Source: Paragordius varius (taxonomy: Eukaryota > Animalia > Nematomorpha). From it: a DNA stretch of 64,000 nt. The stretch spans positions 3,596,001 to 3,660,000 of the forward strand of contig OZ176050.1 of assembly GCA_964247055.1 (NCBI GenBank). Direction: 5' to 3'. Below the pieces are notes generated by a model. It was not told the DNA's origin, did not search any database, and saw only the letters and a program-made list of their open reading frames with translations. Shown here piece after piece: positions 1 to 64,000 of the stretch; positions within the stretch are counted from its first letter, which is position 1, and every line of letters begins with the position of its first letter. The translations under genes and the position numbers were made by a program.

Positions 1-459
1 TTTTTTGACTGGGAAATAGTACATTAACTAAGGTTTCAATTACAAACAGAACCTAAATCATATACATAAAGTGCTCCTTGAGTTACGTTTGCAAAATCTT
101 CAAGTTTTACTTGATTATTTTTTATAACCTCCAAATCAAATTTTCTCGAATGTACAAAACTCGATAATAGGGAATGTTTCTTATTTTAATCTAAAATTAA
201 TTTTAAATACCTGCTAAGAATATATTTAAACCTTAATATTAATGAATATTTCAATGTTTTGTTCCTAGTAGACGCAAACCATATTAGAATTTGAAATTGA
301 AGTAGAAGAAAAAACATACCTTTACATATTTATTTTTGTATTTCAATCCGAAAGCTTATAGTAAACAAACTATTGTTTGGAAAATAAAAAAGCTTTAAGG
401 CTATTATTATTTTAGAGGCCTATTTTCGGACTATGTAGGGCTAAATTGAAATAGGACTT

Positions 460-522
460 AATCACTATCGGAACATTAATAAACTACACTGAATCACTAT
501 CGGAACATTAATAAACTACACT
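460..522. repeat. Exact 31-bp direct tandem duplication (period 32)
   Basis: aatcactatcggaacattaataaactacact occurs at 460-490 and again at 492-522. Confidence 0.9.
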
Positions 523-589
523 ATTGAAACTGACTGTATCAACATGTTTTCCCGATTCTTAAATCAAAGCCGAAATTTAATCAAATTAT

Positions 590-1790
590 TTTTTCATGGG
601 CGGGGTGGAACTCAGAAGTTAATTCAAAAAAGGGGCTTAGTAATTGTCCGCAAAATTGTAAAACAATTAAAAAAAATTATTGAGATTGCGCCTATACGTT
701 TTCAAAAATATGCTTTAAAACCAATATTTGTTTAAATAACACCATTTTTACGGATGGGGCTGGAGTGAGGGTCGAATTCTGAAAAATTGTTTACTCATCC
801 TCGGTGCAATTGCAAAACAATTTAAAAAGTACGCTATTGAATTTGCATTGTCCTACACGCTTTCTAAAAAAATGCATTAACCTCAATATTATCTTAAAGC
901 CCTTTTTTCCCATAAGTGAGGGTAAAATGATAACTTAAAAAATGGAGTTAGTCGCTTTTGGCGCAATTTTAAAACAATAAAAGAAATCTCTATTGAAAAT
1001 GACTGTGCTTACACATTTTTCAGTAAAACCAAAAATTGTTTAAAAAATTTTAACATGGACGATGCGAAATAGGGCTAATTTTAAAAAAGGGCTTAGTCAC
1101 CCTCATCGCATCAAAACATTATAAAATATTTACAATTTAAACTGCTGAGCCTACACGTTTTTTGAGTTCTTCAAAACGAATATTTATTCAAAAAGATCAT
1201 TTTTATACGGGAGGGGTTAGACTGAGGGGCAAATAAAAAAATGGCTCCCCCCTCGGCGTAATTGCTAACCAATTTAAAAAGTACACTGTTATTTCATGGA
1301 CTTGCACTTTTTCCAAAAATTGTTTCAACGTCTATATTACCTTAAAGCCCCTATTGGGGGCTAAATTGAGAGGCTGATTCGAAAAAAAGAGTTAAGTCAC
1401 CTTCGGCGCAATTCTAAAATAATAAATATAGCTTTATTGAAACAGCTGTGTCCACACCTTTTTGGTTAGCGCCTGCAAAGTAAATGGTTCTTAAACCATT
1501 TTTTTATAAGTGTGGGAAACTGAGGGCCTAATTTGAAAAAAGGGGCTTAATACTCTGCCACTATTAAAACTGAATGGGCCAACAAGTTTCCCGTGAACGC
1601 CTGCAAACTTAAACTTTAGGGAGTTTCATTTTTTCAAAAAACTCGTTTTTTTACCCGGTGTAAGGCAAAACTCAGGGCCTAAAAGAATGGACTTGGTCAC
1701 TCTCAGCGTATTATTAAATGATTAAATGCTTTCTTGGGAATCGGAATGGGGTTTTCCGTTTTTTCCAAGCCTTGCTTATCATACCTCTTT
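590..1790 (+). repeat. Degenerate ~150-bp tandem satellite array (about 7-8 monomers)
   Basis: The motif aaaaaggg(g)cttagtca recurs at ~628, ~1084 and ~1537. cctacacg-like motifs recur at ~691, 852, 1009, 1150, 1300 and 1451, spaced 141-161 bp apart. Boundaries are approximate. Confidence 0.75.
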
Positions 1791-2818
1791 TTTTATATAT
1801 AGAATTTTTAATTTCATTATTATCGATTATAAATTACTTTTAGTTTTAAGAAATGAAAGATAATTAAAAAAATTCATTTTTTATTTTACGTTAGTATCTA
1901 CATAAATTTTACTAAATTGGTTTTTAGTTGTGAACACCTTGATGCAACTATCATAATTATCCCCAACCGCCAATATGATATTCAAGTTTTTAGCTCTAGC
2001 GATGTAGCTGAAGTAAGAGAGTGTATTTTAGGGAGAAGCCGTATAAGGATATTTAGGGTTTGCACTAACTTTTTATATTATTTTTAATATCAATCGTTTT
2101 GGATCTGTTTCAATTTCATCTAATAACCACAAAACTGAAAAATATGCCTTTCTCTAATGTATGAGAACAATGATTAATAATTAATTTTATATATAAACAG
2201 TAAGTTATGGTATACAAAATGAATATCTCCATTAATATAAAAAGTGAAATCATGAATTAACACTTCAAATTAAATTGGGGTATCCAAATACCCCAGACTT
2301 AATATAGGTTCTCAAAAAAATACAAGTCTAATTTAACTTTCCTGGTAAAAATTATATAAATAAGCCAAAATTAAATAAAATTTTGTTTTAAAAAATAAAA
2401 GTTCCATGTCAAACTACCTCAACGACATTTTTATTATATTTTTAATATCGTCTTTATGTAATTATAAAGGTAAAATCAAAGCTAATTTTTTCATTGATAG
2501 AAATAGAAAAAGTTTTATTTTGTTTTATTTTAATTTTACCATTGCAGACATGTCACGTTCAATAAATTTATATTTTTGGGTTTTAGCTTAAAATAATTAA
2601 AATCAAGTATTTTTGAAAACTTTTTTATATATTTCGGTTTATCAATATTATATAAGTGCAAAATTTTGCCATAGTTTCGATTCTTTCTATATTTTTTATA
2701 GAATTTAATTCTTAACATGCCTGGAGTATCCTACTACCTCAATTTAAATAGAAGGACTGAAATGGATGTGTGGTATCCAAGTGTTAATTACAAATATTCA
2801 GCAGTTAAAACCATTTTA

Positions 2819-5791
2819 ATGTCAGCCCAAAACTTATATAAATCTGGAGAAGACGACACCTGGGATGATACTTTATTAATCCAAGCCTGGAATGAAAGCT
2901 GGATTAAAATGAAAGTTAAATTTTTTATATAATATGTAGAAATCATTACCCAAAAATGTTAATATACCACTAATATCCCAAAACTCTAAGACCAGACGGT
3001 CAACAAAAACAAAGATAAAATGGCAAGTTGACGATATCTGCTATGCAATTTGGGATGAAGATGGAGAAGAATACATGGCTAAAATAATTGAAATCGATGA
3101 AAAAAATGATTTATACAAAGTCTTTTTTATGGATTATGGTCATGATGGTGATGTTTCGTACAAAGATTTAAGAAAAGTATTTTCAATTTGCACGCATATT
3201 ATCTAAATCCAAAAAATTGTGTGTTTATCTTAAACCCTTTTCTACAAATCAAGTTGTATAATTGATTTTAATCTATATTTATTCTCCATTATGAATTTTA
3301 TTAAAAATATAGATTTCTTCTTTATTGTGTTTTGGTCAATCAGATTCTAATTTTGACTAAAATAAATTTATGACTTTCCTTTTAATAATTTAAAAATGCA
3401 ACAACATATATATATCGATAAGAAAAATAATATTTAGAATAATAACTGAGTTTTCAAATTTAAAGTTCTTTTAGTAACAAAACAACTGACAAATGCTGGT
3501 TTTTTTAATGTCATATATAGTTGGGTGTTTAAAAAACCGATTATGCCACCATTATATTTAACCCTTTTCTTTATCAAATTATATGTGTAATGTAATACCT
3601 AGATCACAAAACATGAGAATGAAAACAATCATTTTTCCGACGGTGATCCAATTAGTGAACAAATGCCTACTAAAAATGAAAGCAACCCTTCTTCATCTTG
3701 TATATCTTTGCATGTGGCAGATTCTAACACAAATCTTACAACGATGAATGGAGAAACATGCTGCTTGACATCTAAAGAATCAAATGCAGTCACAAACGGA
3801 TTGTCAATACAAAATGGTTTGCAATGATTTTAGATTTAAAATTTCTTAGAAAAAATTAGATTGATAATAGCATGTGAGATTTTAATAATTTTTTAACCAT
3901 AAAAATGTGAGAATGTTTTAATATCTATCATTTTTAAAATCTAAGTAAGGGATACTGTTAAAACTCACAAGTTTTTAGTGTTGCTCAAATAAAATAAAAC
4001 GATGACAGCAAAATAATAATAATTTACTCGCGCTTTCCATGATGCGATGTTGAATTCTTGTACCTATTATATGCTTTTAAGCTATATTTATTAATGTATT
4101 CAATTAACTTAAAGCAATTAAAAATAAAAAAATAGGCAATTTAAAGGTAATCCAATTTAAAATCGATAGGATTTGGATCAACAAATTTTGTAAAAAAACA
4201 TTTTCCCTACGCCGAAGATGAAAACTAATACTCTGATCCAATATATAATTAATTTCTCTATGTTGGCTTTAACATGGTAAAAAATTGGGGCCGTTTAAAC
4301 AGCATTTTTGACACAAAATATATGCATGCTTTTGAATTTTGAATAAGGATAATTAAAATCATTAAAAAAAACTTTTGGATAGAAAATATTTAATTTGTCA
4401 TTCAGCAGGGTGCTGCGATTAATGCTAGACACATGGAAGAGATATAAGCTGGAATGTTTAAGAAAATTTATCGCGCATTTTTAGCCGTTTTCTGTTTAAG
4501 AAAAATGGCCCATTATTACAGTTTAGTTTGAAACTTTTTAACATTAAATAAACGATAATATGTTTATATATTTTTGTTAGGGATCATGAACGCACCATTC
4601 TGATGTATAAGGAATATGTATATATTATTGGTAGAATTTGAACATTTATTTTAAGAATCGAAATATATGCAAGGATACAACATGCTATTATAATAAATTT
4701 TTATATAATCACAATTTATTTTTATTTCCGTATCAGCTATTAGATGACTTTTCAAGGCATTTTAAAATTTTCCCATATAAATTATTTGTTTTTTTAACAT
4801 AGGCGAAATAAGTATGACAGAATCAAATTTGAATTCTTACGCATCTGAAACCGAAGATACTGGGCTTGCAAATCACATTCCTGGATTGCCTACTCAAATT
4901 CAGGAGCTTTTTAACGATGAAAAAAATATTCACAAATTAAAGGTAATTATGAAATTATATGTAATCATTTATTGTTTACTATTTGGTTTATTACATAACC
5001 TTTTTAATGTTAATAACCCTCATTTCTTAATCCATCTCTAGCATTTATTACAAAATTCTGGTCCATCACAAAATTTATCACCCAATACCTCTATGGAAAA
5101 CTTGGGAAATAAAACTACTCAATCATCATCATCATTTATTGCTCCCAATATTGAGAATATGGGTTTTCCCTTAAATCCCATGAGCCTTTTTGCACATCAG
5201 CCACAATCAAACAACCCTAATGATTTTGGTATGCAGATGCCTGTTACAAATTTCCCTTTTATTAGCATGAATGAACAATCTAATTTTGTAAGAAATTCAT
5301 TAAATACGTCTTTGGGCTCTTCTCCAATTTGTGACGAGAACGAAGCATTGGCCCAAGTATTGATGTGTTGGTACAGAGCCGGATACATGACCGGATATTA
5401 TCAGGTATAAAGAGTTTAATATTTTTTAAACAAGTTTTGTTTGCGATTAATTAGATCTAGAGAGATTATTTGGTTGAATATCTCAATTGCCTGAAACAAA
5501 TTTTTGCTCAGTTCTTAAAACAATTAATGAATAATCAAATTTGTTATATGCCATTTAGGGGTTTTAATTTATTAATATTAATAGTTTTTAATAAGTTCTA
5601 ATTATTTGACAATTTTCTTTATTGTCCACCACATATTCTAAATGTTAATTGATATTATTTAGAAGCATTTCAACAGTTTGCTCACAAAGAATGCTCCAAA
5701 TTCGGCAGATAATCATATTGAAAGCGGCAAGAAGGATAATTTCAAAAATCCTAATAAAAAGAAAAAATGCAAAAAGCACATGATTAAATAA
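2819..5791 (+). CDS. SMN: Survival motor neuron protein. Inferred exons: 2819-2914, 2940 (or 2991)-3176, 3603-3816, 4803-4942, 5042-5404, 5663-5791
   Basis: All three SMN hallmarks appear in order. The Gemin2-binding motif is DDTWDDTLLIQAW. The Tudor domain reads KWQVDDICYAIWDEDGEEYMAKI...YKVFFMDYGH. The YG box is ALAQVLMCWYRAGYMTGYYQ. The GT-AG junctions are phase-compatible and AATAAA lies at 5888-5893. Confidence 0.93.
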
Positions 5792-5971
5792 AATATCTAT
5801 AATCAATATTCTTTTTACTTTAGGACTATTGTAAACTTGGTTTTTTAATTTGTTTGATGTAATATGTTTTATGTAGTTTTGTAAAAAAATAAATAAATAA
5901 TTGGTATTTTTACTTTACTTTAATTATTTGTTCTTTGTTCTAGAATACATTGTTTTTCAATCTGTACAACT

Positions 5972-8900
5972 ATGTTAGATTTTAGTGATATAAATCATAC
6001 CATAATATATGATGCAATCATACAAGAATTGGATTCAACCATTCCCGAAGCTACATTTTGTCTTATCCGGAATTACTTTAATCGACAAATTATTTATCGT
6101 TTTAATGCAAAACCATCGTTTTATTTGTTCAAACCGTTAAATTTTATACGTACATTTTGTGTCTTTTTTTCGACTTCTCTTTACTTTGATGTCGTTAGGG
6201 CTTTTATTATACTTTATCATTTATTGGTTATGATTATCCCCTATCCTCTTTACACTGACATATTTATCACATTATTTTATTACGTGGAATTTCTTGTTTT
6301 AGTTATTGCACAGGGATTTATGATTGGCCCATACACCTATTTACATAACGGTATTAATGTCATTGATTTCATTTATCTGGTCGTTTCATCCGTCTTCATA
6401 TATTTTAGCATTCGGTTACAATGCATTTATCTGCGCATATTTCGGCTCGGTGAAATTATGATTTATCTATCATCCAGGTATCGTATCCTCTTGTGCACTT
6501 TGGTCCGGGCCTGGCAAAATATACTTGTGGTCGTAGGCGCCATAGCCTTTTCCATATTTGTGTATGCCAACGTTGGCCTTAAATCTTTCAAGGGGAGTTT
6601 AGCTAGACACTGTCGTTTAAATCCTGAGGTGGATATTTTTCCTTCTCATTTGGTGCCTCTACGGAGAGATTATTTTGTTTATCATGAGAAACGATTTGCT
6701 TGTCAAAGTTCCCTAGAATGCCCCCCTAATTACATTTGTGCCCGTGAACGGCAAAGAGAAAGATTATACTTTACGTTTGATAACATCTTTTACTCTGGGC
6801 TCAATATATTACGCGTTATTATATTGGATGATTTTGAGGATGTGTATGAAAAGTTATTGGATCACATACCGGCTCTCTTAGTTATATCCTTTTTTGTACC
6901 TATCATATTTTTCGGGAGCCTTATCTTATATAGCACTTTACTAAGTGTTGTAATTACGACAAGCTATGATTTGGAACTTAAAATTGATATTGACATTGCA
7001 AATCGCACTGGTCTTTACCAACGACCCATTAAACTAAGTGCCAACCGGAAAGCTTCAAAATTTATTTTTGTTTTAGAACCATTGGTCCAGAAATCAAAGA
7101 TTGTTTTTCAACATTATCACCCTGGGTTACGCGCCAAAAATAAAACAGATGAAAAATTTTGGAAAGCATATTGGAAAACGATTGATAAGAAATGTGTCCA
7201 ACCATGTCTACTCGATAAAATTGGTTACCAAATGAAATTGAATCATAGTAGGAAATCCATAAATGATCAGCAACAACATGGCTTACAGAATGTGGTTTGG
7301 GATGATTTGATTCGCAAGGTTCCTGTGCACACACAAGAAGAAATCGATCTTAGCACGAATGCACATCAGATTGTTCCCGGTGGTCGCCTATTCGAAGGGG
7401 ATAAAAGAGGCAGTTTTTTTACACAAAATTGGATTCCACCCGATGAATACTTACATGAGCCATTAGAAATAAAACGGCCCAAAAATAATTTTATTTTGTT
7501 GCTTAAACGGATCAAAAATAGCAGATTATACTGTCAATTGATAAATATTTGTATTTTGATTAACGCTGTAATCATACTCAGCGATCATTACCCGGAGTCG
7601 AATGAACTTGATTTGGTACAAAAGTATGCAGACGGTATATTTAATGCCATATTTACCTTCGATTTTTTGTTAGCTAAAATTATTAATCCTCGTTGGGAGG
7701 GACTGAACGATGCTTCCGAAATTATTTTGAATGTGGCAGGTTGGATAGAGGTTATTGTCTATTTGGCTTATGATGCTCAAAAATTAACTTTAGAAGTATC
7801 CAGCATGTTGGATGTAATTAAGAGTTTAAAACTTGTACGTATCGTAAAATTACCCATTATAAATAAATTGACCAATAAACTCGGTGATTTTATGATAACA
7901 ATAGTTGTATACTTTTCAATCCTTTTCCTCCTACTGTATACTTGGTCCGTGATTGGATATCAACTTTTCTCGCCATATTACAGGGATGTCCCACGCCTAC
8001 AAAATCCATTTTATGACGTTTCTAAAGCCATAGTAATTAACATTATGATATTATGTGGCCAAATTTATAAGCCTATACAACAGTGTTTGGCCGACACGAA
8101 TGCACCAACAAGTTTATGCATGACTTATTTCTTAAGCGGTGTCCCCATTTTTGCTGTAATGGTGTTTATGTTTGAAGGCGTTTTGTTCCATTCAATGGCC
8201 ACTACCATTAAAATTAATGAGCCTATAATTTCTTTAGTTCCGATTCGTAGATATCTACAAAAATCATGGCTATATCAATGGTTTAATAGCATTAGGCAAA
8301 GGCTAAGCCCCTTTAGTACAAAAAATTATTCTAATAATTCCAGATCATCATTGTCTACTAATAACGATGCGTATTCTCTTAAACTGATTACAATTTTAAG
8401 CATAATATCATCTTGCACTATTATATTGTACGAAGATATATATTCGGATACATCAGTTTACCGAAAGCTATGTCTGAAAATTAATGAATGTCTCATTTGT
8501 ATACAAATAATTTTTGAATTTATTGGCGCGATATATGCTAAAAAACGATGGTACCCCGGCAATCTACGAAATTGCAACACTATTTATATCCTTCTATTAA
8601 TATGCATATTTTTCATATCATTTGCAGTACCGATACAATTTCAACCCGTAAAATTGCGGAGATTTTTCTTTTTTACCCGTCTCATGACACTCTTAATATA
8701 TTTCCCTCAAACAGCCATCATTACTGAAACGTTTATTAAAACCTTAACTGCCCTATTCAATAGTTTCATTTTGTGCCTTGTCATATGGCTGATATTTGCA
8801 TCTATTGGTGTTTCCTTGCTCAAGGGAATGAGCTATGAATGCCTTAAAGACGGTCATGAAATTAATTTGGATCGCAGTAGATGTGTGGCTCGTGGTTTTG

Positions 8901-10543
8901 TTTGGCAAAGACGTTATGCCAATTTTGACAATATTTTCCGCACTTTGGATTCATTGGAACATTTAACTCTGTATCAAGATATGGAAGGGATTATATTAGC
9001 AGGTATTAGGTCTCAGGGTATGGATATGGGTAGTCGCGGAGAACCCCGATTAACGGTAACCATTTATTTCATGATGTTTTTGATTGGTGGATCACTCTTC
9101 TTATTCACACTGTTTATTGGTGTCATTTTTGACACGTTTAAAGAAATGGAATCTGAGAAACAGCAAAGCATTGATACCATTTTGGTGAACAAAACATCCA
9201 ACACGTATTGGAACAAATTGAAACAACTCATATCCCGATCATTGTACCAAAGTTTACAAAGGCCAAAAGATGATATACTTAGAGTGCTATATCAAATTAA
9301 TTTGTCCGACCATTATGCCATATTTTGTCACACCATCGTTCTCTTAAATGTTATATTTATGTCATTCGATTCTTATGAACTTAGTAAACAGGGTGTCGAT
9401 ATGTTGGAGGTTAGTGATCTCATCTTTTTCACATTTTTTACCATGGAATTTTTGGTAAAGGTTGTTGTGCAAAAATGGTTGTATTTTATAAAACCCTATA
9501 ATGTTTGCAATTTCATCGCCGTATTACTTATGATGATTGGTTTGCTAGCTCCAAGGCATAAGGTTTTAATGCCATACATGTTTCACATTATATTGATTGG
9601 GCGAACCATTCAATCCGTTAGAATTTTTGAAATTTTCCCTCGCATCCGTAAAATTATAAATGTGGTCGTTTCTGCAGGACCGGCCCTGTTTGCTCTCATA
9701 GTGGCACATTGCTTACTCATAACTGTTTATGCATGTGTTGGAACGCTCTACTTTCATGATGATTTAAGCCAAAGTTTCATTTACAATCACCATTTTAACT
9801 TCAAAAGCTTAACACATTCATGGGCAACTCTTTTGTTACTGACCACACGTACACGTGTTCACGAAATCGAACTTAGTCTCGTGGATCATGGTAATCCCAT
9901 AAGTTTAAAGATCATAACACCCACCCTCTCCGACAATTCCAAGAGTTATTACTATGGAAAACATGCTAATTTATCATCGTCTGCCATAGCATGGTATGTA
10001 AACACATTTATGCTTTTCAATTTGTTTGCCAGCATGTTGTATCAAGCAATCATGGCCGAATTTTTCGGGTATGCTAATGAGGAACAAGACGAGGAACTAG
10101 ATCAGCTAACAAAGGATAGCATAATGGCGTATATCGTTTCTTGGGACGAAATAACCGACGGTAATCCTTGGCTTAACGTTAAAATGATTAACGAAATTTT
10201 GTTGTGTTTACCCCAACCATTTAAGAGTCTGATTGTCGGCTCCTATTCCAATTTTTTGAATGCTTTGGATATTGGAATCTATGAAGGAAACGTGATATCC
10301 TGTGAAGAATTTTTCCACGCCTTGCTCAAAACCTATATCATGGGTGTTAAGGATTCAGATCAAAACTTATATTCCTCCCTATATTACGCAAATCATATGA
10401 AAACATTCAAACATTGCTTTGAAAAGCAATTTATTTTAATTGTGCCAAAAGTGCGAATAGCTCGTTTATCCCATTTCCATAAAGCCGTCATCACCATTCA
10501 ACAAAAATGGAAAAATTATAGACACGAAAAATATCATTATTAA
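5972..10543 (+). CDS. Intronless four-domain voltage-gated sodium channel family alpha subunit (Nav2-like, highly divergent), 1523 aa
   Basis: Single uninterrupted ORF with four 6-TM repeats. The N-terminus TFCLIRNYFNRQIIYRFNAKPSFYLFKPLNFIR is Nav-type. The P-loops begin FTFDNI, FYDVSKA, NFDNIF and NFKSLTHS. The DIII S6/linker is FTLFIGVIFDTFK...TILVNKTSNTYWNKLKQL. The C-terminus has an EF-like segment and an IQ motif, AVITIQQKWKNYR. Confidence 0.88.
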   Translation: MLDFSDINHTIIYDAIIQELDSTIPEATFCLIRNYFNRQIIYRFNAKPSFYLFKPLNFIRTFCVFFSTSLYFDVVRAFIILYHLLVMIIPYPLYTDIFITLFYYVEFLVLVIAQGFMIGPYTYLHNGINVIDFIYLVVSSVFIYFSIRLQCIYLRIFRLGEIMIYLSSRYRILLCTLVRAWQNILVVVGAIAFSIFVYANVGLKSFKGSLARHCRLNPEVDIFPSHLVPLRRDYFVYHEKRFACQSSLECPPNYICARERQRERLYFTFDNIFYSGLNILRVIILDDFEDVYEKLLDHIPALLVISFFVPIIFFGSLILYSTLLSVVITTSYDLELKIDIDIANRTGLYQRPIKLSANRKASKFIFVLEPLVQKSKIVFQHYHPGLRAKNKTDEKFWKAYWKTIDKKCVQPCLLDKIGYQMKLNHSRKSINDQQQHGLQNVVWDDLIRKVPVHTQEEIDLSTNAHQIVPGGRLFEGDKRGSFFTQNWIPPDEYLHEPLEIKRPKNNFILLLKRIKNSRLYCQLINICILINAVIILSDHYPESNELDLVQKYADGIFNAIFTFDFLLAKIINPRWEGLNDASEIILNVAGWIEVIVYLAYDAQKLTLEVSSMLDVIKSLKLVRIVKLPIINKLTNKLGDFMITIVVYFSILFLLLYTWSVIGYQLFSPYYRDVPRLQNPFYDVSKAIVINIMILCGQIYKPIQQCLADTNAPTSLCMTYFLSGVPIFAVMVFMFEGVLFHSMATTIKINEPIISLVPIRRYLQKSWLYQWFNSIRQRLSPFSTKNYSNNSRSSLSTNNDAYSLKLITILSIISSCTIILYEDIYSDTSVYRKLCLKINECLICIQIIFEFIGAIYAKKRWYPGNLRNCNTIYILLLICIFFISFAVPIQFQPVKLRRFFFFTRLMTLLIYFPQTAIITETFIKTLTALFNSFILCLVIWLIFASIGVSLLKGMSYECLKDGHEINLDRSRCVARGFVWQRRYANFDNIFRTLDSLEHLTLYQDMEGIILAGIRSQGMDMGSRGEPRLTVTIYFMMFLIGGSLFLFTLFIGVIFDTFKEMESEKQQSIDTILVNKTSNTYWNKLKQLISRSLYQSLQRPKDDILRVLYQINLSDHYAIFCHTIVLLNVIFMSFDSYELSKQGVDMLEVSDLIFFTFFTMEFLVKVVVQKWLYFIKPYNVCNFIAVLLMMIGLLAPRHKVLMPYMFHIILIGRTIQSVRIFEIFPRIRKIINVVVSAGPALFALIVAHCLLITVYACVGTLYFHDDLSQSFIYNHHFNFKSLTHSWATLLLLTTRTRVHEIELSLVDHGNPISLKIITPTLSDNSKSYYYGKHANLSSSAIAWYVNTFMLFNLFASMLYQAIMAEFFGYANEEQDEELDQLTKDSIMAYIVSWDEITDGNPWLNVKMINEILLCLPQPFKSLIVGSYSNFLNALDIGIYEGNVISCEEFFHALLKTYIMGVKDSDQNLYSSLYYANHMKTFKHCFEKQFILIVPKVRIARLSHFHKAVITIQQKWKNYRHEKYHY

Positions 10544-12116
10544 TTATCTTTTAAATAAATTTTTATAGCCATTATAATTTAACCAAACCAAACTCAACGC
10601 TTATTTTTTATTTATTGATATTTAATTATTAATTGCATGAATGTTATTTTTGCGTTCAAAAAAGCGTTGGTTTGAATAAAAAATTATCCCTAGAGCAGGG
10701 TGTCTAACACCTGGCCCTAAATTTTTTAAGCTACCCATTTGGAAAAAAATCTAAATATAAACAACATTTTATAATTTAAGAAATATTTTGGTAAAAATAT
10801 AAAATTTTTATCATTGATTTTAAAATATTATTATTAAATACTAATTTTTTCAGTAAAGGGTTATTTTAAGGTTATTAATATTTATAGCCCTTTGATTAAA
10901 TTTGTAGAGTACTATGAGTGCCTTAAAAATAATTTTTTAACCGTAAAATAACAAGATTCAAAATTTATTATTGTTGATAAACTTAACTTTTTGATTTTTA
11001 AAATGTAGGCAAATATTAATAGATATTGCCAAATTTTGACAGCGCAATAAAAGAGAAATCAAATAATTTAGTAGTTATACCGTGACTGTAAATTCCATGA
11101 TTCAAATAGAAAAAATGTATTGATGTCTGTTTGATGAACTGAAGGCCCGCTAAGCCATTTGTGTTGGGCAAAAAAATTTAAAAAATCAATTTAAATTAAA
11201 GGTTAAGGGATTATATATTGAACCATTTTAAGATAATTTATTAATAATGCAGTTAATTGAAATTATGTGATGAGTTCAGTTGTAAAATTAAATTGGAAAA
11301 AATGTTAAGTTTGAATTGAGAAAGATTGGGATTATTGAATTTGGTTAAAAGTGTTGAATTTAGTTGAGAAGAGTTTAATATTATACAAAATGAACCGCAG
11401 ATAAGGTTGGTAGATTTTCGTATACAAATATTCGGTTATACTTGCAACGATTATAAATTCCTAACATTATATTTGTCCTAATAAATCAAAGAAAATATCA
11501 TAAAAATTTTATAAAATATTCTTTTTTGCTAATATAATAATTGTTTTAATATGATCTACGACAAACATCCTTTTACAAGTTTAATATTATATTTTTTTAC
11601 AAATGTATGCGATTGTTTCCATGGGGCAAATCTAGAATGTTATCGTTATTTTGGGTTTCTTAGCTTTTAAAGCTTAAAAGTATATTAGAAACATAATGAG
11701 AACAAATTAGTTGAATATTTTCTTCTCGGCAAGCATTGACACAATTATTGTAGAAATTGAAATTAAACGGACAAAACATGAAAATATTAAGACATTTATT
11801 TTCAAAATCCCTCCGATTTTCTTGATTTTTCCAAATATAATTTATTGTTTTAAATAGAAAATATAAAGTAGAGCTGTAAATTAGTAGTACCATAATCAAT
11901 AGTGTATTTTACATTTGTAATATAAATAATAATGTATAAAAAATTAAAAAGCTGTCTTTCGAAAAAAAATATTTATTAGGTTTTTCGCTTGTCATTATAT
12001 TTTCAATTTTTACTGTAATTATGATTGCTTTTTAAATGTAATTTAAATAAAATTTTTGATGAAAAAAATATTCCAGCCCTCAGTTGGTTGAGGATGAGTA
12101 TAAAAAAGCAAAAAAT

Positions 12117-12188
12117 CTCCCCGGCCGGGAATTGAACCCGGGTCTCCCGCGTGACAGGCGGGGATACTTACCACTATACTACCGAGGA
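12117..12188 (-). tRNA. tRNA-Asp (anticodon GTC), 72 nt
   Basis: The reverse complement is TCCTCGGTAGTATAGTGGTAAGTATCCCCGCCTGTCACGCGGGAGACCCGGGTTCAATTCCCGGCCGGGGAG. It has a 7-bp acceptor stem, A and B boxes and the GTC anticodon, followed by T-runs (Pol III terminator). Confidence 0.97.
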
Positions 12189-13116
12189 TTTAGTACTTAC
12201 CATCATTTTTTTAAATTATATCTGTTAATAATGTACAGATTAAATATCTCGGTGGCGTTCTCCCAACTGATTCACTTATGTAAAAGATTATACTTACAAC
12301 GTAAAAAATTTTTTTTCTCTGAAGTAGACATTGAGATCATCATAACATCCTCATTGCACTGAGGTTGCATATTTATTAGTGGCTATTTACTGTATCACAT
12401 GTGTACATTTGTTGAGTTTTTTTATCGGTGTGGTAGCAGAGTCGCTTTAAATAATATTGTAGCCGCCAATGGGTGTGTTGTATTAACTTGAATGAGTTGG
12501 TTGTGGAATCAATGATAAGCCTGTTCAGAGGCTCGCAAAACTAAGTGTTTACCGCCCGAGAAGACCATAAAGTTAGTCTAAGTTTGATGGGGGAATGGTT
12601 ATTATTCTTGTTCAACGCTAATAATAATTAAATTTCGGGGTAATCTAGATTCATACACATACAAAGCACTTTTTGAAATCTTTATCCATTTAAATTTGTG
12701 AGTTTTCGAATATCAGCATAGAGTTTTATACATAGATTAGGCAAGATCATGCCTTTTTAAAAAATTGACAATTCTTGAATTAAATTTTTTACTCTAACTA
12801 GTTCCAAATGATTTAAACTAGGTCCACCATGCGTAGGGTGACCAAACGTCCCGCTTTTTCACACTTTGTCCCGCGTCCCGTACGTTTTTGAAATGTCCCG
12901 CTCTTTCACGAAAAAAAATTTTTTTAAATATATTTAAATTTTTTATAAAAAATTTTATTTTTTTATCCGTTTATCATATGATTATACACTTTGCTTCCTA
13001 ATCCTACTGCCAACATTATCAAAAAGACAAATTAATACCACAAATCGGTAGCTTATACGTTTACTCCAGAAAATTAAGGTAATATATATTTTTTATACTA
13101 ATATTAATTTAAAAAT

Positions 13117-14830
13117 ATGAGTACAAAAAGAGGTTGTAAATTCAATGATGAATTAATGAAAGAATTTCCTTTTATCAAAAAAAACAAAGAATGAATCATT
13201 TGTTAAATGATCTTTATGAGAGGGGAAATTCGCCCTAGCATATGGCGGCAAGCATGATATTACAAATTATGGACACACAAAAATATAAAACCTGTTTAGA
13301 TATGGCGGCATCATCTTACAAAATGAGCGTTTTTATCGAAAAACCGCTTTTGGAGAGGAAGACAAATATTTGGCACTAGCCGAAGGCGTTTTATCTTTTC
13401 ACGCCGTTAATCACAATCATTCCATTAGATCTATGGATTGTACCTCAATTCGTACCTTATATAATAAAAAATTTGCATGTGCCCGTACAAAAGTTGAAGC
13501 CATTGTATGCAATGTCCTTTCGCCACATGCATTTTCTGAAATACAATAAGATTTTCTGAAAATTAATTTCACATCGCTATACTTTGATGCATCGAATCAC
13601 AAGGAAATAAAATTATTTCCCACTAAAAATTTTGAATATTATTTCTCTACCCGGTGAAAGTTCCGACATAATTTTTACTTCATTAATGCATATTCTATTT
13701 TAAAAGACAAAATAATCGCATATTGCGCTGACAACACCAATACGAACTTCGATGGAAAAGCAAGGAGGGGAACAAAAAATATTTTTCATAAATTAGCAGA
13801 TAATCTTATTCAAAACATTATTGGCGTTGGGTGTGAAGCGCATATAATACACAACGCTATTCAAACAGCTGCTGATTTGTTTCCCATAGATGTGGAAAAT
13901 GTAGTTTAAAATATATTTCTATTTATACACGGTACGCGTTGAAACGCTTAAGAATTCTGTGAAAATGCAGAAGTTCAAATGCTTGGATATTGTAAAACCC
14001 GTTTAGCTCTTCTGCCAGCTATCGAAAGAGTTTTATATGTATGATCCATTAAAATCCTATTTTATATCCCAGGACAAAGTCCTCAAACTTTGGAAAAGTT
14101 TTTGAAAGTGATACTTCCAAAATATGGTTATTCCTACATAATCAAGTTACTCTCTTTCCAAATGTTATTAAATTAATAGAAGGTGACAAAATTTCGGAAA
14201 TCGAAGTAGCCAATTAGTAACCTAAAATTCAAATGTCAAGAACGGTTTAAAATTATTTACCATTACCATCGCAATATTAAAAATAATTTAGAAAAACAAT
14301 GCCTAATAAATCGCCAAGATATCCTGTACCGCATTAAAATGTTTTATACAATTTGTAAAGATTATTTGGAAGACCGGACAGTGCAATTTAATAAAATTGC
14401 TCATTTTCATTGGATAACATTAAAACCAGAATTAAAATGGTGCGGTGTTTAAAAATCATTTGATTACATCTGCATCTCCCAAAAATTCCCAAAAATTATT
14501 CTTTCAGAAAATGATCTTTTTTCTGAAGTATCTTAAGTTAAAAATTATATTAATAATGAAAACTTAAATTATGGACAACAGAAAATAATACAGTAAAAAA
14601 GAATGGTTAGAAATATTTTATCATTTTGTAACAAGTTATGTTCCATACAATAATATTGTGGAATTTGCACTATCTTCTGGAACCAACGCTGCTACTGAGC
14701 GCGTTTTTTCCACAGTAAATCAAGTGTGGACATCGGAAAAATCAAATTTAAATGTTAAAACTTTAAAGGCCATTTATTAGTCAAATATAATTTGACAATT
14801 CTTGTGAAAACTACCATATTTTAAAATATG
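13117..14830 (+). pseudogene. Decayed hAT transposase (long arm of element 1)
   Basis: Starts MSTKRGCKFNDELMKEFPFI. Fragments FACARTK, IIGVGCEAHIIHNAIQTAAD and GTNAATERVFSTVNQVWT (hAT C-terminal dimerisation motif) are interrupted by stops and frameshifts. End coordinate is approximate. Confidence 0.85.
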
Positions 14831-14899
14831 ATGACAATCTGCCAAAACGCATTCAATTAAATAAATAAAATACCCAAGAATAAAATATTTTCTTATATT

Positions 14900-15940
14900 T
14901 ATAAAGTTTTTGTGTTAAAAAATAAAAAAAAAATACTTAAAATATTGTAATAAGTCTTCATAATAATTTGTTAAATTATATTTTAACACTTAAAATGGCT
15001 TTTAAAGTTTTAACATTTAAATTTAATTTTTCCGTGTCCACACTTGATTTACTGTGGAAAAAGCGCGTTCAATAGTGGGTTCAGGTTAAGATAATGCAAA
15101 TTCTACAATTTTTAAAATATTATTGTATGAATATAGTTTGTTTAAAAATGATTATCCAAACCATCTCTATTCTACTGTATCTTTTTGTGTTTTCCATAAT
15201 TTAAGTTTTTGTCATCAATATATTTATTCAATAATGATACTTCAGAAAAAAGTGTCATTGAAGTGCACCATCTTGTCTTCCAAATAATCTTTTCAGTTTG
15301 TATAAAACATTTTTATATCATGGCTATGCATTGAGATTTGTTTTTCTGGAAGATTTAAATATTGCGATCAGGTAATGGTATAAAATTATTTTCTAATTTT
15401 TCTTAACTTGGAATTTTAGATATTTGTACTGTGATAAAAAATAGGATTCTAGGCGATCATACATTTTTAAATTTTTTTCAATAGCTGGCAAAAGAGCTAA
15501 CCAACGAGTTCTACAATATCCAAGCATTTTAACAACTACATTTTCCACATCCAGGAGTAACGAATCAGCAGCTGTTTAAATAGCGTTGTGTAACCGCCAA
15601 TAATGTTTTGATTTAGATTATTCGCTAAATTATTAAAAATATTTTTTTGTGCCGCACTTGCATTTCCACCCAGCGCAGTTTGCGATGATTTTGTCTTTTA
15701 AATTATTTTTTTCCAGAATATTCATTATTGAAGTAAAATTTATGTCAGGATTTTCACTAGGTTGAGAATGAGAGTGGAAGATAATTTTGTGCATTAGAAT
15801 ATAGCGATGTGAAATTTATTTTCTGCAAACTTTTTCTATTTCAGAAAATGCATGTGGTGAAAGGACATTGCATACAATCGCCTCCTTTGTTCGTGCACAT
15901 GTAAATTTATTAAATTACGAATAACCTGAAACCAAGGAAT
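14900..15940 (-). pseudogene. Second, inverted and internally deleted copy of the same transposase (short arm of element 1)
   Basis: The reverse complement matches about 13470-14880. For example, attgtatgcaatgtcctttcaccacatgcattttctgaaat corresponds to attgtatgcaatgtcctttcgccacatgcattttctgaaat, and ttttccacagtaaatcaagtgtggaca is present in both arms. Boundaries are approximate. Confidence 0.85.
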
Positions 15941-16949
15941 AAAATATTTTATATATTTATAATGTATTATTGTTAAAAATAAATAGATATTACAATAAGT
16001 TTTTTGTATAAAAATTTTTGGTTGTACCCCCCCCCCCCCCAATGCATCCCCCCTTTCTCAGATTTGTCCTGCTTTTTCCTTCAAAAAATCTGGTCACCCT
16101 AACCATGCGGTCCTCCATTTGGTGCACGAAAAATTTGAAATTTTACTAATAGGACAATAATGCAAGTATTGTTTTTTTTTCCAAAAAATCTAACTAATAT
16201 TTTGTAACACTTATGAATAGGTCATCCACATTTTAACAATGAACAAAATTTGTGAAAAAATATTGTACTAGTATTATTTCAGGTTTATGTTATATTAAAA
16301 AGGTAATTGCTGCCCGCGCATTTCTGTTAAACATCCCTGATTAAATATGTAACATTTACAAAAGTTTTAAGCCATATTAATTTTGACATATCTATTGTTT
16401 GTATTGGTCTTATTAGTGGGGTTGATTATTATGCTATTTTGATATTTTTTTAATAGAACACACATTTGTTCCATTGTTAAATTGTGTTGTAATTATATTT
16501 TGGTGTTTATTTCTTTAATATGTAACATAGCGAAGAGCAGAACTTCAGTTGCGAATCGGTATACTGATACATTTAATTTGATGATGATTTATTTTATCTA
16601 TAATCATGAAATTCTGGAAAAAGGTTAATTATTAGGATTCGTTTTATTTTGAGTTTTAATTACTCAAAATTTGTTGATTTTATATCTTTAAAAGATTTGA
16701 TTACTGGGAAAATATTTCTTTAGAAATAAATAAAATATTCACCGACAATCGGTAACAATTTATTCATGCAAAGAGTTAGCGAATTAATGTATAGTTATTT
16801 CAGCACTTAAAAAATGACATTATTAGCTGGTATAAATAATGGAAATAAAATTTTTGATAAAAGAACTCAAGACCAATCCGTAGAGTAGATATAAACTAAC
16901 TTTATCATCACCTTAAAATAAAATTTAGTGATAAAGAAATGATTACGAA

Positions 16950-17260
16950 AAACTTGTGGGCACAGTCAGTTTCAATAAAGTTTTTGTTAAATTGTTTTAC
17001 AATTTCGCTGAAATCGACTTAGCCCTTTTTTGAATAAGCTACTCGATTTAGTCTCTTTTAGCGTGAAAATAGGACTCTTGAAATAATATTGACTTTTAAG
17101 CATATTCCCGCAAAACATAGAGGCTTATTCAGTTTCTATGATAATTCTTTCAATTGTTTTGCAATTGTGCCAAAACTAACTAAGCCTCCCTCTCTGTCCC
17201 GCCCGTGTTTATTTACCAAAATATTGGCTTTAAAGCAATTTGCCCATTCTTTTTGTCCTA
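16950..17260 (-). repeat. Short reverse-oriented cluster of the ~150-bp satellite family
   Basis: gacttagcccttttttgaa (~17015) and actaactaagcctcc are reverse-complement variants of the aaaaagggcttagtca motif. Confidence 0.5.
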
Positions 17261-17393
17261 AATATATTAATTAATTTTATTTCCGTTTTCGCATGGATCT
17301 ATTTGTTTTATTATTGACAAGCTTATAATTGTCTAATCATATGCTAAGCAGAGTTGGAATGGAAAGATAAGCGATATTTTTGCATCTTCCTAA

Positions 17394-17753
17394 TTTCAGG
17401 GGTGCACAACAATTTTGTATCCAAGTCATTTTTACTTGTGGTTTCGTAAATTAGGGCGGTATTATACGTGATGGTGATTGTGTCTCGTAATTATTACTAT
17501 TATTAGTGTTAGCCCTATATTTCGGATTATTTAATTATGTTAATCTTCAAAGGATATGATATTATCACACTTGCTATACGGAAACATTTTAGCTACATCC
17601 CCAATCCTATAAACTATAACGATGAATACTTGCATAAGCCTAAATATTTGCAAAAATTTTAACGATCCACGAATCAATTGGCATTACGCTAATACTATTA
17701 AAAATAAAAATTACCAGAGACAATAACCAAATACTTACAATATCACCCTGAAA
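17394..17753. mobile_element. Foldback/MITE-like element
   Basis: Ends tttcaggggtg and caccctgaaa are inverted. The internal segment gtgtctcgtaattattactattattagtgttagc has an imperfect inverted counterpart, gctaatactattaaaaataaaaattaccagagac. No clean TSD was found. Confidence 0.4.
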
Positions 17754-18493
17754 AGAGAAACAAGAAAAAAATGGTTTGAACACAAGTTTGAGTTGTTAAA
17801 TATCCTGAAAAAGAAAGAAGATGTAACAAATACTCGTTTATCTTTCTATTACACTGCTAAGTATTTGATTAGATAATTTTATATGTGGAACATTTACACA
17901 AGCTTTACGCCACATAAATTTGAATATTAAACAGTAAACATAAATATTATCTGTTATAATGAAAATTTTATTGCAGAATAATATATATGAATGTGTTTAA
18001 CCTTTTAGTTTTATGGACTATAAAATTTATCTATCTATTTAAAAATTTTGACATATAATTGTGTATATATTTGTTAAACCTTACTACCATTACAAAGTAT
18101 ATTTTTAATATAATTTTTGTTAATTTAAATAATTTACTTATTCCGATAACTTCTAGTCATGCATTCCTGACAGTGACCGCTTTCTAACTGTGATTTTCTG
18201 TTGTTATTTTTATTTAATGTATATTTAAAACTATTATTAAATCTCGTTTTTTTTCTTATATCAAATTATGCGAATTTGCATTTGAGGTATTTTCGACTGC
18301 GCTGTCAAGGATATAATTTTTCGACCGGTCAAACAATCTAGGCATTATCATAACATTTTTTATACAATGCAAAAAATTTAGTTTCGTGTGTGTGGGTTAG
18401 AGGCTAGTAGCGTAGCAATTCCTACCTTTCTCATAGATAAGCAGGTTTTAATTTCAGACCATCTTGTGACTCCCGAATTATGTAGAGGAAGGG

Positions 18494-18860
18494 CAGGGGC
18501 GTACCGAGGGGGGGGGGGGGGCAAGGGGGTGCATCATGCCCCGGGCGCCGTTATTTAGGGGCGCCTAAATGATTTTTTAAAATTAAATTTTAATTATGCG
18601 AAAATAATAAGAACTTTCAAATGAGATTTTTCAGCTAGGTAATTATCCCTATAATATATACTCTATTATTCACCTAATTAGTACCATTGAATAAATTTAG
18701 TATCATTTAAATATATATATATTTAAAATTTATATGACTGTGCTGTCTTATCTATGTGTTTTTTTACTAAATTGTTTTATTGGCTTTAAAAAAAAAGGGG
18801 GGGGGGGGGCGCCATAAAAGTTTTATGCCCCGGGCGCCGCAAACGCTCGGTACGCCACTG
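18494..18860. mobile_element. hAT-type MITE, 367 bp
   Basis: 15-bp TIRs CAGGGGCGTACCGAG and CAGTGGCGTACCGAG (1 mismatch). Perfect 8-bp TSD AGGAAGGG at 18486-18493 and 18861-18868. Subterminal gccccgggcgcc motifs and G-runs. Confidence 0.92.
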
Positions 18861-20276
18861 AGGAAGGGTAAGGTTTATACTCATCAAAAAACTTGACTGG
18901 CCAAATTAATTGTTTTTTGTTCAAGGGTCGTGCACCATGTAATACCTTTCAATATTTCAGATCCGTTTGTCCATATAACTCCACCAAAGTTTTTGCGAGT
19001 CTCATATAAATCGCACCTAAAATGACTCTTGTGCCTTATATGTTATAAAAATATTGACAGTAACTAATAACAATCACATAAGTGGACATATTTTATATTT
19101 AAACACATTCTAAATTATCGCTTGATCATTTACTTTTCACGATCCAACATAATTATTTTACATTACAAATATATTTCTAATTTGCTAAATATGCAGTATT
19201 CCATTAATTTAATGTTAAAAATAAAATTATATTTTTCATAAGCTTTTTTGTTGAATATAGAATATTGTAGCCAAGAGTACAAATTTTTAAACGAAGATGT
19301 ATGCGATAATTCTATCTCTGATCGTTGTAAAATTGTAAACCAGCCACTTTAAACCTAAATAAAACTTATGTACTCCAAATGTTTTCAGCTTTAGTTGGAA
19401 TTGAAATCGGGAATACAGGTATTAAATGAATTTTTTGTTGTTAAACTTGATAGTTGATATCATTTTTTGATATCCCCTTAATTATATTTAGCTTAATATA
19501 CGTTAATATAAATATATTAAAAATTTATGTAAAACTGTTTAATCATATTTAAAAATGGCTAACAATTTGAAGGCAATATTGGTCCTTAAAGGTGAGTTCG
19601 ACATATTAATTATCCCCGAAAAAATTAATTATTTAAAAATTTAAAAATCACGTGTTTAGACTTTATTCATTATTTTTTGGATTTCGACTGTTTTACCGTA
19701 TCTCACATACGCTGTAAAGGAAAAAATGTAAATTATCCTATCATTTACATGTATTTTCTATCTCTACAAATTGTAATAATATTTTATTACGAAGTAATTG
19801 CACACAGCCTTTACGGTTATTATAACCTTATACAAAAATTTGCTGATATGTTGAAAAAATTTAAAACAATACATGGAATATTTTCGTTAAATGTAACAAA
19901 AGGCTTGCTATCAAGCCTTTTATTATAAAAGCCAATCTTTGGTCTAGAATGTCTCTCCTTTTTTAAGCTTTATTTAATTTTGAAGCCAAAGAATGGTGTA
20001 TAAAACTTTTTGAGAATGAGAAATGTGTGTTGGATTTGGAAAATGCATTTCACATTCTAAATCTCATGTCAAATACCCCTTGCTTATGTAATAATATTGG
20101 TAAATTTAATCTATTTTTTAGTGTAAAACAAAATAATTCTCTATAATATTAAGCACAGACGTTAACCATGTGTAGTTATAAGAATTTACCAACTTTTTAG
20201 TCAAAAACGTAAATTTAAAGGGAAATCAATTTTTTTTTCATAATTTGTAATCTGTCTCTACACACCATCTCGTGTA

Positions 20277-20920
20277 TTATATTTAGGCATGCTGGAATAA
20301 TTGAGTCTTTTTGAACCATTTGTCAAGCTTTTTCCAACGTTTTCCAAATTGTAAATGCTGCTCTGCGTGCGTATGCCCTACCGAAGACGTATAAATGTCG
20401 CGAGGTCAGGAGAGTACATTGAATGCAGAAGAATTTCCCGTCGAAGCAATTTTAAGATGTTTATTAATTGTTTCGCCAAAAGAATTGTTTTGTACAAATA
20501 TATTGTCATGTCTTTTGTCCCATTCCGGTCATGGGTCTTGATGAACCGTTTTGGCAAGGTAAAGGCCACCAGCTTTTGATTAACAAATAAAACTATCTCT
20601 CATCACTCGTGTTATTTTGAAGCAAAAGTAAAATCCTTTGACGACGTGTAGAAGGATCTCAAATTAACAAGCGATTTTCGATGAGAAGATCATTCGAATT
20701 GTGTGGCACTCATTTACCGTTATTGATCCTTCCCATTGCTCGTAGACATCTACTGGTTATTTACATGTGATGCTTCTGCCAATTGCCGTTTAGTAGTGTG
20801 TCCTCATCCAATTCCTTTTTCACTTCGTCTTCGCCGCTATGTTGTTTGCCAGACCACTTTCGTTTTGAAATCATAAATTTGAAATTTTTAACAATGTTTC
20901 ACATATGATAATTGGTAGAG
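20277..20920 (-). mobile_element. Decayed mariner transposase remnant
   Basis: Minus-strand fragments include HSMYSPDLA (the YSPDLAP motif), a preceding HDRN resembling HDNA, and upstream FQNESG, QLAEASH and MGRI...VPH segments. It is frameshifted and boundaries are approximate. Confidence 0.75.
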
Positions 20921-20942
20921 ACCCATGTTCGGGTAAGTATTA

Positions 20943-21033
20943 CTTACGTCCTTATGCTTACATCCTTATACTTAAATCCTTATGCTTACGTCCTTATGCT
21001 TAAATCCTTATGCTTACGTCCTTATGCTTACAT
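20943..21033. repeat. 14-bp minisatellite, about 6.5 copies (cttacgtccttatg), with alternating variants
   Basis: Units in order: cttacgtccttatg, cttacatccttata, cttaaatccttatg, cttacgtccttatg, cttaaatccttatg, cttacgtccttatg, cttacat. Confidence 0.92.
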
Positions 21034-21789
21034 TTTTGAATAAATATCATACATTCATCATGAGTCTGCTCCTAGTAGACTTATTAAAATTTCAAAGTGG
21101 CATAACTTTAAAAATTTTGCGAATTTTTGAATTCTGTAAATTGGAGGATATAAACAAAATTATATTTAACAAATAATATATAGGTTGGACTAATGTTGCT
21201 TTAATCTTACGATAAAAGGGGTTTACATAACCCTGTTAAAAATGGATAAATCTTAAAACATGCATGCAAAATCCAAAGTTTGAAGAAATATGTACACATT
21301 TTATTGAACTATATTTTTAAAATTTATTTGAGTCATGGAAATCGAAATATTAGCATACTTTGTGAAATAAAAAAATCTACCCAGTTTTTGAATTCTTTAA
21401 ATTGGAGGAAAAAAATGATGTATATATAACAAATTATTTATAGGTTTTAGAAATTGGAATACCCTCATACACATCTTAGTGAACTAGCTTCTTTAAAAAA
21501 TATATCTGCAACACACATGTAAAATCCTAAGTTTTTTAGAAGTGTGTTGATTTAACTATATTTTTTAGATTTTGATGTCATGGCGATTGAATTATCTGCC
21601 CACTTTTTACATATTGAGGATGAAGCATTGAAGAATCTAATTATCCACAGTGCACAAAATCGGAGGCCATAAAAAATATCCTGATGAATCAAATATGTTG
21701 CATATTAGGAATATCTTAGTGCTTTTGGTTTTTGGTCTAACGAATAATTTAGAGTTATATTCAATTTTGTGGTAATTGTTCCTTATCGA

Positions 21790-22320
21790 AAGGTTGTTCG
21801 GCACATTCAGAAAAAGGTATTATGGAAATAGCCCCAACGTATTTCAGGATGTGCTTTAAAACCAACATTTGTAATAAACCCATTACATGGGTGACTCTGG
21901 ATTGAGGCGCTATTAAAAAAAGAGTGAATCACCCTCGGCACATTTTTAATCAAAAATTACCGCTACTGATTTTGCATGGGCCTACACGTTTTCCGAAAAA
22001 TGGCTTCAAAATCAATATCCCCATTTTTTCACTAAAGGGGGCTGAATTGAGGGACTAAAAAAGGGCTTAGTAATTTTCGGGGCATTCTCAAAACGATAAA
22101 AGGATACACTATTTAAACTAAATATATCCACACGTTTTTCGGAAACGTCTTTTAAACTTATATTAAAGGGACCTATTTTTTCAAAAAACCCGATTTTACG
22201 GGTTGGAGCGAAATTAAAAGCCTTATTAAAAAAGGGCTTAGTCATTGTCGGAGTATTTAAAAATGATTAAATAATTTTCACTTTGGAATTAGAATAGACT
22301 TATACATTTCCCTAAACGTT
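21790..22320 (+). repeat. ~150-bp satellite family cluster (about 3 monomers)
   Basis: aaaaaagggcttagta (~22057), aaaaaagggcttagtca (~22229), caccctcggc and cctacacgtttt match the array at 590-1790. Confidence 0.75.
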
Positions 22321-22959
22321 AATCGAAGCCAACACCTTTTATTTTTTTAAAATAAGATATATATATATATAGATCAAACAACACATACAAATGATGACAT
22401 CGACTGCTAAAATACAGAAAGGATAAAACCATTATCACAAATTACCTGAAACTTCAGGAAAATCAAATATATGAGAAAACCCAATCATAACAAATGGAAA
22501 CTATTATGTCCGTAACCTTTTCACAGGAAAAAAGCTTTAAAATACCTCCAAATGACACTTATTTTATATAAGAATAAAAATAAACCCTTCGAATGCGGAA
22601 TTTGAAATGTATAATTAGTAATTGCACCCTTTTATTTGTTGTGAAAACCAAACCATCTTGAATACTATAGCTTTCATTAAATATGTACGTTTGATGATGT
22701 CTATTATCTTTAATAATAATAATAAACAATAATTGTAGCCTGTCGGTTCTAAATTTTGAAATGTTCAATTTTTATCTATATTTAAAAAAAATTAAAAAAG
22801 AAAAAAAGTATATTGAACTTTGACAAGATGAGCCAAATCTAATGTTTAAGTGATTTTAACTGTTCCCTCACCAATTTATACATGGGAGGCAGCCTAGTTA
22901 AAATGAAATGCAAAAATATGGAAATCGCTGGAGAGATGCCAACACGAACGACATATTTA

Positions 22960-23290
22960 TGGCCCGTCAGATGTTGATGCAATTCGTTAATTGTTGGCTA
23001 ATAAAATATGTACCAATATTATTGTTAATTTTATTTTTTAGACTAAATGACAAGAGCCATTGCGATTTACCTTATGCACATTTATGCTGGTAAACATTAT
23101 ATTTGGCCAATTTGTAATACAGTAGCGCATGAATAACAACAAACGGTTTAAATTAAAAATTTTCCCATCTCACAATATTAAATTTTTAATTATGGACAAA
23201 GTTTGTTTTATGTCATACTCTACTGTATTACCAATTGGCCAACAATAATGTGAATTGACCAACATTATCGTGTTTACTGTATATGCGACC
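22960..23290. repeat. Foldback (inverted repeat) element
   Basis: ttggccaatttgtaatacagtag (23103-23125) pairs with ctactgtattaccaattggccaa (23220-23242) at 22/23. Weaker inverted similarity extends outward. Confidence 0.6.
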
Positions 23291-23365
23291 TTTTAAATCA
23301 AAAAATCCGGCGGAACGCATTCACAAAATATATATGCATCAAAAAATATTTTATTAAATTCAAAC

Positions 23366-24365
23366 CAATGTTTCGAACCGGGGTATAAAGTGGAACGGGG
23401 TGATTCCACAACGGTTGGAACCAGAACCGGTTGCTAATATATAAAAATGGAAGATGAGTTTCCACAATTTGGGAAACGGATGGGGTGGTCCTTATGAATA
23501 ACGGCTCCGAAACCGGTTTTTTACATTTTGAACCGGCTCCATTTTCGTGCCTGAATTTTTATTAAATGATTTCATACAAAATATTTATGATGATAATATA
23601 AACCAAAATATCAAGACAAGGGTAAGTAACCAGCGTGTTTGTATTAACTATCGCATCTATGGAATAAATCTTATTTAACTTTAAAAAATGATTGTGCGAT
23701 GCAATTTTGTCGTTCTACTTATTTGATCTGATATTTAGCGTGAAAAAGTTTCTTTTTATGTACGCTAATGTAACCTTACATGATAAAGTTTTAATATTTT
23801 CGAATCTGTGGCCCAAAAAAGTGAGTTTGAGGGTCTTGGCCGTTATTTGAGACCACTGATAAGAAGTATGGCTTATTTTTTCCTTTATGGGTAAATGATT
23901 ATAAACGATATAGTTATAGTTTATTTGTTTTAATTAATAAGGTAAATTTTGATCTATAAATTAAAAAATATCTACGAATTATTATATTTGGGGTTCTTTT
24001 TAAGTGTTAAAGATAGGTATTAAGAAAAGAATTGCACACATGCTAATTCCATTTCAATGAAAGTTTTACTAAAGTATAAGAGATAAGTTCGAAGAGATTA
24101 TAATTAAAACTGCAGCCAGACAATATTAACGTAAACTGTTATACGAGAAATAGAAGGTATCTGAACAATAACCAATTTTGAAATTATGATGGTCGTGTCT
24201 AATGGGAAACCAAAAAAAATGTTATACAATCGATAATAAATAATAACTTATTTTAGTTTAGATTATAAACTTTATAAAAAATATAAAAATTTCTTATGGA
24301 AGTGGAACCGATTGCTTCTAAAATCTCGATCAAAAACCTGGTTCCGGTTCGTTTGAAGCCCCTAT
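23366..24365. mobile_element. Possible hAT (Ac-like) non-autonomous remnant
   Basis: Clusters of aaccgg/ccggtt/ggaacc subterminal-type motifs occur at both ends (23370-23540 and 24300-24360). No matching TIR or TSD could be demonstrated. Confidence 0.3.
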
Positions 24366-24929
24366 ATATGGTATTTTAACAATATATGTCATTTTATATA
24401 TTTATTTGGAATATATATATTAAACCTGAGGAGTTTAATAATCAAAGATAATTATTTGTTACCAAAAACTATAGGATTACTTCCATTTTTGAAAATAACC
24501 ATTATTATTTTATCACAAAATTTGATAAATATTTTCTGCCATTAAAATTAACCATAATTTTTAACCAAAAAAATTAAAAAGTGATAAATGATGAGATCCT
24601 AGCATTGGTTTCAGTTCATTTAATTAAAGATTTAAAATAATTTTTTAAAGCACCCAATAAAGTCATATTGCTTATAACAATTTATTCAAGTAAATAGAAA
24701 TTATATTGCACTTTAAATATAAATACCAAATATCGATAAGTGTATTGCAATATAAATTATAATGTTTTATAAAAAAAGGTCCAATACAAATAAAGCTAAT
24801 TCACATTTGTTATGATATTCAAATATAGGCATTGCTAAAATATATATAAAAGTAATTTATATAACATATATGACTTAGATTATATGGTTGTTTTGTTTCA
24901 TATTATAATAAAATGTATCTTTCCAAAAC

Positions 24930-27900
24930 TTATTTTTGGGTATGCAAACCCAATCCATCATATAAAGGGATCCATGATTGATAAGGTAAAATATCAGCTG
25001 TTTTGCTTGGTGGACCCTATAAAAACAAATAAGATCTTTGTAAAATATTACAAACATTATAAAATATTTTGAATTATATCTTACTCTAATTAGTGCCGGA
25101 TGAGTAAAACATTTTTTGATAGAAGAACGTTTATTCACATCCGCAACCAATAAATGATTTATAAGGAATTCCTTGGCTTCCCAAGACATTAGGCGATAGG
25201 GACCCTTAGTGTTTTGGTAAAACTTAAAATTCTGCCAGATATGGTTGACATAAAACTCGGGATCAAATGCCATGATTCGTCCAATCATTGCACATAATTC
25301 ATGTTTATCAATATTTTGACAACTATGACTTTTGGTCGAGTTATTAATGTTTGTTTCCTCGCCCTTCTTAGTTTGCATATTTACAGAAGGGCTGGTGGTA
25401 ACATCATTTCCAACAATATTGTTAGTTTGATTATTAGAATCGTCTTCACAATATGGTGAAACAAGAGAAATGGGTGATGCAAAAGGGATATGCCCAGCGG
25501 TAAAAAGATAAAGCAAAAGAATTCCCAAACTCCAAACATCAGATTTAAGGTTTGGTTCCCCATTAGTCATGGTAACGGTTTGATTAGCGGCTGAACCGGA
25601 AAAAAGTGCAGCCGTCATGCTTAACGAAGAAATTGATGAGGGGAAGAGTGAAGGAAATATGGTTGTGGTAAGCAGGTGAGATTGCTTTATCAGCGCTTGA
25701 TGTAGCGTATCAAGGTCCTCGGTAATATATTTGGCATTTGTACCACTGCTATTACTATTAAAACTAGAGTAAGGTGTTGTGCTAGCCAACAATGTCGAAT
25801 TAAGGACCTGATCCTGACTACACCGACGAACCATCATATCTAGTTTTTCTTGAGCTTCAAAATCAATAGAATTTTCAGCATTAGTCCTGACAGAAGAGAT
25901 GATGGCTTGTTTGGATTGTAACGGCTTTCGTTGAAATGTTTTGGATATGTTCTGTTTTTCTGATGGATTTTGATCGGTAGGTGAAAGATTTAAATCTTTC
26001 GCACTTTGTTCTATATCGGTATCAACAATATTAGTAGTAAGTGATGCCTTTCGAGAATCACTACTGTCAAATGATGATATGTCCGCTTGTGCAGAGGTTG
26101 TGTCCTCAATGTAAGGATAAGATTGGAATACATAGCCCGTGTGAGATGATGTGATAGATTTGGTGACCACAGGGTTATGTTGTAAACTATAATTTGATGA
26201 ATTAAGCATGGGTAATGCATCTTGTTTAGCCGTTGTTGTTGTACTATCCAGCGCCGTATATGTGTGATCTAAACTATTTGAAGACGAGGTTGAAAGAAGC
26301 GGGTTGGAATTCGGATTATGCGCACTGGGATGTAAGACACGTTTCATAAGAATTTCCGGAGCCTGATATGCTACGTGGAATGGATTAAGGAAGATACAAG
26401 GTTTCGAAGGGGTCCCATACGATGTTAGAGGAAAATGACATGCATAAGAAAAACCAGTTAATTTAACAATACCATGTAACCGTTGATAGCGTTGTGAAGT
26501 ACCCGGGAGTGAAGAAATATTATTATTATACGTATCTCCTTTGTCGTAGTAAGAGTTGTTTGCAGGTGGAAAGACATGGTTAACAATAAATATGTTTTCA
26601 GGCTTTAATAATACAAAAATAAAATTTATAACATATGATACACAAGAATGATGTTATAAAAAATATTTTATATCAACGGGAAAAAGCAAAATTACACATA
26701 TATCCAAATGAGCAATTTTGTGTGAATGCAAATATTCTAATGCGGTGCACACTTGGTATGCTAAATCCCATACCTGTGCTTCGCTATAAGCTCCCATTGT
26801 CCTAAAATGATCGATTACATGCATGCCATTCAATCTAAATAACGCGAATATGTGCGGAAAACTTAAATTAAATCTCTGCAAAAAGTAATATGTTATTTAT
26901 GTATGACAGTATTGCCCTGGCCCAGTCACAAATTGATAAAATATATCGAATCAAAAATTTATCAAATTTAATTTTTTCTTTTACTATTTAAAGGCTAGGA
27001 AAATATTATCCTATAAAATAGTAATCGTCTGCTTATGGTTAACAGTGAAAAATTGTGGAGTTTCGGCTATTCTCACATCCAGTTTAGTGCCTTAAACATT
27101 TTATCACCACACCTGCAGTCATATAAAGCATACATTTTTATAAATGTCATTGAAAAAATCAAACTTTTCCAAGATGATAATGTATCGTCGAGGCGTGGCA
27201 TAAGCACCAAACGTTGAAACTATGTTGGGGTGTGGTTGAAGTTTTCGCAAAATTTGATATTCCGTCGTTACGGATTGATATCCCCTAACATTTCGCTCCA
27301 CGTATTTGCCAACATAAATTTTTCCAGAATATTTTGGATCCGTGATATCTACGTCCGGGTGATAATGTTTGTCACGCTTATCCAACAAGGTATATAAGCG
27401 ACAAGTTTTCCCACTAAACAGAATTTAGGAATGGATTATATATTACTCCTATAAGTATCTTTTCAAACAGATTTGAGTTTGAATGGTATAAAAAATATTC
27501 ATATAAAAGTTCCCGATTAAAATTTTTTTAATAGATATATATTGCGATAAATAAACTAACCTGTAAAGCAATTTTTGTTCCAAGTATTCATCAAAAAAAC
27601 CGGATAACCATATTTTGGGATCATCACCGGTAAAAGTTGGTATGCTAGGTAAATGTTTAAATGTTAACACATCAGTACTATCAGAGCATGAAAGATGAGA
27701 GGATGTAGGTTTAGATTGTGCTACAGTATTGGAATTGGTGAGTTTTGTACCATTTGTCATGACATTCTGATCAGGGTATGGAACTGAAACTATGTTGCTC
27801 GTTGGAAAAAGAGCCGTTTCAGGTTTTATTCTAAGGCGAAATTGGGGCGAATCTCTGAGCACCATATGTTTATCTATGATGGCAGATTGTGTACGAATCC

Positions 27901-30900
27901 AATAGCAAATATCTACCCATTTATTAAGGGCGGTATTGTCCATACCATTTTTAATATTGTTATTGTTTGGCGAGTTTGCGTCGTTATCATTTTGTTTTTT
28001 ATCATTTCCATCTTTTTTGAATAAATTTTTGAGCTCCTTGGACAGAGATGGAGTCGGAGATAAAAGTTTTTCACCTGTAATTATGGATTATATTATTTCA
28101 AAATAATCAGAGAGTTTGGAATATAAACCATTTTATTAATTTAGCTTGGAATTTCAGAAGACATGAAATTAATCAACCAAATAATTTTTGAATGCAGTTT
28201 ACATCTTATTTCATATATTATAATATAAATAAATTTACTGGAATGCTGTATTTGAATTGTGAAGGGCAGTAAGGTAAATGTGTGTATAATATCTGGTGGA
28301 CAACGCCAATTTATTAGGATCCCTGATTGAGAGCTTTCGGAAATGGTAGGTTTCCACAAAATATATGGAGGTTCTAATCATTCATTTAAATAAAAATATA
28401 TATATTCCTGATCTATTTATTCGAGCCAATGTAAGTACATACCAAGGACTAATAGGTAAAATGGGAAACAATTATGCCGTTTGAATGATGTAATTTTATG
28501 CAATTCAGCTTGTGAAGGAGGTGCGTCGAAAGCCAAATCTTTGCCTATCCACGTTAATATGTCTTTTACAGCGTACTGTCGCGTGTGTTCGCGATATATA
28601 AGATCTATATTGCTTGTACTTTTGCTTTTCTATAACATTGAAAATAAATTATTTTAGTCATATTTTTGGTTGAAACGTAAAGTATCTGTTAGCAAAAATT
28701 TGAGTTAAATTAAAAAGATTAACATTATAATAAAATTTTTACTTCAAGTTCAAATTTTTTGAGCAAAAATATCGTGAAAATTGATCTATAAACTTAATGC
28801 ATATGATTAATAACAAATGGTGTTTATTATAGATAATATGCTACTTGCTACCTTAAGTTTACATGGCTCACGCTTTTCAAATCCGGCGAATTCATCAAAG
28901 TACAAGAAATAGCTACCCATATCATTGACTTTGAAGCGTTCAAAATTAATCCAAACCCTAACACTGTGTGCGGATTCTGACGTGTCAGATAAATGGTCAT
29001 CAGTTAAGTCCCCATGCTTTGATTTTGACAAAGGGGTAGTTTCGCAATTAAAAAGTTTAACTTCAATATCCTCCTGTGGCATAACTTTTGGTAAATTATT
29101 GCTATCATATTCAAACTCCACGTTAGTCCTTCCTTTAGTCTCAAGCGTAGATAAATGATGATGATGTTGTCGATATACTTGTTCACAAATTTTGCTTAAC
29201 AGTAATTTTTCAACCGAAGTTTTGGGAATGTTTAAATCTTTCGATATTTTATACCAGGACAGAGGAAATATGGGCGCTTTTCTATTACCAAGTTTATTAT
29301 TTTTGGCGGCATAATAATTGCCTAGAGCCCTATGTAACATAATACATTGCAGTTGAGTTTTACGATTTTGTAATGGGATTAGACCGTTGTTGGGAAACAT
29401 GAGTTCAAACGAAAAATTATTTATGGAGGTTTCAGAGCTATCTGATTCCCAACCACTTGAATGTGCTATATCAAAATATACGTAATATATTATAAGGATT
29501 TAAAATTTAACAAAATATAAAAAAACTTACATCTTATAAGGTTGTTATGTAAGACTAATCCAACTAACGGTTCCATGCGCATATAAGTATCGGAAAAGAG
29601 ATGAAAATTGATGAAATGATCCGAGATTAATGCCTATATTATATATATATAATATATATGTTTATAGCATATATAATTATAAATGGGTAAATAATATTTT
29701 ATTAAACATTCTATGAGCATTATATAAAAATATCTTGTCCAATATAAATTTAAACCATAATTTCCCTCAACATTATTGTTTTATAATTTTTCTATTATGA
29801 CAAAATTTATTTGAAAATTAACTTACATTATTTTCCCAATCTATGATACTTTCAGTCCGATGTTTAAAGTTATATTTATTGTGATGGTGCTGTGATAATC
29901 TGGCTGTTCTTGAGGTTCTTTTATTGGTAATGTTTGGATGTATCATACTATCTTGTATTTCCTGCATAGTTTCCAGGATTTCAACGTCTGAAATTTCAAT
30001 TGGTCCCTTATTTATAGGTTGTGTTTGATTCTTTGTTTTCATTTCACTTTTTGGTGGGGGTTGTTGACCCTGCTCATTTATAATCGTGGTATTAGGTTTC
30101 GTGTTTAAATTATTATTTTTGTCCAAAAGTAATAAATTTTTATTTGGATTAGTTGGTAATGATACATTCACAGGATTATTTTTTTCACAAGGCACATTCG
30201 ATGTATTAGATGATTCAGTCATTTTTATAGATGTAGGAGATGTAGGAGAAGGTATTGATGATTGCAGTCCTTTAGACGATTTTTCAAGGCCGTTTTGTGA
30301 ATCCGATGTTGGTGATGATAATATTTTTGATTCATCTTGTTGTCGTAATTCAATGAGTTTACGTTGGGCTTCATTCAATTTACTCCGGCTGGGTTGGGAA
30401 ACGGCCTTTCGCAATGTCGCCAAAAGACCCGTACTACTGGAACTTCCCCCAGGTGTCATTGATTGAGATTTGTCTATTTTATTGCGTAAAATATGGACTT
30501 TAAATATATTGTGATAAAAAAAGTATATAATTATGGAAAGCATCACTAATAAAAAAAACTGGTCGCATTTTTTATATCGTATTTATTGACTCGTACATTG
30601 AAATTTATAACCATCGTTTTTGGGTTGAGAAATAAGGAATTAAAACAAATTACTAACACGCTCAATTTTGTATGTCACGTTTGTAACATAAACATAGGTT
30701 GCAATAAATAAGATCAACAAAATATGCTTTAACATAAAAATTTTCATCGTTTACTTTTTGTTTTGTTTTTGTTACTGTTATGGAGTCAAACATTTTTCAG
30801 ACAGCTTAGGCATTGTTGATAATAAAAACGGGTTAGATAAAAAATTGATCAAAATTTATAACTTAAAATCCTTACCATAAGTAATGAGAATTCCCTAATT

Positions 30901-33900
30901 TTATTATATTTAAATTTATTGTAAAAAAATAAAAACTACATTTATCATAGATACTAGTATATGTATAAGATAATAGTTGGTGAATGTCCTCCCCAACTAT
31001 AAATTATGAATAAATTATAAATGCCTATTTATTTATTAATAATCACATAAATTGTAAAATGTAATAAACAAACTCACTTGAATGCGTTTTTGTAGGTACC
31101 ATATTTTCTGGGAGTGAAGATAATATGCTTGTTTTTTGAGCATCTTTATTACCTGATAAAAAACCACCACTTTTTGGTTGAGGCAATGGTGGAGATTTGG
31201 GGATGTCTGGTCGTTCTATTTCAAAAGTACCATTTAAGTAAATGATATAATTGGAAAGATTGTATATTGCAGTGATGTTTTAGTTAAAATACTGGCAAAA
31301 TTGATAAATTTAACATTTATATTATTGTTTATAATTCAGTCAAAAATAAATGAATTTATTAGGAAGAGTTTTCGATTACTACAAGTAATCTTTGTCAAAC
31401 GTAAATAGTAAAACAATTTTCTGGTTAATTTAGATGTCATAAACAACATAGACTGATTGTAAGGCAAAATTTGTAAAAAATTTAAAAAGTTCAATCTTGA
31501 CCAAAACTTTATTAAAACATTTATATTGGATATTGCCAATATAAAACATATCATTGATTATTAAAACAGCATTCCAAAAAGGTGCCTTATTTTTACTACT
31601 TGTAAAATACGTTATATGATATGTAATTTTAGACTTAAAAAACTATTTTAAACTTGGTTCTGCCAAATTATTTGAGGATGTAACATTAGCCGTTGTCATT
31701 GACTTTTTTCCAAGGCCCAAGAATTCTCGGTAATTCCGTTTAAGACCATGTCCGGCACTGCTGTCTTTAGAAGCTTCTCGTGTAAGTTGATGATGTAAAG
31801 CTTTCTCACCTAAATAGAAACATAAAAATATAGGTAATGATCGTTTTAAAACATTTATAAATGATTTATAAATTCATTACATAAGCTAATTATACAAAAG
31901 CTTAACTTTATTGAAATGATTACCTGTGAACAAAAAAATTAAAAAGTGCCGATCATACTTTCTTTTAATTTGAAATATAATCATATATATAGAAAAATAT
32001 ATTTGTTCATTAGCTCAGAGGCAGGTTTGAAATTTGTAATATTTGTTAAGCTAATCATCATCACTTATTTTGACCTGGTGTTTTGTAACTATATCTTATC
32101 CTTATAATGGGGATGAATTAATTCAAAAATATTTATTCAAATACACATTTACACTAACTTGGGCCCACTGTAGGAGTGGTAGTGGAGGAACTATTATTGC
32201 TTGAGAATAAACTGCTGAAACCACTCTTGGCACCACTATGTTTACCATTTTGTGCAGACGCTTTAGCAGACTTCAAAATGGCGGATCCCTTTGAAACATT
32301 GGCGGACAGATTCGAACTTTTGCCCGTTGCACCTAATGAAGCGGCTGCAGGGGAAACTACAAGCCCCAACATATCTTCCCCTGGGGCTTTCAAATGTTTT
32401 TGATAAGCTATGGGACTTTGTAATGCACGTAAGAAATCTCGTTGTAAACTTAACATGCCTGAAAAATGGAATAAAGTTGGAAATATACATTTATTACACA
32501 TAATTCTATTTATGAGAGTATACGCACATATATTATCTATCAATAATGTCATATTAAAACAACAATTTGATCCTTTTATCAATTAAAAAACTTATATTAT
32601 AAGTAAGAACTTATCATTTTATAAATATCTAAACCTACAAACCTAACTAATATTATAGGTTCCCAATAGCAATAACCATAATAAAAAATACTTTTAATCT
32701 GATTAATCCAAACAGCTTTGGCCTCTTTGTTGGGAGCTTGGCAAACAAAATGTATTTCTCCATAATCAGGTGATTTGCCTGAAAGCACAAATCTGCACTC
32801 ATCAGCTGGAGATTCCTCTCCGTTTTCGTCCAAAATTCTTTCCGTCAAACTAAGCTTACTTGTCTGTAATATTATTAGTTATGGAACTTTTTACATATAT
32901 ATTATGTAAACCCTTTTATATTTCAGGCATTTTTAGAAAATATTGTAACTATCAGAAATCGATTAGACATTTACAACAAACGATAAGCAATTTTTTCTTA
33001 AAAATCGTCAAAGAAAATGCAATCAAAATCTATTTTTTAACAAAAAATAAAGGAGTAAAATCTGGCGAAATAAGTTAAACTGCTTTGATATAACGGTAGA
33101 TTTAAAAATTATAAGTTAACAAAAACACATTTGTGCGACTAACCTTGATACTGTTTTTGTAGATGTATCCCAAATTGGTAAATTTTTTATTAGCAGCTAC
33201 AGCTGATGCCGAACTGCCAGAAGTGTTGGAGGGGGCGGTTGGTTCGCTAAACAGGACAATTTGTTCAAACAAAAAAACTTGCCATTCCTTACCCTTAAAG
33301 GGTTGTGAAGGTGCGTTTTGACTCACGAGTAAGGTGTCTTGAAGCAAGAGTTTTCCTTGAGCACTTACTTTACCCTAAAATTATTATACATGATATATTA
33401 ATAAAGTAAAAAAAGGAGTTTTTGACTGCACAAAAAATTAATCGGTCTGATAGATAGTTAAAAGATATTTACTGATATAGTGTTATTTCAATTATTAATA
33501 ACATCAGTATCAAGTTTAAGCCTAAAAATTTAAAAATCGTTCGGATAAAAAGATTGCAATAAAAGAAATCAGTAAATTACATCCCATCCTTGGAGTCGAC
33601 TCAATTTCATCATGTCATTGGCCGTTTTGGGGACTACACACATAACTTCCACAGCCTTTTTGATCAGCGTTGTATCGATCGTTTTTATTTGGTCCTCCTT
33701 TTCAGTTATAGCTGCATTTTTATCAGCTATGAGTCCATTCATCTTTTCAACCAGACGCAAATATTCTTTAAGGATTAATTGGTATTTCATGACCCTTTGT
33801 ACCGGTTTAATGAGTAAATCTGGGAGCGTTAATTTTTGACCAAGTTTAACCCGTACTTCCTGAAAAATATGTTTTTCAAACAATTTATATATTTATAATT

Positions 33901-36900
33901 GGAAAAATTTGATATAAAGTTAGTGAATACCTCAAAATATGAATCAATATATTCAGAAACAATGTATTCTGACTTTGGTTTGTTCTGACAATAAACAACA
34001 TACATTTGAAATCTTCTTTCCTATCATAGTAAATATATATAGAAAATCAAATAATTGACCATTGTTGTTTTGATATGCGAGAAAAACTCGACACTTTTTT
34101 AAATACGCGATATAATTATTAATTAAATATCCAAAATATTTAAGTTATGCCAAAAGAAAGTCTTGAATTAAATAACGTTAAGAAATATAAAAAAATATAT
34201 TACATATTTGACGAAAACCCATCCAACCAAATCGGGATTGTCCATACATTTTTCAATCTCTTTGCAAAATACACTAGAGCATAAATATATGTGATAATGT
34301 TAGTCATATATAAAATCATTAAATATTTTTATAATTTTATTTAATGGGCATGGTAATGCTTGCACGTATATGGCCCTTTGTTTCTTTTTTGTTTTTATAA
34401 ATATTCAGTTTTTACTCCTAACATCTTAAATCATAATGAAAAATATTCATATTTTACTGTAATAGATTGTTTCCACCCTTTTCTATCAATCATAATTAAT
34501 AGAGGATGTAAATGGTTGACGATTAAAGGTAAATAAGGTTATTGAAAAAAAGGCAAAAAACTTATAGGAAAAAGATAAAAAGTAAAATTAGATATAAAAT
34601 AACGGCGTCAGATCCTAAGAATATACTAAAAAGAAATCTAAAATAAATTATAAAAAATGAAACTCAATTTAATTATAAACCGCCAAGTAATTTTGTCTCT
34701 TTCCGGTTCCATGCCGTCAATTATATTGTTTATAGGGTAACACACATTGCAAAATATATGAAAAAAAGGTGCATTAATATAAACTTAAAAATTTACTCTT
34801 TATGCCATTCATAGATTTGTTCAATGTTGCCCCAAACAATTTTTTCTTTCTCAATCAAGGCTTCAGGGGGAACTGGGTTTTGTTCCTTTACAGCTGTCAT
34901 GTATCCATTGACGACTACCCCCAAATCTTTAACATATTCCTGTTCGGTTTCAATTAATTCAGTCAGTATATATTTGCGTTTTTCCATAGCCTGTTCCAAT
35001 TTATCTAATGAAGGACGCACAATTTCGGCATTTTTTACATTATTATTATTATTGTCATCATTATTGGGTAAACTTGGTGAATGATTAGTTGATGTGGTTG
35101 TCGTTGTGATATTGTCTGAAGAATCTTAGCAAAAAAAGTGTAAAAGTTTAGCACATTATAAGACGTACATTACAATATAAATTAGATTTTTTTTATTTTC
35201 TAAACAAAAATTTGATAATTTCTATAAATATATAAAAATAATTATTATGATTTGTGATGGCAAGAAATAAGACACTACTCTCATCTATTTATTCATTTAT
35301 TGATGAGTGCGCGTAACTTGTAAAATACCTACCTAATAAATAATTACACCTTAAGGCCAAATAAAAGGCTAAGTAGGAGCTCATTCATTTATTATTAAAT
35401 ATTTATATAATTACAATTTATATCACTACTTTTATTTCAGATTAAAACTTTTCACAATATTTGATCAAAAAATGCGTAAATGATAAATTTAAATATACAA
35501 TTTTTTTAAATGATACCATTAGTTTTATTGTTGATAGGGCTATTGGTCAAAGTTTCTTGTGAGGAATTCGTAACAGTAGGTATCACTGCTAAAGTTTGAG
35601 TTGACAATATTCGTTTAACGTTTTTATTGCCAGACTCCAAAGCAGTAGATGCCGAAGAGCGTCGTCTTTGTCCATTTTTGCCCTAAAAATATTTTAGTTA
35701 GACATATCATGAAATAAAATGGTTGCAAAAAATTTGTATGGATGCAAAAAAATTTTAAAATTATATATTTTAATTAATTGTGTAGCATTTGACTTAAAAG
35801 TTTAAAAACACAATAAATAAACAAATTTTTAGAGGTCCTAAGGTTTAATGGCAAATTTCTTAATTACCAGGATTATGTGAATTAAATTTTTTTAGTGCTA
35901 TTGGCTTTTAGGAACTAAATTTTTATTACCATAACAATTTGGATTTTAGCGATATTTGCATTACACTTGGACAAATACTTACTTGTTATATTTTAATATT
36001 TTACCGGTTTAAAAACACTAAACACTATTAATTCTTTTATTAATAATTGTCTTTTTTAATCGTTTGACATTTTATTTGTTATATATGTCTGGTCAAAATT
36101 ATATAACTTTGCTTGGGGCTAATATGACATAGGGCTAAAACCCTTAATTTACCCAATAATTAGGTCAAAATTAATATTTAGTTAACAGGTCTAAAGTAGT
36201 GAAGCAAACTTTTAATGTTTTTTGGATTGTTAACATGGTTCTTAATTTTTTTAAAAAATTTTTTACAATTGTAAGCACAGGCAGAGAGGAGTATCAATAT
36301 ATTTATAAAAATTGGAGGTTTTATATCTACTTTTGAAAATAAATAAAAAATCGATAATTTTACCAATAAATTATTATTATTATATTGTTATATTTTATTA
36401 CGCATTCTCTGCTTATTATTTTTTAATTTTTTTACCATTACAGCTAGCTAGCTCTTCAATATTTGGATGTAAAAGAAACCATAAATAAATAAATACTTAA
36501 CAACGATAAAACAAAAATTGCGTTAAAACGTAAAAACAATCCTTTTCCCGAATATAGGTTTGTGGATATCCAAAAAAATTAAAAAAAATATTTAATAAAT
36601 ATTTAATAAATATTGAAAAATACAACCAATAAATAAATGTTACCTAAAATGGTAATTTTGTAAAAAACTGATTGGTTAATAATTTTATTCAAAAAAAACT
36701 AAACCTCAGCGATAGGAATGTTTACAGCATCTTTTTCATTATCGGAAGTAGCAGTTATGGGAAACTCAAAGTTACTAACTGTACCACCACTTTTAGGGTT
36801 GGTTTCTGCCATTTTATTTTTTTCGGTAGCCATCAGTTCATCGGATTCGTTAAACGATGAATTTGTACTGTTTAGGGAGGAGGAGAAAGCAAATTTTTTT

Positions 36901-38840
36901 GAGAACTTAAAAATGCGTTTTTTCAACGAGGATGAAGGAGCTGACGTGGATGAAGAAATGGTAGATGGAACAACAATGTTATGTTTAACGGAATCATCAT
37001 GGTGGTGGGATTCACTGGGGGAACTTGAGACCTCAGTTCGACCACTAGACAAGGCAGCTGTTGAAAGGGGTGGTAATTGTAAAACGTTATGAGTGTGTTG
37101 CCGTAATTGTCCGGGGTGAAAGAGATACGTATCATCTTGATTAATGGGTATGGGTGGTTCATATTCATAACTTTAGAGAAAATATCATTTTAACACAAGA
37201 TAAAACAACGAATTTTTTTCGAAAATATGATAATTAAAATGGTTTATTGAGATATACAGTAAAAATGTGGTATTTGCGATTAATTACTTTAATCAATAAG
37301 AATAAAAAAAGCGGACTTTAAACTATTTAAAACGCAATTTGGTTTAGGACTAATGTAATGAGCGTTTTAAAAAGATAAATAAAAAAACAACAAAAGTATA
37401 CCCATCCACATCAATTTCCTCAATTTTTTGAATGGTTGGAATGAGAAGTTTCCCGTTTGCCATATGGGAGTCAGGGGAAGCCACTCTTGAACCAGCGTTT
37501 TTATCAGAGTCCTCTTTATCAAGGGGATGTTTATCGTATTCGTATTGCTTATTTTTGTGCAGTAAGAGACGATGATGGTGTGGTCGATCCTTGCTTTTAC
37601 TACTTTTATTCCCCTCAATCAAATTATTGTCTGTTGAAGACATCTGAAAAATGGACCGACCGATAGGTATTATATATATTAATAGAATATTAATCAATAT
37701 ATAAAATATACATTTTCAAAAATGAATGCGCATGATTATAGGCTTATACAAATAAAAAGATGAAATAGCGACAATGTCATGATTATCGGATATATATATT
37801 AATATAAATTTTAAAATCACAAGCCGCATAAAAAACAAAGGGAATTAACCCATTCAAACAAATTCCTAATGCGTTATAATCCGTCTTTTGGTTATCACTA
37901 AAAAATATCATATGATAGTGGTGTGCATAAAAAAATTAAATTTTAATTTCCCCATAAAAAATTATGCATTTTTTATAACACTTTTATATAATTTATAACA
38001 GGGGTATCCAACTCAAATATCTTCGCGGCTGATAAGTTTTTCATTTATTTTGAGCCCAATTTTAAATAATATATTTTCAAAATATTCATAAATTTTTGTT
38101 TGAAATCCAATTTTTTATTTTTTTAACAATTTTTAAAGCACTTTTTAGTACTAAAAAAAGCGTGTTGGACATCCCTGATATATAAAAATATAAGTTACCA
38201 GCTATCAACCGTGCTTAAAAATTAAAATTTTAATTTAGCCAAAAGTTTAATAAATATTAATAATACGTTATCATTTTGTTGATGTTCCTTGTTGTAAACA
38301 GCAGAATCTCGCAAGTCCAAATTCATTGAGATACCAGATGGCCTTTTGTTGATATCCTGCTTGGTGTTTTGCCCATTAGCTGTGCCTCTGCTATGCTTTT
38401 TACGGTGACGATTACTATGGGAATGATGTTCCCCAAATGAAAAACTTGATCTGCGCGTCAAATCGGGCGAGTGATTTGGCGAATTTGCAACAGAACTAGA
38501 TTCATTTATGAGAGCGGAACTACTTAATGGTAAATGACCTTTTGTGGCTTCGTTACCCATGATATGCCTACCACTCCAATGATTAGATATTAGATTTAAT
38601 ATTGTATTGCGTTTCCGATTAGTAGCAGTCGAAAGTGTGATATCTTGTGGTTGTGAAGAAGAAAGTTTGGCTAACTTTGATGTTGAATGCGATTTACCCA
38701 ACTTGGCTGTGGGAAACACGTCATTTAAAGTATCATCCGAGGTTATATTGAGAGCTTGAAGTAAACGGGATATCCATAATTTTGAATTCGTATCTTTAGA
38801 ATGATTAGATTTATCGAAGGATTGTGTGGATTTGAGAGAT
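24930..38840 (-). CDS. Kalirin/Trio-family RhoGEF (DH-PH, degenerate SH3?, Ig, FN3, C-terminal pseudokinase), about 20 exons, probably extending 5' to 44129 or 47622
   Basis: DH: [62 protein letters not shown] and [27 protein letters not shown]: [10 protein letters not shown]...[12 protein letters not shown]. The post-PH motif [17 protein letters not shown] is present. FN3-like: [20 protein letters not shown]...FRLRIKP. Kinase: [33 protein letters not shown] and [10 protein letters not shown]. The junctions traced are phase-compatible GT-AG. The last exon and stop (24930) are inferred. Confidence 0.9.
37999..38177. mobile_element. hAT-Charlie-like MITE (~179 bp) in an intron of the RhoGEF gene
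   Basis: Ends caggggtatccaac and gttggacatccctg form an imperfect TIR. The flanks ATTTATAA and ATATATAA form an 8-bp TSD with 1 mismatch. Confidence 0.65.
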
Positions 38841-39342
38841 CTGAATCTTGTGGATCGATAAATAAATCGTTAAAATAATATATTTCATTAATTGAATGCT
38901 AACGTCGGATCGATTTTAATTGTTAAAATAATGAATGCAAATATATAAGCGAAGAATTCATGATTTTTTACTGTTTTATTTATATTTTTATTTTATTTTA
39001 TCCAACATTTTTTTTATTGATAAAGCTTTTAGTAGCTATCATTCCACAAAACAAAATATCGTTAATGTTTTTTTGCTATATATTGCCTTTTCAAAATATG
39101 GAAGAATGGTATGCGTGTTTGCGCATTGCATTTACCACTTTTTTTTTGCCAATAAAAATGTATTGGAAATATAGCATTTCTCTTTCTTTGTTTTTAGATG
39201 TAAAAAATTAAGTATATCCTTTAAAGGAAAGTTTTAACTGTATATGCAAGTCTCCATTACGTAACACACCCCAGTAGAAAAGTTGTGAAATGTATGAATG
39301 CCTATATTTATATTTTAGCCAAATTTATAAATACTGTATGCA

Positions 39343-42300
39343 TAAGGTGACCAGATTTTTTGAAGGAAGGAGCGGGACAAATCTGAGAAGGGGGGGTCAT
39401 TGGAGGGTACAACCAAAAAATTTTATACAAAAAATTTATTGTAATATTTATTTTTTAACACAAATACATTATAAATATAAAAAAATTTGTACCTCACAGG
39501 TTGTTTGTACCTTATTCAATAAATTTACAAGTGCACGAACAAAGGGTGAAGTGATTGATGGGTGATGCAAGAAGCGGCACAAAAAATATTTTTAACAATT
39601 TAGCGTATAATCTTAATCAAAACATTGGCAGATACACAACGCTATTCAAACAGCTACTGATTTACCCCTGGATGTGGAAATTATAGATGTTAAAATGCTT
39701 GGATATTGTAGAATGTTGGTTAGCTCTTTTGCCAGCGATTGAAATATTTATAAAATTGTGATCTCCTAGAATCCTATTTTTTATCACAGGACAAAGGTCA
39801 AAATTCCAAGTCAAAAAAGGTTAGAAAATAATTTTATACCATTACCTAATCGTAATATGATAAAACCAGAAAAACAAGGCTCAATGAATAGCCAGAATAT
39901 AAAAATGTTTTATACAAACAGAAACAATTATTTGGAAGACAAGACGGTGCACAATGACACTTTTTTTATGAAGTCTCATTATTAAATAAATATATTGAAT
40001 GAAAATTATATTATGGACAACAGAAAAAAATACGTAGGATAGAAATGGTTAAAATAATCATTTTTAAACAAATTATGTTCCATACAATAATATTTTAATT
40101 CTAGAATTTGCATTATTGAACCACTGCTATCGAACGCGACGACACGGAATCAAATTTAAATGTTGAATAAAGGCCATGCTATGTGTTCAAATATAATTTG
40201 ACAAATTATGAAGACTTTTACAATATTTTAAGTAATTTTGTTTATTTTTCAACATAAAAACTTTAAAGAAAATATTTTATTCTTTGGTTTTTTTGTTTGA
40301 GTTAATGCGTTTTAGCAGATTGTCATCATTTTTTTAAAATATTGTAGAAGTCTTCACAAAAATTTGTCAAATTATATTTGACAGATAAAACGGCCTTTAA
40401 TGTAATATAGTTGGCTTCAAAATAATGAGATATTTCCACCCATTTCTTTTCTGCTGTTTATTTTTCTTTTGTCCACATAAGTTTTTCAATATTAATATAT
40501 CTTTTAACCAATGATACTTCAGAAAAAAATCATTTCCTGAAAGATTATATTTTGAGAATTTTTGGGAGCAGATATAATCAAATGATTTTTGAACATCCCA
40601 CCAATTAATTTCTGATTTTAATGTTATCCAATGAAAATGATCAATTTCATTTAATTGCGTCGTCCAGTCTTCCCAAATAATCTTTACAGTTTGTATATAA
40701 CATTATTATATGGTACAGCATATCTTGGCGATTTATTTAGCCTTTTTTTTCTAAATTATTTATTATATTGCGGATGGTTAATGGTATAAAATTATTTTTA
40801 ACCGTTCTTGACATTAAATTTCAGGTTACTAACTTCATTGGTTACTTCGATTGCCGAAATTTTGTCACCTTCTATTAATTTAATAACATTTTGAAAGAGA
40901 GAAGCTTGATTATGTAAGAATTCTAACCATATTTTTGAAGAATCACTTTCAAAAAACTTTAAAGTTGTATGACATTTGTCCTGTGATAAAAAAAGATTTT
41001 AAAGGATACATTTTAATTTAGATAGCTGGCATAAAAGCTAACCAACGAGTTTTACAATATCCAAGCATTTTTGATATTGAACTTCTGCATTTTCACAAAA
41101 TTCTTTAAGCGTTTCAACACGTACCGTGTATATATAAAAGTAGTATATATAACAACTACATTTTCCCCATCTAGGGGTAACAAATCAGCAGCTGTTTGGA
41201 TAGCGTTTTGTATTATAAGCGCTGCACCAACGCCAATAATGTTTTGATTAAGATTATCTGTTAATTTATGAAAAATAATTTTGTTCCCCTCCTTGCTTTT
41301 CCACCAAAGTTCGTATTGGTGATGTCAGCTCATGCGATAATTTTGTCTTTTAAATTATTTTTTTCTAGAATATGCATTATTGAAGTAAATAATTCGGAAT
41401 TTTCACCGGGTAGAGAAATTAAATCTAAATTTTAATTTTTAATCCGGTTTCTGAATTAAAATCTTATTAAAGTGGGAAATAATTTTGTTTCATGGTGATT
41501 TGATGCATCAGAAAGGGATAAAAAATTAATTTTCAGCAAATCTTTTTGTATTTCAGAAAATGCATATGGCGAAAGGACATTGCACACAATGGCTTCAGCC
41601 TTTGTACGGGCACATGTAAATTTTTTATTGAATAAGGTACCAATAACCTAGGTACAATCCTTAAAGGAATGATTGTGATTAACGGCGTGAAAAGATAACA
41701 CGCCCTCAGCTAGTGCCAAATTCTTTTCTTCCTCTCCAAAAATGGTTTTTCGATATAAATCGCTCATTAATATGATGCCGCCATATCTAAACTTTTTTAT
41801 GTTTCTGTGTTTCCATATGCTTGTAATATCATGCTTGCCGCCATGTGCTAGGGTGAATTTCCCCTCGCATATAAGACATTTAACAGATGATTCATTCTTC
41901 GTTTATAAAAGGAAAATCTTTCATTAATTCATCGTTGAATTTACAACCTCTTTTTGTGCTTATATTTATAAACTACTATAAGTATAAATATTATATTACC
42001 TTAATTTTTTGGAATAAACGTGTAAGGTACCGATTTGTGGTATCAATTTGTCTATAAGCTACCGATTTGTGGTATTAATTTGGCTTTTTAATAATGTTGG
42101 CAAGTAAACTAAAAAATTAGTATAATAAATATTATGAACCTTGAATTTCTGGAACAAACGTGTAAGGTACCGATTTGTGGTATAAATTTGTCTTTTAATC
42201 TAAAGATTTGTGGTATTAACTTGGCTTTTTGATAACTCATGTCAGTAGTAGTAGAAGGAAAGTGTATAATCATATGATATAAATTGGAAAAAAAAATTTA

Positions 42301-42506
42301 ATTTAAAAATAAAAAATTTTAATTTAAAATTTATATAGATTATAGATATTTAATGATAAAATATTTAAACGGATAAAAAAAATTTATTGGTTTAAAAAAA
42401 TTTTTTTTATATAATCGTGAAAAAGCGGGACATTTTAAAAACGTAGCGGGACAAAGTGTGAAAAAGCGGGACTGTCCCGCCAAAAGCGGGACGTCTGGTC
42501 ACCTTA
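39343..42506 (-). mobile_element. hAT DNA transposon (Blackjack-like), second copy of the inverted-duplication family, opposite orientation
   Basis: Perfect 13-bp TIR TAAGGTGACCAGA. Perfect TSD TGTATGCA at 39335-39342 and 42507-42514. The long transposase arm is on the - strand (~40280-41963) and the short deleted arm is on the + strand (~39500-40260). There is a ~140-bp tandem duplication at ~41990-42235. Confidence 0.93.
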
Positions 42507-43387
42507 TGTATGCATTTTAATGCTGGCTTATTCACACTATAGTTCTATGATAGTCAAACCACTGGCCGCATGCGGCCCTAAAATATCTTTTATATAATGA
42601 CTATTTATAATTTTTTATATCTTTGGACTAAAATGTCTCCATAGGTCACACAGCTATGAAACTTTTCGGTTTATGGCCCTTCGACAAATTTATTCTATGG
42701 CCCCTAGAAAAATTTTGCTGAGTGCCACTGCTATAGTTGGCCAAACAGCAACACAGAAGTATATGGAAAATACAACAAAATGGCGAATAAAATAAACAAA
42801 AATGTAAGATAGGAAAAAATTGTTTATTCATTTTGTTTTTTATATACACTACTGTGTTGCCAAAACTATAATTATGTGCGAATAAGCCAGTTTAAAATGC
42901 ATCTTGTTCCCTACGGTGTTGACTGGGGCATGAACATCCAACGGCAAAGGCTAGATTTTTAAGCTTTAAACTCATTATTTGTACACAAGGGCATGTGTTA
43001 CCGAAAAAATTGCACCATGAAATATGAATATTATAAGTATAAATTGCTTCATGGTAAGATAACTCCGAATCGTCCTGATCTTTACACACTGATGGACAGC
43101 GGTGTCGATAAATTTTTGAACCTTATATAAATTTTATTTTATTCAAATAAACCACACCCTTAGCACTTAAAAAAATGGTGAAAAATAATTTGAATCCATT
43201 TTGGAATAATTCCCAATCATATTTCCAAATCAATATATGATTACTCATTAATTTTTAGTTATTATTTTTATTTTGCAAAATTATTAAATTATATATATTT
43301 AACTTACTATTTATGATAAACGATTCTAATATGTTAATTATGAATAATAATTTAATTTTTGTACGTATATGGTTTCAAATAATATAC

Positions 43388-44129
43388 TTTTTGTATTGAG
43401 GTGGACTTGCCGCATTGTGTTTCCCATGTAATTTGAACCAAACATTTGTGTCCCTAAGCCACCTTCTTAAATGTTCTTTCAAGGAAATAGTTTGATTGAT
43501 AGATGTGGGCATTGAATATCGTTTGTTATCAATGGCATTTGCCATCTCAATTTTATTCGGCTCTCTTGAGGTTACAAAATCGGGTACGTTTAGGAAAAAT
43601 TTATTTGGTTGATTTTGAATATCAAAAATTTGTTCTGTGTATGGCAATGATTTTGATGGCGTTGATTTTGCCCCTAATCGTAAAAAATTATCTGGTCTAA
43701 ATTTATGTTCGCCTTCTGTATAAAGTGTTCGAAAATTTTCGTCCCGACTCACTGACTTTGTTTGCGGAACCGTAGTTGATGGATTCAAATGTTTCACTTT
43801 TACATTTGTAAAATCTGTTAAATAAACTAAAGGAATTCGATAAGCACAATGCATCGCTACATTATCACCTAAGTCTGTGGAAGACAATTCTGGATAGGTT
43901 TTAATTGATTCTTTCCGGGGTATAAGCATTATATTATGTGAGAGATCATCATTTTGTATATAATCGATTGAGTAATTAGGCATTTTGCGTTTAGTTAAAG
44001 CGCTATTAAAAATTAAATTTTCTTCAGAGGAAAGTTTATGTGCTATTGTATGGTTTTTGGAATCAATCGTGATGGATTTGGAATGAGAACGATCGGGTGT
44101 ATAGGACATTGTTTGTGTTGTTTCGTATC
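43388..44129 (-). CDS. Low-complexity coding exon, probably an upstream exon of the Kalirin/Trio-like gene
   Basis: Long open frame of about 247 codons, bounded by acceptor ttttag (44130) and phase-2 donor AA|gtatatt (43387). That donor matches the phase-2 acceptor ttcag at 38841. No recognisable domain. Confidence 0.55.
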
Positions 44130-44519
44130 CTAAAATATTAAACATTAAAAAATTATAAATATTTAAGTTTACTTAATAGTTTTTTAAAACACTTTCTTAT
44201 TAGTGCCCAGGAAGCTTACGCCTTCAAGCGAAAAATTGTGACTAAATAATATGTAGTGCAGCTTTTTAGGATAAGAAAGTGGAGCCAAATTATAAATATC
44301 ATAAATAAATTTTTGTTAACTCCAGATTATCAGTTTGCCAGAAGATGCTTTAAAGCCACGATAAATTTATATATTTGTGTAATTAACAAATAGAGCTTTA
44401 TTCCAACGGCTAATTTAAAAAAGGCGTGGACCTGAATTTTTATTCTTTTCTACTAAAAATAGGTAGAGAACCGTATTGAATACATATGGTCTCATAACTT
44501 GGGCAGAAATTAGCTTGAA

Positions 44520-44900
44520 AATCACGTTATTTCTATAAGGTGGCGTTACAGATGATGAAGCTTTATTCAGTGGCTTATTTAAAAAAACCTTGGATTAAAA
44601 TATTTGCCTTGATACGGGAAATGCCTAAAACTATAATTGAAATTACATCAGAGCTCGCATCAAAAAAGGCACTCTTTTTTATATGGTGGCCCATTTTGCA
44701 AAGTGGCGCCCTACCCCAATGAGTTAAAAAAGACGGGGAATTTTTAAATTACTAACTTTTATATTCTCATAATTTAAGAGGAAAAATTCTTCAAAATTTT
44801 ATTTTGTGGGGCTTTCTTATTTGCATAAAATATCATTTTACGGGGGGCGCAGCTAACGGGGATCATTCAAAAAAGTGTGCCGAATATTTGCGCATTCATA
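44520..44900 (+). repeat. Degenerate copy of the ~150-bp satellite family
   Basis: Motifs tcgcatcaaaaaagg and ttttacggggggcgc...attcaaaaaagtg resemble monomers at 590-1790 and 21790-22320. Confidence 0.35.
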
Positions 44901-45871
44901 AAAAAAGTAAAAAAATTGCCAAAAAAATGTTGAGGACTTGTATTTAACCCTATTTTAACTAGATGTACCTTATCTGAGGAGTCAATTTTAAAACAGGCTC
45001 GACTATAGTCATTTAATGAATCATTTTTCACTTTTCAAATTAAATGCGCGTTTTCTAAAAACTGACTAAAAGCTAACATTCTTAAATATATAAAACAGGT
45101 GTGGCCAACACAAAAAATCGCTGGCCGCATTTATTAGAAAAAAACTTTTAGGAGTCGTCAAAATCTATATGGGTATTACGTTTCTGTTTTAATATAAACA
45201 TAAGACTGTAAAAAATTTAGGATCATATAATTACTATATATGATATTTATTTTCCCGAAATTTGGAATGACGCATTCATAATCAAAAATATTAATCTTTT
45301 CTTTAAATAGCAATTTTCATTATATAAATTTTTTTCATTTGGTGTTTATAAATTTCTCGCGTACACAAATAGGAGGGCCGCATGATACGCGCCCATTAGA
45401 ATATCATGTATATTTTGGATTTCACTCATATAATGTACCTGTCAGTGGATATATTAATATATCAATCGAGAAAAATATTCAAGTGTTTACTAAATTATAT
45501 TTTATTCCAAAAATTTCGAAATGTTGGCTTTACAATTTTCACTTATTAAATTTTAAAAATCGCCACCTATAATACATTTATTTGTGCTTTGGCCCCATTT
45601 GGGGAGTGGATGGCAAAAAGTTAAAACCTTGGAAGTTTTATAAATTTTTTACCTTTACAGATTTTGTTTAAATCAAGAGATAAAAAGAAACATTTATGTG
45701 TCCTTTACCAGGTGTTGTCACAAGTCGTTACCGGATTAACTAAAAGAAGACATGTGCAAAGGCAGGCGATTAAGGATTCCATTTTTTCATCTAACATTAA
45801 ACTACAAACACACACTGTTTGAGACCGTTAAAAAGCGGCGTTTAATTTTTATCATTCAGTAATCTCGAGTT

Positions 45872-46560
45872 TATATGCCTGATAAAGAACATTTGTGGCT
45901 ATTGCTTTTATTATTTCATCTGAAGAGATAGCCCGTTAAAAGTTATCGTTTTTTGGTGCAAACATATGGTAACATGCTCTATTAATTAAAACTGACACAT
46001 GGTTAAATTAAAAAGTTGTGATTTCAATGTCAAAGAGAGTGGGCGCTTTGGTGAAAAACATTCCGAAAACGATCAAATGCAAGAGTTATTGGATGATAAC
46101 CCAACTCAAACTCAACAACGATTGGCAAAAACATGTTCACCAAAAATAATCAGCAGACCTACGCGTGCACAATTTGAATGAACGTAAAATCGAAAATCGC
46201 AAAGTGACTTGTGAAAACATATTTCATCGTCACGAAAAGAATCATTTTTTCATCAAATTATGACGGATAATAAGAAGGGGTGGCCTTATTTTGCCCCAAA
46301 ACAGAAAAATCGTGGCTTCTACCTTGCGCAAGCTGGTCGATCAACACCAAAACCAATGGCTTGGTAAGATCATGCCCTGTGTCTGGTGAGATCAGAACGG
46401 GTTGTTTTTAAATTTTTGAGGCCGGTGAAACCGTTATTGACGCTATAGCAAATAAGAAAGTACACCATCTTTTAATCTATAATAACAGTGCCGAAGACAT
46501 TACTACATGAAACTCCATCCGCTGGTAAATAATTTTTATGGCCCATAAAAATGTAACAAA
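45872..46560 (+). mobile_element. Decayed mariner (Mos1-like) transposase remnant
   Basis: Fragments read PDKEHLWLLLLLFHLK, KLKSCDFNVKE...QMQELLDDNPTQTQQRLA, a degenerate TGDEKW region and IMPCVW*DQNG. Frameshifted and deleted. Confidence 0.8.
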
Positions 46561-47158
46561 TAAATACGAAATTAATTGACACACTAATGAAATATTATAT
46601 TTGATAGTTTACTAGCGTCTTCAGTATTTGCCCCGATCCTGCCTGCAACGCTAGTTTGAAATCTTTTTATAAATGAAATTCCTGTTTCTTATAATTACGC
46701 TACTTTTTGTTCTAATACACAATTAGGGTGGCGTTGTTATCATATAAACCCAAATGGTCCAAACTACTTATCATTCTATTTCACAAATATACAGCATTAA
46801 TGTAGAAGCTCAATGATCATTCGAAATTCTGTTTCTATATAATAAATACTTTTGGTGAGTATATATAAAGTGGTTGTTAGTTTAAAATATTTGGCTTTTA
46901 ATCAAACATTCGCGTATTTACATAAAGCCAGAGGTTTTTTCTTTTCAGGCATAATATAGATGTGGTTAAATCGATAAAATTTATATAACTAAGTGTTGGC
47001 ATATTGTGCGGCCCGGATATAAAGCTTTCTGATGCTGCATGGAATATTTTGGTGTACCGCTGTTTTAAAGTATTTCCTTATATTTTTTTTAAAAATCGCA
47101 ATCTTTGGAATGGAAAATGTATAAATGTATTGAAAATCAAAAATAAATGTTTAATTAC

Positions 47159-47622
47159 CAACTTTTAATTTTATAGCCAAGGACGGGTGATACATCCTTA
47201 CTAGGTTCGAATTTCTTTTTTATCGTCCAAATATCAAGTTTGGGGTTTGGAATTAAATGCGTTTCCCTGTTTGACTGTATACCTCGTTTATCATTTTTTA
47301 TTGAATGCATGGGATTGACATTTGCCTTTCCAGCGGGTTTTAACTGTTTTTCGGGCGACACTACTTTTTTAGCCTCCCATTGTTCATGCAGTTTTTTCAC
47401 TTTACCCTGTATGCTAGGGATTAGGATATCCTTTGAAGACATTTTTCTATCTTCTTTTGGAATAATTGTTTCATCATTATAACTGATCGAATTTACATTT
47501 GTTTGTTTGGTATTACTATTATTGCAATGACTAGAAAAGTTTTGTAAAAAAATATTTTTAATTGCAAATACATGTGGTCCCTTTTTGTTTTTTGGTATGG
47601 TATTTTCTTTATGTGATGACAT
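47159..47622 (-). CDS. Coding exon of unknown product, possibly the first coding exon of the Kalirin/Trio-like gene
   Basis: 155-codon Lys/Ser-rich ORF starting at ATG and ending at a gtaatt donor. The phase match to the 44130 acceptor requires the weaker donor A|gttggt or an unseen exon. Confidence 0.4.
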
Positions 47623-48871
47623 AATCTAGTGTTTGATATTATATCAAATTGGTGATGATAATTGTTAGCTCATTCTATTGATTCAAAAATATAAAAAATG
47701 GGTATTAAGAATATAAAAAATAGCATTATAATTAGATAACAATTAGAAGTCTGTTTTTGATCAATCAATATTTTTTTAAGAATGCATATCTCTCTAATTA
47801 AGTGCTTTTTATATTATACATCTTTAACAAAGTAGAAATCTTCTATACATATATAAGTTATAATTATTGGATAAAACAACAAAAAGAAAAATTAATAAGA
47901 ATGAAAAAACAAATTTATAGGAAAAAAATTGAAAATTAATGAATAATTGATTGATTAATTAATTGGTGCTTAAGAAAAGTGCGAAATTTTTATGTTTGTT
48001 TTTTATTTACATATTAATAAATTTAAATAATCAGCTTTACTGTATAAATTTAAGAAGATAGATTTTATGTGCATTAAAATTTTATTATCTTTTCACTTTT
48101 TTGTAGTTTACCTTTTGGGACAGTTTTGTATCTGAGAGCTTAATTTTGTAAAAAAGTAGTTTGAAAGTTATTTTAGTTAAAATTTAATAATCAAACATTT
48201 TTTCTCATGTATTAGATAAGAAGACTGTATTTTTACAGTTTTGTGACTTCTAGAGTCTAAATTGGGACAGCTCCAAAACACGATTGAAACCAACAGCTGA
48301 TAAAATCAAAATTTATAATGTTAAGCGTAAATGCTTTTTAAGATTTATTATTTACATTTTCTAACCATAATAGACATTTTTTTCTTTGATGCATTGGGAA
48401 TGTGACCAGATATTTTGAACTTTGACGCAGTACATTAAAACATACTTTGCCTGTTTTTAACACCATCGGTGTGGTATATTGCACAGTTTCCACAAAAAAT
48501 AGCCTGATGAAATATATATATTCTGATAGGAAAATATTAGGATTATCATGATTCTTTTGATTGAAGAAAGTTTACCATTTTGTGGTAAGTGCTCCGTATA
48601 AAAATATAAAAGGTGAGAAGTTTCAAATATATTTTTGTGAATGTTAAATGCTTGATTTTAAAAAAATATCACTAAAATATAACATAAACTACATATAAAA
48701 ACCAATATTTTTAAAAAATTTAAATTTTTAAATGTGGGCTCTTAAGTCCCAAAATTTTTGGCTCTTTTAAAATGATCTCTTAAAATAAACGCAAAAATTC
48801 CGTTGTGCAATAATTTCAAATATATAAAATTTGATATCAACTATTTCAAAAATTTAATTTTTAGCCAAATT

Positions 48872-49183
48872 TTGTTGAAGCATAGTTCATACTATTTTGA
48901 GCATGACAGAAACGATATAAACGGTTCATTTTATGTATATAATATAAGGCTAATTTCTCAATCAGAATTTTCATTATTCATTTGTTTTCAAATTTATGTT
49001 AAATAAAAATTATGTTTATTAAATTTGCCAAAATTTGCAAGCAAACACACCTTAAAATTAAAATTTTCAACCTATAGTAATGTTCAACATCATCGAATTA
49101 TTTAGAAAAAGGGTTTTATTATATCTTATAACGTTATACCGTTTCCATCATGCTTCAAAATAGTTTATAACACGCTTCAACAA
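48872..49183. repeat. Foldback/MITE-like element with ~50-bp imperfect inverted arms
   Basis: ttgttgaagcatagttcatactattttgagcatgacagaaacgatataa (48872-48920) pairs imperfectly with ttataccgtttccatcatgcttcaaaatagtttataacacgcttcaacaa (49134-49183). Confidence 0.65.
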
Positions 49184-52100
49184 ATTACCTCAAATTCGTT
49201 GCAAAAAATAAGAAAACCAATAAAAATAAATTTTAGGAAAAAAATCAAGAAATATCATACCTCCCATCTAATGAGTGTAGAAAACGTAAAAAACTCTTAG
49301 TTTGTTAATCAAAAAAAAGGTATCATATGCCATATATAATAAATTTTAAATAATATGTTACGGGAATAACAATTTTTTATATAATTATCCGTTTGATAAT
49401 TATAATAAAAAAATGAACTTTCTAAACTTGTTGAAACATTTATTAAAATATCATAAATTTATTTGTTAATTTTAAATTTTGAGGCATCTCTTTTTTTGCG
49501 GAAGCCCTGAGTGAAAGAGCCATTAGCGTGAATCTTACGGTGTGGAGTCCGAGATTTATAGTTTCGCCACTGCGCGAAAGGCTGAATCCTAAGCAATTTG
49601 ACCGATCCAAAATCCAATTTTATAAATTCGAGCAGAAAATAAAATATAAACCGATTAAAAATAGGCCAATCTTAGTTTTTTTAACAAAAGAACCATTTCT
49701 TAACAAATTATGGGGTTATTTTTACAGTGGATACTATATCAAATTTTTTTAAAAAAAAATTTGAATAAATAAAAGGTAATTAATATATATTTAGAAAAAT
49801 TATTTGTTTTAATTTCAAAAGCAGTACAAAAGTGGGCGCAGTACAGTCGCTTTTTTTATGAAAATCCAGTACTGTACTGCGAAAAACAGTCTATCTGGTC
49901 ACAATATGCGTTAGCAAATCTAAAAAATTTATGGAAAAAAATGGCTGCATTTATAATTTTGCATTTTTAAAATAAAATTGTATAATGCACCTAATAGGCT
50001 AATGAAAGGATATATTTGGCTTAACACAAATACTTTTTAAGATATTTGAATTTCAAAATGCTCTGCGATACAACACTACCCCAAAAGGTAATGGAGTGTT
50101 AAATAAAAAAAATATACACAGTATTAGTATCAAAGTTCTGACAATTATGCAATGCGAGACTATATTCTTATGGCAGTTTATTTAGTCATTTTATTATATT
50201 CACTTTATAGTATTGACTAATAAATATTACTAATGCAGAATTATGTTATATCAAAATTGCATTTAAAATGTACAAAAAACCAAATAATTTTATTAATGTA
50301 TAAACAAGGCACACAAAGAATAAACATATTTTTAAAATAAATATACCATAGCTCAAATTGACCCTTGAACAATTCGAAATTAACCTATAATAAGTGATCT
50401 GTTTTCAATTAAAATTACCTTTATTTTTGAATAAAATTTGGTTAAAATTAACATTATACCGATAAAATAATATTATATGCCATAAAATAAATATTAATGT
50501 TGTGTTAGATTAACCCAAAACACATATTTATTTTTAGAGTTTGAATTGTTCGCGGAAGAATTTGAAGTGTGAGTGGTATATGTCAGTATTTTCATAGTGG
50601 ATTTGGTATTAGGAGTCATCCCAAAACATTATAACCACTTTTTTAGTGGTTGATGGATTGATTAAGGGAAAAATTTGGATTATGCTCTATAAAAATCTTT
50701 TGGTGAAAGCTTAATGGTTCATTCCAAAAAATATTATTATATTTTTAATTTTGAGCTGAGGAAGTCTCAAATTTTTGGTGACCAATTAAAATAATGGATT
50801 ATCTATAATTATATACGATAGATTATGACATTAAAAAATATTTTTGAAAGTGCCTGCTTTGCTTGAAAATTCAGTTTTAACAAGATCTTATTGACATGCT
50901 TTATGATATTTTGGAGCTAAACGGTAAAGAAACACTTCCATATAATAAATACACCTTTTCTATAATTGTTTCCACATTTTTACCATTTCAGAGTTTTTAA
51001 AAAAATTGTTTGACCCCTGATTTTAATGGGGTTTTCACACATAATCTAATAAAATTAAAGACAAGATGAAAATTCTGTCGTGACAGCATCGATAAATAAT
51101 TATTAAGATAAAGTGATAATGACTGAGTTTTTTATAGCGTTGCCACTATGCTTCCAAATACCATAAAATATGCTTTAACAAATTATATTGAAAAAGTTTT
51201 TTTTTACAATGTATGCTTTTTTTTAAAGATGTTTTTTTATTTACTTGGCATATATTAATATTATAGCGCAATCTCCATATTGCGCCTATATTAAAACTGA
51301 TACTTCCGGAGCCTACAACAAATATTAAAATTTACTAAAAATATTATTTTCTTTTTAATTATTGTTTATGATGTCCTTTAATGATTTTTTTTGAAATGAA
51401 GCATTTAGCTTTCACCAAAAAATTTAATTTAGTAAGGGCCAAAACCAAAATTAATGCATTTTTTGAGATTACAAATTTAAAGCTCTGTAATTTTTACCTC
51501 AGTCATACTGCATCTAAAATTTCCAATAGATTTTAAATTTAGCAAAATCTCACACATTTAATACACATCTATACAATCGATATCTGCATTTTTTTATTCA
51601 AATTAGGGCGTTTGAATACTCAGGCCTGTTAAAAGTAAATATTACATAAAATATGGAATATGAGCCATTTCAAAAGTTTACCCTTATAATATTGTTTCAT
51701 TTTTAACAGACGATTACATTTTGGGGTATGTATGTGCCAAAAAATAAATAAAATTTTGTTCAAAAGATGTTGCGATTTAATTTAACTATTAAACACTTTT
51801 CCCCTGTTTTAGATAGAGAGGCTTATTTATAGAGTCCCAAATAAGGATCCAAAACAAACCAAAATCTGATTTTAAAATCAAATATCAAAACTATTTTGGA
51901 ATAGTATAATTTTAAAGCCTTTAAGTTAATTATTTTTATTTTTACCACAATATGCCATTGTATCCGTTGTATTTTTAATGATCTAACACTAAGATTGAAA
52001 TTGGGATATCTAGTGGCCCCAGACTACATTTAAGTTAATATTTTTAAAAAACGACTGAAAGATGCGGTTTCAATTTAAATTTTAGCTTCTACCCTAATAA

Positions 52101-54271
52101 AAATAATTTAAATAAAAAATATTTAAATAAAATTTAGTTTCAAAAAAAGTTCCATATTAAATTTTTTAGACGCGATTTTTACAACATTTTTGCAAAATAT
52201 CATTTATATTTGATTCTAAAGGTAAAATCAAGGTGTATCATGAAAAGGGTTTAGCACCACGCCGCCACTATCCACAAAAAACGTCCCTTGCTGCCCTTCC
52301 ATACACCAGTCAATGGTGGTTCAGTGACAGCCGTCTAGTTGCGTCGGGGTTCGGGTTGACTTCCAGGGATATAATGATAAGTTTATATAAAGACATAGTG
52401 AAATAAAATGAGGATATATTGGACATTTACAGACAAAATATATTTTATAGACTATATCATAAATTTTATAATAATGTTTAATAGATCTAATATTCTAGTT
52501 TAGTTTAACTGAATGATTATACTTTTATCGTTAATCCGATTTTATAAACCAATAAATCTTAAATTATCCTATGTGCTAGTACAGGACTTTTTTAACTTTT
52601 GTAGTTCCCGACCCCATTTATGATTGCGAGTTTATTAACGACCCCCAAAAATATAAAAGAAATAATAATTTCTTCGAAATAACACTAGAAATTTTGTTAA
52701 TTATATTTATCAGATTTTTTCGGTTTTGAGAAATTGACAAAAATAAATCTACATTTTTTATAAATTTCTATAACATTTTCTGATTCAAAGTAAATTTATA
52801 CAAGATAGTAGCTGGCCCTGTCAGCTTCGGTGTGGCGTAGCCTCACCTATAATTATTCTTAATAATTTGCAATAAATAGAGTTAATGAAGATTAAAAAAT
52901 AATAATAAATATATTTAATAAAAAGAATGTCTTTAATTATTCTTTTACGGGTTTATGCCTATGAATTGTTTACTCAAAATTGACGATATTTAATTCGTAC
53001 CTTATTAAAGTTAATATTCAACTATCATTGAATATATTTTAAGATTTTTGTTTTACAAAATCATCGTTAAAAGTTCTAATTTAAAATTGTGTTCATACAA
53101 ATGGGATCAAGAAATATAAAAAGTAAATCATTTGTGGTTCCTTTTTAAAGGAAAGAATGATATTATATTAATTCCCCAGAAATGTGTTTAACTGAACTCG
53201 TATGTCATTTTTTTTAAAAAAAATTAGCTCCAAAACTACGCCTATTTTGTATGTAAAGCTATTTTTAATTTAAAACACATAATTATTTATATAAACAGGA
53301 AAGGTGGTTTATTTAGCATTGTTCTCAATTTAACTAATGCACACATGTCATTTGACTAAATTTTTACAATGAGGTTTATCCATAAAAAGTAGTATCAATT
53401 TTTTAATATTTGGTGCATCAATTGATAGTGCAAACTCAATTGTTTCAATTTTTCCCATATTTTTAGAAATTTTCGTTTTTAAACAGGCCTGGGCTCTCCA
53501 AAGACCTCCATTTGAATCCACTGAATAAATATGTTGTAACCTAGTGTTAAGTGAAAAATTGTGGCTAAAATTTGAAATTATATTTTATAATTTTACATTT
53601 TAAAAATATTTGGCGAATGCATAAAAGGCTAAAGAAAGATTTTTAAATTGGCCCAAATATAAACACTTTTGTCTAATTCATTTAATTCACTTGGGGTATA
53701 TTACGCCAAAGGTAATAAAGTGTTGAAAGCTATTATAATAAGTTAATTAAATAGCCGTTAAAAATACGTAATTGTTTTCGCGCAGCCTTGGCATTTTACG
53801 TTTATATTAAACTTGATTATATTAGAAAAAACCAAAAAAATTTGGACTTGCATTTATAAATATGTTTTAAAAAATGCAGTGTCACTTTTAAGATATAGTT
53901 TATTATTTATTTTGATGATGTTTTTTAAAATGTAGCATTTTATACCGAACAAAGTATATTTAGCATAATGAGCATTAATTCCCGATAAAGAGCGATTACC
54001 ACAAAAGTGTAATTAATTATTTTATATCTATGAAAATCCGAATACATATTCCATAAAGAAATCCATGTTCACTGTGTTATCAAAATCAAGTTCTATTATG
54101 CTGTATTTTTTGATTTTTTAATTACATTTATTCAAATAAATTGTATACAATGTTTATATAAAACTTATAATTTATCACCTATCAGTTATTTTATATATGA
54201 CAATCTTATGTAATACCTTTATAAATTATTCAGGACCAGAGGTTTATCCTAATCTTATAGCATGCCTTTTT

Positions 54272-57238
54272 ATGAATGACCCATATTCAAAACCCAAAAT
54301 TGATAGATACACATTTACAGTATTAAAAGATCATTTAAATGGAACGCTGAGAGATAAATCAATATACCAGGACAATTTAAATATTAAACATAATGGTAAA
54401 AAGTGTTTGCAACATGATAATCATCCAAATACAAAGCTCAAACCGGAATTAAAACGTTATATTCCACCAGCTAGAAGATCGCCTAAAATACCAACGGTTG
54501 ACCAAAGTGTAAATAATATAAATGATGATTTTTTTACCAATAAAGTTGTTCCTCATACTCTTCTTGTAAAAGATAATATACGCAAAAGAGATAGATTGAT
54601 ATCTATATCTTCTCAAAATTCGGATGAACAACCACATCCATTTGAAAGTAAACCCCCAATAAACAATTTAAAAAGACTATCTCACGGTAAATTGTTTTTT
54701 ATATAAAATAGGTCCTTTGAAAAATTACAATGGCACCAACGGCGATTTTTTGTTTCCAGATATTTCCAAACATGACCAATTAGTTACGGATAAACATTAT
54801 AAAAACAATAACTTTTCTAAAATCACAAACGACATTCCTATTTGGACGAATGTACAAGACGACCCAGCCAAAAGTATGCTTGATAAATATCCAAATAATT
54901 TAATTATGTAAGCACCATTAACCCCAATTTATCATAATTAATATATCCGGTTTGGGTGCTTTTTTCGATTTGTCATTAATTGATAACATGGTAGTAATTG
55001 ATATTTATTAAAATAATATTGTTGATTAAAGCAGTGTCGAGTTTTTGTTTTTGCTTTTTTAGAGGTTTGTTTTAATAAGTGCATTTATTGGTTACCAGGT
55101 GTCCATTACACGCTGAAAAATGTAAGATTTCATTTTAATACCAATAACCATGATATTTTAGTTTATTTACATCATTGTATTATCTTTGCACCATTTAAAA
55201 TTAACCTGATTTTTCAATCACATCATTTTCGCATACTTTTATTATTTTTTTAAGTTTACAAATTGGGAAATAACTATTTTTTACATTTTCTTTTCACCAT
55301 AAAACTTGTATGTTATATATTGTTAAGATTTTCTTCATACAAGAAGATTTAATTTGTATTTAAAGAGTAATAACCTACCTAAGGGCTAAAATAGGGCATT
55401 TTTGTTTCTATATTTTTGAACTTTTAGTTTCTTATAAACTAATTTTCTAATTTGGGTCCATATTAATTTAAGGCCTATTTTTTGGTAGATTTTGATACAT
55501 CAGATCAAGATGATTGTTTTTAGCAATCAATTACAATAAGTAACTTGACAACATTATTGATGGGTCACATGTTTGGTTTTTGATATTATAACTATCACAT
55601 CAAAATAGCGCATTTGAAACAATTGATATTAATAGATAATATATATTTATAATTTCGAAAATATTTTTTACCTTTCAATGTACCATTCAAACAAATATTT
55701 TAAGTGGTTAAATTTAATTTTAATAATTTTTTGGCTGATTATATTGTAACTATAAATTTGTATAGGAAATGAGCGTGTTATCGAAATCTCAAATTTTCCA
55801 ACCAATTTCAAGACTCTTGATCTCAAAGATTTATTAGCATCCAAGTATGTTTTTATGATATTATATACACCAAATTTAAATTAAATTTTATTAAACAAAA
55901 ATATTTTTTTGCCCTTATAGTGATAATGATTTGGAAATTGTGTGGGTTAATGAGAATCACGCGCTTGCCGTTTTTTCTGACATCAAATATGGTAAAAATG
56001 TTAAATAATTTTAATTTTTTAGTCAAATATTACAATAATCTGTGATATTATTTATTACGTAAAACATAGTAAAAGATGCATTGGAAATACAACATCCCCT
56101 TATTAAATGCAAACCTCTCGAAAAAGCAACTGTCTTCTCTAAAGCCAAAGCCAAAAAATCTTTAGGTATAAAAGAAAATTATATATTTAATGTTTTAAAA
56201 ATTGAATATTTGAAATGATATATATTATCCATTAATTTTATTTTTTTAGGTGTTTTATAAATAATAAACTGTAATTAACACAATAAAATTAATTTAGTTT
56301 GCGATTTTCCCTTTCAATTTTGAAAAAGTTGATGTAACTATTTAATTTCAGAAGAATTAAATTAATTTGCAATAGACGATTAAATATATTATTTTAAGAC
56401 TTTCTCCATTTCAAATCTTTTCCAATTACTGTTCGCCTTTGTATACAAGATTTGATTAGCATTTTTACCCAATTGTCATAAATAATATTGGATATTATTA
56501 TCGGCTATTATTGATTTATTGTAGAGTTAATATTATATCCATATGTATCTATTTATATTTAATTTGGTAATCACTAACCATTTAGTATATAGACGTAAAG
56601 CAAAAGATTAAAATTTCTAACTGCAGCGTAATTTATTAAAATTATTTATTAAAAATAAATCTAAATGACACAATTATAAAATCAATTATAAACATCATTT
56701 CAAATATTTTAATCTTAGATTCCATTTTTGCAAACATGCTTAGCCTTAAACCCCGACCTCAAACCACGATTGTGATTGCCAGAAGATTGGTTGAAAACCA
56801 TTTAGGGATGAAAGCGCGCTTAAAGGACTCAATTCGCCAAAAACAATTAAGAGATCTCAATGATACTATATCTGCAGGTAGTATATACATTTTACCAAAA
56901 TGGAAAAAATAAAATTCAAAAACTTGTATTTTTATAATATAAATGAATGTTTGAGTATATTAAGTTCCAGACTTGAAAAATATTTACTCATATAACAAAA
57001 AAGTTAAAAATGAATCATCATATTTGCCTAATTTTATCCATGAAATAAATTTTTTAATCAGGAGCTATTTTCTTGCTTAAACTATTAAAAAAATTTTAAT
57101 TTGGTGAAAAAAAGTATCAATTAACTGCGATTGATCAATATAATTAATACAAATGTATATTTTACAATAGAACGCAAAAAGAAAAATGAAATTGCACAAA
57201 AACCTGATATATGGGATGAAGCCTATAAAGGAGATTAA
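54272..57238 (+). CDS. R3HCC1L: R3HCC1/R3HCC1L-like (GIDRP88 family) RRM-fold protein. Inferred exons: 54272-54686, 54712 (or 54760)-54873, 55766-55844, 55921-55991, 56070-56165, 56719-56877, 57171-57238
   Basis: The spliced product contains ERVIEISNFPTNFKTLDL, LEIVWVNENHALAVFS, KDALEIQHPLIKCKPLEKATVFSKAKAK, PRPQTTIVIARRLVENHLG and DIWDE, matching the R3HCC1L C-terminal region. The N-terminus has a KRYIPPARR motif. The start codon is uncertain. Confidence 0.8.
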
Positions 57239-57928
57239 TTTTTATGCAGATATATATATATATATATAATTAATTTTGCCTAAAAAAAATCACAATGCAA
57301 ATATTATATATTATATATGTATATTCCTAAATGTGTAGCCATTATAATGTTAAAAATATTAGATATGTATATTATCGCTAAAATATAAAATTCATTTGGT
57401 TTAATATAATTACAAAATTCTGTTGAAATTTAATGTTTTAGTATTTGTAGTAGTTAATATCATTATTTTTATCACATGTGTGTCCTTATATTTAAATGAA
57501 AAATTCATACATTTTTATCGATATATATATTTATATTTTTAGTTGTGATTCCTATTTATGAAGATTAACAGTATACTCATTTCTATAATACGTAACTGTA
57601 GCAACATATTAGACTATTATAACCATACACTCACTACATTGTTTTAGCGGATATAATAAATTTTTATCTGTAAAAAATATAATTGATTTTTACAAAGTTT
57701 TTAATCTTAATTCGTTGCACAAAGTCCTAATTATTTTTGGTTCGTAACACTTATAAATTAAACGTTTCTCCATTTTATATCATGTTTCTAAAAAATCAGA
57801 TATATAAGGTAGATAAAATAATTTACTATACAAATAAATGGAATAATAATTTTTTAAAATAAATTATAAATTTGCTATATCAATTTTGATTGTGACCATT
57901 TAAAGAGTAATCGAAGTTGGATTCCACA

Positions 57929-59373
57929 TTAAAGTTCCATAATTCGTGTTTTACTTTTGAGTTTAGCCTTATGCATATCATATTTTTTGTCTGTCAAAGT
58001 GACGGATTTTTTAGTTTCCTTTTGAACATCTAGTTGTAAATCTAAACAAAATTATATTTATGATTAGAGTTAAACAGTTAATTATTTTTAAAGTATTTTT
58101 TATAATTTTCTCAACCGTATACCTGTTTGACTAGTATTATTGGATGGAATGGTATTTTGTATATTTTTGTTTGTTGAGGTCAAATTTGATACACTATTAT
58201 CCCAATCAGTGTTTGCCTACATCGATTTCAAACAATTTTATACAAAAGTTCACGATAAACGTACAAGATTTTTGATAATACATTAACAATTCAGCACCAA
58301 GATATTAGATTAAAGCTTTAACTAATGAAAATAAAATACTTTCTATGTTTACAAACCAACAGTATATAATTGCAAAATCATTCTGCTGAACAAAGAAAGT
58401 AACAATTTTAAGGAATTTCTAATTTTGTAATTAAAAAGTTTACAAAAAATAAGGTACCGTAGCTGTTTTTAAGGATGATGAACATATTGTAAGATCATCC
58501 GCGGCCTGTTTTTTATTATGTTGCTGATTTATTGATTCATGATGTGGAGTCGAATGAGATCTACTAGTCCGGAGGTCAGGACTTGTTTTAACGCCAACAA
58601 ATAGAGGGTAGTTTTGAGTTCTTTTATAAAAAATAAATAAAATGATTTATAAAATATTTGCGCTAAAAATGGTATCTTTATACGATTTAAAATATTTATT
58701 TTGGATTCATCTCTCTCCTGTATGCTAAAAAACGCTAAGAAAATCATAACACCCATATTTTTGCATGACGACATCTTGCTTTTATATTTAGCAATTATAT
58801 CGATATGATAAATTTAAAAATGTTATAAAATAATGGGCCACCATCCTTTTTTCAACCAAACTTAAAACTTTTCCATTCAAACTCAACCATTTTTAATTTT
58901 ATAAAATTTTTTGATAAAATATTTTTCCGGCAGTGTTTAATAAACATTTTAAATCACTATATCTTGAATTTTTTATCAATATTAAATTTATTTAATTGCT
59001 AATTGTTGAGTTTTGGTTCAAAAAATGGTTGGTTTTAATAAAAAATTATACCCCTAAAACAATTTATTTTCATAAAATATTTGACAAATTTTGAAAAATA
59101 AGGGACACTAAAATAATCAAATAGATTAGAACTATATATGCCATCGGTACTCACCAAAGAATTTTAAAGGACCGCAAAAATTATTTTGTACTAAGAAAAA
59201 ATTTCATAGCTGTTTGACAAATTAACAGATATAAAAAAAGTCAAGAAAATATTCAGAGCCATATAAAAGCACTTTTAGAACCTCCGGTCAGAATTCACGT
59301 GATTACCACTGTATCTGCTACTAAACTTTTAAAAAGCGTTTGGAAAAGGTTCAGTTTGATTGAAAAATGGGTG

Positions 59374-59404
<31 letters not shown>

Positions 59405-62400
59405 ATATATCACACATGACATAATAATATTTTATTTTAATTAAAATAAAAATTACAATGATGCTATATCAATCTCCCGATCTACCAATATGTTAAAACG
59501 ACATTTAACGTTCATCATTTCACAAACGGCTTTAAAGCATTCATAAACCAAAGATAATTTTTGTGTAATCATTGTTGGAGCACCATTACATACTTTTTGT
59601 GGAGCTGGATTGGGATCCTAAGTAAAAATAAAAATAATTAATGAATATCAAATTTTAAGATCTTATACATTAAGCCAAATAATATCAAATTTTCTGCAAA
59701 TACTTTACCATTTAAAATTTAAATCCCCCCTAAAAATAATTTGTGTTTTAGGGCTAATATAAATTTTATTTTTTAAATATAAAAAATATAGGTAATTTTT
59801 AATCTTAAGAAGGACCTAATTTATTTTTAGGGTAAATTTGATTTTTTCGAGGGTGAATTTAAATTGTTCAAGGGTGAATTTGAATTGTATAATTAATGTA
59901 AATGGTTATACATGAACTTATTTATTGTAATAATTTAAATGGTTTCGCTTTAATTCAACAAATTCAAAATAAATAATTAAAGTTATTTAAATAAAAAAGT
60001 TGTAAATAATTAAAGTTATTAAATAAAAAACTTTATGATGATGATGGCCTCCAAACAATACCAAACTTTGATTACTACTGATGTTACTGGTAAAATTTTT
60101 GATTGTGTAAACAATGACTAAACAGCTATCTTTAGGAGGTTTATTCTGAGCTTCAATAAAACAAAATACGTTTTTAATATCATTATATAAAACGTAAATG
60201 TTAAATTTTGAAATCATAAATTCCATATAGAAGTTTATTTCAATAACATATATCTTTAACAATATATTTAAAAAAAATTAAAATTTAAAGCGCCAATTAA
60301 GTAAAAAAATATGTTAATTATGGAATGAAATATACCATAAGTAATGAACAACAAAGATTCCAAAGAAACTTTAACCCTGTAAAGTATTTGCAAGGAAAAT
60401 GCTTCAGTTCTAAAGAAACGCGGAAGCCTAATGAAACATATATTCGGAAATATATTATGCATTGTAACAAGAATTTTGAATTAAAATTAGATAAAAATTA
60501 AGTACCCGATAATGTAAAATACGCTCTGTGTTAGGAAAAGAGCTATTTTATGCATATCAAAATTGGCTTTTAAATCAGTTTGTTTTGTAAGTGCTTTTAA
60601 TAACCATGAACCGTATATGATTGTATCGGACGGAATAACACATTTTTGACATTCGTATAATAAATCTTCTTCACTAAACAAAAAGAGTAAAAAATATGCC
60701 ATTTTCAATTTTATTTCAAAACCTTGACAAGGTAAAAGAAAGATATAAGAAAAAAATTAAATAAAATAAATCCGGAATCGTAACCATTCCGAATTCAATA
60801 AAAATAAATTCGATGTTTTTGGTTAATAACCTAATTATCTCCCATGAATTAAGTAGCTAAAAATATAAAATATTTCAAAAAAATTAAACAAATAGGATAA
60901 AAATTCAAAAAAATATTTTTTCCGGCTATTGGTTTTAAAAACGGTTAAAAAACCGTTAACCATTTTGCTATTATGGTTACGCGGTTTCAAATCTAATAAT
61001 TTTTTCGTTTTAGATTTAGAAAAAATTTGTAAAAAAAATAAATCTGCACTTTGTTAACGATTTATAAATTTATGGTTTAGACGGTTTCAATAAACAGTTT
61101 AATTCTCGGTAAACATCTCATTTTTTCGAAATTCAATCTTCACTTTAATGCCGACAGATTCTGATTACGCTTTACAAATTTAATGACTTCTATCCAATCA
61201 CTAAAAATACTCTAAATTTCCATAAATTATTATCTCTATTTTATTATTCATTTGTAGATTATTGAAGTGGTTAAAAAAAACTGTTGCGGTTCTAATCCCT
61301 GGACTTAATTTTGATTTTTAATTTTTAAAATTAAGGACTATACTTTGGTGATGTGGAAAGGTTGTTATATGCTTTCGGAACTTTTTCTGATGCCAAATTT
61401 GGATCTCCTTCTTCCATTTCAGTTTCATGTTCAAAATAATCATCAATTTCTTCGGGGTCACTAATGTCTATTTTAAAAAATTCAATATAGAGAAACTAAC
61501 ATAAAAGTTTCGGATTTTATTAATTATGTAACAATTATATAAAATTTTACTAAACCAATGAGTTCAATAGGGATATAATTAATGGTAGGAATATTAAAAA
61601 ATGTTAGTTACCTATAAGATTATTAGGTGGTTTAGGCAAATTTATAATGTTCTTTATCAAAGGGATAGGTGCATTGCTGGGTTGAGTTTGATTTTTTAGC
61701 AAGAGTTTTTTAAGGACTGGTATTTGATCAATGCGCAAACGTGTCGCTAAAGTTTCATCTTTCATAAACATAGTATATATATATATATATATATATATCT
61801 ATTAAAGTAAAAATTTAAATTATACGGACAAAACGAAAAAATAAAAAGACAAATATTTTTTTCTGAAAGACAATTATACTTTTTAGATATTGATTTATTT
61901 AAATAAATCTCATTGTTTGAAATCGCAAAGTAGGAAATTGATATGTAGATTGGTAAAAAAATCAATTATATATTTTACAATTGTAATTAAATAAGTTATG
62001 TGAGAATTGATATAAAAAAATATTGGTCTTTATATTTTTATTTGTCCGTATAATTTCAGTTTTTACTGTATCTAGTGGAAGCCCTCGTAATGAGTTTTTT
62101 AAACAACGCCTATAATCTAATTAGTCCTGCTGATTATCCTAACCTTTTTCGATTTTTATAAAGGTTCATAATTTTTAGGTTATAATTGTTTAAAGTTTAT
62201 ATATTCACAAACTTACAAGTTTAGGGTGTTTTGTCCTAATTAATGAATAAAATTAAAAAGATTTATTATTATAACCAAAAATATTTAATAAAATAAATTT
62301 TTAAAGAATTATAATAGATATGTATATATTTCTCATAATCGAAGTGACTATTGGAATTCAATTAAACACAAAATAAAACATTATTATCTGTAAGATAAAT

Positions 62401-63220
62401 TTAACAAAAATAAATTATTATAGAAATACTATCGGTGTTGGACAATAGAGGTGCATAATTTTGCAAAGTTTGATATGCTAATTGTCGATATGCATCACGG
62501 AATTGATTCATATAGTAACGCGTAGCTGAGTTATAACCATCTTTGAACAAGGAGGTTAATTTTTTCTGCCCAGTTCGGGTAAAATCTCCCTAAAAACCCA
62601 ATAAATTATTATTAATAAAAATTTGTAAGTGATAAACAAATTATTTATAATATATTATTACATTGGAATTTCCAAAAAATTGTAGTAAAGTAAAATTGTT
62701 TGAAATTTCTAAAGTGTTGACAACATAATCTTATTGGTAAAAAAATATAAAAATTGTAATTTAAAAAATTTAAAAAGCCTATAGTTCGTCATAGTTACGA
62801 TAAAAACAGATTTATCAATATTAACCAAACATAAATTCGCCATTCATAAGTAAAGTTTCAATTTAGATAAATTTTAACCTTTAAATATAATTAATACCTA
62901 TAATTATTAAACTAGATATTGTATATAAAAGGCTCCCATAACTACATCAGATTATATAAATTCTGCAATAATCGAATAAATTCACAATTACTATACGTAA
63001 TCTTAAACAAACGTGCGAACCATTAAAATATATTTAAAAAAGAGTTTTATTAAAAATGGATATTTTATCACTACATTATAACAAAACATACTTTTAAAGC
63101 TGCCGTTCCAGCATATTGTAGGCTTAAGGCATCCCCATTATTTGCCCAAGCCGATTGGAACAAGCGTGTAAGGGTTGGAGGCATTTTTGCCTCAGGAGAT
63201 AATAGGCCAATTTTACGCAA
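57929..63220 (-). CDS. INPP5F: SAC2/INPP5F phosphoinositide phosphatase, 3' part (5' exons lie beyond the window)
   Basis: Exon 63220-63092 encodes LFQSAWANNGDALSLQYAGTAALK. The exon from 62589 encodes GDFTRTGQKKLTSLFKDGYNSATRYYMNQFRDAYRQ (end of the SAC domain). An hSac2-like exon encodes ECQKCVIPSDTIIYGSWLL...IALFLTQ. The terminal KSKTRIMEL* matches the INPP5F C-terminus. Confidence 0.9.
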
Positions 63221-63228
63221 CTAATATA

Positions 63229-63231
<3 letters not shown>

Positions 63232-63261
<30 letters not shown>
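63232..63261. repeat. (TA)n microsatellite; similar tracts at ~59377-59408 and ~61775-61798
   Basis: TA dinucleotide runs read directly, all within INPP5F introns. Confidence 0.85.
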
Positions 63262-63267
<6 letters not shown>

Positions 63268-63489
63268 GAATAGAAAAAAATAATACAATATTAATTGTAT
63301 TATCACTAAACTAAAGCTAAATAAACCGATTTAATTTCCATAAACCTAATATAAATATAAAAAAATTTAAGTGCATGCATTAATCTGTATTTTAAATTAT
63401 GATCAACTGTAATTTATTTTACTTTGGCGTACTTTAAGATTCTGGAATCCATTATTTACTCTATTATCTATGTTAAATAAAAAACGCCG

Positions 63490-63840
63490 CAACTATATAT
63501 TTATAAAAATGAAAAATGCTGGCTTTGTGATCTGGTAACGGAAAACCGACCCATTCAAATCCAAACTCAAAAAAACATAATCATTGATGAATGCTCCGAC
63601 AATAGCTTCGCCCTTTTTTGAAATAGGCCCCCAGTTCGGGCCCACCCCGTGTGAAAAACGGGTTTGAAAACAGAAGTCCTCAAAAATCGTGTCTTTGAGA
63701 CAATTTTCTGGAGAACGTGTTAGATCATTCAATTTCAAATATGATTTTTGTTTATTTATTTTCGATTGTCGTCTCGCTTTTTTGATTTAGGCCCTCTTTT
63801 TACCCGGTCCCCCCGTAAAAAGCCATTTATTTCAAAAAAC
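63490..63840 (-). repeat. Reverse-oriented ~150-bp satellite family cluster, probably in an INPP5F intron
   Basis: cgcccttttttgaaataggcccc and cgcttttttgatttaggccctc...cccccgtaaaa are reverse complements of the monomer motifs. Confidence 0.6.
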
Positions 63841-64000
63841 AAAGTCCACAAAAATAATTTTTTAAATCTATTTTTCCCCAAGTAAACAATACATTAGTAT
63901 GAATGCACCGTTTAAAATTCCTATGAAATCATATTTAAATAATGTTTCAAAATAATTCACATATGTAGATCATTTTATTGTCCCTTATATCAAATAGCCC

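What the first reader, a model, noticed from the sequence alone, without database searches (positions are those of the whole stretch)
5972..10543. Nav-family channel with a non-canonical D-Q-Q-T selectivity ring
Manual alignment of the four pore loops to the canonical Nav signatures gives the following. DI is IILDDFE (D286, 6827-6829). DII is LCGQIYK (Q697, 8060-8062). DIII is TLYQDME (Q1002, 8975-8977). DIV is TTRTRVH (T1294, 9851-9853). Known rings are DEKA (Nav1), DEEA (Nav2), DKEA (cnidarian Nav2.5), EEEE (Cav) and DENS (Nax). Here both central charged positions are Gln, the conserved P-loop Trp is missing in all four repeats, and basic residues sit nearby (K in DII, R-T-R in DIV). Despite this, a 4.5-kb ORF stays open in very AT-rich DNA and the IQ motif is kept. 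Inference: a selected but repurposed channel with altered or no ion selectivity, or a non-conducting sensor or scaffold.
Basis: partly seen in the sequence, partly recalled or inferred. Interest (0 to 1): 0.85.

Follow-up and report, generated by a model that had tools for sequence, protein, structure and literature searches.

The report
Hairworm sodium-channel relative with rebuilt pore
A hairworm genome carries an intact, selected, single-exon gene of the sodium-channel family in which nearly every residue that normally defines ion selection and voltage sensing has been replaced, a pore design not seen in any other four-domain channel examined.

Summary
Window 5972-10543 (+) is one open frame of 1523 codons with four Ion_trans repeats. 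Its best matches are Nav1.x structures (E 1e-68, against 1e-31 for Cav3).

MAFFT, three clade profile HMMs and the helix boundaries of an AlphaFold2 model all give the same gap-free register. The ring is D286/Q697/Q1002/T1294, and the four P-loop Trp are replaced by F/I/M/V.

The only close relative among 5.8 and 1.84 billion proteins is an unnamed Gordionus (Nematomorpha) protein, 51% identical. It has the same ring and no Trp either. Between the two, the pore is the most conserved part: P-loops 64-89%, S6 79-84%, 55% overall.

Of 36 listed variants in DNA runs, 25 are synonymous and 11 are not (25.2 non-synonymous expected, P<1e-5). The gene is under purifying selection.

Also replaced are all four S6 Asn and most S4 charges of repeats I, III and IV. 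Repeat II keeps K-K-R-K and the IQ motif is kept.

The pair sits on a stem of 3.4-4.9 changes per site. Nav1, Nav2 and basal placement cannot be told apart.

Most likely it is a lineage-specific Nav derivative with a weak-field cation pore and weak voltage dependence, functionally akin to Nax or NALCN. Its function and expression are untested.

The parts
5972..10543 (+). Single-exon coding sequence, 1523 aa, of a four-domain Nav-family channel; the stop TAA is at 10541-10543
6431..6454 (+). Repeat I S4 (LRIFRLGE). Only R155 and R158 are kept; the third charge position is E161 and the fourth is I164.
   Evidence: alignment; positions
6785..6865 (+). Repeat I pore loop (residues 272-298). Ring residue D286 is at 6827-6829. 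The Trp position is F288. It is 89% identical to Gordionus.
7817..7852 (+). Repeat II S4 with K617, K620, R623 and K626 at every third position. This is the only voltage sensor with a near-complete set of charges.
8018..8095 (+). Repeat II pore loop (residues 683-708). Ring residue Q697 is at 8060-8062. The Trp position is I698. The outer 'Na site' Glu is replaced by K700 (R in Gordionus). The loop has the Nav-type length and keeps LCG and the P2 Cys.
   Evidence: PMC6259924
8171..8191 (+). Repeat II S6 segment FEGVLFH (734-740), with a Glu and a His in the inner helix. It is conserved in Gordionus. The usual S6 Asn is replaced.
8648..8683 (+). Repeat III S4. K894, R897 and R903 are kept; F900 and T906 sit at charge positions.
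8933..9007 (+). Repeat III pore loop (residues 988-1012). Ring residue Q1002 is at 8975-8977, D1003 is next to it, and the Trp position is M1004.
9176..9184 (+). III-IV linker triad T1069-I1070-L1071 at the place of the MFL/IFM inactivation latch (QIL in Gordionus)
9581..9631 (+). Repeat IV S4. The charge positions read H1205, L1208, R1211, Q1214, R1217, E1220. Gordionus has the same pattern.
9809..9883 (+). Repeat IV pore loop (residues 1280-1304). Ring residue T1294 is at 9851-9853, flanked by R1293 and R1295. The Trp position is V1296.
10490..10522 (+). C-terminal IQ motif (ITIQQKWKNYR), aligned with the IQ motif of Nav1 and Nav2
10554..10559 (+). AATAAA 11 nt after the stop codon; a possible polyadenylation signal, read from the sequence only
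5093..5410 (+). Context: the upstream ORF ends with an SMN YG-box. Only about 560 nt are therefore left for the channel's promoter or any further 5' exon.

Best explanation
This is a real, functional gene of a horsehair worm (Nematomorpha). It is a lineage-specific, extremely diverged member of the Nav (Nav1/Nav2) four-domain channel family.

Shown:
- The 24-helix architecture, the pore-loop geometry, the C-terminal domain and the IQ motif are kept.
- The selectivity ring is D/Q/Q/T.
- All four P-loop Trp and all four S6 Asn are replaced.
- Voltage sensors I, III and IV have lost most gating charges; sensor II keeps four.
- The same states are fixed in a second hairworm genus.
- The gene is under purifying selection, strongest on the pore module.

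Inferred:
- After a burst of change in the hairworm stem lineage, the protein settled as a channel that still conducts.
- It conducts through a weak-field filter. One ring carboxylate (D286), helped by D287, E289, D1003 and E1005, would attract cations. K700, R1293 and R1295 would disfavour divalent ions.
- The expected result is a poorly selective monovalent-cation pathway with weak voltage dependence, driven mainly by sensor II.
- Calmodulin control through the IQ motif may be retained.
- In function it would resemble Nax or NALCN more than a spike-generating sodium channel.
For: Family: Pfam Ion_trans x4. PDB phmmer gives Nav1.8/1.7 at E 1e-68, Cav3 at 1e-31 and Cav1 at 1e-25, with no NALCN at E<=1e-5. 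The top hits among 1.84 billion representatives are DEEA- and DEKA-type channels, including Ptychodera, Chelonus 'sodium channel protein 60E-like', Macrostomum and Lineus. Foldseek's top hits are Nav1.7/1.8, TM 0.66-0.70. Repeat II has the Nav-type short pore loop with LCG and the P2 Cys.

Ring and Trp loss.

Orthologue: Gordionus P0001 is 51% identical with identical ring, Trp replacements and S4 pattern. P-loops are 64-89% identical, S6 79-84%, the whole 55% and linkers 24-47%.

Selection: of 36 listed variants in DNA contigs of 3 samples, 25 are synonymous and 11 are not, against 25.2 non-synonymous expected for the same mutation types, P<1e-5. The two listed variants inside pore loops (6817, 9850) are both synonymous.

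Model: AF2 gives pLDDT 72 and pTM 0.73, with pore-loop blocks at about 84-91 in repeats I-III and 73-86 in repeat IV.

Background: the review PMC6259924 says that reduced S4 charge marks NALCN and Cch1 and that Nax lacks voltage-sensitive gating. It also says that animal channels otherwise carry either acidic residues in repeats II and III or a Lys there.
Against: - No RNA run holds the gene, so expression is not shown.
- No electrophysiology exists.
- Loss of the Trp ring, which the review says stabilises the pore loops through inter-repeat hydrogen bonds, and of the S6 Asn could equally mean that the pore no longer opens.
- Two Arg beside T1294 could occlude the filter or invert its charge.
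- In-frame mini-introns of 22-30 nt, which earlier notes report for this genome, could hide in the linkers.
Confidence: 0.55

Rival explanations
1. It is a non-conducting sensor or scaffold. The protein keeps the Nav fold and its partners (calmodulin, cytoskeleton) but no longer passes ions, as is debated for Nax.
For: All four P-loop Trp, all four S6 Asn and both central ring charges are gone. Three voltage sensors are degraded. The IQ motif and C-terminal domain are kept.
Against: Between the two hairworm genera the P-loops (64-89%) and S6 helices (79-84%) are the best conserved parts. The C-terminal domain (35%) and the linkers (24-47%), where partners would bind, are the least conserved.
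Confidence: 0.25
2. It is a retrocopied extra paralogue. A canonical Nav1 or Nav2 still exists elsewhere in the genome, and this intronless copy is free to take a new role.
For: The whole coding sequence is one exon. By contrast, Nav1 and Nav2 genes share about twenty intron positions (PMC6259924), and other genes of this genome keep many tiny introns according to earlier notes (not checked by me).
Against: There is no poly-A tract and there are no flanking direct repeats. No other sodium-channel note exists among 1678 scanned windows of this genome, which is weak evidence. No second Gordionus protein stood near the query in the searches. This reading is compatible with the main one as far as function goes.
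Confidence: 0.15
3. It is a decaying gene or an annotation or assembly artefact.
For: It sits on a very long branch (stem 3.4-4.9 changes per site). No RNA evidence was found.
Against: The frame of 1523 codons is open in DNA of about 30% G+C. Variants show a 25:11 excess of synonymous changes, P<1e-5. The orthologue has the same unusual residues. The gene is present in contigs of 5 runs from 2 studies.
Confidence: 0.03
4. The canonical ring is there but was missed through a register error.
For: D1003 and E1005 lie one and three residues after Q1002. The posterior probability of the repeat III register is only about 0.6 against the Nav2 profile.
Against: MAFFT, the Nav1 and Cav profiles (posterior probability about 1.0) and the AF2 helix ends all give the same register. 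Repeat II has no acidic residue from I693 to A706, so no shift can supply one. No shift restores any Trp.
Confidence: 0.03

Closest known systems
Nav2 (insect DSC1/NaCP60E, BSC1; DEEA ring)
   Same: It has four repeats. It gives the highest clade-profile score: 396 bits, against 352 for Nav1 and 340 for Cav. Repeat I reads L-D as in TLDFWEDVY. Repeat II has LCG..P and the P2 Cys. An IQ motif is present. By path length in the tree, Nav2 rows are the nearest.
   Different: The ring is D/Q/Q/T instead of D/E/E/A. There is no P-loop Trp and no S6 Asn. Three voltage sensors have lost most charges. TIL stands in place of MFL. The gene has no introns. A clade with Nav2 is neither shown nor rejected (AU p 0.11).
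Nav1 (para, SCNxA; DEKA ring)
   Same: It has the best PDB sequence and fold matches. A clade with Nav1 is not rejected (AU p 0.73 and 0.29).
   Different: It lacks the repeat III Lys, lacks the Nav1-type Gln before the repeat I Asp, and lacks IFM. Everything listed under Nav2 also differs.
Nax (SCN7A), the vertebrate Nav derivative without voltage-sensitive gating
   Same: Both are Nav-derived proteins that keep the architecture but have a changed ring and degraded voltage sensing. The window matches the 7tj8 chain at E 1.6e-38. The description of Nax comes from PMC6259924.
   Different: The origin is independent: Nax is vertebrate-only. By my own knowledge Nax keeps D and E in the ring and keeps the P-loop Trp. 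Here the change is far more radical.
NALCN and fungal Cch1
   Same: Both show reduced S4 charge, and Cch1 lacks the repeat I Trp (PMC6259924).
   Different: No NALCN chain matched at E<=1e-5. NALCN rings are EEKE or EKEE. Earlier notes report a separate NALCN gene in this genome (not checked).
Other odd Nav rings seen here: amphioxus DDQA (P0011), tick DEES (P0037), Nematostella DEET (P0041), DKEA (P0052)
   Same: They are non-canonical rings within the Nav family.
   Different: All keep at least two acidic or basic ring residues in repeats II and III taken together, and at least 3 of 4 Trp.

Membership tests
Nav (Nav1/Nav2) four-domain channel family | Four Ion_trans repeats in one chain | tested here: met
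   Pfam PF00520 in 4 stretches, E 5.8e-67; AF2 model and Foldseek
Nav (Nav1/Nav2) four-domain channel family | Closer in sequence to Nav than to Cav or NALCN | tested here: met
   PDB: Nav 1e-68, Cav3 1e-31, no NALCN. Top library hits have DEEA or DEKA rings. Profile scores: Nav2 396, Nav1 352, Cav 340 bits.
Nav (Nav1/Nav2) four-domain channel family | Falls inside the Nav clade in a tree | tested here: inconclusive
   SH-aLRT is 100 and 98 for a position inside Nav. The AU test does not reject a position on the Cav-Nav branch (p 0.10). The stem is 3.4-4.9 changes per site.
Nav (Nav1/Nav2) four-domain channel family | Short repeat II pore loop (no 'Ca site' residue), with LCG and the P2 Cys | tested here: met
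   LCGQ-IYKPIQQC aligns without a gap to LCGE-WIEPLWDC, while Cav has one residue more. The definition is from PMC6259924.
Nav (Nav1/Nav2) four-domain channel family | Ring D-E-(E/K)-A or a listed variant with charge in repeats II and III | tested here: not met
   The ring is D/Q/Q/T. It lies outside the set listed in PMC6259924.
Nav (Nav1/Nav2) four-domain channel family | Trp two residues after the ring in all four repeats | tested here: not met
   The residues are F/I/M/V. This is 0 of 4 Trp, against at least 3 of 4 in the 99 other channels.
Nav (Nav1/Nav2) four-domain channel family | Arg/Lys at every third S4 position in all four sensors | tested here: not met
   Repeat I keeps 2, repeat II 4, repeat III 3 and repeat IV 2. 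Glu sits at charge positions in repeats I and IV.
Nav (Nav1/Nav2) four-domain channel family | Hydrophobic latch (IFM/MFL) in the III-IV linker | tested here: inconclusive
   TIL (QIL in Gordionus) stands at the aligned place.
Nav (Nav1/Nav2) four-domain channel family | C-terminal IQ motif | tested here: met
   IQQKWKNYR here and IQRNWRNHMKR in Gordionus, aligned with the Nav IQ motif.
Nav1 | Lys in the ring (repeat III, or II in cnidarians) and Gln before the repeat I Asp | tested here: not met
   Q1002 and L285
Nav2 | DEEA-type ring | tested here: not met
   Q697 and Q1002 stand in place of Glu. Both are CAA codons, one step from GAA.
NALCN | EEKE or EKEE ring and sequence kinship to NALCN | tested here: not met
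   No NALCN chain matched at E<=1e-5. The ring is D/Q/Q/T.

The most novel reading that the evidence does not exclude
This may be the only Nav-family gene left in the Nematoida (nematodes have none). If so, it may represent a new functional class of four-domain channel. Its filter has no charge in repeats II and III, no Trp ring, and an Arg pair in repeat IV. Its permeation or sensing properties (for example protons, anions or a ligand-sensing vestibule) might be unlike Nav, Cav, NALCN or Nax.
Probability: 0.3. Interest if true: 0.8.

Novelty: new variant of a known kind. Interest (0 to 1): 0.64.

Why it matters
The Trp ring and the charged ring of repeats II and III are treated as near-universal in four-domain channels (PMC6259924). 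Here both are abolished, yet the pore is the most conserved part of the protein, so it is a natural test of what these residues are needed for.

It also bears on the loss of sodium channels in the nematode lineage. The sister phylum kept one copy, but in a form that can hardly be a classical spike channel.

Hairworms are muscular and free-swimming as adults, so which currents drive their excitability becomes a concrete question.

Tried and rejected
- Fetching the Gordionus locus by exact protein look-up gave nothing on record. Gene structure, synteny and codon-based dN/dS against the orthologue could therefore not be done.
- The RNA search found no RNA holder. The four runs laid were DNA-like contigs that cover the flanks as well, so they say nothing on expression or splicing.
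- The AU test of a Nav2 clade on the 50-row set never finished.
- My own IQ-TREE LG+F+G4 runs did not finish. Interim lnL values were free -92167, with Nav1 -92177, with Nav2 -92193. I do not use these as a result.
- Diagnostic Nav1-versus-Nav2 columns were too few to decide: 5 columns, 1 against 2.
- On the 25-row set none of the three placements is rejected: Nav2 p 0.11, Nav1 p 0.29, Cav side p 0.10.
- No retroposition marks were found: no flanking direct repeats and no poly-A tract.
- The joint 5438>11147 in two runs rests on 21 letters only. I take it for a chance match of a contig that differs downstream of the gene.
- Literature searches on hairworm sodium channels found nothing relevant. 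The Gordionus genome paper does not mention channels.


Full report
**What is there**

Window 5972-10543 (+) is a single open frame of 1523 codons. It is the only long ORF in this stretch, in DNA of 26-35% G+C. Pfam finds the Ion_trans domain four times, E 5.8e-67. Against all PDB chains the best matches are human Nav1.8 and Nav1.7 (E about 1e-68). Then come NavPaS (3e-55), Nax (1.6e-38), Cav3 (1.6e-31) and Cav1/Cav2 (1e-25 and weaker). No NALCN chain reaches 1e-5.

An upstream ORF on the same strand ends at 5410 with an SMN YG-box. An AATAAA follows the stop codon by 11 nt. The ORF therefore probably holds the whole coding sequence. An AG at 5942-5943 leaves room for a short 5' exon, which I cannot exclude.

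**Whose gene it is**

The word-indexed search of 5.8 billion proteins returned one close relative: an 'unnamed protein product' of Gordionus sp. (Nematomorpha), 51% identical over residues 161-1520. The exhaustive HMMER search of 1.84 billion representatives returned the same protein. The next hits have only 23-25% identity.

Earlier notes of this scan call the genome hairworm-like and report introns of 22-30 nt in other genes (not checked by me). The Gordionus assembly has 26.9% G+C (bioRxiv 10.1101/2023.06.26.546503), much like this window.

**The pore register**

MAFFT on 101 full-length four-domain channels aligns all four pore loops without gaps.

| Repeat | Window | Canonical | Ring residue | Residue at Trp position |
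|---|---|---|---|---|
| I | ILDDFEDVY | TLDFWEDVY | D286 | F288 |
| II | LCGQIYKP..C | LCGEWIEP..C | Q697 | I698 |
| III | TLYQDMEG | ATFEGWME | Q1002 | M1004 |
| IV | TTRTRVHE | TSAGWNDV | T1294 | V1296 |

HMMER alignments against separate Nav2, Nav1 and Cav profiles give the same register. Posterior probability is near 1 except for repeat III against the Nav2 profile, where it is about 0.6.

An AlphaFold2 model of residues 171-1370 has pLDDT 72 and pTM 0.73, with pore-loop blocks at about 84-91 in repeats I-III and 73-86 in repeat IV. It ends P1 and starts P2 at 284/288, 694/699, 999/1004 and 1291/1296. These limits bracket the same residues. Foldseek's best matches are Nav1.7 and Nav1.8, TM 0.66-0.70.

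No shift can give repeat II an acidic residue, and no shift restores a Trp. D287 and D1003 sit next to ring residues and may take part in the filter.

**How unusual it is**

Among the 101 aligned channels, 75 have four P-loop Trp, 25 have three (one of these is a gap in the alignment rather than a substitution), and only the window and Gordionus have none.

The review PMC6259924 makes three relevant statements:
- These Trp stabilise the pore loops by inter-repeat hydrogen bonds.

D/Q/Q/T is outside that set. The domain II 'Na site' Glu is K700 here and Arg in Gordionus.

**Other hallmarks**

| Sensor | Residues at the S4 charge positions |
|---|---|
| I | R155, R158, then E161 and I164 |
| II | K617, K620, R623, K626 |
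| III | K894, R897, F900, R903, T906 |
| IV | H1205, L1208, R1211, Q1214, R1217, E1220 |

- The conserved S6 Asn is S, V, T and S in repeats I to IV.
- The S6 helix of repeat II carries FEGVLFH, with a Glu and a His.
- The MFL/IFM latch is TIL.
- The Cys pair of the repeat IV outer loop is gone.
- The IQ motif is kept.
- Gordionus shares all of these states.

**Selection**

Between the two genera the identities are as follows.

| Region | Identity |
|---|---|
| P-loops | 89, 77, 76, 64% |
| S6 helices | 79-84% |
| S4 of repeats II-IV | 52-62% |
| Linkers | 24-47% |
| C-terminal domain | 35% |
| Whole protein | 55% |

The four runs laid on the locus (three samples, two studies) are DNA-like contigs that also cover the flanks, and they differ from the window by 0-2%. 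Thirty-six of the listed differences fall inside the ORF. Of these, 25 are synonymous and 11 are not. For the same mutation types, 25.2 non-synonymous changes are expected, P<1e-5, and pN/pS is about 0.12. Only the best supported variants were listed by the tool. I see no reason why that choice should favour synonymous sites. The two that lie in pore loops (6817, 9850) are synonymous.

**Place in the family**

In a 50-row tree (LG+C20 by PMSF) the pair lies inside the Nav clade (SH-aLRT 100), on a stem of 3.36 changes per site. In a 25-row tree the stem is 4.89 changes per site, with SH-aLRT 98.

Names of neighbouring rows confirm the expected clades:
- Monosiga Nav2.1 at the base.
- Nematostella next.
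- A DEEA clade with 'sodium channel protein 60E-like' of Chelonus, Ptychodera, Macrostomum and Tubulanus.
- A DEKA clade with Lineus.

AU tests reject nothing:
- With Nav1: p 0.73 and 0.29.
- With Nav2: p 0.11.
- On the Cav side of the Nav stem: p 0.10.

The tree alone therefore does not prove membership. The much better sequence scores and the Nav-type short repeat II loop do that work. Clade profiles favour Nav2: 396 and 395 bits for the window and Gordionus, against 352/323 for Nav1 and 340/299 for Cav. So do the L before the repeat I Asp and the Pro in repeat II. These may, however, be ancestral states.

**Gene structure**

Nav1 and Nav2 genes share about twenty intron positions (PMC6259924), whereas this gene is one exon. 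There is no poly-A tract and there are no flanking repeats that would mark a retrocopy. Intron loss or an old retroposition are both possible.

**Reading**

The identity as a selected, hairworm-specific Nav derivative with a rebuilt pore is well supported.

The mechanism is inference. The pore module is the most constrained part, so I favour a pore that still works. It would have a weak-field filter with one ring carboxylate, neighbouring acidic residues to attract cations, and K700, R1293 and R1295 to keep divalent ions out. The expected result is a poorly selective monovalent-cation pathway with little voltage dependence, comparable in role to Nax or NALCN. A non-conducting sensor remains a serious rival.

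Nematodes, the sister phylum, lack both Nav1 and Nav2 (PMC6259924). No paper in the library treats hairworm sodium channels.

Noticed in passing
window 10673-11146: Contigs of sample S2 (runs X3, X4) have almost no depth here. They carry 200-255 unmatched letters ending at 11144-11146. A joint 5438>11147 rests on only 21 letters. This looks like an insertion or deletion difference of about 450 nt, 130 nt downstream of the channel's stop codon; the stretch has GC-rich ends at about 10690-10720 and 11141-11170.
   Followed up: partly
window 5093-5410 (+): An ORF of 105 aa ends in an SMN YG-box (Pfam PF20635, E 3.7e-06). It is probably the last exon of an SMN-like gene just upstream of the channel.
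   Followed up: partly
window 24875-26347 (-): An ORF of 490 aa has a weak, sub-threshold match to the C-terminal half of the protein kinase domain (E 1.6e-04, 21.6 bits against a cut-off of 31.7).
   Followed up: no
P0011 (Branchiostoma 'sodium channel protein 1 brain-like'): This amphioxus Nav-family protein aligns with a D/D/Q/A ring, that is, a Gln at the repeat III position as in the hairworm protein, but it keeps all four Trp. It is conserved in 23 cluster members from several Branchiostoma species.
   Followed up: no
P0001 (Gordionus), N-terminus: The deposited Gordionus protein starts at the residue that matches window residue 161, so it lacks S1-S4 of repeat I. Whether this is an annotation gap or a real truncation could not be checked, because its DNA could not be fetched.
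   Followed up: partly
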